Source: Octopus bimaculoides (taxonomy: Eukaryota). Taken from it: DNA of 64,000 bases. The stretch covers positions 18,983,723-19,047,722 of the forward strand of contig NC_069000.1 of the NCBI RefSeq assembly GCF_001194135.2. Direction: 5' to 3'. The notes below the pieces were generated by a model. It had not been told where the DNA came from. It did not search any database and saw nothing but the letters and a program-made list of their open reading frames with translations. The position numbers and the translations under genes are program-made. This document shows, piece after piece, positions 1 to 64,000 of this stretch. Numbering within the stretch: position 1 is the stretch's first letter; each line of letters starts with the position of its first letter.

Positions 1-252
1 GGTGGCGAACCATGCTGTACTCTTTCACCACAACTTTCTCTCACTCTTACTTCCTGTTTCTGTTGTGCCTGTAATTCAAAGAGTCAGCCTTGTCACACTG
101 TGTCACGTTGAATATCCCCGAGAACTATGTTAAGGGTACACGTATCTGTGGAGTGCTCAGCCACTTGCACATTAATTTCACGAGCAAGCTGTTCCGTTGA
201 TTGGATCAACTGGAACCCTCGTTGTCGTAAGTGACGGAGTGCCAACAACAAC
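1..252 (+). mobile_element. 3' portion of a SINE ending in a (CAA)n tail, truncated by the window edge
   Basis: Resembles an abundant octopus-type interspersed repeat (ggatcaactggaaccctcgttgtcgtaagtgacggagtgcc) followed by aacaacaac. Confidence 0.55.
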
Positions 253-284
253 AACGATATATATATATATATATATCAAAAAGC

Positions 285-511
285 CATAGGTTCATAAGGC
301 TGGTTTTCCAAATTCTGTGTATACTCTCCACCTGCCGGAGAGGATGCTGGTTGGTCTGTTGCAGGATTACGCATTTTCGCCAGCTGAGTGGACTGGAGCA
401 ATGTGAAATGAAGTACTTGTTCAAGAATATGTGTTGCCTTGTCCACAAATCAGAACAGCACAATCTTATAATCATGAGTGCAATACCCTGACCACTAAGC
501 CATACACCTGC
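285..511 (-). mobile_element. tRNA-derived CORE-type SINE
   Basis: The minus strand starts gcaggtgtatggcttagtggtcagggtattgcactc (A-box-like) and includes aagtacttcatttcacattgctccagtccactcagctgg. The same family occurs at 30885-31130 (+) and 19800-19945 (-). Confidence 0.7.
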
Positions 512-712
512 ATGCAGGCACACACACACACACACACCATCATTCTAACATACATGAATATATAATTTATCAATTGCAGGAAAGTTAAAGGATATGCAAA
601 TCATACAATATGTTGCAATATACAAAGTTTTATCACATTCTTTAAATGTTCATTATGAAATAAACAAAGTTCCAAAGAAATTTTTAAAATTGAAAGGACA
701 GTAATTCAATAC

Positions 713-876
713 CTAATTCCCAAACTAAATGGTCTATTTTTCTCACAAAACATGTGGCAATAGTTATAAAAGAAGCTATGAGAACATAGGATCAATAAAC
801 TGTAAACAGCTAAAGGCACCCAATGGTAGTCTGCTAAAGTACATGTGTGAAACCCCCTTAAGCATAGAAAACAACA
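713..876 (-). ncRNA. candidate host-transcript exon (164 nt)
   Basis: Acceptor ttttttctcctctctgatttag| and donor TAG|GTATTG around a GC-richer block in an AT-rich context. Confidence 0.35.
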
Positions 877-924
877 CTAAATCAGAGAGGAGAAAAAATA
901 TGGATATGAAGAAACTGTACTTAC

Positions 925-1052
925 TTTTAATTGAATTGCAGACACCGGCAGTACAATAAATTATATCAGTCCAGGTTAACAGCTGGTGAATAATAGTAGC
1001 ACTTGCTTCAAAAGAGGTAAAAAAAAGACAATGCTGGAAACATCCTGGTTTG
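925..1052 (-). ncRNA. candidate host-transcript exon (128 nt)
   Basis: Acceptor tagttctttccag| and donor AAA|GTAAGTA around a GC-richer block. Stop codons occur when it is joined in frame to the 3951-3888 exon. Confidence 0.35.
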
Positions 1053-2241
1053 CTGGAAAGAACTATATATATGTTTATATATATATAATCTTTTTTACCT
1101 CTGGAAAAGACTAATAGTTGCTTTGAATTGAAAATCAATGACAGACTTATGACGTAAAATGAAAAATAAACCTTTTACTCCTTAAATTCTTAACTAGACA
1201 AATTAAACAGTAATAAATAAATCAACTAAAATTAGTTTAAGTAAAACAGCTATGAAAATTAGCCAATTATTAAATAAACTAGGTATCAAATAAATAGCTT
1301 TTTTTTTTTTTTTAAATATAAATTTCACCATTTCCAAATCTATTATTTAGCAGAACTGTATAATGAAGTTGAAGATTACTTTAATAAAAGTAATTTGTTT
1401 AACATATTTTAGTATGGAATATCCAAGATCTTTGCCTTAATTTTGCAAAGGAATTATGTTCTAAAATGAAAAATTTACAATAATTTAAATTAATGCTTTT
1501 ACTATCAACAAATTTGAATAAAAATATTAATAGTACTGATAACAGAATAAAGTTTTCATTAAATTATAAAAATTTTGCAATTATTACAAACAAAAAATTT
1601 TAATTTATACAATTCTTTTCAATAAAATGGAAAAAAAAATTAGGGAGGAGAGGTTGGTAAAATTTCCATAAAAAGGGATTTTTAATTCTGTAATTAAAAA
1701 TAATTTAAATAAGATTATTGCTTAAAAATTAAAATTATAATCCAAGCACATTTATTCTTGCTAAATGAAAACTATTTTGAAGTAATAGTGAGAAATTTAA
1801 AACTTTAATGTAGCTGAATTTAATAAAATAAGAAGCCAATAAAGCAGTAACTTAGCAAACAGTGAAAAATAGTCAATGTTTCAATTATAGCTATTATAAT
1901 GTACAGAAAGATATTAAGTGTCATGATATAAATAAAAGTAATGTGAAAAAATAAATAAGCAAACATTGAAAACAATTTCATAATATTCATGATCATCTTT
2001 GCAAATATATAAAAAAAAAAATGACAAATATAAAAATAAATTTCTTTCATTAAATGCCAGCTAACAAATCTGACACAACCAAAAGCAGCCTCTACTCATT
2101 TGATTTTTATATATTTTAAGTTCAGGACAGGACTGCATGAGATTTGCCTGCAATTATTGTAACTGGTAGACGGATAAACAATGATGCATTCAGCGTTGCT
2201 GAAACGCCAGAATAGATGTGTTTAAGTGTTGCTCATTCATG

Positions 2242-2324
2242 CCCCAGGGAAAGCTAGAAGGTTGTACAGTTCTCCTTGAAATGGTGTATTTCTTAACTAT
2301 ACAACCTACTACCTCAGTCTGGGG
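2242..2324 (-). ncRNA. let-7: let-7 microRNA hairpin (mature 5p 2316-2295; 3p arm 2269-2248)
   Basis: Plus 2295-2316 aactatacaacctactacctca is the exact reverse complement of UGAGGUAGUAGGUUGUAUAGUU. The 3p arm CUGUACAACCUUCUAGCUUUCC pairs with it. The basal stem is CCCCAG/CUGGGG, the loop contains GGAG, and a CNNC motif (CAAC) lies about 17 nt downstream of the 3p end. Confidence 0.98.
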
Positions 2325-3611
2325 TCATAAACTTTTCTCCTCGTTGGCAGCTTAATATTTCACATATATGCAAGAATAGGGAAAGAGATTTTTTTTGACT
2401 TTATATAAAATTTCGGAGAGAAACGGGAGATGAAGAAAAATATGATCTATCTATTTGCACATAGACAATTAATGGTATAATCATACAATGGTGCTAATTA
2501 TAATTGACATGAACCAACACATTTTACCAAAATATATTTTTGGAAACAATTCATAAAACTTGTATGTTAACAGAATCTCTAATTTTTGCTAATTACTTAT
2601 AGGGAGATTAGAAAAATACAATAGAAATATATTTAACAAAGAAAATACAACAAATACACGATAATAATTTCACTTATAAAGTTTATTGATCAATAAATAA
2701 TGGTTATTATTTAATGTTATTTATTTAAAGCGAATTTCTTTAACATAGTGTATTCTGAGTATTGAAACTTTGAAATATTTCGATGAATTTTTTAATCCAT
2801 ATAATAATGACAAAAATCAATAGTTTTTTTTTTTTTAAATCCAAAGTTCTAAATTATTTAAAATATTACTTACACCTTATATTCCCAATATTGGTTCTTT
2901 TAATGATGATTATGATGATGATGATGATGACAGTAACAACAACAAAAACGCTTATTTGATATCTTAAATGTAATTATAAATAATATAGTTTAAAAAAATA
3001 ACTGAGAACGAATAAAATATAGCTAGAATATTGCTAGAATTAAATAATAAGGAACTAAATATCTAAAGCAATAATGTCTTGGTAAAAACTGCTATTAAAA
3101 GAAGAAAGAAAAAAACTACTAAAAGTTGTAACTGAATAAGTGGGAATTGAATAAAATAATAAGACAAACAGGCTAAAAATTTGAACAATGAACATGATTT
3201 TCAAAATACAAATGGGAAAATAAAAAAATAAAAAATTACATGAAAGAAAATAAACATCTAATTTAAATTTGTGAAAATGAATTAAGATGAAATTAAATAA
3301 CTCATATATTATTCAATCATGTTGTTTCATGTTGCACTTTAGATCCCTCCCTCAGTTTTTATCATCATTTCCAAAGAAAGTCATCCGTCTAAATGTTATG
3401 TGTATCTCAAGTCCTTAAGTATGATGTAAAGGCAATACTGTAAGTGGTTGGGGGACAGGAAATGTCTTTCTTGTTTCTTTTCCTCTATTTTTTTCTTTCT
3501 TTTCCTTCTAGTGCTCATCCAGTAGTACATTTACTGCCGATTAGACAGTAGCAGCTGTGTGGTCATTGACAGCGCATAAAATATAATACAAGACTACTAA
3601 TTTCACTTACC

Positions 3612-3687
3612 ATAGCGACACTGACCCATAAGCGTGAGCTTGTGACCCAACCTCAACACAAGTCCAGAGCTACGGGTTTGTGTAACC
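3612..3687 (-). ncRNA. mir-100: miR-100 (miR-10/99/100 family) hairpin; mature 5p AACCCGUAGCUCUGGACUUGUG at 3678-3657, 3p arm about 3642-3621
   Basis: 19/22 identity to canonical miR-100 AACCCGUAGAUCCGAACUUGUG with an intact seed. It folds with CACAAGCUCACGCUUAUGGGUC across a 12-nt loop and lies immediately upstream of let-7 on the same strand, the conserved cluster order. Confidence 0.93.
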
Positions 3688-3887
3688 AGGCCACGAACAC
3701 AAAAGGAAAAAGTAAAGGAGGTAGAGCCTTGGGAAATAGCAAACATAATGTGTTAAAACAAGAAACCAGTCTTCATTCATCTCATCTTTCTGGTGATTGT
3801 ATTTTAATTGCATACAGATTAAAAGGCTGCTTTTGAGATTTTCAAATACATAGTACAAGGTATATATTAGCAAGTAGGTATACTTAC

Positions 3888-3951
3888 CTGTAGGCTATGA
3901 ATAGTAATCATTTCATAGTAAGCCATAAACCAATAAAATGTTTTGTAGTTT
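3888..3951 (-). ncRNA. candidate exon of the miRNA host transcript (64 nt)
   Basis: Acceptor ttttctattgtttctttttctttatgtag| and a perfect donor CAG|GTAAGTA, about 210 nt upstream of mature miR-100. No recognisable protein. Confidence 0.5.
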
Positions 3952-4379
3952 CTACATAAAGAAAAAGAAACAATAGAAAATAACGTTGCGTAATATTGTT
4001 TCTATCATTTGAGAATAGTCTTAAAGCAGTAGAAAATAATTCATTTATTTATAATCAACAAATCATATTGATAATATTTTTTATTTACATAAAACAAATA
4101 AAACATGATATTAATTCAATCAGGGCACCTTTCCTTTTAAAGTATTTAAGAAAAGAAAAGAAAAAAATCTAAGGAATTTTCTTTTTGATTTATTATTAAT
4201 TTGGATATAAAAGCTAATATAAAAAAGTAATTAACAAGGTAAAGGGAAGACGGATATGATTTATTAGACAAAAAAAAAAAAATCATCATTAAATGCCTCT
4301 TCTGTCTCCAAAATATGGCAATCTGGAAATTGCTGGGATAACCATAAATGATGGTTTCTGGTTTAGGAAGAAGGTTAGC

Positions 4380-4560
4380 AATTTTGAGGAGATGGAGAAT
4401 AGTTGATACTACCAGTTCCAGTACTAGTACTTTATTTTATCAAACCCAGAGGAATAAAAAGTTAAGTTGACTTTGGCAAGATTTGAACTCTGAACATAAA
4501 AGAGCTGGAAAATAATGTCACTAAGCATTTTGTCTCAGGCTTTGACAATTCAGCCTACTC
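4380..4560 (-). mobile_element. degenerate tRNA-derived SINE of the ATT-tailed family
   Basis: Contains gatttgaactc (B-box complement) and actaagcattttgtc, shared with the arrays at 50-56 kb. Confidence 0.55.
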
Positions 4561-5119
4561 GTTACGTTATATAACCATAAATGATAACGAAGTATAAAGT
4601 TTGCTAACAACAAAAATAGATTTGCCAGCTGTCAAAACTGTCCAAATATTCACTACATTTTCAACTGTGTGTATATAGAGGTGTTTGCATGATCATTTGT
4701 GTTGAATAATTATTATATTGCAATTTATATTTGAGAAAAATTTATTAATCAGATTTAATCGTAACTTTTAAAAGAATTAAGCATTTAATTTTTCATTTAG
4801 GATCACTAATTTTGATTACTTTTTAAAGAAATATACCACTTAAGCAATGAATTATGCATAGTCTAAGTTCACTTTCCCTTTTTTTTAGATATTTAAACAG
4901 TGTGGAGATTGTGATGTCAAGTGAAAATTAAAATGGATTCTGTAAAATTGGTTGCTGAGTGAAAAGTACTATAAGCAGTCATAGTAGGTTATGGTTTGCA
5001 GTGCTGGAGTCATATAACGTGTAGGCTATTTTTTTTGTTATGTTCTTGGGCAAAGATGATGTTGAGGGAATAGCAACTAAATACAAAAAAATAAACTCCA
5101 TCACTATCAACATTATAAA

Positions 5120-6110
5120 TACACACACAAGCATGTGGTTAAAAAGTTTGCTTCCAAACCACACAAGGTTTTGGATTCAGTCTGATTGCATGCAGCCTTG
5201 GATAAGTGTCTTCTACAAAGCTCCAACCTTGTGAATGGATTTGGTAGACAGAAACTGAAAGCAGCTCAAACCGTGTGTAGTGCACACACACATGCATATA
5301 CAATGGACCCTTTGGTAATGGCTCTAATTCATTCCAGAAGCACAGAAACATATTTGTTACCATGTCAATTGAAATACGCGTATATATGAATAGCTTGTTA
5401 CAAATCTTCAGTGAATAAGTCTATATGCAATCCATTCCTGTAAGAATTCTGTCTGATTCATGAAAGCACAGAAAAGTGGACATTAAAATGAATAATAATA
5501 AAATTTGTTTAAAATCACGACAGCAACTTGGGTGGGTGGGGGTGTTAATCAATTATATAGATACCAGTACACTATTTCACTGAACCTGAAAGGATGGAAG
5601 GCAAAGATGACCTCAGTGGTAATTGAACTCAAACTGTCAAGACAAACAAAATGCTTAGTAGCATTTTGTCCAACACACTAACAGTTCTGTTTATAGCCTT
5701 TATTATTATTATTATTATTATAACAACAACCCTTTCTACTATAGGCACAAGGCCTGAGATTTTGTGGGGAGAGGTTAGTCGATTACATCAATCACATTGC
5801 TCAACTGGTATTTATTTAATGAATCCTAGAAAGATGGAAAGCAAAGTTGACCTCGGCAACACTTGAATTCAGAATGTAAAACTGGAGGAAATACCACTAA
5901 GCATTTTGTCTGGTACGCTAATGATTCAGGCATGGCTGACAGGCTGTGTGGATAAAATGTTTCTCAGCCACATGGCTCCAGATTCAGTCTTAGTGCATGG
6001 CACATTCAGCATGTTTTCTACAGGTCCAACCAAAGCCTTGTGAGGAGATTTGGTAGACAGAGACTTAAAGAAATATGTTGAATGTATGCATGTGCATGTG
6101 TCTATATGCA
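5120..6110. mobile_element. cluster of about four SINE copies (CORE-type + at 5120-5490 and 5928-6110; ATT-tailed type - at 5520-5690 and 5720-5925)
   Basis: Recurrent blocks aaagccttgtgag..gatttggtagacag and ccctttctactataggcacaaggcctgagattttg. Confidence 0.65.
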
Positions 6111-6279
6111 TACACAAACGGTGTCATTCATTTCTAGTCTTCTTTGTAAATATGTCCAGCCATGGGAAAACAAGTGAAGGTTGGTGACTGGGAAACAAAT
6201 TTATACAGACACAGTTATCCAGTAGTATTACATACAAAGGCTACGTGTAGCTGAAGATTTGACAATGCATTGTCATTAT

Positions 6280-6439
6280 CATCACCATTTTATGTCCATG
6301 TTCCATGCTGGCATGGGTTGGCTGGTTTGACAAGGAGCCAATAAATCAAGGATTGCATCATATATTTTGATTAATGTAATTTACATTATATAAATAGTTA
6401 TAATTTTTTTTTGTTAATAAAACATACATAAGAAACACA

Positions 6440-6477
<38 letters not shown>

Positions 6478-6630
6478 ACAATCTCCTTTCAGTTTCTGTC
6501 TAGCACTTCCAATTATACGGCTTTGGTTGGCCTGAGGTTATAGTAGAACATGCATGCCCAAAGTGCCACACAGTGGGGCTGAACCCAGAATCATGCAGTT
6601 GGAGAGCAAGCTTCTTTACCACACAGACAC
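6280..6630 (-). mobile_element. RTE-like tail fragment, (GT)n microsatellite (6443-6471) and CORE-type SINE
   Basis: ccatgctggcatgggttgg tail and the tagtagaacatgcatgcccaaagtgccacacagtggggctgaaccc block. Confidence 0.6.
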
Positions 6631-8119
6631 ACCTACACATTTGTAGTACATTCTCATAGATAACTATATGATAAAAATGCAATATAATAGATTGTTTTGC
6701 TAAACCAGATTATTGAAAAATAAATAGACTTATACTGAATGAAAGCTTAGGTTTCAACTGATTAATTTTCCATACAGCTCAATTTTAGTTATAGTGGAAC
6801 AGATTCAAAATAATTTGATATCAGCATATGGAAATACCATTAAAGTTTAGAAAAATGATTCATAATGTGTAAAAGACTTAACTAATCAAGGCTAAAGGTT
6901 TTGTTTTAAAACAGGAAAACTACAATTGTTTTGTGTTTTTTAAACATACAACTTCTGTAACCAAACTATCACCTGTAACATTTGATGCACCAACAAACAA
7001 TGAGAACTTTTAGATCTCAATGTATTCCATAAATTATACATATTTCAATTGTCTTTATTATTGATAAACATTTCATTTCTTGTGAAGTAGTTTCAACATT
7101 TTATTGCTTATTCTTGATATGTGTAATATTTTATAATCAAAATCTCCTCCCACACATAATTTGTATGACTTTTTGACCAGGTCATTTAAACATAATCTGG
7201 TGCGATGCTAAGATGCAGATAAGTGCTATGTGCTTTCTTATTCTAAATCAACTTAAGAGTCTAGCCTAATAAATCTGTTTAGTTTAGCTTCTCTAATCTT
7301 TTCATTTATTCACATTTATAGTTGCTCGCATCACTACCTCCACACGTACTCATGTATCTGCACAAGCACACTGAAGATATAACTGTGATTGGGTCAGTAA
7401 GTCTGGATAAACAGACTAAGTGGAAGAAAAACAGCATACCACCTAAATGTCTCTCACAAATGAAGCCCACAGATAAACTCTGAATGAAATATAATAAACA
7501 AATTTGCTTAAACTTTACTGAATGGCATATCTTAAATTATTATCAAGAATAGGCAAGATTTCATATTAAGGAAAATGCACACTATAAGTAATGTACCGAC
7601 ATGCAAGCAATAGTAAAACTGTGACTGGATTTTTGGTGTATTACTTATAGATAAAAAATATATGGTTGCAAATAAATAAAGCTTTCACAATAAATTTTCT
7701 AAATGATGATGCAAAAATTATTGGCACACATTGTTTTTAATTTTTTATTAAAAGCTAACAGAACAGACTATTAAAGTCCTGTTGCATCTGACAAAGTGAT
7801 TTTTATTTTGAGCAGGAGTCATACAAATAGGCTGTCTAGCTATACTTGCTCCTAAACCAGGTTTTTGCATAGGTCAAAACTGAATAATTTCTTGGTTCTT
7901 TACTGACTAATTTAGTTATATTTCTCTGGAACCTATTATAGTCTCCTTGTGACAATGTCAACTAGAACCACAAACACTAAGATAATCAGGAAATACCCTA
8001 TGCATGCCTAATCACTGCACCATTTGTTGATTCTATTGAATGTTATGCAGAGAGTTCTTCATCAGTTTGACATTTAGCAAGATACATTAAAATGTTGATG
8101 GTAAAGAAATTTCATATTG

Positions 8120-8650
8120 GTTTCAAATTCTGGCACAAATCCAGAAATTTCGGAGAAGTTGATTACATCAACTCCATTGCTCAACTAGTACTTATTTTAT
8201 CAACCCCAAAAGGATGGAAGTCAAAGTTGGCCGCAGCAGAATTTGAACTTAGAACATAAGGAGAGATGAAATTCCGCTAAGCATTTTGCTTTCTGACCAT
8301 GTGGTAATAGGCACTTTGGGCAAATGACTTTTGCTAATACTTCTGGCTGATCAAAGCTTTGTGAGTGGATTTGGTAAACAGAAACTGAAAAGAAGTCCAT
8401 TGTATAACTGTTTGTGTGCATATGAGCTTGTGTTTGTTTATTTCTGTGACCACTTATTTAAAAGTTATGATGGTACTTCTTATCCACTCACTTTGTGCAT
8501 TTGAAGCAATGTGGAATAAAAGATCCCTTACTTGAAAGAAAAAAGTAAAGGCTAGCGACAGGAAAGGTATCTGGCTATAAAACAATACCTCAATAACATA
8601 GTCATCTAACCCATGCTTGCATGGAAAAGTGAACATTAAAATGAATGAAT
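8120..8650. mobile_element. two adjacent SINE copies (ATT-tailed type -, CORE-type +)
   Basis: cagaatttgaacttagaacat..ccgctaagcatttt, then aaagctttgtgagtggatttggtaaacagaaactgaaaagaag. Confidence 0.6.
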
Positions 8651-8927
8651 GAAGATACTTATCCATAGGTATTGGTAGTTATCAATGTTGTAAATACAGT
8701 AAAAACAGTGGTGGGAATTTTTGTTTTTCCTTTTACGATATCACATATTTTATTTCTTTTAAAGTACATGAACTGACATTCTGTTGGTCATTTGCAACAA
8801 TTTACTATGGATGAATAGAAATAGACTCAACTGTGTCCAGAAACCCATTGGTCAGTGTTTTACATATTCTTTAAAAAAAGTTTAAAAGAAGTCCATGAAA
8901 ACAGCAGAATAAGTAAAACACAAATAA

Positions 8928-8930
<3 letters not shown>

Positions 8931-8982
<52 letters not shown>
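8931..8982. repeat. compound (GT)n(GA)n microsatellite
   Basis: Seen directly. Confidence 0.95.
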
Positions 8983-8983
<1 letters not shown>

Positions 8984-9599
8984 TTAGTATGACAGACATT
9001 AGTTAATGGATACAGTGCACTGGTATAGGCATATGATACATATAGTAATGAGTGCTGGGTGAGAAAGAGCTACATGCTAGGATTGGATGATATTCACAAA
9101 AGAGGAAGACAAAAGACAGTGACATCAAATACCAGGTTACTGGACATGACAAAACATTCTGATAAATATCAATACTGAAAATCTGTCTGGAAAAATTAAC
9201 ACAGCAATGCTAAGTACCATATGCTAATGGAGTATATCACAGAATGGGGAAAATTGACTAAAATGATCATCTTCCCATGTCTTAACAGTTAATGAGATAA
9301 AATATGCAGAGTATATATCTTAAAAGATGAAAAGAAAAAAAACTTTGCTCAACGAAATACAGTAGAAACTTTATTGTAAATAATAACTGTATATTTTGTA
9401 TCAGTGCAGAGATTTTAGGGTAATATAACAGAGTTATCACAAAGCAGCTTTCTAATACCATCTATGATAAGTTTTCTTCTTTTGATAAAAATACTTGTAC
9501 TACGTACAAATTTTCACATGAAAGGCAATAGTAACTGATTCAAAGTAATGTGAGTTATCCCAAAACCACTGAACAAAGGAATTATGTATATTAAAGCTA

Positions 9600-9930
9600 A
9601 GAAACAAATGACGGCAATGTAAAATAAAACATACAGTGTATTAGATAAGTGTTACTCATGCAAAACATTTCCCACTGGCAAGATCAAAGTACAGACGGAT
9701 CAAAATACCATCTGCACATAATGAGATAGATGGTATTCACTATGGAAGATCTGTAGAGGGTGGTGAGAAATGAGCAAGCATGATTCACTGGATGTGTAAT
9801 GTTAACTTGCATTAAAGACAAACTGCAAAGTGAAGTGTGCTTGGCATTACAAGAAATCAACCAATACGTGCAGGAAGGGCAGTATGGTTCAAGTTTCCAT
9901 TAAACCCATGTAAGCATGGAAAAGCAATGT
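9600..9930 (+). pseudogene. decayed RTE-clade LINE, reverse-transcriptase C-terminal region and 3' tail
   Basis: Broken translation resembles ..MEDL*RVVRNE..SMIHWMCNV.. and ends in the aacccatgtaagcatggaaaag tail. Confidence 0.5.
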
Positions 9931-9952
9931 ATGAAATACTACTGATAATTTG

Positions 9953-9999
9953 AAGTTGATAAAGGAGTGAATGTTGAAAATTCACTCCTTTATCAACTT
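9953..9999. repeat. perfect inverted repeat, 20-bp arms and 7-nt loop
   Basis: AAGTTGATAAAGGAGTGAAT gttgaaa ATTCACTCCTTTATCAACTT. Confidence 0.95.
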
Positions 10000-11089
10000 G
10001 AAAATTCGAGGTCAGAGATCCAACTTAGCAAGCTTTACTTTATTCTAAATGCACTATCATTGTTTTGTGTCTGTTTTTCTACATATGAATGATACTTGTA
10101 ACATGCAATTTGTTTAAACTATATATCTATGAACATGACAAAATCACTAGCTTATTAAATAATCATAAAGGAGTTCAGATATATCAATGCTAAGAAGTTA
10201 TCTTTTCAAATTATTTCTCTCAAATCTATAAAAAGCAAATTTTTCAGCAAAGTAGCAGTAATACAATTAAGAAATTAGCTATCACTAAGCCATTAAAGTA
10301 AAACAAAATTTAAAGTAGAAGATTAGCAACTCATTAGACTAATTGCACATGCATAGTTCAATAATACAAATATCAAAATGAGTATTTGATTACATACATT
10401 GGCCCTCAAAAAAAAAAAGAAAAAGAAAGAAAAACCAAATCAAGCCACTAATAATCTAATTGAATAGAAAGATTTGCTATAAATATCACTGATCTGTTAC
10501 AAACAATAATAAGAGTGTTGTCTTTAAAACAAGATGGGAAGGGGGGGAGTTATTTATGGAAACAATACTCGATTAAAATACCATCTGCTGTAAGATTATA
10601 GTAAAATTAATAAAATGCTCTGTTCTAATGCAAATTACAAAATGTTTCCTTAAATTCTATCTATTAAAACAGAAAGAAGTTTCAAATAAGATAAGTATAA
10701 ATTAAAAGGATTCTAAGATGTTATTAACAATTTAAAAATTATAAGAGTAGTATTTCATTTTCAGAGTGAATTTTTGAAGTTAACAAAAATCAATGATTGT
10801 AAAAAAAAAAAAATTAGTTTACAAATCAATTATGGAATTAGAATATTCATTCAGAAGCAAACAGTGGATGAACTAGGAGATTAGTAACAAGACAAAAAAA
10901 GAAGGAAATTAGCACTCTGAAAAATGGGACATAAAAGATATTGATAACGTATTGTTTCATCCATTTTCTTGTGGGCTGTATCTGCTTAGATCAACTTTCT
11001 AAATGAAAAGCTCAACTTATACCTACATATTTCAGAATTAAATGTAATTTCTATTATATTTGATAAACTTTATTATTTGCATAAAGCTA

Positions 11090-11330
11090 CAGACAATGAG
11101 CTGGCAGAACTTTCAGAGCATCAAAAAAAAAAAGCTCAGTTGTATTTGTTCTGGTTTTTACATTCTGAGTTCAAATCCTACCAAGATCAACTTTGCTTTT
11201 CTTCTCCAACCTCATCCCTGGTTAATAAAAAAAAAAAAAAAAGTCATAGCCAAGTGTACTGGACTTGATGGTATCAAATAATCTCTACCCATCAAAACTG
11301 CCAGCTTTGTGCCTAAATTACAAACCATTA
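11090..11330 (+). mobile_element. ATT-tailed tRNA-derived SINE
   Basis: gagctggcagaac head, ctgagttcaaatcc B-box, tttgtgcctaaat tail. Confidence 0.6.
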
Positions 11331-11534
11331 ATTGTATGCAGCTCCTATGCTTTTAGCATGTAGAAAACAAAAGCAAAGTCTCTTGACAAACCATTTCAGT
11401 GTACTGACCACTCCTCAGAGAATATGCACCCAGTTTCCTTCTATACCACACACACACACACACTATTTTATTGAATCAGAGATAAAACTTCACAAATTGT
11501 TACTCATTGTTTCATTAGATTAGCAGATTTACAC

Positions 11535-11900
11535 ACAAAGACCTGGATGTGACTTGCTCAGGTTGTTGGCCAGACTGGCATGTTTTTCGGCCTTGAACAT
11601 GTGTGCTTCTTCTATTCTGCTTTCAAACAGCACAGTGAGTTCAATAAAAATTAGTTACTTTGTTGAATTGGAATGGAGTATGATATCCAGCTTCAAGCCT
11701 GATGATTTCTGGTTGTTTTGTTGGTCCTGGAAGGTCTGCTGTGCACTCCCAGTCATCTACACCATCCAGAAAACTCCATTCCCATACCCCATATAGCATA
11801 GCTGTTCCTGGTCATGATCTGCAGCCTCCTGCCATGTAGAATGTTATTGGAAATGCTGGTTTTACCCTTGCCATACTTGAATTTCTTTTCAGCAGAAGTA
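11535..11900 (-). pseudogene. decayed RLE-type (HERO/NeSL/R4-like) non-LTR retrotransposon, endonuclease domain
   Basis: Frameshifted translation ITFYMAGG..LDGVDDWECTADL..LKLDIILHSNSTK*LIFIELTVLFESRIEEAHMFKAEKHASL matches the LRPDIVL..ELTVPWEE.IEEA..RK..KY motif of restriction-like endonucleases. Confidence 0.8.
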
Positions 11901-12601
11901 CTTTCCTGTATAATTAATAAAACAGTCATCATTTTTGATAACTTGTGTACACTAGTATACATACAGGCACACATTACTCATTTCACCAATTGTAGAAGAA
12001 TAATAGATAGGCACTGATATGATACGAACATACAAGTATGAGGTTCCAATCTTGCTAGGCAAAATCAATTTAAGACTCTGGCTATTCACACAACTACTGG
12101 TGGCATCAAAAACTGAGATTTTTATATAATCTTATTTCTTTGTATCAAACTTATGAGCAAACTTGCATGATCAATTGTTGATATTCAGGAGTTGTAAAGT
12201 ATAGATAATAGTGGCAGTGAGCATCATACCTTAATTAACACATGGTACATACAATAGGTACATCTAGATTATCTGTAACTATAAATTCAGTTCAATGTTA
12301 ATTTGGAGACAGGTCTGCATCAACATATGTTAATAATGTCCAAAATGTTTTAGGAGAAGGAAAAAAAAAAGCTACTACAAGTTAATTTTATGCTATAAGG
12401 AAGAAATATAAAAAAAATTTCCATGTTTTGAATTGTGATACACTGAGAAAAAGCAGGCATGAAAAAACAAACTAACTAGATAGTCCTGTTAAAGTAATGT
12501 GTTATGATGAAAATTGTTTGAGGTGATGTTACTTATATGGAGAAAGTGATTTTAGTTCCATGTATTGAGATAAGTAGCAATGCCTTTCATGAACTTGCTT
12601 C

Positions 12602-12960
12602 CTCTTTTTACTTGTTTCAGTCATTTGACTGCGGCCATGCTGGAGCACCGCCTTTAGTCGAGCAAATCGACCCCAGGACTTATTCTTTGTAAGCCTCGTA
12701 CTTATTCTATCGGTCTCTTTTGCCGATCCGCTAAGTTACGGGGGATGTAAACACACCAGCATCAGTTGTCAAGCGATGTNNNNNNNNNNTATATATACGA
12801 CAGGCTTCTTTCAGTTTCCGTCTACCAAATCCACTCACAAGGCTTTGGTTGGCCCGAGGCTATAGTAGAAGACACTTGCCCAAGGTGCCACGCAGTGGGA
12901 CTGAACCCATGACCATGTGGTTGGTAAGCAAACTACTTACCACTCAACCACTCCTGCGCC
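12602..12960 (-). mobile_element. young full-length CORE-type tRNA-derived SINE (contains a 10-N gap)
   Basis: Head ggcgcaggagtggttgagtggtaagtag, gcgtggcaccttgggcaagtgtcttctactatagcc core, tail atgactgaaacaagtaaaaagag; CpGs are retained. Confidence 0.85.
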
Positions 12961-14019
12961 TATATTTTTCTTCCTAATTTTTCTTCTTTACCTTCTTGTA
13001 ATTTTTTGTTGTTGCTGTTTTATTTTGTTCCTAAAAGCTTTTGAATATCTCTTCACTAATTGAAAGTAATAGGAATAGTTGTTTGATCAATTTATGACCA
13101 ATCCAACCCTTCTAAACATATCAGTAATTTTAAAAATAATTCTAGTTCACATGTTAGGAAAAATACTTCATTACCAGTATAGTTAAAAGTTACAAATATG
13201 ATATTTTCTAAGTATTGTCTCATTTTTCATCAGATATCATTAAGTTGTAAGAAAAATGTGAAAGAGACTGTAATGGTGATAATTAAATAAAAAGAAGTCA
13301 TGCAACTCCAAGGCACAGACTCCATCAAATATGTAGAAAAATAACCCTCCAGATACTAATTAGGTTATACACTTAATCTTTATTTAGCCTGATCCTTGTA
13401 AATATTCAAGAGAAGCCAGGCTAGCTCGTTAACATCAATAACACTCTACACTCCTTTGCTATTTTCTTTTCTCTGAAACAGACAGTCTTTACAATGACAA
13501 GGTCGTTTTTTTCCACCTAGTAGTCAGCCTTGCTTGGCTGCCTGCCTTATGTCTGATTATCATTCTGCATTAGACTGGACAGCCAGCCAGGTAGACTATT
13601 GATTTTCACCTGAAATATCACCTCTATGTGCATGACACATGGACACTGAGTACACTGACCTAGATAATGTACTCTTACCATGCTTAGCAAAACACTTATT
13701 ACCTAAACTGTAACATCAGATAAGAAAATACCTCAATTAATCAATTTATACATGTGTATGAATTTGAGTGCATGTATATGTATGCATGTGAACTCTCTCG
13801 CCTCTCACACACACACACACAATTCAAGCTATAAAGGTTTCAAATCATTTAAACAACTGAGAAGTCTTTCTTCAGAAAAAAAAACCATGTGGGNNNNNNN
13901 NNNNNNNNNNNNNNNNNNNNNNNNNNNNNNNNNNNNNNNNNNNNNNNNNNNNNNNNNNNNNNNNNNNNNNNNNNNNNNNNNNNNNNNNNGTGTGTGTGTG
14001 TGTGGGGGGGGGGTGATGA

Positions 14020-15620
14020 AAAACCAGGGCTGTTGCAAATATAAAAATGAACCCTAAGGCCATCAACAAATTTGCAAGAGAATCTTCCAGGAAGCAATAC
14101 AAAATCTGGCCACTATAGCTTATTGAAAGCAGATCCCAAAGGATATGTGACATACAAAATAAATAATCTCAAAGTGTTTTCACTGCCCCACTGAGAGATA
14201 TGCAAATAAATAAACCTGATGAATTCTTCAACACTGCACAGGAAAGAGGCAACTCTTATTTACATAAGGCTCTCACAAAATTATGGCAGATGCTTTACCA
14301 GAGATTCCTTGCCTATGACAAACTTCTAAGACAATTAAATGAAGGTATAATATGCCCTAACCACACAGGAAGAAGGAGAGCAGAAGCAAAATATTACAAG
14401 CTCATCTCTCTGACCTCACACAGCTAAGTCATGGAATGCATTGTTAGAAGGAAAGTGATCATGTTCTGAGAAGAATATGGCTTGCTCCCTAACATACAGT
14501 ACAGATTCCATCCATGAAGGAGCAGCTTTACATAACTACTACAGCATTATGATTGAGTAATGAAACAGCCATTGAGACATTTAACTGTGGTTGTGATATA
14601 TCCTGACTTTGCAGAGGCTTCTGACAAGTTGATCATGGAATGTTATGTCACAATTTGCATGACCTCATAGTTGGAAAACTAGGAGAGTAACTGCATTTTA
14701 AAAAGGTATGAGTGAGGCAGGTGCAGCCAATAATGCTCTGAGAAGAGACATAAATTCTAAACAGAGTCCCCCAGAATACTGGGACCACTACTATTTGCAG
14801 TGACTCAGACATGTCCTTAGTTATCCAGTCAACCACTCACATGAACTATGCTGAATCAAAAAACATATTGTAGGCAGCCAAAAATTCTGAAGGTAATGCA
14901 AAAGTATAGAAAGACCCAAATGTGAGCTGAAGAAAAAAATCAGTAAGTTTAATTCTTAAAAATTTTGAAGTACTCTGACATCAGCCCACAGACAGACTGC
15001 AATCAGAATACACAGAAAAAGGGGCATTGCAATCCCTGAGTCACAATTAATGCATGATCTAGGAATCAATATGACTAATGATGCATCATTCCATGTCCAT
15101 ATTACTAAGAGGGTAACAGTTAGTAAACAACAGGCTGGTTGGATTCTCAAAAAAGGGAAAATGGAAATCATTGTTAGTCCTGTGGAGAACATTTTGTTCT
15201 CAGTCACCTAAACTACTGCTCTCAAATATGGTCACCATACATATATACAGACATACATAAATACTCACACACACACACACAAAACTAAATGGAAGAGATA
15301 TGCAAACAGCTGGCCACCAGAGATCAGGCAACTTCAGAATTTGTGAGAACTGCCTTCTAGGTAGTAACTAACAGGCAATATCGATAGTATATGATGTCAA
15401 GATAGAATAAAACACCAGAAATGAGCCTATATAGAAGAATCTTATATCTACTTGTGGACAGAGAGATTTCCAACAAGGAGTAACTATTGAGAAGTTAGTG
15501 AATATGGAGGATGCCAAGTCTCATCCTCAAACCAGGAAGGTTAGAAAAAGAAATTTAATTCAACTCATCAATCTGGAAGTTTCTACCACGATAGCTAGTT
15601 TTCCAACAGTAATTAAAAAA
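14020..15620 (+). pseudogene. decayed CR1/L2-group LINE reverse-transcriptase region
   Basis: Broken translation LLPNIQYRFHP*RSSFT*LLQHYD..DFAEASDK.DHGMLCHNLHDL..GKLGE matches QHGFR..RSC.TQLL..YD..D.AKAFDKVDH. Confidence 0.75.
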
Positions 15621-15799
15621 ATATTTCCTAAGAACCAATAGATATCATAAAATCTTTAATTCCCATAATGTCAAGGTTACCTACTCATGCTAATGTAATA
15701 TTGCTTCTAACATTGTGCACTACACAAGATGGAAGCACATATTGAGACAGTCTTCACCCAAAATTTCAACTGGTAAGTGTCAAAATTTTACTGACTGTC

Positions 15800-16127
15800 C
15801 ATTGTAAGGATCCTGTTTCTGAAAAGCTATGATCTACAGCAGGAAGATACATGCACTCCTTCATGTGAAGGGACAGGGGAAACTCCATATCCTTGTCTTG
15901 TTTCATCTGGAGACTTCAGGACCATCAAAATTACTTCCCCAATGTGGAACATCCTTGACAGACACTCTCCTTACATACCTAAAGCTCATAATTGTCAACT
16001 CTGCCTCCATGAAAAACTGCACATACTCCACCAGCCTACAATATCCTTAAATGGAAAAAAGTTACCTATAGAATTGTTGTCACTAGAAATATGCTTTGTC
16101 AATGACCTTCAAGCTTTCAAGAACTGA
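15800..16127 (+). pseudogene. Penelope-like element GIY-YIG endonuclease remnant
   Basis: ORF 15942-16127 WNILDRHSPYIPKAHNCQLCLHEKLHIL matches the W.IL....PY.....C.LCL.EK..I motif. Confidence 0.6.
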
Positions 16128-16639
16128 TAATCTGGATGTATCATGTGACCCACATGTGACACTATACAATTTCTGGTGCTTATAGACAATATAGCTGCAC
16201 CATGTTGGTCATGCAATTTCATTTGTAACACAGTACCATCAAATTGGTCACCTCCCACCTGGTAACTTCTGCCACTAAAATACCACACTTTATAGAATGA
16301 TGACTGAATGACACCAACATTTTGCCTACTCTACTATGTGCAGTGTCCAATGTAAAGAATTGATGCCACTGAATACTTATATTCCTGCAGAATGTTGACA
16401 AATTGACACTAACATCTTGTCTGCACCATGTGAACTTAACAATAACTGAGACCATAAACAATCATGTGATCTGAACAATGGAGACTTAAATAATTAAAAG
16501 TAATCTTAAATTTGTCAAACTTTCCCCACTCTTTCCTGAACATCTGATGTAATCAATGTGTCTTATGCTCACAAAACCATAAGTAATGTGGAGCTGAGTA
16601 TTATTTTCTTCTGTTAGTTCAACCACTCGTGTCCAGATA

Positions 16640-16980
16640 TGTGTGTGTGTGTGTATTTGTATATAGTGTGTGTTTGTGTGTGCATGCCTGCACCTGCACA
16701 TTTGCTTGTACCCTTGTCTTGACAGCATGTGACAATTGTAAACAAGCATCACTCATATAAGTGATGTTGTTTGTTTCCAGTCTTCCATAAGAGCCTGTAT
16801 CTGGCAATGGGGAAATATTACCTTGCTTAGAAACAGGTGAGGGCTGCAACAGGGAGAACATTTGGCTGTAGAAACTTAGCCACAACAAATTCCATCTGAC
16901 CATGAAAGCATTAAATGTGGAAATTGAACAGTGATGATGATGATGATGATGATGATGATGGTGTGTGTGTGTGTGTGTGT
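16640..16980 (+). mobile_element. SINE 3' half with (GAT)n and (GT)n tail
   Basis: ggggaaatattaccttgcttagaaacaggtgaggg block, repeated at 17960, 19440 and 53660. Confidence 0.65.
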
Positions 16981-17149
16981 ATTTAGGTAAGACTTCAAAG
17001 TTGTTTGAGCAAAGACTAAAGCATTAGTAAGTAGAAAAATAGGCAGTATTTTGATTTCAAGGGTATGACCTAGGCAATGACCTAGGTATACAGAAAAATG
17101 TAGGTAGGACCTCTATACAGCATGCCCAATGTAAACCATAAATGTACAA

Positions 17150-17521
17150 GAGTTGTAGTGGAATTAAAGATGGTTATGCAGGGGCAATAAACACCAAAGT
17201 GCATGTGAGAAGTATGATTACCTCACATGATGGGAAGACCAAGTAGCTATTAACTCACTTGTCAACAAAATGTTTCTCCTTCAAAGTAAAATGCAGATTT
17301 TATAATGCTTGGGTATGAACTGCAATACTGCATAACAGTAAGATATTGGCCTTGAATGTAGAGGACTTGCAAAGACTAGAAAGAAATGAAACAAGAATGA
17401 TCTGTTGGACATGTTATGCCACCATGCATGAATGAAGTACAGAGAAAATCTAGGCCTAAAAAAAATCAGATGTAGTGTTCAAGAGATAAGACGAGCATGT
17501 GAAGTATTTAGAAAATGAAAG

Positions 17522-17591
<70 letters not shown>

Positions 17592-17630
17592 ACATGCAAG
17601 GTGTTTGAAGTAGATGGAACCTATGCATGG
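17150..17630 (+). pseudogene. decayed RTE-clade LINE fragment interrupted by (TA)n (17523-17588)
   Basis: Translation resembles KMFLLQSK.RFYNAWV*TAILHNSKILALNVEDLQRLERNETRMICW. Confidence 0.7.
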
Positions 17631-17639
17631 TGAAAGCTA

Positions 17640-18080
17640 TGTTGGAAATGATGGTAGTGGTCAACCTTGAGAGTAAATTATTTGGTAGATGGAAAGTAAA
17701 AGAAGCCTATCGTACAAAACTTTATGTCTGTGTGCGTTTGTTTTTGCATAAGATTATATTTCTCTTGCTTACACATGTGATCATTTGTTGATTGTAAACA
17801 ATGGCTTTGCTAACATTGTGGTTTGCTTGTAGTTCACCATGAAAGCACATCTAAGCTTTATGACAGGTCTTGACATGCTGCACAATCTTTGTAAACAAAA
17901 GGGCTTGTTCATACAATGTTATGTAAACATGTCTGAGATGTTTGTTGCCCGATAGACTGGGAGATTATTATCTCACTTGGAAACAAGTGGGGATTGGCAA
18001 CAGGAAAGACATCTGGCCATAGAAAACGTATTGTCATCTGATCCATACAAACATGAAAATAGAGATGATGATGATGAAGA
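17640..18080 (+). mobile_element. degenerate CORE-type SINE with (GAT)n tail
   Basis: atttggtagatggaaagtaaaagaagcc and acaggaaagacatctggccatagaaaa blocks. Confidence 0.55.
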
Positions 18081-18249
18081 TAAAGTACTTGTGTATATGC
18101 ATGCTCATATTTGGGGACCCTCATTTAATATGTTCCTGTAAATTCTAGATTTGCCTCCCCGTCTCATTTTCCTGTTGTTCATCCCTCTTCACTCACTCCT
18201 GTATCTGCATAATATGAAACTAATTAATGAAAGCAGAACCTGCTTCTAC

Positions 18250-18520
18250 ATAACATTACCCTTTCATTACTATCAGCCATCACTTCCTCTCCTCCGAGCC
18301 ATTCTTATTGTTGGCTATCTTTCACATTTGCCATCAACCAACCCAAACCATATTTACCATTGACCACTTCTAAGCCCCTATTTACTATCAGCCACCTTTA
18401 TCTCTTTTTACCATCAACTACCTTCACTCCCATTTACTTCAGACCACCTCCACTCCTATTTAGCTAAGACCACCTCTACTCATATTTCTAACCATCACCC
18501 ACATTCTTGCAACTTTCACC
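18250..18520. repeat. degenerate pyrimidine-rich minisatellite (about 27-bp unit, cctatttactatcagccacct-like)
   Basis: Repeated ctatttactatcagccac / ccatttacttcagaccacc / ctatttagctaagaccacc. Confidence 0.45.
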
Positions 18521-18779
18521 CACCTTTCTAGATACTTCTGTTACTACACTCTCTTCTATCTAATTTCTTGGACATGTTATCTTTATGAGGGACAGCAATG
18601 ATCTCCTCTTATTCAACTGAATCTATCATCCTTGTAACTCTCTAAAACCTGACACTCAACATTGTTACCTTTGTCACTCCACTACTACCCTCTCACAACA
18701 ATAAATCTTTTCCTCTCATCATACTTTTAACCTCATTCCATACCGACAAAAATCATCATGCTCTCTCTCCCATTCTGCT

Positions 18780-19945
18780 TCTCAGTTGCAAGGGCTCACA
18801 AGTCTAAAGTATTGTAAGTTACAAGGTGACCTCATTAGTGTTGGTGCAGCTAGGTACTGTAAAATGGTTGGCAAACCTAGAAGAGACAATGCACAATTGA
18901 GAAAAACTCTTTAGTCTTGCCAAAGGTATGACAACCTCTCTAGTGCTAGTGCCATAAAAGAAAATGCAGCCAGCACAGTTTGTAAAATGGATGATATTGG
19001 GAAGGATATACAACTACAGAAACCATGGCAAAACTGCGACACCTAAGCAAGAAGTGTACTACTGACCTATCTAGGAGGGTTGTAATTCTAATAAGAACTG
19101 ACTTGGATCTAGTCAAATCAGCTAACCCATACCAGTATAGAAAATGGATGTAAAATAATGATTATATATATCTATATATATATATAAATAAATATACACA
19201 CACATACATAGAGTTATGGCTGTAAATGCAGGTGGAACTGTGTGGTTGAGAAGACTACTTCTCAACTATGTGGTTTTGCAAATGTTTTCTATCTGAGACC
19301 TGAGCTAACCAAAATCTTGTGAGTAGATATAGTAGATGGAAACTGAAAGAAATTCATCGCACGTGTGTGTTGTCTTGACATCACATGACAACTCTACACA
19401 GGTACCACTGTCATACAAGTGATGTTATTTGTTTCCAGTTATCCATGGGAAATTATTAACTTGATTGCAAACAGGTGAGAGTTGGTGACAGGAAGGGCAT
19501 CTGGTTGTAGAAAAAATCTGCCTCAACAATTTCTGTAACCTATGTAAGCATGGGCCACAGAGATGATGATGATCACAAACACGATCACACATGCTTTACT
19601 TAGCTGTCATCTGCAAGCTAGTATGACTTGGTTGATTGTATCAGACTTCTGGTAATTTCTTCTGGTGTTTATGTAGTTACAAGCAGACACAGAACTCCCT
19701 CTTTCCCTCCTTCCCTTGTCCCAGTGGAACACTGAAGGTGTGACAGCTAATGGGGAAAAGGGTTGCACCAACACTTGATTGGCTAGTTTGTTGGTTGGTT
19801 GGATGGTACTCATTTTCAACTAAGTAGACTGGAGCAATATGAAATGATGTGCCTTGCCCAAGGATACAATTCAGTACCCAGTCAAAGGATTGAACCCACA
19901 ATCTTATGATCATGAATCCAAAACCCTAACCACTAAGCCATATTG
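18780..19945. mobile_element. cluster of an RTE-like tail (+), a CORE-type SINE (+, 19210-19570) and a CORE-type SINE (-, 19690-19945)
   Basis: Family blocks shared with other copies in the window. Confidence 0.55.
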
Positions 19946-20776
19946 TTAATCTGACCAATACTTTGGAGTACTTTTAATTCTTGAATTATGTTATACCATT
20001 GGATTACCTCTTGGACAACATTGATTCTTCATGAGTATGTGCAAGTATGCATGTGAGATATAGCAATTCCATTTTTGTAAATATTATATTCACTAAATTT
20101 ACATATTTCGCATTCCAACAAATTCTTTTAATCAATTATGAAACTCATCATAGTCGTTATGTGAAACAGCTTTTTTTCTGAAAGTTATTGAAACATTGAT
20201 ATCTTTTAAAAATATACTGCTTAAATTCTTATTATCATGAAGATAATTGCTTTTTCTTTTTTTTTTCTGGGTAAAGGTTACAACCTTCACAAATAAAACT
20301 GATATTCTTCAAAGAAAATCTGTCTGCAGAGAATTTAAACCTAGAGTAATATTAAACAAAGCTATATACTCTATATCAGTGGTTGTTAAACTGTGCATTG
20401 GATGGGTTAAGTTGACATGTAACTGTTGAGTCACTGCTGAATGAAATTTAGTTCAATGTTCAGTTACTTAGTCATCACAATATGGTATGGATAAAATTGA
20501 AGTTCTTAATAGCTTTTACTTTATGTTTTCATCCCAGCTAAGTAGTGAGTTAGTAAAATTAAAAATGGTAGCCTGAACTCAATGACATAAAATGATATCA
20601 TGACTGTTGCTCAGTAATAGGAAAGAGGCAACTTGAAGAGTTAAAGATTTAATATATACTGAGATAATTAGATCATGCAATAGCATAATTGGTTTATGGG
20701 TCATAACTAAGAAATTCATCAATTCATATATATATATATATATATATAACAGTTGCTACATCCTCTGGAAAATTAT

Positions 20777-20820
<44 letters not shown>

Positions 20821-20852
20821 ATGACACACATAAACATATATATACACGCACA

Positions 20853-21090
20853 CCATCATCATCATCATCACTTAATGTCCGCTCTCCATACTGGCATGGA
20901 TTGGATGGTTTGACAGGAACCTGCACCAGACCTCTGTGTCTGTTTTGGCAGGGATTTTACGGCTGGATGCCTTCCTAACACCGACCACCTAGCAGAGTGG
21001 ACTGAGTGCTTTTTTATGTGGCACAAGCATAGGTGAGGTCAGTTTTGGCAAGGTTTTTACAGCTGGATGTCATTCGAAATGCCAGCACAC
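20853..21090 (-). mobile_element. RTE-like 3' tail / SINE tail fragment
   Basis: catcatcatcacttaatgtccgctctccatactggcatggattgg and ttttacggctggatgccttcctaacacc. Confidence 0.65.
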
Positions 21091-21689
21091 ATACATACAT
21101 GCATATATGATACAAAACTGTCTTGGACTTATTCAAAAATATAAAATTATCTATGTGTGTACTGTTCTACAGCTGTTGTCTTTGGCTGAGAAATATTATT
21201 TTCAGTTCAACTAAAAAAAATAATTGTAAATGTTGCTATATGAGACAGTAATTAGTAACGGAAAGGCTAAACCAGCTACAAAATTTTTCTCCTAAATCAT
21301 CAACAACAACTGATGGTTAAAGAATACTTGTTTAGTCAATTCCACAATTTAAACTTTTGATGCCTGTTACAAAAAAAATTATGTAACAAAAATATCATTT
21401 AATGAACTAAATGAATAATATTGTGCATGTGCACACACACACAAAACATTATAAACATACTTCTAAGCCAAGATGCTGTACCCCCAAAAGTAGGCTCCAC
21501 CTCACTACTACTAATATTTAATCAAATTATATTAATGGGCTCATATACCTCCTGGGGTGTGGTGCTGCAACAGCCAGAGCACCTACCTTAAGATAGCACT
21601 AGTCATAATATATAATGTTTCTTGGGGATCTAAATCTGAAAAAGCCCATCCCTCTCCACAAACCTTCAGATTAAACCACAATCAATTTC

Positions 21690-21692
<3 letters not shown>

Positions 21693-21748
<56 letters not shown>
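21693..21748. repeat. (GA)n microsatellite
   Basis: Seen directly. Confidence 0.95.
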
Positions 21749-21751
<3 letters not shown>

Positions 21752-22999
21752 AGAGAGAGCGATAATATTGATCCCAAAGGGTCAGAATGAATGCTACAAG
21801 GTACCTGAGTGTTTGTGTGTGTGTGGAGGAGGTGTTAGTTGAATTAGTACAGCTGTTAGAGAATTGGATAGAATGCCTTGTAGTATTTGTTCTGTTTCTT
21901 TGCACTGAGTGCAAATCCCATCAAGTTTAACTTCACCTTTCATCTTTTGAGTTAATAAAAAAAAAAAAAAGCAATCCAGAGTAATGGATTAGTAGAACTG
22001 TAAGAACATCAGGCTGGGTTGCTCGTATTTATTCCAGAACTACAATTCGAATTGAAATCCCACATTTCGGTGGTAGACTCAATACCACTTGAGCTTTGAG
22101 TCCCTCTAGAAGTTCACCCCATTGCAAGCATTCAGGTTATATCTCTCGTTTGATGACGCCTTTCTTCTTCTCTCTTATCAAAGACCTTGTAAAGGGTCAT
22201 GGGCACTGCCTTTCCTCCTCACTAAAAGACGATTAAACATGTACACACACACACACACTGACAAAGAGAGAGAGAGAGAGAGAGAGAGAGTATTGTGCTG
22301 GCAGATACAACACCATGGACAGAACAGAGATCAATGAAATAGTGTGTTTGTGTGCATATGTACCAGCACATACATGTGTGCACATGCACCAGCATATGTG
22401 TGCATGACAAACTGACAGGGCCAGTCATTATTATTACAATAGATTATAATAAAGTGCATAGCTTAAGATTTTATACCATTAAAATAGAGTAATTGATTTA
22501 TAAAATTTCATATAAAAGCTACTTTTAAATAATTTTAAAAGAAAATCAAAAGCCAAAGTAATTATAGAATATATATTTTTAACAAGTTTGGTGATTATTC
22601 ACTCATTAGTACATTATATCTTACAATAGTTTTAAGAACATTTCCTTTTAAAAAAACAAAAAAAATCCTATCATGTAACTTTCTTCTTTCCTTTTTCTTT
22701 TAAGGATATATGGGGGGAGTAATATATTTGAATGAAAGAAAACCTGACAGATCAGTGACTGACTAACTTGTACACAAAACAGCAACCAAGAGAAAATGTT
22801 AAATTGCCTAATTATCTCCCTTTATTGTGTGTTAGTTTCTCCGTATTTAATCAAGAATAAGCTTTTACCAAGCAAGAAATACTTAAAAACATATGGGACT
22901 AGTATAAAACATCTAAGTAAATCCCTACTACTTCTAAATTTAAACATAAAGAATATGCTCTAATAACAATTGCATACTTTTCTCTAAACATTTTTTTTT

Positions 23000-23310
23000 A
23001 CTTGTTTCAGACACTGGCCTATGGCCATGCTGGGGCACCACCTTGAAGGGTTTAGTCAAGTGAATCGACTTCAATACTTTTTTTAAAAGCCTGATACTAA
23101 TTCTATCAGTTTCTTCTGCTGAATTGCTAAGTTACAAGGACATAAACAAACTAATACCAGTTGCCAAACAGGGAGTGGGGAACATAAGTATAAACATTAA
23201 GAGACACGTTCTTTCAGTTTCCCGCAGGATCTTGACCTACCTGCCCAAAGTGCTATGTGGCTGGGAAGCAAACTTCTTACCACATAGCTACGACTGCACC
23301 TATCCTAGAT
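23000..23310 (-). mobile_element. CORE-type SINE
   Basis: acttgtttcagacactggcctatggccatgctggggcaccaccttgaaggg tail and gggaagcaaacttcttaccacatagc head. Confidence 0.65.
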
Positions 23311-23436
23311 CTTTTCACTACTTTCACTATATACTTAGTTGATAACTCCACCATCATAACTCTCTCTTATAGTGACTTATAGTCACAACCACCCCTTTTG
23401 ACCAGGGTAAATCTAAATAACTCTAATCTCAATTAG

Positions 23437-23468
<32 letters not shown>

Positions 23469-23880
23469 AGACAAAAAAAACCTGTATAATGCAGGTGTCA
23501 AATGTATAATGCTGCTTAGAAGTAAAACAGATTCAGTAAAAAGAATTGCAACCATTAGAAAGAAATAAACTTATTCAATGTACCAAGTTCTATTTGAAGT
23601 GCAGTTGAGTAGTAAAAAGATGAGGAAAAACAACTGATATTAGAAATTATAGCAAGTTAAAAAACTTCAATCCACCGAGATTATCTAAGCTTTTAGTAGA
23701 CTAAACTCCCAAAGGAGATGATGCAAGAAGACCAGTGGATCAAAGATTTTTGACAGTACAGAAATTGAATATTGGAGTACATCTGGTCTTCAAAGTCAAA
23801 TGTCAGCTGTATCAGACCTCCTCAGCAAAACATATTCTACAAAGTTGGCTAAATCGAATCATGTGTGTATGTACATGTTA

Positions 23881-23883
<3 letters not shown>

Positions 23884-23958
<75 letters not shown>
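23884..23958. repeat. (TG)n microsatellite
   Basis: Seen directly. Confidence 0.95.
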
Positions 23959-23967
<9 letters not shown>

Positions 23968-24299
23968 CGCACATACATGAGGGAAAGGCTGCTGTCAACA
24001 GTTGGTTTGGGAGGCCAGTTCCACTCCAATCTGCAAGGTTGATATTGTACAAAAGTTTAGATTAGCTCTTATTAGAGTTGTTACCAGTGCTTGTTGATTT
24101 AAGATTTTGAACATTCTCTAGAAGGAATTTTTGTTTACTAATTGCACGGATAATCTCAGCTGACCAATGTTTACAGTTCACTCTATTACATATATGGAAC
24201 CCTTAAATATTTGTAGCTGGTATAGTATCTTCTTCAATCATGTCTTTCATTCTCCCATCACCTTTATCAAATCTTTGAGCTGGTGGTTGAAATCAGTGA

Positions 24300-24640
24300 T
24301 AGAATCTTTGACACTCTGAACTGAAAATCCTTCATTTAAATGCAGTTTAGGACATTTATATATTTCGCAGCAACACAGCTGTTATATAGGTCTTTAAATG
24401 AGCTTTGCAGGTGGTTAACATCTGAAGAATTTCCTGGCGCTAAAGAGGAATCCTAGTCTTAGTGATATTGGTTTAGCAATTTTTAGGTGTGGGGATTGTT
24501 GCAATAGATCATAAAAGTGTGTAAGTGTGGCATTTGTAAAGACTAGTAGTTTTAGTTGTGTGTTATTCATCACCAGAGAAAGTGAGGTATTGATTACCTT
24601 GATGTGTAATGATTGAATCTTCAAGCCATCATTCATAAAG
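24300..24640 (-). pseudogene. decayed L2/CR1/Jockey-type RT C-terminal remnant
   Basis: PHLKIAKPISLRLGFLFSARKFF then, in a shifted frame, QMLTTCKAHLK; resembles HI..IAK.AS.KLG.L.R.R.FF...QLL.LYK. Confidence 0.4.
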
Positions 24641-27139
24641 CATGTACAGTGTAAGGTGCTTAGGTGACCAGAATGTTAAGGAAGAGTGAATCATATTATC
24701 ATCTTCACAATAATGTATATATTGTTAGAAAAACAGCAGTATACTGTGCTGAAGGAAGAGTATGGGAGACATTAACAAAACTACTCTGCATCGTGACTGG
24801 TAGCTTCTAATCCAAAAAATAAGAGAGAGACCAAAGGTAGCCAACATGTGATAGACCAATGAAAAGGTATAATTAGACCAAAATCTGGCTTGTTGGAGGT
24901 AGATTGGAATTTAAAATGTTAGACATCATGATCAAATATCAGTATAATTATGAGCCCAAAATGGGAATAAATATTTAACGAAATAAAAACCAAACCTAAA
25001 ATAATAAAATGTTTCAAAATATAAATAAAATGAAAAACAAATACCAGAAGAAAGTAAGTGCAATAATGTACAACTAACAGTTAATTGCAAAGACCACATT
25101 ATATTACTTTATGCTGTTAAATTAACATGCCACAGCTTGAACTTTGAACATTAATAGAAAGCGCATGTGCGTGCGTATGTGTGTGCGCACATGTTTATGC
25201 ATGCACATATACACACACAAATCAATAGAGCAGTTGATTGGCTCCCAGATGGAGGTCAGTTGTAAAAGATATATAAATAGTTATGTGCTAAGTGTAACCA
25301 GCTGGTACTAGATTTCAACAAAATATATGCCAAGTATGAGAGCTTCTTTCTAAGAGAACACTACACAAATTCAGCCTTTGAAATCAAAAGAGTTATAAAC
25401 AGTTAATTTGGATTAGATAAATACTAGATCAGTAAGAACTCCAGTCACATATCTATTGACAATTCTTTTGTAACCCTTGAGTTTTTTAAACAATGCTCAA
25501 ATCTTGAAATTTATTTATTCGTGTGATGTCATAACAGAATGGAAAATTTGAAATGGGCAAAAGAAATCAAGCAAAAAATGATAACCAATAATAATGCAAT
25601 GGCAGTAAATTAGAAGATTTACTAGTTGTGGTCTATTGGATAAATAATAATAATTTAAGAGACTATAAGAGTAGTGACTACATTACACCCATTAATTGCT
25701 TTATAAGAGAGACAAGAATATGACATGGGTCAAAAGTATGAATTGATTGTTAGGTGTTATTCTTTAGCCTTAGGTTAACACTAATCCAACAGACTTATAA
25801 CAAAGACATTTCAACTATGACTGTCCAATCTTTAATTCAGACACAGTATTCTAAGATTCCATTACCCACTAAGTCTTTTTAAAGATGGTAAGATGTAACT
25901 TCAGAGAAATTTGGTCACTATTTTTAGTAGGTCAAGTGTTTACATAGAAGTTTTCATACTGTTTGATAGTTGAGAAACAGCTGATAAATAAGTATTATTT
26001 CTATTTCCTCCGTCTGACAACATTACACACAAACTTAGTATAGCAGTTACTGCTAACATTTCCTGAACAAGCACTAGAGGTTCAATACAGCTGTATTGTT
26101 CACATACACAAAATACAGGAGTATGTACATAGTTAAGGTGATAAATTATTATTCTTACCATGCACCATATTTGAAAATGTAACCAAAACATTTTGTGAAC
26201 TATCAGAAAAATATTTTTAAAGTCCCTCCTCTCTTTGTGACACACACACACATACACTGCATGGAAAGAAATAAGCTGAGAGAGGGATTTGCAGGGTTTA
26301 AAAGAAAATCTATAATGTTACATTCCATCAGTATATTGAAGAAATAAGTTTAGTTATGGTTATTTAACAAGGGAGATAAATATATCTAGACTGTAAATAA
26401 TCCTAATTCTTAAACAGATAAATGCCTATAATTATACTCCTAGTTTATATCATTATTACTTCATCTTTTTTTCATATACAAGTCTACATTATCTAATGTC
26501 GCCTTTCCTAATTTAAGATGGTAGTTTGTGTGTGTGTGTGTGTTGAGGGAAATTTTGCTACTATTTCTAATTACTAGAAGTAAACTTGGTTCAATGCAAA
26601 CATGCTTGTTGTTACTGTTTATATCAACACAACCATGTTCAAACAGACCTAAAATAAAAGGCATTCTCATCCTGACTATCCTGTCTTTTTGCACATCAAG
26701 ACTGCATTTCCAATACATTATTGAAGATAGAAGGGTGTAATTTGAAGATCTGGTTGCGATTTCCAGCAGATCAAGCAGCCATGTACTGGCTTCCTTATTG
26801 AGACCAGTCAAAACTCTTGTTTGCCAATAAACAACTCTTCTCTCTTCTTTTACACTTTCTATTTCATTCTTTCAGAACAAAGGTTGGTGTATGAGATGGT
26901 GTGAGGGATGAGTTACTTAGAGAAGGTGCAATAGATGGTGAGGAAATTGCTAGCATTATTTCAGTTACATATAACTATCTTTACGTAAGTTCCATTATAA
27001 TAAAAATATCTTAGAATGACAAAAGACAGAGAGGTGGGCTGATTAAATGTAATTACATACATTGCATATAAATTAGTCCAGATTAACATTTACTGTGAAT
27101 ATTTGTAAAGTTACAATGATTGCATGAACCACATAGAGA

Positions 27140-27470
27140 GCAGGCATAGCTGTGTGGTTAAGACGTCTGTGGCTATGGGCATTTGGGTATTTTACATTGT
27201 AGTCTTAGCTTGACCAATATATTATGAAAATAATTTGGTAGATGGAAATTATGGTGTGTGCACGTGTGTCTGTGTCCACAAGCACTAGTTTAAAACAACA
27301 CATCAAGTTGAACCCTTTTACATCAAAAAGAAACTTATTCATTTGAAAAACAAATATCAATAAAATAAGTGGTATCAGAAATTGATGTGACCCACTAAAA
27401 TTCTAGAAGATAGGGATCCAGCATGGCTGCAGTTCAATGACTGAAACCATTAAAAGAATAAAAGCATATG
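27140..27470 (+). mobile_element. degenerate CORE-type SINE
   Basis: gcaggcatagctgtgtggttaag head and gcatggctgcagttcaatgactgaaac tail. Confidence 0.6.
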
Positions 27471-28628
27471 CAGACTGATTGAAGTGTAAACGTTCACTAT
27501 TATGGAATGACAAATAATGTATTTAAATTGTAAAGAGAAACTAAAGTCAACCGTTATATGCTAACTACTGTTACAACTGATTTCACCACCAATATTTATT
27601 AAGTTACTGTAAATATCTATTTATTTAAAGAACCCTGAATTAATAATCACTTCAGTCTCTATAAGATCAAAATTTGAAGTTACATGTATTTCAGTCGTAT
27701 TTAAACCACGAAAAGTAATAAGGAATAAATTGACTGCATATAGAAACCCTCAAAGGTCATAAGTCTTAAATTATACAGTTGGGGGGTGTCCAAAATTTGA
27801 ATAAAAACAAAATCATTAGGCTTTTTTTTTTTATATATATTATTACGATTCAGTCTGATTTTGCTCTCAAACCATGGCCATCCACTCTTTGCTATTAATC
27901 TTCGTCTCCCACCTGATAAGCTCAAGGTTTATTCAACAATAACCACTACTACTTCACTCTGTCATTAATCCTGACTCAATGATATATAGAATGATGAATT
28001 ATTTATTTCATTGGGAACAAATATTTCCCGTCAATTTCAAATGGATTTAACATGTCTTATGCTTCCAAGTGCTTTTTAAGTTTTCTTAATATTAACATAA
28101 TTTCTCAAGAAATGTGATGTAAGTTCAGATCTATTAAATTCCAATATAAAAACGGTGAGATTCTACTTTTCCTAATTGCAGTCCACAATAAATTTTTAGT
28201 AATATAAAAGAGAAATAGTTTTAGAGGAGAAATAAGAGTACATCTTAGAATTATTCTAATTTGTAGAAACAATATCATTACCAGTGATTTTAAAAAAATA
28301 GAAAATAAACAGCAAAAACTTAAATATAAAAAGCCAAAAGAAATTCTGAAAGCAAACGTTAACTGAAAATGCATTGTTGTGAAATTAAGAAACTATTAAA
28401 AAGAAAGTGGAGCGAATTTAAAAAGAATATCTTGAAATATAATTTTATATCACTTATAACTGGGGTGGAGGATTGTTAAAGTAGAGCCTAAAGTAGAAAA
28501 GGTTGTAACAATGGAAGCAGGTGAAGGGGAAAAAAAAAAAAAAAGCAAACTATCCTTTTAACATTAAATCAAATATATCATTAAGTTATTGTGGCAAAAA
28601 GGTTTAGTGTGAAAAATATTGAACTTAC

Positions 28629-28677
28629 CAATTTACCCTTGGGTTTTCTGCTTTTTGTAAGCGTGAAGTGGTACAAG
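28629..28677 (-). ncRNA. candidate host-transcript exon (49 nt)
   Basis: Strong acceptor tttttttccttttcag| and donor TTG|GTAAGT. Confidence 0.35.
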
Positions 28678-29227
28678 CTGAAAAGGAAAAAAAATGAAGA
28701 TAAAATATTTCATCTAAAACAATTTCATATGATGGAGAGAGTGAACAAATTGTTATTCATGTATAAATTTCTAAAGAGACTGTCATAAGCTCATACTAGT
28801 AAATGCTTCTATCTCAAAACAATATCTAAAATAAAATTCTTTAATGGAAATACAAAATTGTGAGTTAAAAAGTTCATCCAACAGAAAAACAAACAATACT
28901 ATCCCCATTCTTCATTATTTAACAAGATTTTTTATTAAAAACATCATATCACAGTGAAAATTGCTCACTTTATATAAAATCTAAAAACAAATTTATAAGA
29001 AATTCAAAAGAAATATGGATGTCTATTTATTTGTTCATCACTTACAAAACAATATATTTATATATAAATAATATATTATTATGGTTAGGAGGCGAACAAT
29101 AATCTGTACCAGAAAGAATTGGATAAAGAATAAAACAAGAAATTTACATTATTGGGTTGCAAAATGATATAGAAGTAAAGCACCTCCTGTCCCTTATGTA
29201 CTAAAAGAGGGACCCTACACCATCTCT

Positions 29228-29860
29228 TCAATAGTTAGCCCAGAGCCTTAACGAACCTCTATTACTGGTGACATGGCCAGGTGATCTAGGTGATTGCACA
29301 GATGGTAACAACTGCTATTCAGTCCAGTTAACATCATCCCAGGAAAGAGAGAACACTTTTCTCAAAGCTGGAGAGAAGCCTGGTTTACTGAAACATCAAC
29401 AACTGTGCTTACTTTCTGCAGCCCCAGAATCGGTAGCTGAGAGGATCTGAGGGTTTCCAAGTGCACATCATACCAATGACATCTACCCAAACATAGCTAT
29501 CATCTCAAAATCCACCAAACAGGTGATCATGTAGGAATTGACAGTGCCCTAGGAAGAACTGATGAAAGAAATCTTGCCAAATACTCTGAGCTAGTAGAGC
29601 AGTACAGAAGCCAAGGGTGGTGGGCTCATTGCAAGGTAATTGAAATAGGCTGCTGGAATTTTGTGTTGCATTCACTCTGCAAAACTCAAACTTGGCTTGG
29701 AGTTACAGGTGCAGCAAAAAGGCCCATACATTCCATGATTGAAGTAGCCAAGAAAGCCATTAGATAGCATACAAGCTGGGACTTGATCAAGCCCAGTTGG
29801 AGTCTGGTGTTGAAAGACCCACAAACATCAACGATGATGCATCCAAGAGCATCTGTGAGA
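29228..29860 (+). pseudogene. decayed HERO-like RLE non-LTR retrotransposon, 3' end of ORF plus 3' UTR
   Basis: Broken translation ALTNLYYW*HGQVI..TLFSKAGEKP..IISKSTKQVIM*ELTVP*EE..LAKYSELVEQYRSQGWWAHCKVIEIGC..LGVTG.., followed by gctgggacttgatcaagccc..gttgaaagaccc..gatgatgcatccaagagcatc. Confidence 0.85.
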
Positions 29861-30884
29861 TACAACTTGGAAGAAAGACTAACATTTGAAGTCCTATCTT
29901 AGAAATGTTAGCCTCTACATCATACAATTCTTCAGTTACCTACTTTAACAAGTGGATTATAAAAATTATGAAGTTTAGGTAAGTTGTATTTAATAGTAAT
30001 GTTTAAGGAAGGAGAAGTAAGTCTGTTGACAGTAATAATAGAAATAATAATTTTGTGGGGTTTGGTACATTAAATTATAAACAAATTCTTAACTGAAAGA
30101 ATAGTGCTAATTAATATAAACAAGCGATAAATATCTGTAAGAATTTTACTTTGATATAACTTTTCATTACGATTCTATTTCCTAACACCAATCTGTGCAC
30201 AGCCTTGCACATGTACATGTTCTTTTTCCTCACTACCCTGGACAGTAGCGTGATGGTTGTGCTCTCTATGAGGAGGTCAAAATAAGACCAAAACATGCCC
30301 ATACTTCTCTCCCATACTTGCAGATAAATTGAAAAAAAAAAATCATTCATTGACTCACTACATAACTACTTTGAATTAGCTTGAAAATGCACCTTGCATT
30401 AAGTATGCTAACACTAATTTAACTAGTGTATAACTTTGATAATATTTTATAGATGTATCTACCCTTTATCATTGCAACACTTAATCCTCCAAGGACATAA
30501 ATTATTCAGCTTGTCAAAGTTATAACAGAAAAAAAAAAAAAAAAAAGATTCATTATATATACGATAAAGCAAAGTAACATTAATTTATAATCGAGAATTA
30601 AATCTACAGAATATCAAAGATATTCTATTTAAAAAAAACTGAAAACTTTAATCATGAGGACTTTTTGTTGTTTCAATCTCACTAAATATTTGTAAACATG
30701 TTTACAAAAGTATAGCCTATAATAACCTATTTTCTAGACTATACACACCATGAGGGTAGTGATGATAACAATATGGTTACCAGAGCTCCCACATTTCAAG
30801 TGTAACACTGACTTATTTAAATTTAACACACATCTGAAACAATAATAATAACACACTTGGGTAATGTAATCAGCACTAATTAGA

Positions 30885-31130
30885 AGTGTGTAGCTTAGTA
30901 GTTAGGGTGTTGCACTCATGGCTGTAAAATTATGGTTTTGATTTCTAGATCAAGTGATGTGTTGTGTTCATGAGCAAGACACTTCATTTCACATTGCTCC
31001 AGTCCACTCAGCTGATAAAAATGAGTAATCCTGCAACAGACTGGTTGTGCTGGTCAAGAGAGGGGTGGACATATACACCACAGAATCTGAGAAAGCAGCT
31101 TTATGAGCCTATGGCTTAAGAAGGACCTTT
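30885..31130 (+). mobile_element. CORE-type tRNA-derived SINE
   Basis: gtagcttagtagttagggtgttgcactc head and gagcaagacacttcatttcacattgctccagtccactcagctg. Confidence 0.7.
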
Positions 31131-31770
31131 GATCCTTTTGAATCAGTACAATAAGGAAGATCCTATGATTAGTAGGGTGTGATGTTTATAGTGGATGAAA
31201 AGGTTTAGACAATGTCAGTCTTTGTTGATACTTAACAACACTAAAAGAATGTTATTTTCTATACATACAGAAAAAAAAAATGCTTTGCAAGAGTAACATT
31301 GCAACAGGAATTGAAGTAATAGTCATTAAAGTATTCTACTTCTTGAATAATTGCCACTTGGATTAAATTGCCCAACTACTTTAATAGCCAGTAACTGTTT
31401 AAACAAAACACTTATCACTTTTAGGCTTTCATGCTTTTTCTCACAAAGACTAAAGTAGGAGTAAAAAGGAAAACAATGTTCCATAATGAAGTGATACACA
31501 CATGTAAAATGCATCGAATCTCATACCTATCTTACATTATCAAATCAAATACAAAATCCTACTAAACCAAACTGCATCATATCACTTATTTAACTATGCC
31601 ACAGACTCAAAGAACATCAAATATTTCTCTTCAAAGAAAGAAACTTCTAAATAGTCTGTTTGACTGCATTTTACCAACATTCAACACATGCTACTTATTA
31701 ACTTCTCACATTAATTAGATATCTTCCATTACACGTCATGCTACCAATCACAGGGATCAATTCTTAATTC

Positions 31771-31842
31771 TACTGATCAAATATATAAATATACTGATCA
31801 AATACATAAATATACTCTACTGATCAAATATATAAATATACT
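31771..31842. repeat. short minisatellite, three copies of tactgatcaaatatataaata
   Basis: Seen directly. Confidence 0.85.
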
Positions 31843-32073
31843 CAACAATCCACTCAGCTACCTATGCCAAATATTGGTTAAGAAGTTAAGACAATGCCAT
31901 AGACTATAACAAAATTCCCAAGGCTCTGTGAATAGAAATCTACAAGATTTTGTCAAATTTCTCAGCTTTTTCAAACAATATACATATGATTTACATAGTA
32001 TGTTAACACAAAATTCAATAGCTATGATAGTACTATCACATTCTTTCAGATTCCTTAATATAGCCAAACCAAA

Positions 32074-32964
32074 TACAAAGAGGTACCCAAAAGAAACCGG
32101 AATTTTGCAATATTATTTTATTCACTTAGTTTTACATGTTTACATTTTTATCACCTTCAAAGTATTCTCCATTTAAAGCAATGCATCGGTCCAGACACGT
32201 TTCCCACTATTTGGAAGCAGTGTTGGAACTCTTGCAAAGTGATGCCTTTTAATGCCTCCATTGTTTTTTTCTTCACCTCAACCACATCTGTAAATTCCGT
32301 AGCACCAGCTTTTATCACCAGTGATAACCTTAAAAAAAAAAAGGTTCGGATCAACTTTCAGATGTTCTTTCAGTTCACGACACGCATTCAGTCCTGACTG
32401 CTTTTGATCTTCCGTGAGCAAGGGAGGCACAAATTTTGCTGCAACTCTTTTCATTCGCAAATCCTTGCTCAAAATTCGTTAGCTGGAGCTCCAGGACACA
32501 CCAGTCATATCAACAAGTTCATCAGTTGTTCCATGACGGTACTTCAAGATCAGTTCATGAAATTTTGTGATGTTTTCATTTGTTCGGTTGATGGTCGTCC
32601 CGATCAAAGTTGGACTTCATGTAACAAGTGACCATTCCTAAAGCGTAGAAACCACTCATAAACTTGTGTTTTGCTCATGACAGCGCCTTTGTAAGCTGTT
32701 TGAAGCATGAGAACTGTTTCGGCTGCTGTTTCCCCCCAGCAGAAAACAGAATTTCATGGAAGCACACTGTTTCTTTGTTTCAGCCGTCGCAAAAATTGAT
32801 GAACAGGGGAGAAGTACTGCAAAACAAAGACGCACTTTGTGACAGTATGACCCAACCTGATGGCACCGGTTGGCAAACCGATGCCTGAGGGTTGCTTCTA
32901 GTAGAAAAAGCTAGAACTACAAAAGGTTTGTCCCACAGAGAATGTTTCCGGTTACTTTTAGGTA
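32074..32964 (-). mobile_element. internally deleted mariner element with both TIRs
   Basis: TIRs tacccaaaagaaaccggaa (32084-32102) and ttccggttacttttaggta (32946-32964). Transposase pieces KFCFLLG..YEWF..SGRPST..LRMKRVAAKFVPPLLTEDQK..KVITGDKSWCYG are fused almost directly to C-terminal EVKKKTMEALKGITLQEFQHCF. Confidence 0.9.
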
Positions 32965-34450
32965 TATATTAGAAGCTACCAGTTCTAGTCTTACCAATAT
33001 CACTCCTCCTAACATAATACTGGAAAACAAACTTATATTTGTGTATCAAACTTATTAAAAGTAAGAAGAAAGAGAAAAAACAAACAAACTAAAAGTCCAA
33101 TTTAGCATATATAACACTTCAATAAATCACATGTAGCACAGTATCCTTGACTGGATAGCAAACCATAACCACAGCAAAGACTACACAGAGGAGTATACAA
33201 GACCTTGGACCAGATTAAAAATAAAAGCAGGGAGGTGTACCTATAGGTTACTGTCAAGCATTTTGCTGTCATAGGGCAGAGTTGATCGGAGCTACTCAAG
33301 AATAACAGTTCTACAGGGCAAAACTTCACTCGATGAGCAAACCCACTCAGAAACTCTTCAGTAACTGGACCATTGTAGAACCAAGGTCTTCAGTAACCAC
33401 TTTCACTGTAGCTACAATGAAATTTCCTTTTCTGAACTTGCCAATTTTCTCATCTGTTCCATTAATTCATCACAGCAACTAGAAAATTTACTTATATCAT
33501 GGATCTAGAAACCAAACAGCTAATTAGTTGCCAGCCATTTAGGTGAGAACTAAGGATAAAATTGAATTCTAATCACAAAAGAGAAACCTATGTTTCTGTT
33601 ATAAATTATATATTAGAAAGAAGGGCATACAAAAAAAAAAAGCTGCCTCTGTAAGAGCCAGTTTCCACTCAATAAAATAAATTATTTGTATAGAGAAAAT
33701 TCCTATGGTTTAGAACACAATGGTGTTTCTAAGTGACTCACTAATAGGAGTCTCGCTAAACAGTTGGCAACAGAATGTTGAAATAGTGCAGTCACAAATG
33801 TTATAAAATGTATGAGATGCAAAGAGGGAAGGAAAATATGATCATTATATATAGAGGGCAAACAAAAAAGCTATGTAAGTTTACTTAGCTAATTAATAAA
33901 AGAGAAAAAAAGTTTACAAATATTCTATGCAGTGATGTAAAAGTTTCAAGTGTTTCGATTGTGGTGTTTGGGAATGTATTAAGGGAAAAACTTAGATAAT
34001 GTAACGATAATTGCATGGATAAGGACATATAAAAACAAATGGATGGTGCATGGCGAATGCAAAAGTGTAAAGAAGTCAGAGAGAGTTGAGAATACTGGGG
34101 GTTCACAAACAGTACAATACATAGAGATAATAAATTATTGACTCTTCAAATATAACCTAAATGTAAAAATGGATGCTAAGCTGATGATAATGACATCCCA
34201 GGTGAAAATAATGGCTAATTAATGACTTAAAAAAAGGTTCATTATACATTTTTGAATGCAACTTTCAAAATCTCCTTCATAAATATCAAATGTATATAAA
34301 ACAAAAGCATAGGATGTGGAGAAAACAAAATGTAAGGAATGTTTTGAAAATATATTTGAAATTACTTATTTTAATGCCCCATTCAGTTGAAAGTTGAAAA
34401 AATAATTGAATAAATTACATTTTAGTTTGTATCAAGCAATATATTTATTT

Positions 34451-34838
34451 TCTTTTATCTTTTACTTGTTTCAGTCATTGGCCTGCAGCTATGCTGGGGC
34501 ACCACCTGAAAGGATTTAGTCAAATTCTACACCAGTACTCAATGTTAAGTTTGGTACTTATTCTATTGATCTCTTTTGTCAAAGTGCTAAATAATAGGGA
34601 TGTAAAGAAACCATCGTCACTTGTTGATCCAAAGAATGTGGGAATAGAAAGCAAAGACAACGGTACGCGCACACACACAATGATCTACTACACAGTTTTC
34701 TTCAACTAAATTCACTCACAAGGGCAATGGTTGGCCTGGGGCTATAAAAGTGGAAGACTTTGCCCAAAGTGCATTAGGACTGAACCCAAAATACATGGAT
34801 GCAAAGTGAGCTCCCGAACCACACAGCCGTGTCTGCAT
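34451..34838 (-). mobile_element. CORE-type SINE, full length, degenerate
   Basis: Same head and tail as 12602-12960. Confidence 0.7.
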
Positions 34839-35006
34839 CTAATATGTATATTAGGTTCTACATAAACTAATGTGCAAGCTTTATAAAGATAGTTAAATTA
34901 TTTCTGTTACAAAATGACCCCTCATTATGAAGATGGCAAATGAATACTGATTGTTGTTGCAATATAGATTTCTAGCATAAAGGATGGTATGTACATACGT
35001 ACGTAC

Positions 35007-35082
35007 GTATGTATGTATGTATGTATGTATGTATGTATGTATGTATGTATGTATGTATGTATGTATGTATGTATGTATGTAT
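35007..35082. repeat. (GTAT)n microsatellite
   Basis: Seen directly. Confidence 0.95.
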
Positions 35083-35109
35083 AAGCCAGCTGAAATCACA
35101 GTTGTGACT

Positions 35110-35731
35110 GTTGCCAGTGTCATGTAAATGGCACCCATGCCAGTGGCACATAAGAAGCACCCATTATACTCTTGGAGTGGTTGACATTTGAAAGGGCACC
35201 CAGTTGTAGAAATCATGCCAAATCAGACTGGAGCCTGATGCAGCCCTCCGGCTTACCAGTTCCAGTCAAACCATCTAACCCATGCCAGCATGGAAAATGA
35301 ACATTAAATGATGATGTACACACACACACTGCATGTATGTGATGTATTTGGTGCAGTAATTAATGCAAAGCAACTCACCATAAGCTATTGAAAAGACTCG
35401 ACAGCAGTAATAGACAGTCAACTAAATTCATGGAAGGAATGGTTATAATAAAATACAGTATCGCCTTCCTGGCACTTGTGCCGGATGGCACGTGTAGAGA
35501 CATTCGAGCAAGATCGTTGCCAGTACCGCCTGACTGGCCTTCGTGCCGGTGACACGTAAAAGCACCCACTACACTCTCTGAGTGGTTGGCGTTAGGAAGG
35601 GCATCCAGCTGTAGAAGCTCTGCCAAATCAGATTGGAGCCTGGTGCAGCCATCTGGTTCACCAGTCCTCAGTCAAATCGTCCAACCCATGCCAGCATGGA
35701 AAGCGGACATTAAACGACGATGATGATGATG
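35110..35731 (+). mobile_element. two RTE-like 3' tail copies (older 35110-35318; young 35455-35731) ending in (GAT)n
   Basis: ggttggcgttaggaagggcatccagctgtag..aacccatgccagcatggaaagcggacattaaacgacgatgatg. Confidence 0.75.
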
Positions 35732-37600
35732 AGTAACTAGAATGAAGGAGCAGTACAAGTTTCAGGAGTTGTTGGCAATAAACAAGCTTTTTTCTCCATC
35801 TATAAAGCAACATAAATGTGATGCTGCACAGGCTTTGGAAGGGGAAAATTAGCTGCAGCATTAACTTTCAAAGAAGGTGCAGTGTAAATAAACTGAGAGA
35901 ATTAAAGGCATTGGCTAACATATGCAGGAGAGATAACTATAGTGGCATGGACAAGTGGATTGATAAGTTGTGGGTGAAAATGTGCCTAATACTGATACAG
36001 AATGGAAATGGATGAGACAAAGTGGTAAATAAGGATACTGGGTTTCATTGATGAGATGTTGTGCTACAGATCTATTCATTCAATGTTAATAGGGAAACAT
36101 GAATGTCAAAATGGCAACAGCATGATGACATAGCAGTTATAAAGTAATTGCGATAGAAATTTAAACCAAATTTGTCAGATGAAGAAAGCATGACAATTAT
36201 CAGTTATAATTGTAGACATTTTTGGTAAAAATCATACTTTGGAAAGTTATTGAAACTACCTTCAGTCCATAATATATGTAAATACAAAATGTAAACAATT
36301 GAAAGATGTTTTACTTATATGTAGAAAATACTAATTGTAAATTTATTCACAATTTATCCACATACAGGCTATCTAGTTACTTTAGTTTTTTTTAAATAAT
36401 GACACCTAGTTAGTATAATTCGATAAAGCAACTCTACAGGATAGTTTTACATAGCTGGTGACTTAAAAATATGAGTTTGCATTCTACTAAAATTCAACCT
36501 TTATAGAAAGTAAAACTTTGTTTATGCTACTAAACATCTTTTTTAGCATAGGTAAGGCAACGTATTCAAATACAAATATTTACATCTGGATAGCCTTTTC
36601 ACAACAAATAATGATATAGAAGTAGCATTCTAAGTTGGCATTTGAAATCCTATTAGGTTATTTAAACAGTAGAGCTCCTGATTACCTATCTCTAAAAATA
36701 ACTTTCATTTTCTACTTTTTATTTCTTATTTCTTACAAACCCAATTGATCCAAGGAGAGATCATCATTGAAAAGACATATAGAACATACGTCAACAACCT
36801 CACAAAGGAATTAATTCTATTAGACTTAAGTGAAAAAAGTGAAATTTGCAAACTTTCTGTGTTAAAAAGAGAAGAAAAAAGTTTTTCACAACACTAACAA
36901 AATTCAAATTTTAAATACTTCATAAATGATAAAAGAGACTGAATTGTATTAAAATTAAGCTTAATTGTACTCAAAGAATAATTCTGAACTTCATAAATGA
37001 GCAAGATGAGATTTTAAAAACATTTACAAGTTAAAAACTATGACTTGAACTGTAAGAACAATATAACTTATGAATGAGTGACAAGCAATAGGAAAATGAT
37101 ACAAAATTCAATGACGAAACCATTTTCTGCAATCTAAAAGAACTCTACAAGTTAGATGAAAAGAAATACTACTCTGTTCGATGCGATTCATAAAGTTATT
37201 TCAACTCAAAACCCAAAACGAAATGGTAACAATAACATAAACAAAAAATTGCATCTAAAAGCATTTTAAAAAGCTATCAAGAAATCATCAAGATTCTTAA
37301 TGATTTTCCCATTTAAGCATTATTAAATTCTCAAGAAATATGAGTACATATATCAAAATAAACACTTTAAAGATAGTATTTATTAAAACTGATATGGGAA
37401 ATATTAACTTTGTGGAAAAGGAGAGAAACAAATCAGTAACAAAATGACTGGACAGTAACAAAAAGAAAAAAAAATTTCATTGGAATACTAATTTGGCTAT
37501 GTGAAGAAATATTCTAGCAGCATCGTTTTTCTTTTATTTCTCTTTTCAGTAATGCTGAAAAGAATGAAATGAAAGAAAGTAAAAGAAAAAATTAGTCAGC

Positions 37601-38222
37601 CAGACTGTTGCTGCCATGACAGTTATGAAGATGCCCAGCCAAAGTCTCTCGCCAGACAGTTAGGTTCAGGCATACATTTACAGTCAACGATGTCATCATA
37701 ATGTAACCTAGCAGAAAGTATATATTTGAGGCAGACAGCATAGTGGAAAGACTAGTTAGCAGCAGGCAACAGACTGGAACATAATCTCCTCCCCCTTGTA
37801 ATAACATTACACACATATAAGGAAGAAAAGGAATCTGTATAAGAAAAAAAAATTAACATACATAAGGCCAGAATAAAATACCATAAAAATGTATTGAAAT
37901 CTTAATATAATATTCCATACAAGCTCATCAATAACCAAAAAAAAACAAATGAGGAGCTACAGGAAATGACCAGTCTGGGATCAGTTACTTTGTACTGCGG
38001 GGGGGGCCATGAAGATAGACTGGGTGGGAAGTTGTTACCAACTAAAGGTTGTCTGAAACTGGTTACTGTCACACACAGCAGACAGACAAGTATATGCATA
38101 TTATATTACTGCTAACAGTCAGACAAACCCCAATCAATGAGCTAACAATCTCTGAGTAAGTGGACAAAAATATACATAATTTGTTGTTGCTAACAGCCAG
38201 TCTGTCTAGTCATAAGAGTCTG
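37601..38222. promoter_or_regulatory. homotypic cluster of CAGAC/GTCTG (SMAD-box) motifs, enhancer candidate
   Basis: 11 copies counted by eye, starting at 37601, 37653, 37732, 37770, 37973, 38051, 38079, 38083, 38120, 38200 and 38218. Confidence 0.3.
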
Positions 38223-40235
38223 CTTCACAAAAGGTTCCACAGTTATATATGTTTTCACAAAGAAACAATATGTTCTCTCACACACACACACACGTGCACA
38301 TGCACACTCACACACACAAAATATGTATATAGATATAATGCAGACAGAATGATATATATGAACACAATTATAGAGTGAGACCAAGAAATAACACCTATAC
38401 ATTTGCACACATATATACACACACAAAATCACATGAGAAATGTTTTATCATATGACTCTTGTGTTATAGTTAACTAAATTGCCCATTAAAGTAAACGAAA
38501 AAGAAAAAAGAAAATCATATCTTTCCTATTTAGTATTTAAATTGTTCACTAATAAAGAGAAAACGTAATTTGAAAGGAATTTTTTTTTTAATAGAAACAT
38601 GTAAGCTTTTGTAAAATTACATTCAACTAATGACCAAATAAAGTTTATATTTGAACTGAATAATGAAAGATGCTGCGAAATAACTAAAAAGCTGCACAGG
38701 TAAGAAGATCAGCTGGTGATAGAAGCAAGTTCATCAGCATTTAATTGTTCACAAATATTGAATTGCATCAGTTTGCTAAAACAGTTTATTTTAGCAATTT
38801 CACTAAAAATAAACATTTATATAAAAGCTAAACAAAATAATAGATAACAATTTTCTAGAATTTAAACTTTGAAACTGTTTGGTTAAGTTCTTTTAAACGA
38901 CAAATTCAAATAATTTTTATCACATATTTCCAGTGTAAAAAGATAAAGTATTCAAAATACACTTCTTGGTGGAAATGCATTCAAATTAAATATTTCTAGT
39001 TTAAGTAATTAATTTTTTGTATATATATATAAATATATATACGACTGTTTCTCAAAAAAATCAAGCTTATAGAACACAAAAAGTTTAGTATGTCAGTCTG
39101 CGATTGAAAGTGAAACTTCCAAAGAGTTATGCATCATGGGACATGGGAAAAATGTCTGTTTTGAAATCATTATAGGCAGTACAATCCTGAATTTTTTCAG
39201 TATAATAGTTCTGGATATAGATTACTGCAATAGTAATAAGCACCTAGGAATCATGGATTTCAAGTTTATTATAACAAATAAGACTAATCAGATCAGGTTA
39301 AATGTTCAAAATGCATAGAATTCATGAAGAAAAGATACTTTTTAAGGATTTTTTTTTCTTTTACTGTTACTTCATTATATCAAAAGACTAACTAAAACAT
39401 TAAAATTAACCTTTTTTAATGTAGAATAGAAGCTGATTTTCATTTTTATAAGATGCAAATATTAATAGCATAAGCAATAATTGTATTTTAAATAATGAGA
39501 TAAGTTTTGAAAACTAAATACTTTATTTCATAGACATGGAATATTCATAAGAAAAAAAAACTGTCAGCTGATACAAGATCATCATATGATTTCTGCAAAT
39601 TGACACCCTCCCCCCATAAGATAGAAAATCTATTAGTTCACAACTTTCATTTGTTAAGTCTTATTATTCCGATAGATTACGCATTGAGTGTCAATGATTA
39701 GTGAGGACTTACTACATGAAAATAGGAGATTAACTCAATTAAACATTTAACAATCAATAATGCGAAATTGAACCTCTGTTAACAAGTACTGAAGCCAGAG
39801 ATTAAACTAGCAGTCTACATATGTACAGAGGATATAATTTTAAGAAGTGACCACATATTTATCAGAAGCAATATAAGATCCCATAAACATTATTTTATAC
39901 AAGACTTTAAATAACCAAATATTTAAATAATTTAAATGAATAGATGTTGTAAACTAAATAAGTTTATTGCAACAAAATCTAATCTACTCTATGTTAAACT
40001 GGTATTAAAATAAAACAAATTTACAAGTAATTCTTTGACAGTTTTGCTTGCAATGGTTAAACAACAAACAGCTGAAAAATATTGAAAATAATGCAGAGGA
40101 AGCAAAAAAAAAAGCATCTTTTATATTTTTCTTTTTTTTACTTTATGTTAAAAAATTTTCTGGCTAAATAGAGAAAGTATTAACACTGTAAAAATTTGGA
40201 AGACTTGGAGAACTATAAAGAATATAAAATGTTAC

Positions 40236-40800
40236 CTTAGTTATTTAAATAAACAAATAGAAGGAAAGAAAAAGAAAAAGAAAGCCTGAAGAACTACGCA
40301 ATCTGTTTGTTGCTGCCAGGTTAAGCCCTCATACTTTCCTTGTCATCAGCTGTGATGCTCAGTGTCAATAGCAGTAGTAGTAGCAGGCCTACTTTTTATT
40401 TCCTTTCTCATCTGTTTTATTTATATTTATTTTAGCAAAATGACTAGTTGACCTAGAAGGCTGTCTAGACAAGGACTACAGCAGCAGTAGCAGCAGTCGG
40501 CACAGTCAGCAGCAGTAACAGGCTGCTTGCACTAGACAGGGTGTAAATGGGGAGGGAGAGAGAAACACATATGCTGACAACAGGGAATAGTGGTAAGGAA
40601 CGAAATAGGTGAGAGAAAGAGAGAGACAGACAGAGGAGGAACGATAAGCAAGACAGGGGAGGCAACAACCTAGATTGAAGGGAATCAATATAAATGGTGT
40701 TACTATGTGAGTGGTTTTGTTTATTTGTATGTGTTAGGCTATCTGTCCTTGTAATGATATCACCTCTGACCCACGCATTCACTCTCAAGTGATAATCATT
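40236..40800 (-). promoter_or_regulatory. putative promoter / first exon of the minus-strand host transcript
   Basis: Unique GC-richer block with a CT-rich leader-like tract and CTG triplets on the minus strand. It contains DR1-like GGGTCAgAGGTGA (40772-40760), palindromic GTCTAGAC (40463-40470) and a donor AAG|GTAAC at 40236/40235. Confidence 0.35.
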
Positions 40801-41489
40801 ATCATTAGGAAATCATACTATTTAACTGATAAAATAGTTGCTACAGAGCTTACAAACAGTTTTTCTATGCGGTTATTTCATTCAATTTACAATATTTACG
40901 TTGGTTAAGTTGTATATTTAGAAATAATCAAGAAAAATAAGTTATTTGCTTTAAAAAAAAAATTTTTTAGCAAACAGTACAGAACAGTTATACAATAATT
41001 TCCAAAGACAAAAGAAATAATTTTCAGATAAAAGCTCAATTTAAATAAATAATTAAAAACTTCAAAATCCGAAGGAATATTTTAGAAAATTCTGATCTGT
41101 TAGTTGCAGAAAATCACAATGTAACAGCTGTGCATAGCAAAATCACCAGATTTAAACTGCAGAAATACTGTTCAGAAAGGGAAGCTTTTTTGACTATTCA
41201 AAACTGGTCTTGTATACAAAGGCTTGAAATTTGAAGCAGACGGAATTTCTGTCATGCACACAAAGAGACAACCAAATTAACTTTTGAATTGAAAGCGTCT
41301 TGCCCAGCATTTTACCAAAAGTACTTGGGTAGCGTGTCAGACTAAACTTTCAGTATTTGATTTAACAATTGCAATTCCAGTTAAAATTTTATACAGGATA
41401 TTTGATCTGATATACAGCTAACAAGAAGTTATTCTAAATTTTGTTTAACTTTCAAGGATGTGTTTTTTATATATAAGGTCTTGGGTGAA

Positions 41490-41640
41490 GACAGGGTTGA
41501 ATTGTTAAGAAATATGTTTCACAACTACATGGTTTCAGGTTTCAATTCCACTGTGCAACACATCAACATGTCTTCTGCCATAGCCTTTAACACGACCAAA
41601 TATTTGAGTGAAATCTGGCAGATGGAAACTGTGTATGATG
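41490..41640 (+). mobile_element. CORE-type SINE fragment
   Basis: caactacatggtttcaggtttcaattccactgtg..gcagatggaaactg. Confidence 0.5.
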
Positions 41641-43683
41641 GCATCCCATCATAGGGACCATTTCTGTTAAATGATAGACTTAATCAACGACCAGCTTCCT
41701 ACCACTTCCTGGCTTTTGGTGCCGGTAGCAGAGTTCACTCAGTTGTTAAAACATGGAAGCCAAGTCTCTGGTATGTGGTTAAGTTCTTCCCACTAGTCTT
41801 GGAGATCCTGCCGTTGTCATAATTAACCCAAAACATACATACATAAACATATATAAATGTCTTTCATAAATGTCAAAATTAAGGGTATTATTTTCAAGCA
41901 AGTTTAAGAATAACAACTAATGAGAGTGATTTAATCTTGCAAATAGAGCCAAAATGAATTTTATCTTTAAACACATACACTCTCTCTTTCTCAAAACACT
42001 ATTAGTTATAATTTTCAATAGCAAATAAAACAAAAAGAATTAAAAACATTTCTAAACAAACGAAATAAAAGAGTAAATGTTCATATTTCATAACTTTCCC
42101 CATGTTGACATATACCCATTTGCATATTTGTGTTGCTAGAATAATAATTAAGATTCTTTTCCTACTGCCCACCTATAGAATCATTATTTATTTTGTTAAG
42201 AAGTTTGCTTCACAGTTACATGATTTCAGATTCACATCTTACAGCATGGGACCTTTGGCAAGTGTCTTCTACTTTATCCCAAGGTGTAATTTGGTAGATG
42301 AAAATTTTGAGTGAATTTGGTAGATAAAAATGAGGTCCACTGTGTGTTTGTCTCAGGTCGAAAAAATTTTTTTTAATACCCTGTATCTGTCTGTGTTTTC
42401 TGAACCAGTCTTATGTCTCTGTCTTGTGTGTTTTTAGTTTTAAGACTTGACTTCAAAAGCCAGGTGAGTGATACCAACTTTTTCTAGCATCATAAAATGT
42501 ATGTCTGGATAAAAAGTTGGTTGATGAAATGAGTTTATCCATTTCTGTTTTTCTGTCAAATCCAATTAATTACAGTATACATCCGTCACCAATGCTTTGA
42601 TATATTTACATACATATAGACTTTATGTGCGTGTATGTGCACGCATGCATGTTGACACCCCACTGCTTCACATGAGCAAAATGGTAATTTGATATTTACA
42701 TTCTTGATTGACATTTTGGTCAGCCGCTTCACATTTTTGAGTATCTGTGAAATAAAAATTCCTTAATGGTGGTGACATGAAAAGCATCCAGCTGTAAGGT
42801 TCTGCTTCATTTATGTTCATGTACAACCCATGCTAGCATGGAGAAATGGATATTCATCATCACCGTTTAACGTCTACCTTCCATGTTGGCATAGGGGCAT
42901 GTATCTATATATGTATCATAAAGACTAAGAGTAATTTCCTAAAAAAGGGTAGAGCCTTTGAGTTAGAATCCAACATTATGTAACATTACACATACATTAC
43001 ATTTTTATTAAATATACATTTTCATCCCCATTTAGAATACTTTTTTGGACAGTGAAACTCAAACTCACTAAGGAAACAACTACTAGCATAAAGATATATT
43101 TTAAAAATATTCTGAGAGTAGCTGACTGAATAAGATATCTCAGTTCTGGATAAAATTTTATGTTTAATCAGTTCACAAACATAAAATAACGAAGTACATT
43201 CTAATATTAAAAGTAAATATTTAACAATGTAGATGTCCAAACTAAACAACAAATTTGAAATATTATGACTAGATTAAAACAACGTTATTTTAATGACAGC
43301 TGTTATTTCAAATCTATCTCTGTTTTATGCAGATGAGCAAGATAGTCTATTTTGTCACATAATACCTACAGTGCAATTGTTTGGTAACTGTTACTATGGC
43401 AGTGCATAAGTAAATGAAAGATTTTGGTGTTGAATGCAATTAATAGGATAAACTGTAAGGAGGAAAAGAATAAGTAGTTGAAAATGAAATTATTTAGTGT
43501 TAGTTGCATAAATGTGCACATATTACATATTTAGAAATAGGTCGAGAAGACCATAATAAACTTTAAAGACATATGTGTTTAGTATCTAGACTACTGTACT
43601 ATTTTAAGAAAAAGAAGAAAAAAATCTTTGCTAACAATAATTATAAACAAAATCTTTCTACATGTCTCCGAAATATAAAAAAG

Positions 43684-43841
43684 CAGGGGCAGACTGAGAG
43701 TATTAAGGGCCCTTGGGCATAACTGTTTACCAGGCTCTTTTGAATGTGTGTTTTAGTAGAGTTAACATGTAGAGTGTGGGCCCCTCAGCACTCCTGACCC
43801 TCGGGCAGTGCCTGATAGATTGACAACTCAGTCTGCCCCTG
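43684..43841. mobile_element. hAT-like MITE, 158 bp
   Basis: Perfect 15-bp TIRs CAGGGGCAGACTGAG / CTCAGTCTGCCCCTG; flanks taaaaaag and gtaaaaag approximate an 8-bp TSD. Confidence 0.75.
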
Positions 43842-43907
43842 GTAAAAAGTATGCCATGTAGAAGGAACAAGACAAATTTCAGCTATGGCATTCTAAATAA
43901 TGTGAGT

Positions 43908-44290
43908 GTGCATATGCCTGTGTGATAAGAAGCTTGCTTTTCAACCACATGATTCTAGGTTCAGTACCACTGCATGGCACCTTGAGCAAGTGTCTTCTAC
44001 CTGAGCCTTGGGAATAGATTTGATAGAAAGAAACTGAAAGAAGCCCATCATGTGTGTTTGTGAATGTATGTATATTTGTGTCTTTGTGTTTGTCCCTTAC
44101 CACTACTTGACAACTGGTGTTGATTTGTTCACATTCCTGTAACATAATGGTTTGGTAAAAGAGACTGATAGAATAAGTAGCTAGCTTAAAAAAGATAACT
44201 ACTAGGGCTGGTTTTTTTCAACTAAAACTCTTCATGGCGATGCCCCAGAATGGCTGTAGTTTAATGACTGGAACAAGTAAAAGATAATAA
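43908..44290 (+). mobile_element. full-length CORE-type SINE
   Basis: tgtgtgataagaagcttgc head, gcatggcaccttgagcaagtgtcttctac core, gactggaacaagtaaaaga tail. Confidence 0.75.
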
Positions 44291-44789
44291 ATAAAGGATA
44301 TATGTATAAAACTCTTCATTTAACTAAAAGTGCTAAATATTCCTAAGCAGAATTTTAAAAATTCATATTTATTCTTTCCTGAATAAAACAAATGTAAGAA
44401 AGAAAATTACTCTAGACGAAAAAATATGAAGATCTTTTTACAGAAAATAATTTTCCTATTGAAAGTTGCCCAGAGAGAGAGAGAGAAAAGAAGGAAAAAC
44501 TTTTTGAGGGACTAAAAATTACAATGGGATATAAAAGAAGAGCTATAATTACCAACATAATTAAATATTTGACTTATGAGCCACTGATTTCTAATCAAAT
44601 ATTTGGGATGATGATAAATTATGTGTACACAAGGAATTTCGTCTGATAATTTCTTTGTATATGAGTAACAATTTAAAAAGTCTGAAATACAACTAAATGT
44701 AATCTCTATATAATCGTAACTGAAATAAATGTTGGTTGGTTGAATTCTCCAGTCATGCTTTACACCATATATATATATATATATATATA

Positions 44790-45412
44790 CAGGGTACAAT
44801 GGGTAAATTGTCACCATTACAAACTTTTAATTTCGCGCATGCGCATTGTTTGTTTTTCATTTTGTCAACTACACAGTATAATAGGGTCAGTTGGGAACCG
44901 TCTGTGAGAAAAACAACACCATGACGCAATTCACTCTGACAGAAATTTGGAAACGACATGCTGTACTGCTTGGCATTAGGTGTCAATCTGAGGACACGTA
45001 TCAAGGGCGATAAAAATCAAGCATCTAGTCAACATCATGGCGTTTGAGTGATAATGTCACTGATGGTGACATTATGCCTCCATTCATCTTCCCACAGTCT
45101 CAGACTCAACATGAAGGCATACATCAAGTACCTGGAGGAGGTAGTGCAGCCCTGGGTCAAGAGGGTGGCTGCTGGAAGACCCTATGTCTGGCAACAGGAC
45201 TCTGTACCATGCTACAGAAGCAAGAGAACCCAGTCATGGCTGTCAGACAATTTCTGCGTTCACATAACCCCTGACATCTGGCCACCTAACCCCTCACACT
45301 TCAACCCTTTGATTATTATGTGTGGGGCGCAGTTGAGCGACAGATCAACAAAACTCCTTGTGACACCAAAGATGTACTGAAGGCAAGGATTATGGCAGCA
45401 TTCACCAACTTA
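44790..45412 (+). mobile_element. internally deleted Tc1/mariner-superfamily element, DD37D (maT-type); right end lost in the gap
   Basis: Starts TA|CAGGGT. Transposase pieces MTQFTLTEIWKRHAVLLG and YVWQQDSVPC..DIWPPNPSHFNP(L, 1-nt frameshift)DYYVWGAVER; 37 residues lie between the second and third Asp. Confidence 0.85.
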
Positions 45413-45809
45413 NNNNNNNNNNNNNNNNNNNNNNNNNNNNNNNNNNNNNNNNNNNNNNNNNNNNNNNNNNNNNNNNNNNNNNNNNNNNNNNNNNNNNNNN
45501 NNNNNNNNNNNNGAAAGAGAATATGTGTGTGAACTTCCATAATATAAAATCAACATGAGGAGTAATTTTGATTCCCTTTTCGTTTACTTTCTAGATCTTG
45601 TATTTAATTGTATTTTAAGGTGAATATTTTTGTTTTGAAAATTAGTATTCGTTTCATCATTAAGCACTAAGAAATTTGATAAGAATTAAATTACAAATAT
45701 TGTATGCATGCTATATTTTCTGATACTACCTGAGGTGGCTATAGTACATTTCTAAAGCTGCCCATCGTCTGACGGATAAGACACTAATTATACATAATAC
45801 AGAGAAGAA

Positions 45810-46200
45810 AATGAAACCAGTACTGCTAAAGTAGACTTTGCCTGTCATCCTTTTGGAGTTGATGAAATAAGTACCAGTTGAGTATTAGGGTTGCTGTAAT
45901 CAACAAGTCCCTTCTCAGCAAAATTTCAGGCTTTCTGTCTATAGTAGAGAGGATTATCATCATTATCATCAACTGAACTAGCTGAATCATTAACACGTCA
46001 GACAAAATGGTTAGCAGCATTTCTTCTAGGTTTTCACATTTGAAGTTGAAATTCTGCCGAGGCCGACTCTGTCCGTGATTCTTTTGGGATAGACAAAATT
46101 GAAGTGTCAGTCAAGTACTGAGGTTGACGTAATCAACTAATCCCCTTCCACACAAATTGCTGGCCTTGTGCCAAAATTAGAAATTATTATTATTATTATT
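45810..46200. mobile_element. head-to-head pair of ATT-tailed SINEs
   Basis: Two copies with actttgcctgtcatcc / gccgaggccgactctg core blocks and ggccttgtgcc tails. Orientation of the first copy is uncertain. Confidence 0.45.
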
Positions 46201-47079
46201 TACTGTACATGAGTTACTTGCCTCCTGAGAATAGCAGTTTACATGTTAAACATCAGTTATTTCCCTTGAATTTTGTCTTTCACTTTATCAAGGATTAAGA
46301 ACTCTGGAATTCAAAGACCCAAGGTACAAGACAGGAGCCTCTAGATATGTGGTTTGATTTTCATTTAAGTTAACTCTATTATTTCAATGAAACATATAGA
46401 ATATTAGATCAACCAAAAGAATTTATTTATGCAAATTATTTAACAATAAATTCCCCAACCAACATAAAAACAATAAAGGTAGAAGAGCATCTTAGTGAGA
46501 TGTCTTTGTAAAATATTTTAAAAGCTAGACAATTATGGTTAAAAACAACATTATGTATAAACTTTCAAATATTCACAATATATTTGAAATAAAATGCAGT
46601 CACAGCTATTTCAACTAAAACTATATGACAATAATAAATTTAATATAAAGATCAAGAAATTAAAACTATTTTAGCTTTTTTTCTATTATTTTAACAAAAA
46701 ATATTTCTATTTCTGTATTTTCTTTTCAGTAATAACCTTATATGGAGATGGCTTGAACTTTCATCAAGTGGCCATACAAATAATACTACTAAGATTAATG
46801 CGGTTCTAGTTATGTCAGTCTAAAGAGACACTGTATCTATAAAATCAGTTTAAGCAACAAGATTTTTGTATAATAAAAGCTAAAATACATTTCCATAAAA
46901 AATTTCCCTAAAAAAATTTGTCTCTAAAAATCTACAAATTAAATAGTTGTGTATTTCAGAATTGCAAAAAAGAAAGAAAAAGCATTCTCAGAGTTTATAA
47001 ACAGTATGATATTGTTATGCTATTTGACAGTTGAAACCAATACAGATGTATCAATGAAAGAATATTTTATACATATATA

Positions 47080-47135
<56 letters not shown>

Positions 47136-47138
<3 letters not shown>

Positions 47139-47306
47139 TTGTGTATATAAATATAAGATTGACCAGTGACCGGTCTGTCAAAGTGCTAGAAGAAGCTCAC
47201 TTAAAAATTCTCAAATACGGATTCAGCGGAGCAAAAACAGGCGGGCTAGACCAGTGAAGCTTCTTCTAGCATTTTGACAGACTGGTCAATCTTATATACA
47301 CAAGTA
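47136..47306. mobile_element. MITE-like fold-back element with about 53-bp imperfect TIRs, TA-flanked
   Basis: Left arm tacttgtgtata..taagattgaccagt..ctgtcaaagtgctagaagaagctcac (47136-47200) is the reverse complement of the right arm 47254-47306, apart from two small insertions and point differences. Confidence 0.75.
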
Positions 47307-47427
47307 CTATAATCTTTTTAGGATCTCGAAAATTTTTTTCAAGAACCTTCTGATTCTTTTAATGTGTTAGTTTCCTGGTATTAAATTGATATTAATTAAT
47401 ATCGAATATTTACCATATTATGTTAAT

Positions 47428-47458
<31 letters not shown>

Positions 47459-50282
47459 GAAATCATTTAGGGAATTGCCACATTAACCACAAATGAAAAC
47501 AATACTCTCAGTGGATAACGCTGATCTTTTGGTTAGCCTATTCATATCTTATTCAAATGCTCAATAGATAGAAAAAGAAGAAAACCTGTATAGATGAATG
47601 ACACATGAGAATATTAGACAACCAGTTCCTGTCAGAAATGCTTTGTCTCGGGGTTAAAATACATAATTGTAAAATAGTCCAGTCCACCTGATTGTGTGTA
47701 GGTGGCACAGGGTAAGAACACCTTGCGACTAGTTATAGTGCCAATACTAAAATTAGAAAGTAGGTAGTTTGTAGGAATAGTAACATGCAATAGACTGGCA
47801 TCCTATCTAGGGGAGATAAGAACCCATCCAGTTTTGCCAAATGACGTGTGCGTATATGTATACACACATACATATAAAACAATTAAAAGTTGTTGGAGAT
47901 TTTAAATCATTGCTACTCCAAGTTTCATAATTTCTATATCAATATTTCTTAGAGGAGAGACTGGTTTCAAACTCTATTTCTATTTAATAAATCTCAAAGT
48001 TATATGCACTTCTGAAAAGAAAGAGTGGTTGAATAAAATTAGTGGTAGTGAAATCTTAATTTACTGAAATGTAATTATTGCATACACACATCTTTTTACT
48101 GTGAAATTTAAACGAGACGCGTGATTTTTTAAAAGAATAGGACCAAAATTAGCAAACTGAGGAATGAGGGCTGCTGTGATACTCTATGACAACAATAAAT
48201 TGGCAATAAGATTTGGGATATCTACAAGAACATAGCATGCAATTTAATTAAATACAATTCATTGGTTATGTAATATGAACTAATGATACAGATTAGGCAT
48301 TGATAAGCTGAGAATACATATGCAGTTTTAGGAGGTCATAGTTTAAGTATGCAAGGAAGACAACTGTGTTATATTAGAGATTACGAGAACGGCAATATAA
48401 GTAGTCGAACATGAAAAATAGAATTTAAAATGTTGATCTTAAAAAATATAGGAGTGTTGGAGAGAAACTGGTCTACTCAGATAGCCAATCAATAGAAGTG
48501 AGAACTACTACATACCAAAACGGATGTATAATTTAGAAATAACGTAGATCTCAATTTATCAAAATGCACATTTTGTTACTGTAATTTTGTGAAGGCATAC
48601 AGCTTGAAAGTTAAAAATAATGGAAAGAAATAACTTACAAATCTAGAAATCCATCACATATAATCATGTGACTATTTTCTTACCTTCATTTTGAATAATA
48701 AGTAAATTGATGACTGATCGGAGATGAAAACACTAGACTTTATCAAGCTCATTTCTAAGAGAATAGTTTTAAAAAATGTGGATACTAATTTTCTTTATCC
48801 ATTTGAAACAAAAACGAAATGTTAAAGACAAGTAATATAGGTGCAATCTTTAGTTAATAGTTGGAATCTTAGTCACCAGAACAGCTAATTTGTGTTAGTG
48901 ATCAGAAAAATGTCCTAACAGTAAAACTTCATAATTTTGTATAGCTTAAAATATAATTCAGTACACTAAGTAACTTTGAGTCAAATTTAAAAATTAAGGA
49001 GACTTATATATTGAATTAAAATGAAAAATGTAATCTTCTTCAAACAGCAGCTTAGTTCCAAACAACATAAGATCAGAGTTCTTATTTCTTCCACACATTT
49101 TTTTTTTCTTTTCTCTTTTTAATATTTGCAGAGTCAATAAAGTAAATACTAGAAACAAATTAGCATAACTGTTCAGAAATTTACATATTATGTTCTGAAT
49201 TTGTTGTTCCACATTATACAAGCAGTATGTAACATGATTTATTGAACATTCTATATTTGCTGCCTCGATTATTCAAGTTTATTGAATTAATCAGTTTTAA
49301 TCAAATGCAACTTTTAAATTAAGAAATATATTTATCCTGATTACATTCATCTTCATTCCATTATAAAAAAAATAAGACTGTTAGCATTTATCAACAAATT
49401 TAAATATACTAAAGATTCACCTAACATAAACTCAAATATTTGTAAATATCTAAAATAAAATTACATTAAAATTAATGCATCGATAAAAACTGCATGTGCA
49501 ACAAATGAAAGTGATTGAAAAGTAGAATTTATTGCAAATAAGGGTTGATTCAGTCATTTCAAAGAGAGCACATGCTTTTCAAAGGTTTACAGGTGACAAA
49601 ATTACTGATGATAAGCAAACTATGCTTCATCATTGGTAAAAAGCAAATTGACATGTGTAAAAATGACATCACATGATTACTCAAATCACATGCTAAAGAA
49701 GTAACCTGTGGAGACCTACAGCTGAATGATAGCATTTGATGAAGAAGATGAAGTCTAAGAAATTCCCCAAACTATGAAGCTTTTGATCAAGTAATTAACT
49801 AAGGCCATTCATCTTATTGAAACAGGGATGGCAAAGTTTGAGAAGCAAGTTCCTTATGAAGAGAGACTAAGTTTAATGGAGTGACTAACTGCTTCAAATA
49901 GTAGAAGGCTATTTATAATGAAAAACCCCCAAAATCTCTATCCAGGCCTGTTTTGATGTTTACTTCCAGAAATTGACTCCAGAAGTAAACACCTTATTCT
50001 CTATCAGTAGAAATAAACCATTTTTTTCTTCTGCATCATTCACTTAATGTCATCTTAATTATTAATCTAGTATATCTTTCCAGTATGCAAAACATCAAAA
50101 AGAATGAGACTGATAACCGTTTAATCGTCATCATCAACATCATTTAACGTCCACCTTCCATGCTATCTTTTTTATTTCTATCTAAATTAAGGAATATTTC
50201 ATCAATATTTTTACATACAAACATGCACTGTCTGTTTCTCTACAGATTATAATGTTGTTAGATTTATTATTATTATTACCAT

Positions 50283-51347
50283 CATTAAAAAGACAGCAAG
50301 CTGGCAGAATCGGTAGCACGTTGGAAAAAATGCTTAGCGGTATTTCGTCTGTCTTTATGTTCTAAGTTCAAATTCCGCTGAGGTTGACTTTGCCTTTCAT
50401 CCTTTTGGAATTGATAAAATAAATACCAATTACACACTAGGGTCAATGTAATTGACTTATCCCCTCCCTACAAATTTCAATCCTTGTGCTTTTAGTAGAA
50501 AGGATTTTTATCATTATTATTGTTAAAGCAGTGAGCTGGCAGAACCGTTAGCACGCAAGGTGAAATGCTTAGTGGTATTTCATCAGCCGCTATGTTCTGA
50601 GTTCAAATTCTGCCAAGGTCGACTTTGCCTTTCATCCTTTTGAGGTTGATGAAATAAGTATCAGTTATGCACTGGGGTTGATGCAATTGGCTTCATCCCT
50701 TCCTCCAAATTTGAGGCCTTGTGCTTCCAGGAGAATTATTATTATTATTAAGGCGGTGATCTAACAGAATCGTTAGCACACCAGGCAAAATGCTTAGTGG
50801 CATTTCATCTGTCATTATGACCTGAGTTCAAATTCCGCCAAGGTAGATTTTGCCTTTCATCTTTTTGGGGTTGATGAAATAAGTACCAGTTATGCACTGA
50901 GATTGATGTAAAATTTCATGCCCCAAAATTTTATGCCTTGTGTCTCCAGTAGAAAGGATTGTTATTGTTATTATTATTATTANNNNNNNNNNNNNNNNNN
51001 NNNNNNNNNNNNNNNNNNNNNNNNNNNNNNNNNNNNNNNNNNNNNNNNNNNNNNNNNNNNNNNNNNNNNNNNNNCCCACCAAAATTTCAGGCCTTGTGCC
51101 TAAAATAAAAAGGAGTATTATTATAATTGTTATCATTATTATTATTATTAAGGTGGTGAGCTGGCAGAATTGTTAGCAGGCCAAAATGATTGACAGTATT
51201 TTGTTTGTCTTCACATCCTCAGTTCAACTTGCCTTTCATCGTTTCAGGGTCAATAAAATAAGAACCAGTTGAGGGCTAGGGTCAATGTAATCAACTATAC
51301 CCCTCCCCAAATTTCAGGCCTTGTGCCTTTAGTAGAAAGGATTGTTA

Positions 51348-51378
<31 letters not shown>

Positions 51379-51818
51379 GACAACAAGCTGGCAAAATTGT
51401 TAGCACGCAGGGAAAATTGTTTAGCATTTCATGTCTTTATGTACTGAGTTGAAATTCCACTGAGATCGACTTTGCCTTTCGTCCCCTCAGGGTTGATAAA
51501 ATATGTACCAGTTGAGTACTGGGTCGATGTAATCAACTATCTATCTCCCCTAAATTTCAGGCCTTGTGCTTGTAGAAGAAAGGATTATTATTATTATCAT
51601 TATCAAGCCAGTGAACTAGCAGACTCATTTGCATGCTGGGCAAAATGCGTAGTGGCATTTCGTGCATCCTTATGTTCTGAGTTCAAATTCCACCGAGCTT
51701 GACTTTGTCTTTCATCCATTAGGGGTTGATAAATTAAGTACCAGTGAAACACTGGGTTCAATGTAATCAACTAGGCCCCTCCCACAAAATTTTGGGCCTT
51801 GTGCTTAAAGTAAAAAGG

Positions 51819-51868
<50 letters not shown>

Positions 51869-52535
51869 TACTACCTCCACCTTAGCAGAGATATTGTTTT
51901 CAGTCATGTTTGTTTGTTTGTTTGTCTGTGGACAAGATATCTCAAGAACTGCTGGATGAATTTGGATGAAACTTTCAGGTATGTTTGGCCTCGTGGCTGG
52001 CACGAACTGATTAGATTTTGGAGGTACCGGACAAGGATTCTGGATTATTTTTCCTGTTTGTGGTCGGGTTCATTTTTAATATTCTTGTTTGTGAGAGCAG
52101 TTGAGTTAATTTCAGATATTCTCATTTTAAAAATCATCTCTGGCTAATTGTTGAGAGGACGTTGGTGTTGCCTTGGCGGAGGTTTGCGCTCTGAGTACTC
52201 TTATTATTATTATCAAGGTGGCAAACTGGCAGAATCATTCATATGCCGGGCAAAATGCTTAGCGGCATTTCGTCTGTGATTTGACTGCTATTTCTAGGAG
52301 TTTGAACAACTGTGTAGAGGCTGAGTTCAAATTCCACAGAGGTCAGATTTGCCTTTCATCCTTTCTGGGTCAATAAATTAAGTACCAGTTGAGTACCAGG
52401 ATCGATGTAATTGAAGTATTTGTCTTATCCCTTATCCCAAGCATTTTGTCTGTTTTTATGTTCTGAGTTCAAATCCCTTTTAGGGTTGATTAAATAAGCA
52501 ACAGTCAAGCACTGTGCTTAAAGTAAAAAAGGATG

Positions 52536-52581
<46 letters not shown>

Positions 52582-52780
52582 GGGTAGTTAGCTGGCAGCA
52601 CTCAGACAAAATGCTTTGCCATATTTGTTTCAGCTCTTTATATAGTAATTCAAATTCTGCCAAGGTCAGTTTTGCTTTCAGACTTCTAAGATAGATAAAA
52701 TAAAGTTTCAGTCAAGTACTGGGGTCAATTTGATTTATCCCTTATCCCAAATTTGTGACCTTTTACCTCCAAAAGAAATT
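50283..52780 (+). mobile_element. tandem array of about 9-10 diverged tRNA-derived SINE copies separated by (ATT)n
   Basis: About 220-bp unit: aaggcggtgagctggcagaa..ctgagttcaaattcc..gactttgcctttcatcctt..gataaaataagtaccagtt..caggccttgtgc..agaaaggattattatt. The central block recalls the MetaSINE domain (from memory). Confidence 0.85.
51872..52200 (+). mobile_element. non-autonomous DNA element resembling Helentron/DINE-1-type HINEs, nested in the SINE array
   Basis: Subterminal inverted motifs cctccacc / ggcggagg, an internal (GTTT)n tract and a gatgaatttggatgaaactt block; inserted in an (ATT)n tract. Confidence 0.45.
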
Positions 52781-53386
52781 AATATTATCTTTATTATAAA
52801 GTATTATTAATTATAATCGAGATGATTTAGATAAAAATGTATAATGTAACTAAGACAAATATTTAACTAACTTACATTAGATATGAACCTAAACCTAATT
52901 AACTGGTCTGAGATGGTTACAAATAAAACCTGGGGACTGCTTTGCGTATATAAATTGCCACTGAAATTAGAATATTTTTAAAATCAATTTATAACAGCAA
53001 TATGATCAAAATTAAATTAGACTTATATGTAAAAATGTGCAGTTCAATTTGTTAACATCTAAACCCTAGAGCCAATAAGGTAGCCTCTACACAGTTGTTC
53101 AAACTCCTAGAAATAGCAGTCAAATCTTTGTCAAATCACACTGTCATTTCAAAAAGGATGGGCCACACTGGCCGATGTAATCCTAGATATACACAATGCT
53201 CAAGTTAGAGGTGGATGGCCATGACTGGAAATTCTTTGATCATCGTTTAAATGGTCCTTGTATATGCATGACTGATATTTATTTTATCAACTTTGATGAG
53301 ATTCAAAAACAAAATTAAATACAATCAAACACTCAGTCCAACAATATAATTTTTACCACTTCACTTTTAACAGTAATCTGTTGTAC

Positions 53387-53805
53387 AGGCACAGGCATGG
53401 CTGCATGGTTAAGCAATTTGCTACCCTATTTATGTGGCTTTGGGGTCGGTCTATGGCATGGAACTTTGGGCAAATGTCTTCTACAACAGCCCTGGTCTAA
53501 CCAAAAAATTTGAGAATGAATTTCATAGACAGAATCTAAAAAGAAACCCATTATACGTGTTTGTCTTTATTGTAATATTGTGCGCTAAGCGTGAACAGAT
53601 ATCATGATCATACGAGTGACAGTGCTTTGCAATTGCTCTAAAAAACATGTCCAAACTCAAAGAAAATATTACCTTGCTTAGAAACAAGCGAGGATTGGAA
53701 ACACAAGGAGCATCTAGTCATAGAAAATCTGCCCCAATGAATCTTGTCTGACCCATGCAAGGATAGAAAAGTGGACACTAAAATGACAACAACGGTGACG
53801 ATGAA
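53387..53805 (+). mobile_element. full-length CORE-type SINE
   Basis: aggcacaggcatggctgcatggttaag head, gcatggaactttgggcaaatgtcttctac core, acccatgcaaggatagaaaagtggacac tail. Confidence 0.7.
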
Positions 53806-53989
53806 CACAAATTTTCAGAAAGTGAATAGTAATTGAATCAACACCGATATAGTACTGTTATGTAAATTTCTACCAACCACAAACAAAGGAAAAGCAAAAA
53901 TCAAACTACGAATGCAGAGAAATGCTCTACGTTTCCGCTATTTGATTGCCTTTTATAATAATAATAACAACAATGTCTTGGCACAAAGC

Positions 53990-54941
53990 CAAAAATTTTG
54001 AGGAATGGGGACAATTGATCAAATCAACTCCAGTATATGTTTGGTATTATATTAATAACCCTGAAATAATGGAAAGCAGGTTTTGAAGTCACAATGTAAA
54101 GGGACATAACTAAATCCAGCAAGACATCTAGTCTGGCGCTCTCTTAGTTCTGCCATCCACTGTCCTAACAATAGTATAAATGATTTCTAACAGACACAAG
54201 GCAATATATTTTGGGGAAGGGTATAGATGATTATATGAACAACATTATTTGAAGAATATCCATTTTACTGATTCTGGAAAGGTGAAAGGCAAGGATGATT
54301 TCAGTAGGTTTGAATGCATTACACAACTAACTACCACAAATGCCCTACCATTTCAACCATTTAATGTCCTCCACTGCCCTTATTAATCATAACGATGATC
54401 TATATTCATACAAAGCAAAAGAAATACAATATCATTTATAACTATTGACAGCTAAATTTGCTTTACTATTTAAAATAATCATAATTATCTAGTTTAGTTT
54501 TCAAGTATTTAAAGACATTTAAATTTAGAAAATCTACTTTTAAATAATAATAATCCTTTCTACTAAAGACACAAAGCCTAAAATTTGGTAAGAAGGGATT
54601 AGTCAATTACACTGACCCCAGTACACATCTGGTACTTATTTTATCAACCCCGAAAGGATGAAAGGCAAAGACAACTTCGGCAGAATTTGAACTCAGGATG
54701 TAAAAACGGATGAAATACCACTGAGCATTTTCCCTAGTGTGCTAACAATTCTGCCAACTCATCGTTTTAAAAATAATAATAATAATCTTTTCTACTATAG
54801 GCACAAGGCCTGAAATTTGGGGACGGGGGCTAGTCAATTATATCAACCCCAGTATTCAACTGGTACTTATTTTATCAACCCTAAAAGGATGAAAGGCAAA
54901 GTCGATCATGATGGCATTTCAACTTAGAAAAAAAAGAAGGA

Positions 54942-54996
<55 letters not shown>

Positions 54997-56030
54997 CAAC
55001 AACAATGCTTTTCAAATTTTGGCACAATGCCAGTAGTTTCAGGTTGGAGGCAAGTTGATTACATTGACCCCAGTGATCTACTGGTACTTATTTTTTTACC
55101 CCGAAAGGATGAAAGGCAAAGTGGAGACCTTGGCAGAATTTGAACTCAGAACATGAAGATGGACAAAATGCCACTAAGCGTTTTGACTGTCAGGCTAACG
55201 ATCTTGCCAGCTTACCATCTTCATCGTTTAACGTCCGCTTTCCATGCTAGCATGGGTTGGACGATTTGACTGAGGACTGGTGAAACCGGATGGCAACACC
55301 AGGCTCCAAATAATAATCCTCTCTATTATAGGCACAAAATCTGAAATTTTAGAGGAGGGAGCTAGTTGATTACATCAACCCAAGCACCTAACTGGTATTT
55401 ATTTCACCCACCCTGAAAGAATAAAAAGAAAAGTCAAACTTGATAGCATTTGAACTCAGAATGTAAAAACGGATAAAATGTCCGGTATGGTAACAATTCT
55501 GCCAGCCCGCCATCTTAACAACAATTTTATCACAAAGCCAGCAATTTTGAGAGGATAGGAAGTTGATTACATTGACTCCAGTGATGAATGGATACTTATT
55601 TTATTGACCCTAGAAGAATAAAAGGCAAAATCAACCACAGCAACATTTGAACTTGGAACACAAAGAGAGAGCATTTAGTCTGGCATGGTAACGAGGCCTG
55701 AAATTTTGGGCAAGACAGCTAATTGATTACATCAAGCCCAGTACTCAAATGATACTTAATTCATCAAGCCTGAAGAATGAAAGATAAAATCAACCCTAGT
55801 AGTAATTGAACTTAAGACATAAAGAAGCGGAAAAAATGCTACCAAGCATTTTGTCCAGTGTGGTAACAATTCTGCCAGCTCACCTTAATAACAATAATAA
55901 TAATAATAATAACAATGATGATGATAGTACTGTCTGAGGTCCTTGTTTTGACTTGCGGGACAGAACAAACCCCCGGTAGACACAATATCTTCAATCAACA
56001 TCATGATATTGGATACTGTGTGACGTCTTA

Positions 56031-56062
<32 letters not shown>

Positions 56063-56620
56063 TCCTTTCTACGAAAGGCACAAGGCCAGAAATTTTTGGG
56101 GAGGGAACTAGTTGATTACATTGATTGCAATGTGTAACTGGAATTCATTTCATCGACCCCAAAAGGATGAAAGCTAAGTCAACCCCGGCAGCATCTGAAC
56201 TCAGGATGGACAATAATAATCCTTTCAAGGCCTGAATTTTGGGGGGAGGATGCCAGTCAATTATATCGACCCCAGTGCTTGACTGGTATTCATTTTACCA
56301 ACCCTGAAAGGATGGAAAGCAAAATCAACCTCAGCGGAATTTGAACCCAGAACATAGAGATGGATGAAATGCTGCCAGGCATATTGTCCGCCAGCTCGCC
56401 ACTCAAATAATAATAATAATAATTCTTTCTACTATATATATATACAAGTCTGAAATTTTGGGGGATGGGCTAGTCAATTGCATTGACCGCAGTGTTCAAT
56501 TGGTACTCATTTTCTCGACCCCCAAATGGATGAAATTTGAACACAGCATGTAAAAATAGACAAAATGCCACTATGCATTTTGTCTGGTGTGCTAATGGTT
56601 CTGCCAGCTCGACACTTTAA
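53990..56620 (-). mobile_element. tandem array of about 10-11 diverged SINE copies, opposite orientation to 50283-52780
   Basis: Repeated aataataatcctttctac..ggcacaaggcctgaaattt..ctggtacttattttatcaaccc..aaaggatgaaaggcaaag..gaatttgaactcag..ctgccagctc. A young RTE-like tail is inserted at about 55220-55310. Confidence 0.85.
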
Positions 56621-57361
56621 AAATAATAATGAAAGAATTTAGTTTCGCCCAACAACTTATTTGCTTATTATTTCCTTTTCTATGAGGATCATGTTTTATT
56701 TAAGAGCTAAGCTAAACCCATTGTCACTAACCGCGAGACTGAATCAACTGGTTTTGCTACTATTAGAGTTTACTAGTGATTCCTACACAAGTTTATTAAA
56801 AATGCATAGCTTTAATAAATATATAACTGGAAATAGATATTTAAAATATGTGCACAGGCAAATGTCTGCAAGTAAGCATGCATGCGTATGTACATGTGAA
56901 CGGTTATGAGAATTTGCATATGTATCTTTGAATGCAATTAGTTTCAGAAATATGTGCGTGTGTGCAAACAGATGTGTACTAATGCGTATTCACTTGTGTA
57001 GACATAAATGTGTGACCACATACAAGTATATATATATATAAGTGTATGTATGTAAAGGTAGATGTCTACAGGTGTGGGAGGCATACACATGTGTAAAAAT
57101 GTTGTCTAAGTATAGTGTACGCATGTGGACTTTTGTGTGCGCGCATGTGTAATAAACGTGCAATACATTTTATACACATATATAATAATAATAATAATGA
57201 TGATGATAATTTGATTTTGATTAAACTTTTTAACATCAAATTCAGAATAAAATTTGAAGATGGAACCTATATACCAGATGGCGTTAACAACACTAACTAC
57301 ATACGCACACATATATATAAATAGCGTGAAACTATTATTAGTGCTTTTGGTTATGCATTAG

Positions 57362-57396
<35 letters not shown>

Positions 57397-60005
57397 CACA
57401 CGCACAAACAAACATAGAGAAAGAGAGAGCCGTTATGAAACAAGGGAGGATAAAATGTACTATAAAAAGGACCCAGTCAGCATCAAAAGATTTTCCATAA
57501 TTCTTTCAAAATATCCTCATTACTGGAGTATGTAATAACAGAAGGGTATAAAGCTTCTTTGAGTCATGTGCCTCTCACTCTAGAGAAGTTAATGGCCTAT
57601 GGATTATGTCTTGCTACCTGTGTCATAGTGTAGAATTGCATCGAATAATAGAAAATGTTTGAACAAATATAGAAGTTCTGGTATGAACCAAATACTAGTG
57701 GTTTCCAATTAGTAAAATGTATATAAATGTTTAGATCCTGTTTAGTGGCTGTTCAAAATTAACTCTAAAATCAGACACCACTATGTAACACTTTTTGAAA
57801 AAGACTTCATTTCATTTTAATCTGTTGCGCTGGTTAGGAGTATAATTAAGTTATTGCACAGAATAATTTGGATATACTTTAATGATGGTCTTTACTTTGT
57901 ATTACAACATCCCTTAAAGTGATATATTGATGCGATTTAAATGGCAATCATATGACATGGCAAAGAAGGGTTTACCAAGAGGTCTCTCGATAAATTATCA
58001 GCTTATCAGAAATACGCTAAAGTATATTTGTGACAATACATTAAAAAGAAATGTTAGCGCTCTAAATAATTAAATGTAAGTTCTGAAATATAACTATGAC
58101 TGCAAAAGCTACTGAAAGAATGTGATCACAATAACTGCGCATGTGCTTTTATCACACCACTACTTAGAGTAGTAGTATTATCACTTCCACTCTTTAACTG
58201 AAAAATTTGCTGAAAATGTAGAAAAATTTAATTCTAGAATTGTAATCTACTCCTATCAAAATGCCAGTAGCCAATTAGCTACTTATAACTAATGTGAATT
58301 GAATATATTACAGAGAAAAAGTAGTGTTTAAAATGGAAAACTTTTTGAAGTGATTAAAATAACAACAGGCATGAAAGAAATAGTTATACCTCTACAGAAT
58401 TGAAGTTCAATTTGAGAAAAGATTAAATTTTATGAAGAAAAATATGCAATCAAATAGACAGATAAAGTACTATACAGTATAACAACTCTTTTAATGATTT
58501 GTTTGAAATAAATGTTAACATTTAAACAGATTCCTTATATGATCACGACAAAGGCGACAATAAATTGTTGAATGTATTTTAACAGAAATTTAATTCTACA
58601 TGTATGTAACAGAGTATCTTACCTTACATTGAACATTTTAAAAGAATACATAATATACAAGTCTGTCCAAGATGGCGAGTATTTTTCCTTTCAGAGAAAT
58701 TATGCACTAAATAGGTGTTACCACTGGGGCTGCTTAAAACTGCAGTTGCATGCATTGCGCATGTACTACGACCAGGCCACTCCTACCACGTTGACGAAGG
58801 CAGAATGATAAAGCTAAGATAAGATGCATTGAAGCAGGCACAGCATTTGTTGCAAGAAATCTGTGACTATGTGTAACTACTTATTTTGGTATACTATTTT
58901 ATCTAAATTGCGACGACAGCAGCTTGGTTGTTCACTTAATTTTCTAAGTTTATTACACACACACCACACACAAAAAGCGTAAAAATGAACGCATGCACGT
59001 TCAACCTCTGTGAGAAGTTATGCTAACGTTATGATGAATTTACAAGATATCTGGTTTAAAGAAAGATTAAAAAGTTGTTTTACATTTTACTGGAAATGCT
59101 TTACAGCAAAATTAGAGACTTCAAAATATCACTAAAGTTATTGGTAAAAGAAAAAAATGCTGGAATAAACTAACTTGATCAAGGTAAAACAAAGTAAAAA
59201 GTTGCTAAATATTATTCGAAAACTATTTCCTTACATGAGTTTTGTCTAAACTAAAACTTGTAAGATATATCTCATTAAGATAAATAATCTCGAAAAGTAT
59301 TCAAAACTGAATTCTAAGTTAGGGGGGAAATGAAATTCATAAAGTAACTAAAAAATATATCCAGCCCTAATGTAACTGTTGAAAAGGGAGGGGGATGAGT
59401 AGTAAAGAGGGGAAGATTGCAACGGTTGCAAGAAGCATTTAATTTAAATACAGTTGATTCGTTCAATTTAGATTTCAAAAATTCAACTATTTGTGATAAT
59501 TTCAGAATAAAATTACAACTAAATATTATCAAATACTTATTGACTTATTTCAATTTAAAAATAAAAAGTAAAAATTAAGATTTGAATAATATTGTAAGTT
59601 TATTCATCAAGTTATATTGAATTCAGCAAACCAATGCAACAGATATGATTTACTTCAAAATTATTTCATCTACATGCACAGATATTAAACTAACCAAGTA
59701 GTTTGTTTTAAGTATTATATATCTATTTTCCAATTAATATGAACCGAATTTCAATAATTTAGAGTTTTTCATTGCGCATGTGTTTTTTGCCATGAAGAAA
59801 ACTCTATACTACTGTAGGTTATATTTCAGTGCATTATAAATAGAAGAAAAAGACACTTTGCTATATGTAAGTAAAGCAAATGTTTCTTTTGATTTCTCCA
59901 GCGATAAAAGAATTTCTAACAAAGAAATCTTTTTAGAAAAATTAAGTCATTTCAGTAAAAATAATAACACTGTATGTTTGTGCTATATGTATATGTATAT
60001 GTACA

Positions 60006-60043
<38 letters not shown>

Positions 60044-60977
60044 NNNNNNNNNNNNNNNNNNNNNNNNNNNNNNNNNNNNNNNNNNNNNNNNNNNNNNNNN
60101 NNNNNNNNNNNNNNNNNNNNNNNNNNNNNNNNNNNNNNNNNNNNNNNNNATGCACACACACAAACATACCCACCTACTATGATTTTTTTTTTTTATCTTG
60201 TAAAAAGAAAAATTACACGGTAGGGCTTCACATAATATAATTAGAAATAAATTACTGCAAAAAGAACCTTATTAATCTAGAATTGATAAGCGATAAATAT
60301 TACATGTAGTTAAAAAAGCAATGTGAGACAATATCAGTTAGAATTATACATCACCAATGAACAGCTTTTAAATTTCCTATTACATAGCCATCGTTGCAGA
60401 TATCTCGATTCAGTTGTTCTACAGAGGTCGTATATGCGCATGCGTTTTTGCCACACCACTCCTACCAGTTTCGAGAAGACTACATATTCTGTGTGCTGAA
60501 ATCCACATGGAAGAAATAAAGTTGAAATATAAGTACAAATTCTCATAGGAAATTTGTCATTAATAATTAAAAGTTTGCTGAATACTATAACTATCTGTCA
60601 ATTAGCACACTAACCTACTGAATCCTCTATGCAATCATTTAAAAAGTCTGCTTGCTATAAAGTACATACTTCACATTGTTTCAGCTCTACAAATATCAAT
60701 TTAATTCCCACCTCACTTCCAAAGTCTTCTGTTTTAACTTAAATTGCTTTTCATTTTGATTTTCTTTTTAAGAAAAAACTCGCTTGGATTAACATTCAAA
60801 GATAATGTAGGAAAAAAAAAACGAAACAAAAAACAGCAATCAATTCTGATTAAATATGTACAAAATCAACTTGGCTATGAAGTAATAGTTCTATTACTTA
60901 AGAGCTTTGTACTGGTTTCATAAAACCTGAAGAGAGTAAAAGCAAGTTGTTGCCCTTACCTGCCAGCAGAGCACACA

Positions 60978-61205
60978 TGACCCAGACAGGAATTTTAGTG
61001 AGTTGCAGAGAGTATGCCAGATAGTAAAGATCTTACCCATGACCTCAATGACTTATTCCCATTGCAATACTAAGCAGTGAAAAAGAAACAAAACTGACGC
61101 CTGCTTCTTTCTGTAATAAAATGACATGGTCTGATAAGTGACCTGAAGGAGGAAACTACCTATACCTTGTAAGTGTGTGCGTGTCTATATATATATGTGT
61201 GCGTG

Positions 61206-61249
<44 letters not shown>

Positions 61250-62373
61250 TACACATATATATATATACATATATATACATATATAACAGACAGACACACT
61301 CTCATGCATAATTACTCCGTGTACATGAGAAGGGGAACCCCGCTGTCTCATTTTACATACATTAAACACTATGCCCACATTTTGGCAATGTGGTTGCGCA
61401 GTCACCGGCTTCTATATAGCTACGCATGCGCTATGTTATATTTCTTAGGATGTACAGTCATCGTCGACAGAAATGAAAGGAGTACCTCATGTCAGGTCAC
61501 TAAAAAGATTAAGATTCTGTCCCGCCATCTTTGTACCACATGGTATATTCAACAATATATTAAATACAACAATAGACCAGAAAAAAATAATTACATGTGG
61601 CAATAATGAGTAAAGAAGATGACTTCTATTTGAAAATTACATCAAAGGATTTTATAGCTGTTTTTAACAGAAAGGGAGGGAAGTACCACAAATCAATGCA
61701 CCAAGCACAAGCTATTTCCATATTAAAAACAAAAATAATATTCAAATATAATACATTTTTTTCAGAATGGAACATACAAGAGGTATGCCATTTCATTAAA
61801 GTTTTTTTTTTTTTAAAAACCCTACCCAGTAACAAATGAAATATCATGACAGTAAGTAACTGAATTGAGTTCTATTATTATCATTAAGAGGCATAAAAGG
61901 TAGCTAATATACAGTAAACGATTCACATTCAAAAAGGGAGAAGATGGCAAAAGAGAGATGGAGATATTATGAAACAGCGATGTAATAAATTTCACAACAA
62001 AATGTTACATCGGCAATGATTAGGTAATTTCAAACAAAGCAACAAAAAAGGTATTGAGTAATCTGTAAAAGAATATAGATCATTATCAAAACAGAATTAA
62101 ATATGCAGACAGTCATGGGTTTACATTTAAGTCTGCCTCGCCTCCATCTTTTTTAGTAGTCAAATGCTGTGCTTAGCTGCTACTTACCACACAGTGGCAA
62201 CAATTTTATAGGCATAATTCAACAGGGCCTTTCGTTAGCTGATGCTGCTGCAGTGATTACAAGGTAACAATCCATTAGGTCATACGTAACATGTCTGGTG
62301 AACCCAATCTGCGGGGACCACTTTGCCTAAGTCCTTGCCACGGGCTAGTTTACAGGTTTAACTAATCTGACCT
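60978..62373. promoter_or_regulatory. cluster of RGGTCA nuclear-receptor half-sites including a DR3-like element
   Basis: TGACCC 60978, TGACCTcaaTGACTT 61040-61054, TGACCT 61139, AGGTCA 61494, AGGTCA 62277, TGACCT 62368. Confidence 0.3.
61037..61069 (-). ncRNA. candidate non-coding exon with alternative donors (61037 or 60960)
   Basis: Acceptor ttttgtttctttttcactgcttag|; donors TGG|GTAAGA and CAG|GTAAGG. All three frames of the long form contain stops. Confidence 0.3.
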
Positions 62374-64000
62374 CATCTTAGAAAAGAGTTCTTGGAAGGG
62401 GAAGCCATAGTCAAATTTCTGCAGCCAGTTACCGGCATTGGTATTGTTGAAAAAGAACAAATCTCCTTTGACAGAATTAAAAGTATAAAGCATAAAACAA
62501 AATACATAAGGCTTTCGAAAATAGTTAAACTGATTACTATTCATACCATAATTAAGTTTTGTATGCCATATATTATTGAGGAATAGAAAAAAAACATATG
62601 ATGTAATCAACAAAAAACAATGCAAGTATATCATATCCATGTAAGTAGCAGACATGCCGGTTAGTTAATCATGATGAGCTAGTATAAGTAATTTATACAA
62701 ATATATTTCTTCTGAGTATGTGTGATAAGTCCAACAAGTAGGTCTCACAGTAACATATATTGCCAATTCTCATTTCATATTCAGCTTGAATTAGAATGAG
62801 TGAAACATTTTCACGCACAGCTATAGCTTGCTGTAGACTAGAAGCTAACTCTACTTCATAGCCAATCCGCCATTCTGTTATACTTAACTGTGCTAGCATG
62901 TCAATTGGTGTCTAAGAATAAGAAAGAGAATAAAGGAAGGAATAAACTTAGATAAACAGGAGTAGAAGGAGGAGGGAAATAGAGATAGTGTGTGTGTCTG
63001 TGTGTGCGCGCTTGCGTAGTTCTCGTCTGAATAGAAATTTAGAAAAGATACACTCAAGGAAAAATATTCAAGGATTTACTATCAACTTCAAGGGCCTACT
63101 TTAAAACAGAAGATAAATACTAGGAGCTTTAAATATTCACTGATGACTAAAAAACAAAAAATATTTTTGAAATTCGAAGTGATTGTTAACTACATTTTGC
63201 TGCTGGCTAAACGGTAAGCTATGTGCGTGTGTGCATGTGTGCGTGTGTGTATTCTTAAATGATGTAGTAAAAACGAAAAAACAATTAGAGGAATGTTAAC
63301 ATTATATGTTAAAATAATAAGTATACAAAATTTTTTTATCACATCTGCTACTACTGTCTAATTATGTAATTTCACATTTAAGATGGTGAGACTTTTTCAG
63401 CAAGATATTAAATAGGTCTTTTGGCATGTAAAACTACTGCAATCATTTCATTTACCTCCCAGGTCTTATATGCTAGTTAACTGTTTGAATGTGTATGCAT
63501 GCTAGGCAGCTTACAAAGAGGGTGATATCACTATAAACCATGAACATTTGATCTAAACGCCTAGCAGCTAGACAGCAGAGCTAAGCTAGTTGGTAGGCAG
63601 ACTACTGTGGAACAGTAGCTAATACTAGTTAGGAGCAACAAAGCTATCTTGATTCATCGAGATTTTACAGCTGATGTAATTTCATTGATGGCCTTATTCA
63701 TCGTCTGCTGCTTTATTCTGCTAATTTTGCTATACATTTTGTACATACACACACTTTATTCTTCCTTTCTTTCTCTCTCTCTCTCTCTCTATCTGTTTAT
63801 CCACCCATCTAAACCATCTATCTTAATTTCTTTTTAAAAAATCTTAACCAGAGCAGGTGTACAAAGGTAAAAAGAAAAGTGTTCGTGAAGGGATATGATC
63901 TAAGTAAAAGAGGAATGTATGATAAAGTGCTTTGTGATTTGTTAAATATTCTCTTTTATTCAACCATAACACTATGTGACAAGTTATTATTAAGATCAAA

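Follow-up and report, generated by a model that had tools for sequence, protein, structure and literature searches.

The miR-100/let-7 cluster serves in textbooks as a marker both for bilaterian genomes and for the control of developmental timing, and corresponds to the let-7-Complex of Drosophila and to the human MIR100HG and MIR99AHG loci. Its miR-100 member is the oldest animal microRNA and otherwise near-invariant; in Rfam it is covered by the mir-10 family (RF00104), together with miR-10 and miR-99. According to Hertel et al. (2012; PMC3384580), most protostome clades carry one tightly linked mir-100/let-7/mir-125 cluster, and the mollusc Lottia lacks mir-125. For one let-7/mir-125 precursor, a preprint (10.1101/2024.12.01.626237) validated an intron; it also predicted introns in 63 LET-7/MIR-100/MIR-125 clusters from 43 species. 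For Octopus vulgaris, Zolotarov et al. (2022; PMC9699675) list Ovu-Let-7 and Ovu-Mir-10-P2 and give for the latter the target 8-mer TACGGGTA, which corresponds to the seed of the miR-100 described below. If the locus described below is from an octopus, both of its miRNA genes are probably catalogued already.

We analysed a stretch of 64 kb (the window) in which a first-pass annotation had placed two pre-miRNA hairpins on the minus strand, miR-100 and then let-7, at a distance of about 1.3 kb. This arrangement was borne out: a miR-100-type hairpin lies upstream of let-7, both are on the minus strand, and 1362 nt separate their 5p starts. Metagenome contigs provided 15 independent loci in which miR-100 is followed by let-7 on the same strand, 112-1093 nt downstream. 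Because order, strand and kilobase-scale spacing are the same in these 15 loci, the window matches the conserved cluster, in agreement with the survey of protostome clades (PMC3384580). The window spacing is larger than that of any of the 15 comparators and far shorter than that of tetrapod clusters. Between the two hairpins lies an AT-rich spacer (2323-3614, minus strand) that contains no repeat found elsewhere in the window, no Rfam match and no further strong hairpin. Ranked by stability, both belong to the top five single hairpins on the minus strand of the nearest 12 kb. On these grounds, we regard the locus as very probably a genuine, conserved bilaterian miR-100/let-7 cluster.

The wider proposal of a conserved miR-100/let-7/miR-125 cluster holds for the first two members in order, strand and spacing; the third was not found in the window. 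Searches allowing up to three mismatches returned no miR-125 anywhere in the window, CCCTGAGA was absent as well, and positions 1-8000 gave no Rfam match to lin-4/mir-125. Two CCCTGAG 7-mers are present in the window, which is no more than chance predicts; both are far off, and none lies on the relevant stretch. Among the 15 comparator loci, miR-125 is also present in four, at 1124-2590 nt from miR-100, and it is missing in five of the nine that have let-7 and at least 2 kb downstream of miR-100. Because the window ends 2243 nt downstream of the let-7 hairpin and these five comparators lack miR-125 too, its absence means nothing firm; with no miR-125 within 2.2 kb downstream, the window resembles Lottia (PMC3384580). 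Two candidate hairpins downstream of let-7, at 166-245 and 321-400 on the minus strand, were rejected as a third miRNA: neither has a known seed, and the second overlaps a repeat family. This second hairpin is stable and could be mistaken for a miRNA, and is explained by the short interspersed repeat family; short interspersed repeats of 67-80% identity lie at 350-507, 19790-19942 and 30886-31041.

The let-7 member agrees with its family in all that is of note. The 22-mer TGAGGTAGTAGGTTGTATAGTT occurs as a single copy in the window, at 2295-2316 on the minus strand, and its mature product, let-7-5p (UGAGGUAGUAGGUUGUAUAGUU), matches let-7 exactly over 22 of 22 nt. In dinucleotide-preserving shuffles of the window, the expected number of matches to this 22-mer was 0.00. 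The Rfam let-7 model (RF00027) scored 61 bits at 2244-2322 on the minus strand, above its gathering score of 53.5, and let-7 is the one family that the whole window yields at curated Rfam thresholds. The same region, 2244-2322, folds into a single long pre-let-7 hairpin with the mature sequence on its 5' arm (-43.4 kcal/mol, z -6.58), and none of 200 shuffles folded as well. The antisense strand reached only -29.9 kcal/mol, weaker than the sense strand. On the plus strand, Rfam mir-3596 scored 69.6 bits (gathering score 96); this match was dismissed as the antisense of let-7: the two families belong to the same clan, and the sense strand folds better. Taken by itself, this let-7 is almost certainly genuine.

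Assuming 2-nt 3' overhangs, the fold places the ends of pre-let-7 at 2248-2316 and those of pre-miR-100 at 3621-3678, identical to the coordinates of the first-pass annotation, and it predicts for each the partner arm that had been claimed. For let-7, the predicted 3p arm is CUGUACAACCUUCUAGCUUUCC (2248-2269, minus strand), and the seed of the mature 5p arm is GAGGUAG. Two bases 5' of the 3p arm, the terminal loop carries GGAG (2272-2275, minus strand), in alignment with the GGag that is conserved in the Rfam consensus for let-7. This motif serves as the LIN28 zinc-knuckle site in vertebrates, and control of this let-7 by LIN28 through the loop GGAG is possible by analogy. A CNNC motif noted earlier was also found, as CAAC at 2228-2231 on the minus strand; reading along that strand it runs from 2231 to 2228, 17-20 nt past the predicted 3' Drosha cut. 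Because a rough estimate from base composition puts the chance of a CNNC at this distance at about 7%, the motif adds little and by itself is weak evidence. Compared with the let-7 family (RF00027; MirGeneDB LET-7, including Ovu-Let-7 of Octopus vulgaris), the 5p arm is identical over 22 nt, and the hairpin likewise has two family-typical single mismatches in its stem in addition to the loop GGAG. Its loop and 3p arm differ from those of each comparator, as is usual between lineages.

The claim that both mature sequences are present is exact only for let-7, because the miR-100 match uses all three of the mismatches allowed. With up to three mismatches allowed, canonical miR-100 matched the window only once, at the 22-mer AACCCGTAGCTCTGGACTTGTG (3657-3678, minus strand), and shuffles of the window gave 0.00 expected matches to the miR-100 22-mer as well. 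The predicted miR-100-5p, AACCCGUAGCUCUGGACUUGUG, agrees with the canonical sequence at 19 of 22 positions. Positions 1-9 are intact, including the seed ACCCGUA at positions 2-8 (the arm begins AACCCGUAG... at 3678, minus strand), and the differences are A10C, C13U and A15G. We assign the hairpin (3615-3685, minus strand) to the MIR-10 family, as Mir-10-P2-like, from its Rfam match, fold and alignment. With permissive thresholds, RF00104 matched 3615-3685 over the full model length (1-74). Its 43.7 bits fall just short of the gathering score (47.5), at an E value of 2.5e-8 for 8 kb and 2e-7 for the full 64 kb, and the shortfall arises at the substituted positions.

Folding supported this second hairpin less strongly than let-7: it reached -26.5 kcal/mol with z -2.1, six of 200 shuffles were as good, and the centroid structure leaves the mid-stem open. 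Those comparator miR-100 hairpins that fold within the extracted 74 nt range from -21.7 to -40.2 kcal/mol, and the window copy, cut to the same 74-nt span, lies at -25.1 kcal/mol. The predicted miR-100-3p, CAAGCUCACGCUUAUGGGUCAG (3621-3642, minus strand), aligns with the 3' arms of the comparators and shares their start, CAAGCU. No CNNC was found at the expected distance past the miR-100 Drosha cut. With miR-100/miR-99 (MirGeneDB Mir-10-P2, including Ovu-Mir-10-P2; RF00104), the window copy thus has in common the seed, the mature sequence on the 5' arm, the 3p start and the place upstream of let-7 on the same strand; it differs at A10C, C13U and A15G, in matching changes of the 3' arm, and in scoring below the Rfam gathering score. 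The miR-100-type hairpin is likely to be processed.

Following the established pathway, a long non-coding primary transcript of the minus strand would carry the miR-100-type hairpin and, about 1.3 kb on, the let-7 hairpin. Each hairpin would be cropped by Drosha/DGCR8 at a distance of approximately one helical turn above the basal junction, and the loops would be removed by Dicer. The 5' arms would then enter Argonaute as guides of about 22 nt, with the seeds ACCCGUA (miR-100) and GAGGUAG (let-7). We infer transcription, processing sites, arm choice and a role in developmental timing from what is established for this pathway and for the cluster. By the same analogy, the two hairpins are probably co-transcribed.

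The cluster is an ordinary one of the textbook kind; the three base changes outside the miR-100 seed are its sole unusual point. According to Wolter et al. (2017; PMC5204344), the evolutionary hotspot of mature miRNAs usually lies at positions 9-12, and conservation outside the seed is highest at positions 13-15; this makes the changes at 13 and 15 the unusual ones. A metagenome scan in which positions 10, 13 and 15 were left free returned 41 loci. Thirty-nine of them are canonical at these positions, and all 39 are unlike the window. The other two (L016, 1210-1231; L028, 939-960) share the miR-100-like 22-mer AACCCGTAGCTCCGCACTTGTG with A10C and A15C; both are GC-rich and form no hairpin, and we discarded them as probably a chance match in microbial DNA. 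The exact miR-100 22-mer of the window was absent from the scanned metagenome contigs and was not found in the literature searched, where the lone match to the variant 22-mer proved to be an unrelated fish primer. Spurious ORFs that lie close to the hairpins or overlap them gave no record of orthologous loci when looked up by exact sequence, and a protein-word search with stop-free translations across each hairpin gave no orthologous-locus candidates.

To see how the stem accommodates these changes, we counted pairs of the family stem in an alignment of 15 miR-100 hairpins, i.e. the window and 14 comparators. In register, 89.3% of the cells are paired, compared with 28-40% (maximum 40.3%) when the partner is slid by 1-3 columns. 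The only double-sided change of the alignment belongs to the window: pair 21-59, to which mature position 13 contributes, is U-A there, against C-G in ten of the rows. For pair 23-57 (position 15), twelve rows show A-U, and only the window shows G-U. Pair 18-62 (position 10) of the window does not form in the family register and is kept only in the minimum-energy fold, where a 1-nt bulge lets C10 pair with a G. Because the changes in the partner arm match those in the mature arm (C-G to U-A, A-U to G-U), the miR-100 hairpin of the window looks maintained rather than decaying. The other arm accommodates all three substitutions, as selection for a processable hairpin predicts and unlike neutral decay.

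Two other readings of the hairpins themselves have to be weighed against a maintained cluster. That both matches are chance resemblances in non-coding DNA has a negligible probability. Nothing speaks for it except the sub-threshold Rfam score of the miR-100 hairpin, and it is effectively refuted by the Rfam matches, by shuffles with 0.00 expected matches per 22-mer, and by the order of the comparator loci: each mature sequence occupies the 5' arm of a hairpin, and the two share one strand and the order seen in 15 animal loci. Alternatively, let-7 may be functional and the miR-100-type hairpin a decaying or functionally shifted copy, whose non-seed half has drifted and which is processed poorly or not at all. 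Such a copy could well carry three substitutions in its mature arm where 39 of 41 metagenome matches are canonical and the other two lack a hairpin, and the Rfam mir-10 score under the gathering score, the fold z of only -2.1, the open mid-stem of the centroid and the missing downstream CNNC would all fit. Decay would not, however, be expected to alter the 3' arm in a way that preserves pairing at positions 13 and 15 and, through a 1-nt bulge, at position 10. Moreover, the mature arm retains its seed and agrees with canonical miR-100 at 19 of 22 positions, the predicted 3p opens with CAAGCU like those of the comparators, the hairpin energy lies inside the comparator range, and the syntenic place upstream of let-7 is the orthologous one. 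We therefore consider a decaying copy improbable and retain the maintained miR-100-type hairpin as the better reading.

A third alternative accepts both hairpins as real miRNA genes and concerns their common precursor. On the minus strand, a consensus 5' splice site stands on either side of the miR-100 hairpin. The first, CAG/GTAAGT at 3882-3890 (GT at 3887), lies about 200 nt upstream of the hairpin; the second, ATG/GTAAGT at 3605-3613 (GT at 3610), lies 11 nt past the predicted 3' Drosha cut. They are putative donors from their match to the consensus, and they account for two of only five GGTAAGT on the minus strand in the whole 64 kb. A strong pyrimidine-rich acceptor candidate was found at about 3092 with a home-made score. 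These elements hint at a spliced host transcript in which the miR-100 hairpin would end a small exon. Because a consensus donor sits between the hairpins, a single unspliced precursor is not assured, and the donor 3' of miR-100, or separate promoters, could uncouple the output of the two genes; the validated and predicted introns of such clusters (10.1101/2024.12.01.626237) lend this some plausibility. On the other side, the splice sites are sequence matches in AT-rich DNA, the acceptor score is home-made, and among the non-duplicate comparators only one (L005) has a donor nearby right after miR-100, all others lacking it. Splicing of the precursor is also compatible with co-transcription, so that uncoupling is as much a refinement of the best explanation as a rival to it. 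On balance, we judge an uncoupled output unlikely, clearly less so than a decaying miR-100 copy, and keep one common primary transcript as the preferred model.

The surroundings of the cluster are poor in other features. The window is AT-rich (28-39% GC) with many microsatellites, and because it contains five runs of N (12780-12789, 13894-13989, 45413-45512, 50983-51074 and 60044-60149), it represents a gapped draft assembly. A tRNA scan of the window found none, the longest ORF is at most 143 aa, and a Pfam scan of the ten most protein-like stop-free stretches of the window returned no family; the longest stop-free stretches look like decayed repeats, and short exons are possible. The first-pass suggestion that the cluster probably accounts for the lack of protein genes in these 64 kb thus found no support. 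One such stretch (45048-45377, plus strand; 110 aa), beside an assembly gap, resembles a decayed transposase without a Pfam match, and its best database match is a predicted Octopus bimaculoides protein with 66% identity. This single match points to an octopus-like genome, and the window is probably of cephalopod origin. By eye, stop-free stretches at 32160-32968 on the minus strand resemble the N-terminal part of mariner-type transposases; the three of them that were scanned gave nothing in Pfam at E<=0.01.

The approximately 3.9 kb that hold both hairpins (508-4422) have no repeat copies elsewhere in the window. Outside this segment, a repeat at 5567-5929 has more than 20 partial copies at 45.8-56.6 kb, a family at 67-80% identity. 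The most stable hairpin of the first 12 kb, at 9953-9999 (both strands; AAGTTGATAAAGGAGTGAAT ... ATTCACTCCTTTATCAACTT), is an inverted repeat whose 20-bp arms pair perfectly around a 7-nt loop; it occurs once in the window and may represent the end of a transposon, a recent inverted duplication or a hairpin RNA gene of recent origin. Sub-threshold Rfam matches to mir-297, mir-466, mir-3149, mir-3688 and mir-5014 on both strands (61168-61299, 34983-35090, 47069-47138 and others) were set aside as low-complexity artefacts of TG, TA and CATA microsatellites, as was a sub-threshold match to SCARNA7 in a TG/TA microsatellite. A scan for bacterial promoters and terminators differed little from shuffles (44 promoter-like sites against 34.3 ± 6.8) and is inapplicable to an animal genome.

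ORF tracks miss non-coding genes such as these two, which provide an anchor in 64 kb of repeat-rich and otherwise featureless DNA. New biology would come from the cluster only if the diverged non-seed half of miR-100 or the flanking splice donors hold up. The three substitutions would leave seed targeting unchanged; two of them fall in the 13-16 supplementary-pairing region and could alter 3'-supplementary pairing. It is conceivable, though rather doubtful, that this lineage has changed miR-100 at positions 10, 13 and 15 with the partner arm co-evolving, and that in addition the hairpin ends a small exon whose donor lies 11 nt past the Drosha cut. If so, the 3'-supplementary pairing of miR-100 with its targets would have shifted in a lineage-specific manner, and cropping of miR-100 would compete with splicing towards let-7, such that the output of the two miRNAs could be uncoupled.

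Follow-up and report, generated by a model that had tools for sequence, protein, structure and literature searches.

A let-7-linked miR-100 of Octopus altered at three non-seed positions

The 64,000-nucleotide stretch of Octopus bimaculoides DNA analysed here (the window) very likely harbors a genuine, functional, single-locus miR-100 (Mir-10-P2) orthologue of Octopus, placed in the ancestral miR-100/let-7 cluster and changed at three bases outside the seed along the path proposed below. miR-100 is the oldest animal microRNA (miRNA), and its whole 22 nt, not the seed alone, have remained almost unchanged from sea anemones to humans. The octopus gene is a documented exception to this famous invariance and also a footnote to known data, since it appears to be already catalogued as Mir-10-P2 in published octopus microRNA sets, with its divergence apparently unremarked.

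The variant miR-100 hairpin

The minus-strand 22-mer AACCCGTAGCTCTGGACTTGTG (window 3657-3678) differs from canonical miR-100, AACCCGUAGAUCCGAACUUGUG, by A10>C, C13>U and A15>G, the two being identical at 19 of 22 positions. Positions 1-9 are those of canonical miR-100, and the seed ACCCGUA (nt 2-8 of the 5′ arm) is intact. A scan of the 64-kb window allowing up to three mismatches to the canonical sequence returned this site as its sole match, with none expected from shuffled sequences, and recovered exactly the three changes and the intact seed named by the original prediction. The interval that it had marked (3621-3678) corresponds precisely to the pre-miRNA, from the 5′ end of the 5p arm to the 3′ end of the predicted 3p arm, on the minus strand. 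Along that strand the locus reads ...UUACACA, AACCCGUAGCUCUGGACUUGUG (5p), UUGAGGUUGGGUCA, CAAGCUCACGCUUAUGGGUCAG (predicted 3p), UGUCGC... (Table 1). From the sequence and its fold we infer the ends of the arms, the dominance of the 5p arm and the presence of the three variant bases in the mature RNA.

Table 1. Positions of the miRNA cluster features and of the assembly gaps in the window
Feature	Position in window	Strand	Basis or remark
miR-100-5p (MirGeneDB Mir-10-P2) mature arm, AACCCGUAGCUCUGGACUUGUG	3657..3678	-	mismatch scan, Rfam mir-10 alignment, identical 22-mer in O. sinensis
Predicted miR-100-3p (star) arm, CAAGCUCACGCUUAUGGGUCAG	3621..3642	-	fold pairing; ends placed by the 2-nt 3′ overhang rule
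Terminal loop region between the arms	3643..3656	-	fold
Extended hairpin, basal stem of ~11 bp below the 5p start	3609..3691	-	fold; 83/83 identical in O. sinensis
Block without difference from O. sinensis (197 nt); hairpin plus 110 nt downstream	3499..3695	-	third-longest perfect run in 10.6 kb
let-7 hairpin, cluster partner, 1.29 kb downstream of miR-100	2244..2322	-	RF00027 61 bits (gathering score 53.5); 79/79 identical in O. sinensis
let-7-5p, UGAGGUAGUAGGUUGUAUAGUU	2295..2316	-	22/22 as canonical let-7
N runs of 10-106 bases (five)	12780-12789, 13894-13989, 45413-45512, 50983-51074, 60044-60149		none within 9 kb of the miRNA cluster

The 83-nt hairpin folds at -30.6 kcal/mol, a stability equalled by 7 of 500 mononucleotide shuffles, and a 101-nt version reached z = -1.6 against dinucleotide shuffles; the thermodynamic z-scores of the hairpin are therefore modest (-1.6 to -2.5). 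Regarding the structure itself, 17 of the 22 positions of the mature arm are paired in the fold, the criterion being at least 16 bp between the arms of an imperfect hairpin of ~60 nt. Full-length near-identity to AACCCGUAGAUCCGAACUUGUG, customary in the family without being formally required, is not seen (19/22).

The Rfam mir-10 model (RF00104) aligned over its full length to 3615-3685 on the minus strand with 43.7 bits (E = 2.5e-08), under its gathering score of 47.5. The canonical comparator hairpins obtained 34-74.5 bits on the same model, and 8 of 16 fell below 47.5, so this threshold is not discriminating here and the sub-threshold score was rejected as a mark of anomaly.

Linkage to let-7 and organization of the cluster

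miR-100 precedes let-7 on the minus strand of the window, and this arrangement is repeated in O. sinensis. The hairpin is therefore the miR-100 orthologue in the ancestral miR-100/let-7 cluster and not a stray member of the family. The strand opposite let-7 (2242-2325, plus) was matched by the Rfam mir-3596 model with 69.6 bits, under the gathering score of 96; six comparator loci were likewise matched by this model on the complement of let-7, and it seems to pick up let-7 antisense strands.

With regard to miR-125, no miR-125-type sequence (up to three mismatches) or TCCCTGAGA seed was found in window positions 1-2243, the 2.2 kb left beyond let-7. Similarly, none was found in the ~97 kb downstream of let-7 in the O. 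sinensis locus (L044 8802-106402). The third member of the classical cluster thus seems, as far as these sequences indicate, to be unlinked or very distant in Octopus, and an Ovu-Mir-10-P3 is present in the published O. vulgaris set (PMC9699675).

Additional signals were observed around the two hairpins. The minus strand carries at 3606-3612, identically in O. sinensis, the consensus 5′ splice-donor sequence UAUG/GUAAGU, which starts nine bases past the predicted 3p end and overlaps the basal stem of the miR-100 hairpin, inside the 197-nt identical block. A pyrimidine tract followed by AG is found ~40 nt upstream of let-7 (about 2345-2385). The putative donor and the tract with its AG would fit the predicted introns reported inside LET-7/MIR-100/MIR-125 clusters (bioRxiv 10.1101/2024.12.01.626237). 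Moreover, in O. sinensis a gene model (LOC115221517; 'uncharacterized protein', 99 aa, devoid of Pfam domains) begins on the let-7 strand, 1.2 kb downstream of that hairpin, and comprises three coding pieces over 86 kb (L044 10001-96402, plus), the first of which corresponds to the window ORF at 779-1174 (minus). This model may be a spliced tail of the miR-100/let-7 primary transcript that was annotated as protein-coding.

The remainder of the window is AT-rich (~32% G+C), and a six-frame ORF survey of it revealed no convincing protein-coding exon, only transposon fragments. Exact look-ups of five ORFs overlapping or near the hairpin gave no record, and a homology search with the 88-aa pseudo-ORF spanning it returned no candidate. 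Inspection of the translations by eye placed transposon-derived ORF fragments at 45048-45380 (plus), 32281-32478 (minus) and 29480-29764 (plus); the first looks mariner/Tc1-like and shares 66% protein and 84% DNA identity with an O. bimaculoides copy. The O. bimaculoides locus reached through this mariner-like ORF (L043) was rejected as an orthologous region, being a paralogous repeat copy. Repeats of the window match other O. bimaculoides DNA at 79-93%. Short SINE-like repeats are dispersed at 12606-12965, 5142-5420, 8224-8457, 35129-35731, 43882-44305 and other positions, in numerous copies with 70-88% identity within the window, and are found at up to 93% in loci of O. bimaculoides and O. 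sinensis as well. Weak Rfam SCARNA7 matches at 451-641 (minus) and 6333-6488 (plus) look like low-complexity artefacts: the alignment of the latter crosses a (TG)n microsatellite, and 451-641 contains a (TG)n run too.

Conservation between two Octopus species

The comparator from O. sinensis was a locus (L044) on chromosome CM016876.1 of the independent assembly GCA_006345805.1, which was reached through the longest ORF near the cluster (779-1174, minus), matching an O. sinensis 'uncharacterized protein'. Positions 1-10828 of this locus are collinear with window positions 10989-267, and in the 10.6-kb alignment 499 positions are mismatched and 814 columns contain gaps; identity at aligned positions is 95.1%. 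An identity of 95.1% over 10.6 kb indicates that the window and O. sinensis represent different Octopus species.

The same variant 22-mer is present in O. sinensis (L044 7359-7380), as is the same let-7. The 83-nt miR-100 hairpin shows neither mismatches nor gaps between the two species, and the let-7 hairpin, equally unchanged, lies within a 226-nt perfect run; among the three longest stretches aligned without a difference, one (197 nt) thus holds miR-100 and another (226 nt) let-7. From the alignment counts, at 4.9% substitutions, ~4 mismatches would be expected in 83 nt, and the probability of observing none is ~0.016; for the 197-nt block it is ~5e-5. The absence of any difference across the variant hairpin amid ~5% substitution shows, at the level of these two genomes, that it is held by purifying selection. 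A second hairpin in the conserved 110 nt downstream of miR-100 was considered and rejected, no significant fold being found there (z = -0.03).

It had been proposed from the window alone that the change was real rather than an assembly error and that it was lineage-specific. The former was confirmed by the 83/83 identity within flanks that are 95% identical. As for the latter, the variant is present in two Octopus species and absent in the non-cephalopod comparators, and its specificity is established to that extent.

Rarity of the three substitutions

Public metagenome contigs were scanned with AACCCGTAGNTCNGNACTTGTG, a pattern in which positions 10, 13 and 15 were free and the other 19 were required to be canonical. 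This degenerate scan yielded 41 loci, 39 of which carry A/C/A at the three positions. The remaining two (L017 1210-1231 and L029 939-960) share AACCCGTAGCTCCGCACTTGTG and identical flanks, are G+C-rich and form no hairpin, and were discarded as chance matches. The 39 A/C/A loci correspond to 24 distinct miR-100 hairpins with differing loops and star arms, all with A10, C13 and A15, and at least 10 of these 24 have let-7 on the same strand 100-1100 nt downstream. By sequence, some of them are human- or vertebrate-like; the contig sets hint that others come from cnidarians, namely a recurring type without let-7 in its vicinity, or from insects. The scan shows that no otherwise-canonical miR-100 in the metagenome collection varies at positions 10, 13 or 15, which does not mean that miR-100 never varies.

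Among the canonical hairpins, four metagenome loci (L010, L012, L016 and L024) present an unusually long span of 95-97 nt from the 5p start to the last pairing partner, and L010, L012 and L024 have let-7 nearby.

The exact variant 22-mer had no match in metagenome, prokaryotic-genome or viral contigs. The degenerate pattern had none in prokaryotic genomes, and its match in one viral contig (L001) was rejected, as no mir-10-family match accompanied it. The accession series of scaffold KB200869.1 is, we take it, that of the limpet Lottia gigantea. On this scaffold the canonical 22-mer was mapped with 16,465 small-RNA reads from the bivalve Tegillarca (PMC3972184). In open papers, neither the triple variant nor any of its six single and double intermediates was found in print, and no remark on the divergence of octopus miR-100 was found in the literature. 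A sub-string of the variant does occur in a lumpfish immune-transcriptome paper and looks unrelated, judging from the subject of that paper.

The divergence, which had been called unusual at the outset, is so indeed: all 24 comparators are A/C/A, the Tegillarca read is canonical and no published variant was found. Because the canonical form is shared by the Tegillarca 22-mer and by 24 hairpins, of which at least 10 are followed by let-7 and several, of cnidarian type, are not, A10/C13/A15 was probably the ancestral state.

Pairing and compensation within the hairpin

Eighteen hairpins were aligned without gaps in either arm, and pairs were counted in the common register of the family. Position 13 is a C-G pair in 13 of these hairpins and is unpaired in four; the U-A pair of the window occurs only there. 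At position 15, where 16 comparators have A-U, the window alone has G-U, and at position 14 it has G-C, the comparators having G-C or G-U. Position 10 is A-U in 14 comparators, and in the window C faces C in the common register.

In the star arm, U13 faces A, G14 faces C and G15 faces U, and a G is available for C10. The minimum-energy fold contains U13-A, G14-C and G15-U, leaves A16 unpaired facing C, as in other miR-100 hairpins, and pairs C10 with the neighbouring star G by bulging one U, for which a one-base register shift is needed. The central block of the star arm differs from the closest comparator (L002) at five consecutive bases, GAUUC to ACGCU. The predicted facing of U13 with A and of G15 with U, with pairing preserved, was thus reproduced by the fold and by the 18-hairpin alignment; at position 13 it is the usual C-G that U-A replaces.

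When the 5p bases were reverted on the native structure, position 10 cost 2.6 kcal/mol and position 13 cost 0.7 kcal/mol, and position 15 gained 0.9 kcal/mol; in most of the reverted sequences another structure than the miRNA-type fold has the lowest energy. The hairpin therefore presents one clean two-sided compensation (13), one wobble-preserving change (15) and one register-dependent accommodation (10). The compensation is real as a description and statistically thin, because a single two-sided compensatory pair was matched by 115 of 500 column shuffles and because position 13 is unpaired in 4 of the 18 hairpins. The argument for the structural selection that had been invoked hangs on the U13-A compensation, a single two-sided pair. 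The energy effects are small, and the firmer evidence for constraint is the perfect conservation between two species, not the compensation.

Probable correspondence with the published octopus microRNA

In the published O. vulgaris set, Ovu-Mir-10-P2 is listed once and no a/b paralogue accompanies it (Zolotarov et al. 2022, Sci Adv, PMC9699675). One vertical-lobe library of that study yielded 2,544 reads of Ovu-Mir-10-P2_5p, and the k-mers TACGGGT(A) were reported as seed sites of Ovu-Mir-10-P2, one example being in the 3′UTR of the TRIP12 orthologue. The study relied on the same O. sinensis assembly to map and annotate transcripts and deposited its miRNA sets in MirGeneDB. Considering the seed, the name and the assembly, the window locus is very probably the same gene as Ovu/Obi-Mir-10-P2 (PMC9699675).

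Proposed mechanism, path to fixation and alternatives

According to established miRNA biology, the miR-100 and let-7 hairpins would be transcribed together in one primary transcript, from which Drosha and Dicer would release a duplex of the 5p AACCCGUAGCUCUGGACUUGUG and the 3p CAAGCUCACGCUUAUGGGUCAG. The 5p arm would then enter Argonaute and repress mRNAs through its unchanged seed, at UACGGGU sites. The published O. vulgaris 5p reads and seed-site k-mers fit such processing and targeting (PMC9699675).

The three changes would have been fixed somewhere on the lineage to Octopus by the path that least disturbs existing pairings. C13>U and A15>G, both transitions, would still have permitted wobble with the old complement, whether in the star arm or in a target, and a later G>A in the star arm opposite position 13 would have produced the full U-A pair. 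A10>C falls in the central region, which is normally left unpaired in animal miRNA-target duplexes, and the hairpin would accommodate it through the remodelled star block (GAUUC-like to ACGCU). Nucleotides 13-16 constitute the region that gives 3′-supplementary pairing. As a net outcome, processing and seed targeting would have been kept and this region would have gone from CGAA to UGGA, with the whole hairpin coming under purifying selection after fixation. This drift along a wobble path is a reconstruction made without intermediate species. We favour a near-neutral fixation that left the hairpin intact and was followed by a return of purifying selection, because all three changes are of the kinds least harmful to existing pairings; nothing requires adaptive retargeting.

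Adaptive retargeting, in which the changes at nt 13 and 15 (and 10) would have been positively selected and the hairpin compensation would be a by-product, is the most serious alternative and nonetheless a rather unlikely one. It could have operated by altering the 3′-supplementary pairing of seed-matched sites, or by tracking a co-evolving, extensively complementary RNA such as a key target or a decay trigger. The location of two of the three changes within nt 13-16, the perfect conservation of the variant between two Octopus species and the invariance of these positions in every comparator would all agree with it; however, both changes in the supplementary region are wobble-keeping transitions, as near-neutral drift predicts, and the conservation of two close species speaks of present constraint, not of past positive selection.

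It is very improbable that the locus is a diverged paralogue or a surplus copy in decay and that a canonical miR-100 is expressed from another place in the genome. The search for a second copy covered 64 kb of the window genome and 106 kb of O. sinensis, which leaves room for such a copy, but the locus occupies the let-7-linked ancestral position, its hairpin is identical over 83/83 nt amid 5% substitution, which is not decay, and only one Mir-10-P2 is named for O. vulgaris in the published complement. Finally, an assembly or sequencing artefact in the source genome can practically be dismissed, even on a scaffold gapped by five N runs of 10-106 bases, since an independent assembly, made from a different species, reads the same here, the closest gap lies at a distance of 9 kb from a cluster whose let-7 is canonical at 22/22, and the star arm bears matching changes.

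Significance

The locus amounts to a natural experiment, in which the apparently sole, let-7-linked miR-100 changed at three non-seed bases, had its hairpin adjusted and then remained fixed, indicating that the non-seed bases of miR-100 can change without loss of the gene. The contrast of CGAA and UGGA at nt 13-16 offers a concrete means of weighing 3′-supplementary pairing at miR-100 targets. Moreover, an annotation based on miRBase identity at up to two mismatches would miss or mislabel the octopus miR-100.

A long shot is that Octopus, or a wider cephalopod clade, belongs to the rare lineages whose sole let-7-linked miR-100 escaped its full-length freeze and was later frozen again in another form. 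Should the pan-eumetazoan invariance of nt 9-22 stem from an ancient partner with which miR-100 pairs extensively, either a target or a regulator of stability or processing, this partner would have been lost or would have co-evolved here, and the comparison of octopus with molluscs of canonical sequence could identify the ancient miR-100 partner.

Comparison with known systems

One of the closest known counterparts is Ovu-Mir-10-P2, with which the window gene shares the family name, the seed-site k-mers TACGGGT(A) and a 5p arm that begins with A and is, in the window by prediction, dominant, and whose study used the O. sinensis assembly that carries the exact hairpin of the window. In the context of the let-7 complex of bilaterians (miR-100/let-7/miR-125), Octopus likewise has miR-100 upstream of let-7 on one strand; unlike that complex, its locus has no miR-125 in the stretches searched (2.2 kb of the window and ~97 kb of O. 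sinensis).

In relation to canonical miR-100 (Mir-10-P2), represented by the human-type L005, the bivalve/limpet form (PMC3972184) and cnidarian forms, the octopus form shares the seed ACCCGUA and a mature RNA in the 5′ arm. The octopus hairpin also shares the A16-C mismatch and the loose nt 11-12 of the canonical hairpins, and its let-7 linkage is as in bilaterians. In contrast, C10, U13 and G15 are found in 0 of the 24 comparator hairpins.

A tolerance of non-seed change is shown by other members of the ACCCGUA-seed group, namely vertebrate miR-99a and miR-99b, Drosophila miR-100 and the nematode miR-51 family, in which the seed was kept and the non-seed half differs. The vertebrate miR-99a and miR-99b are extra paralogues beside a retained canonical copy. 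In contrast to these, the copy that changed in octopus is linked to let-7 and apparently the only one, and the particular substitutions are other ones than in the group.
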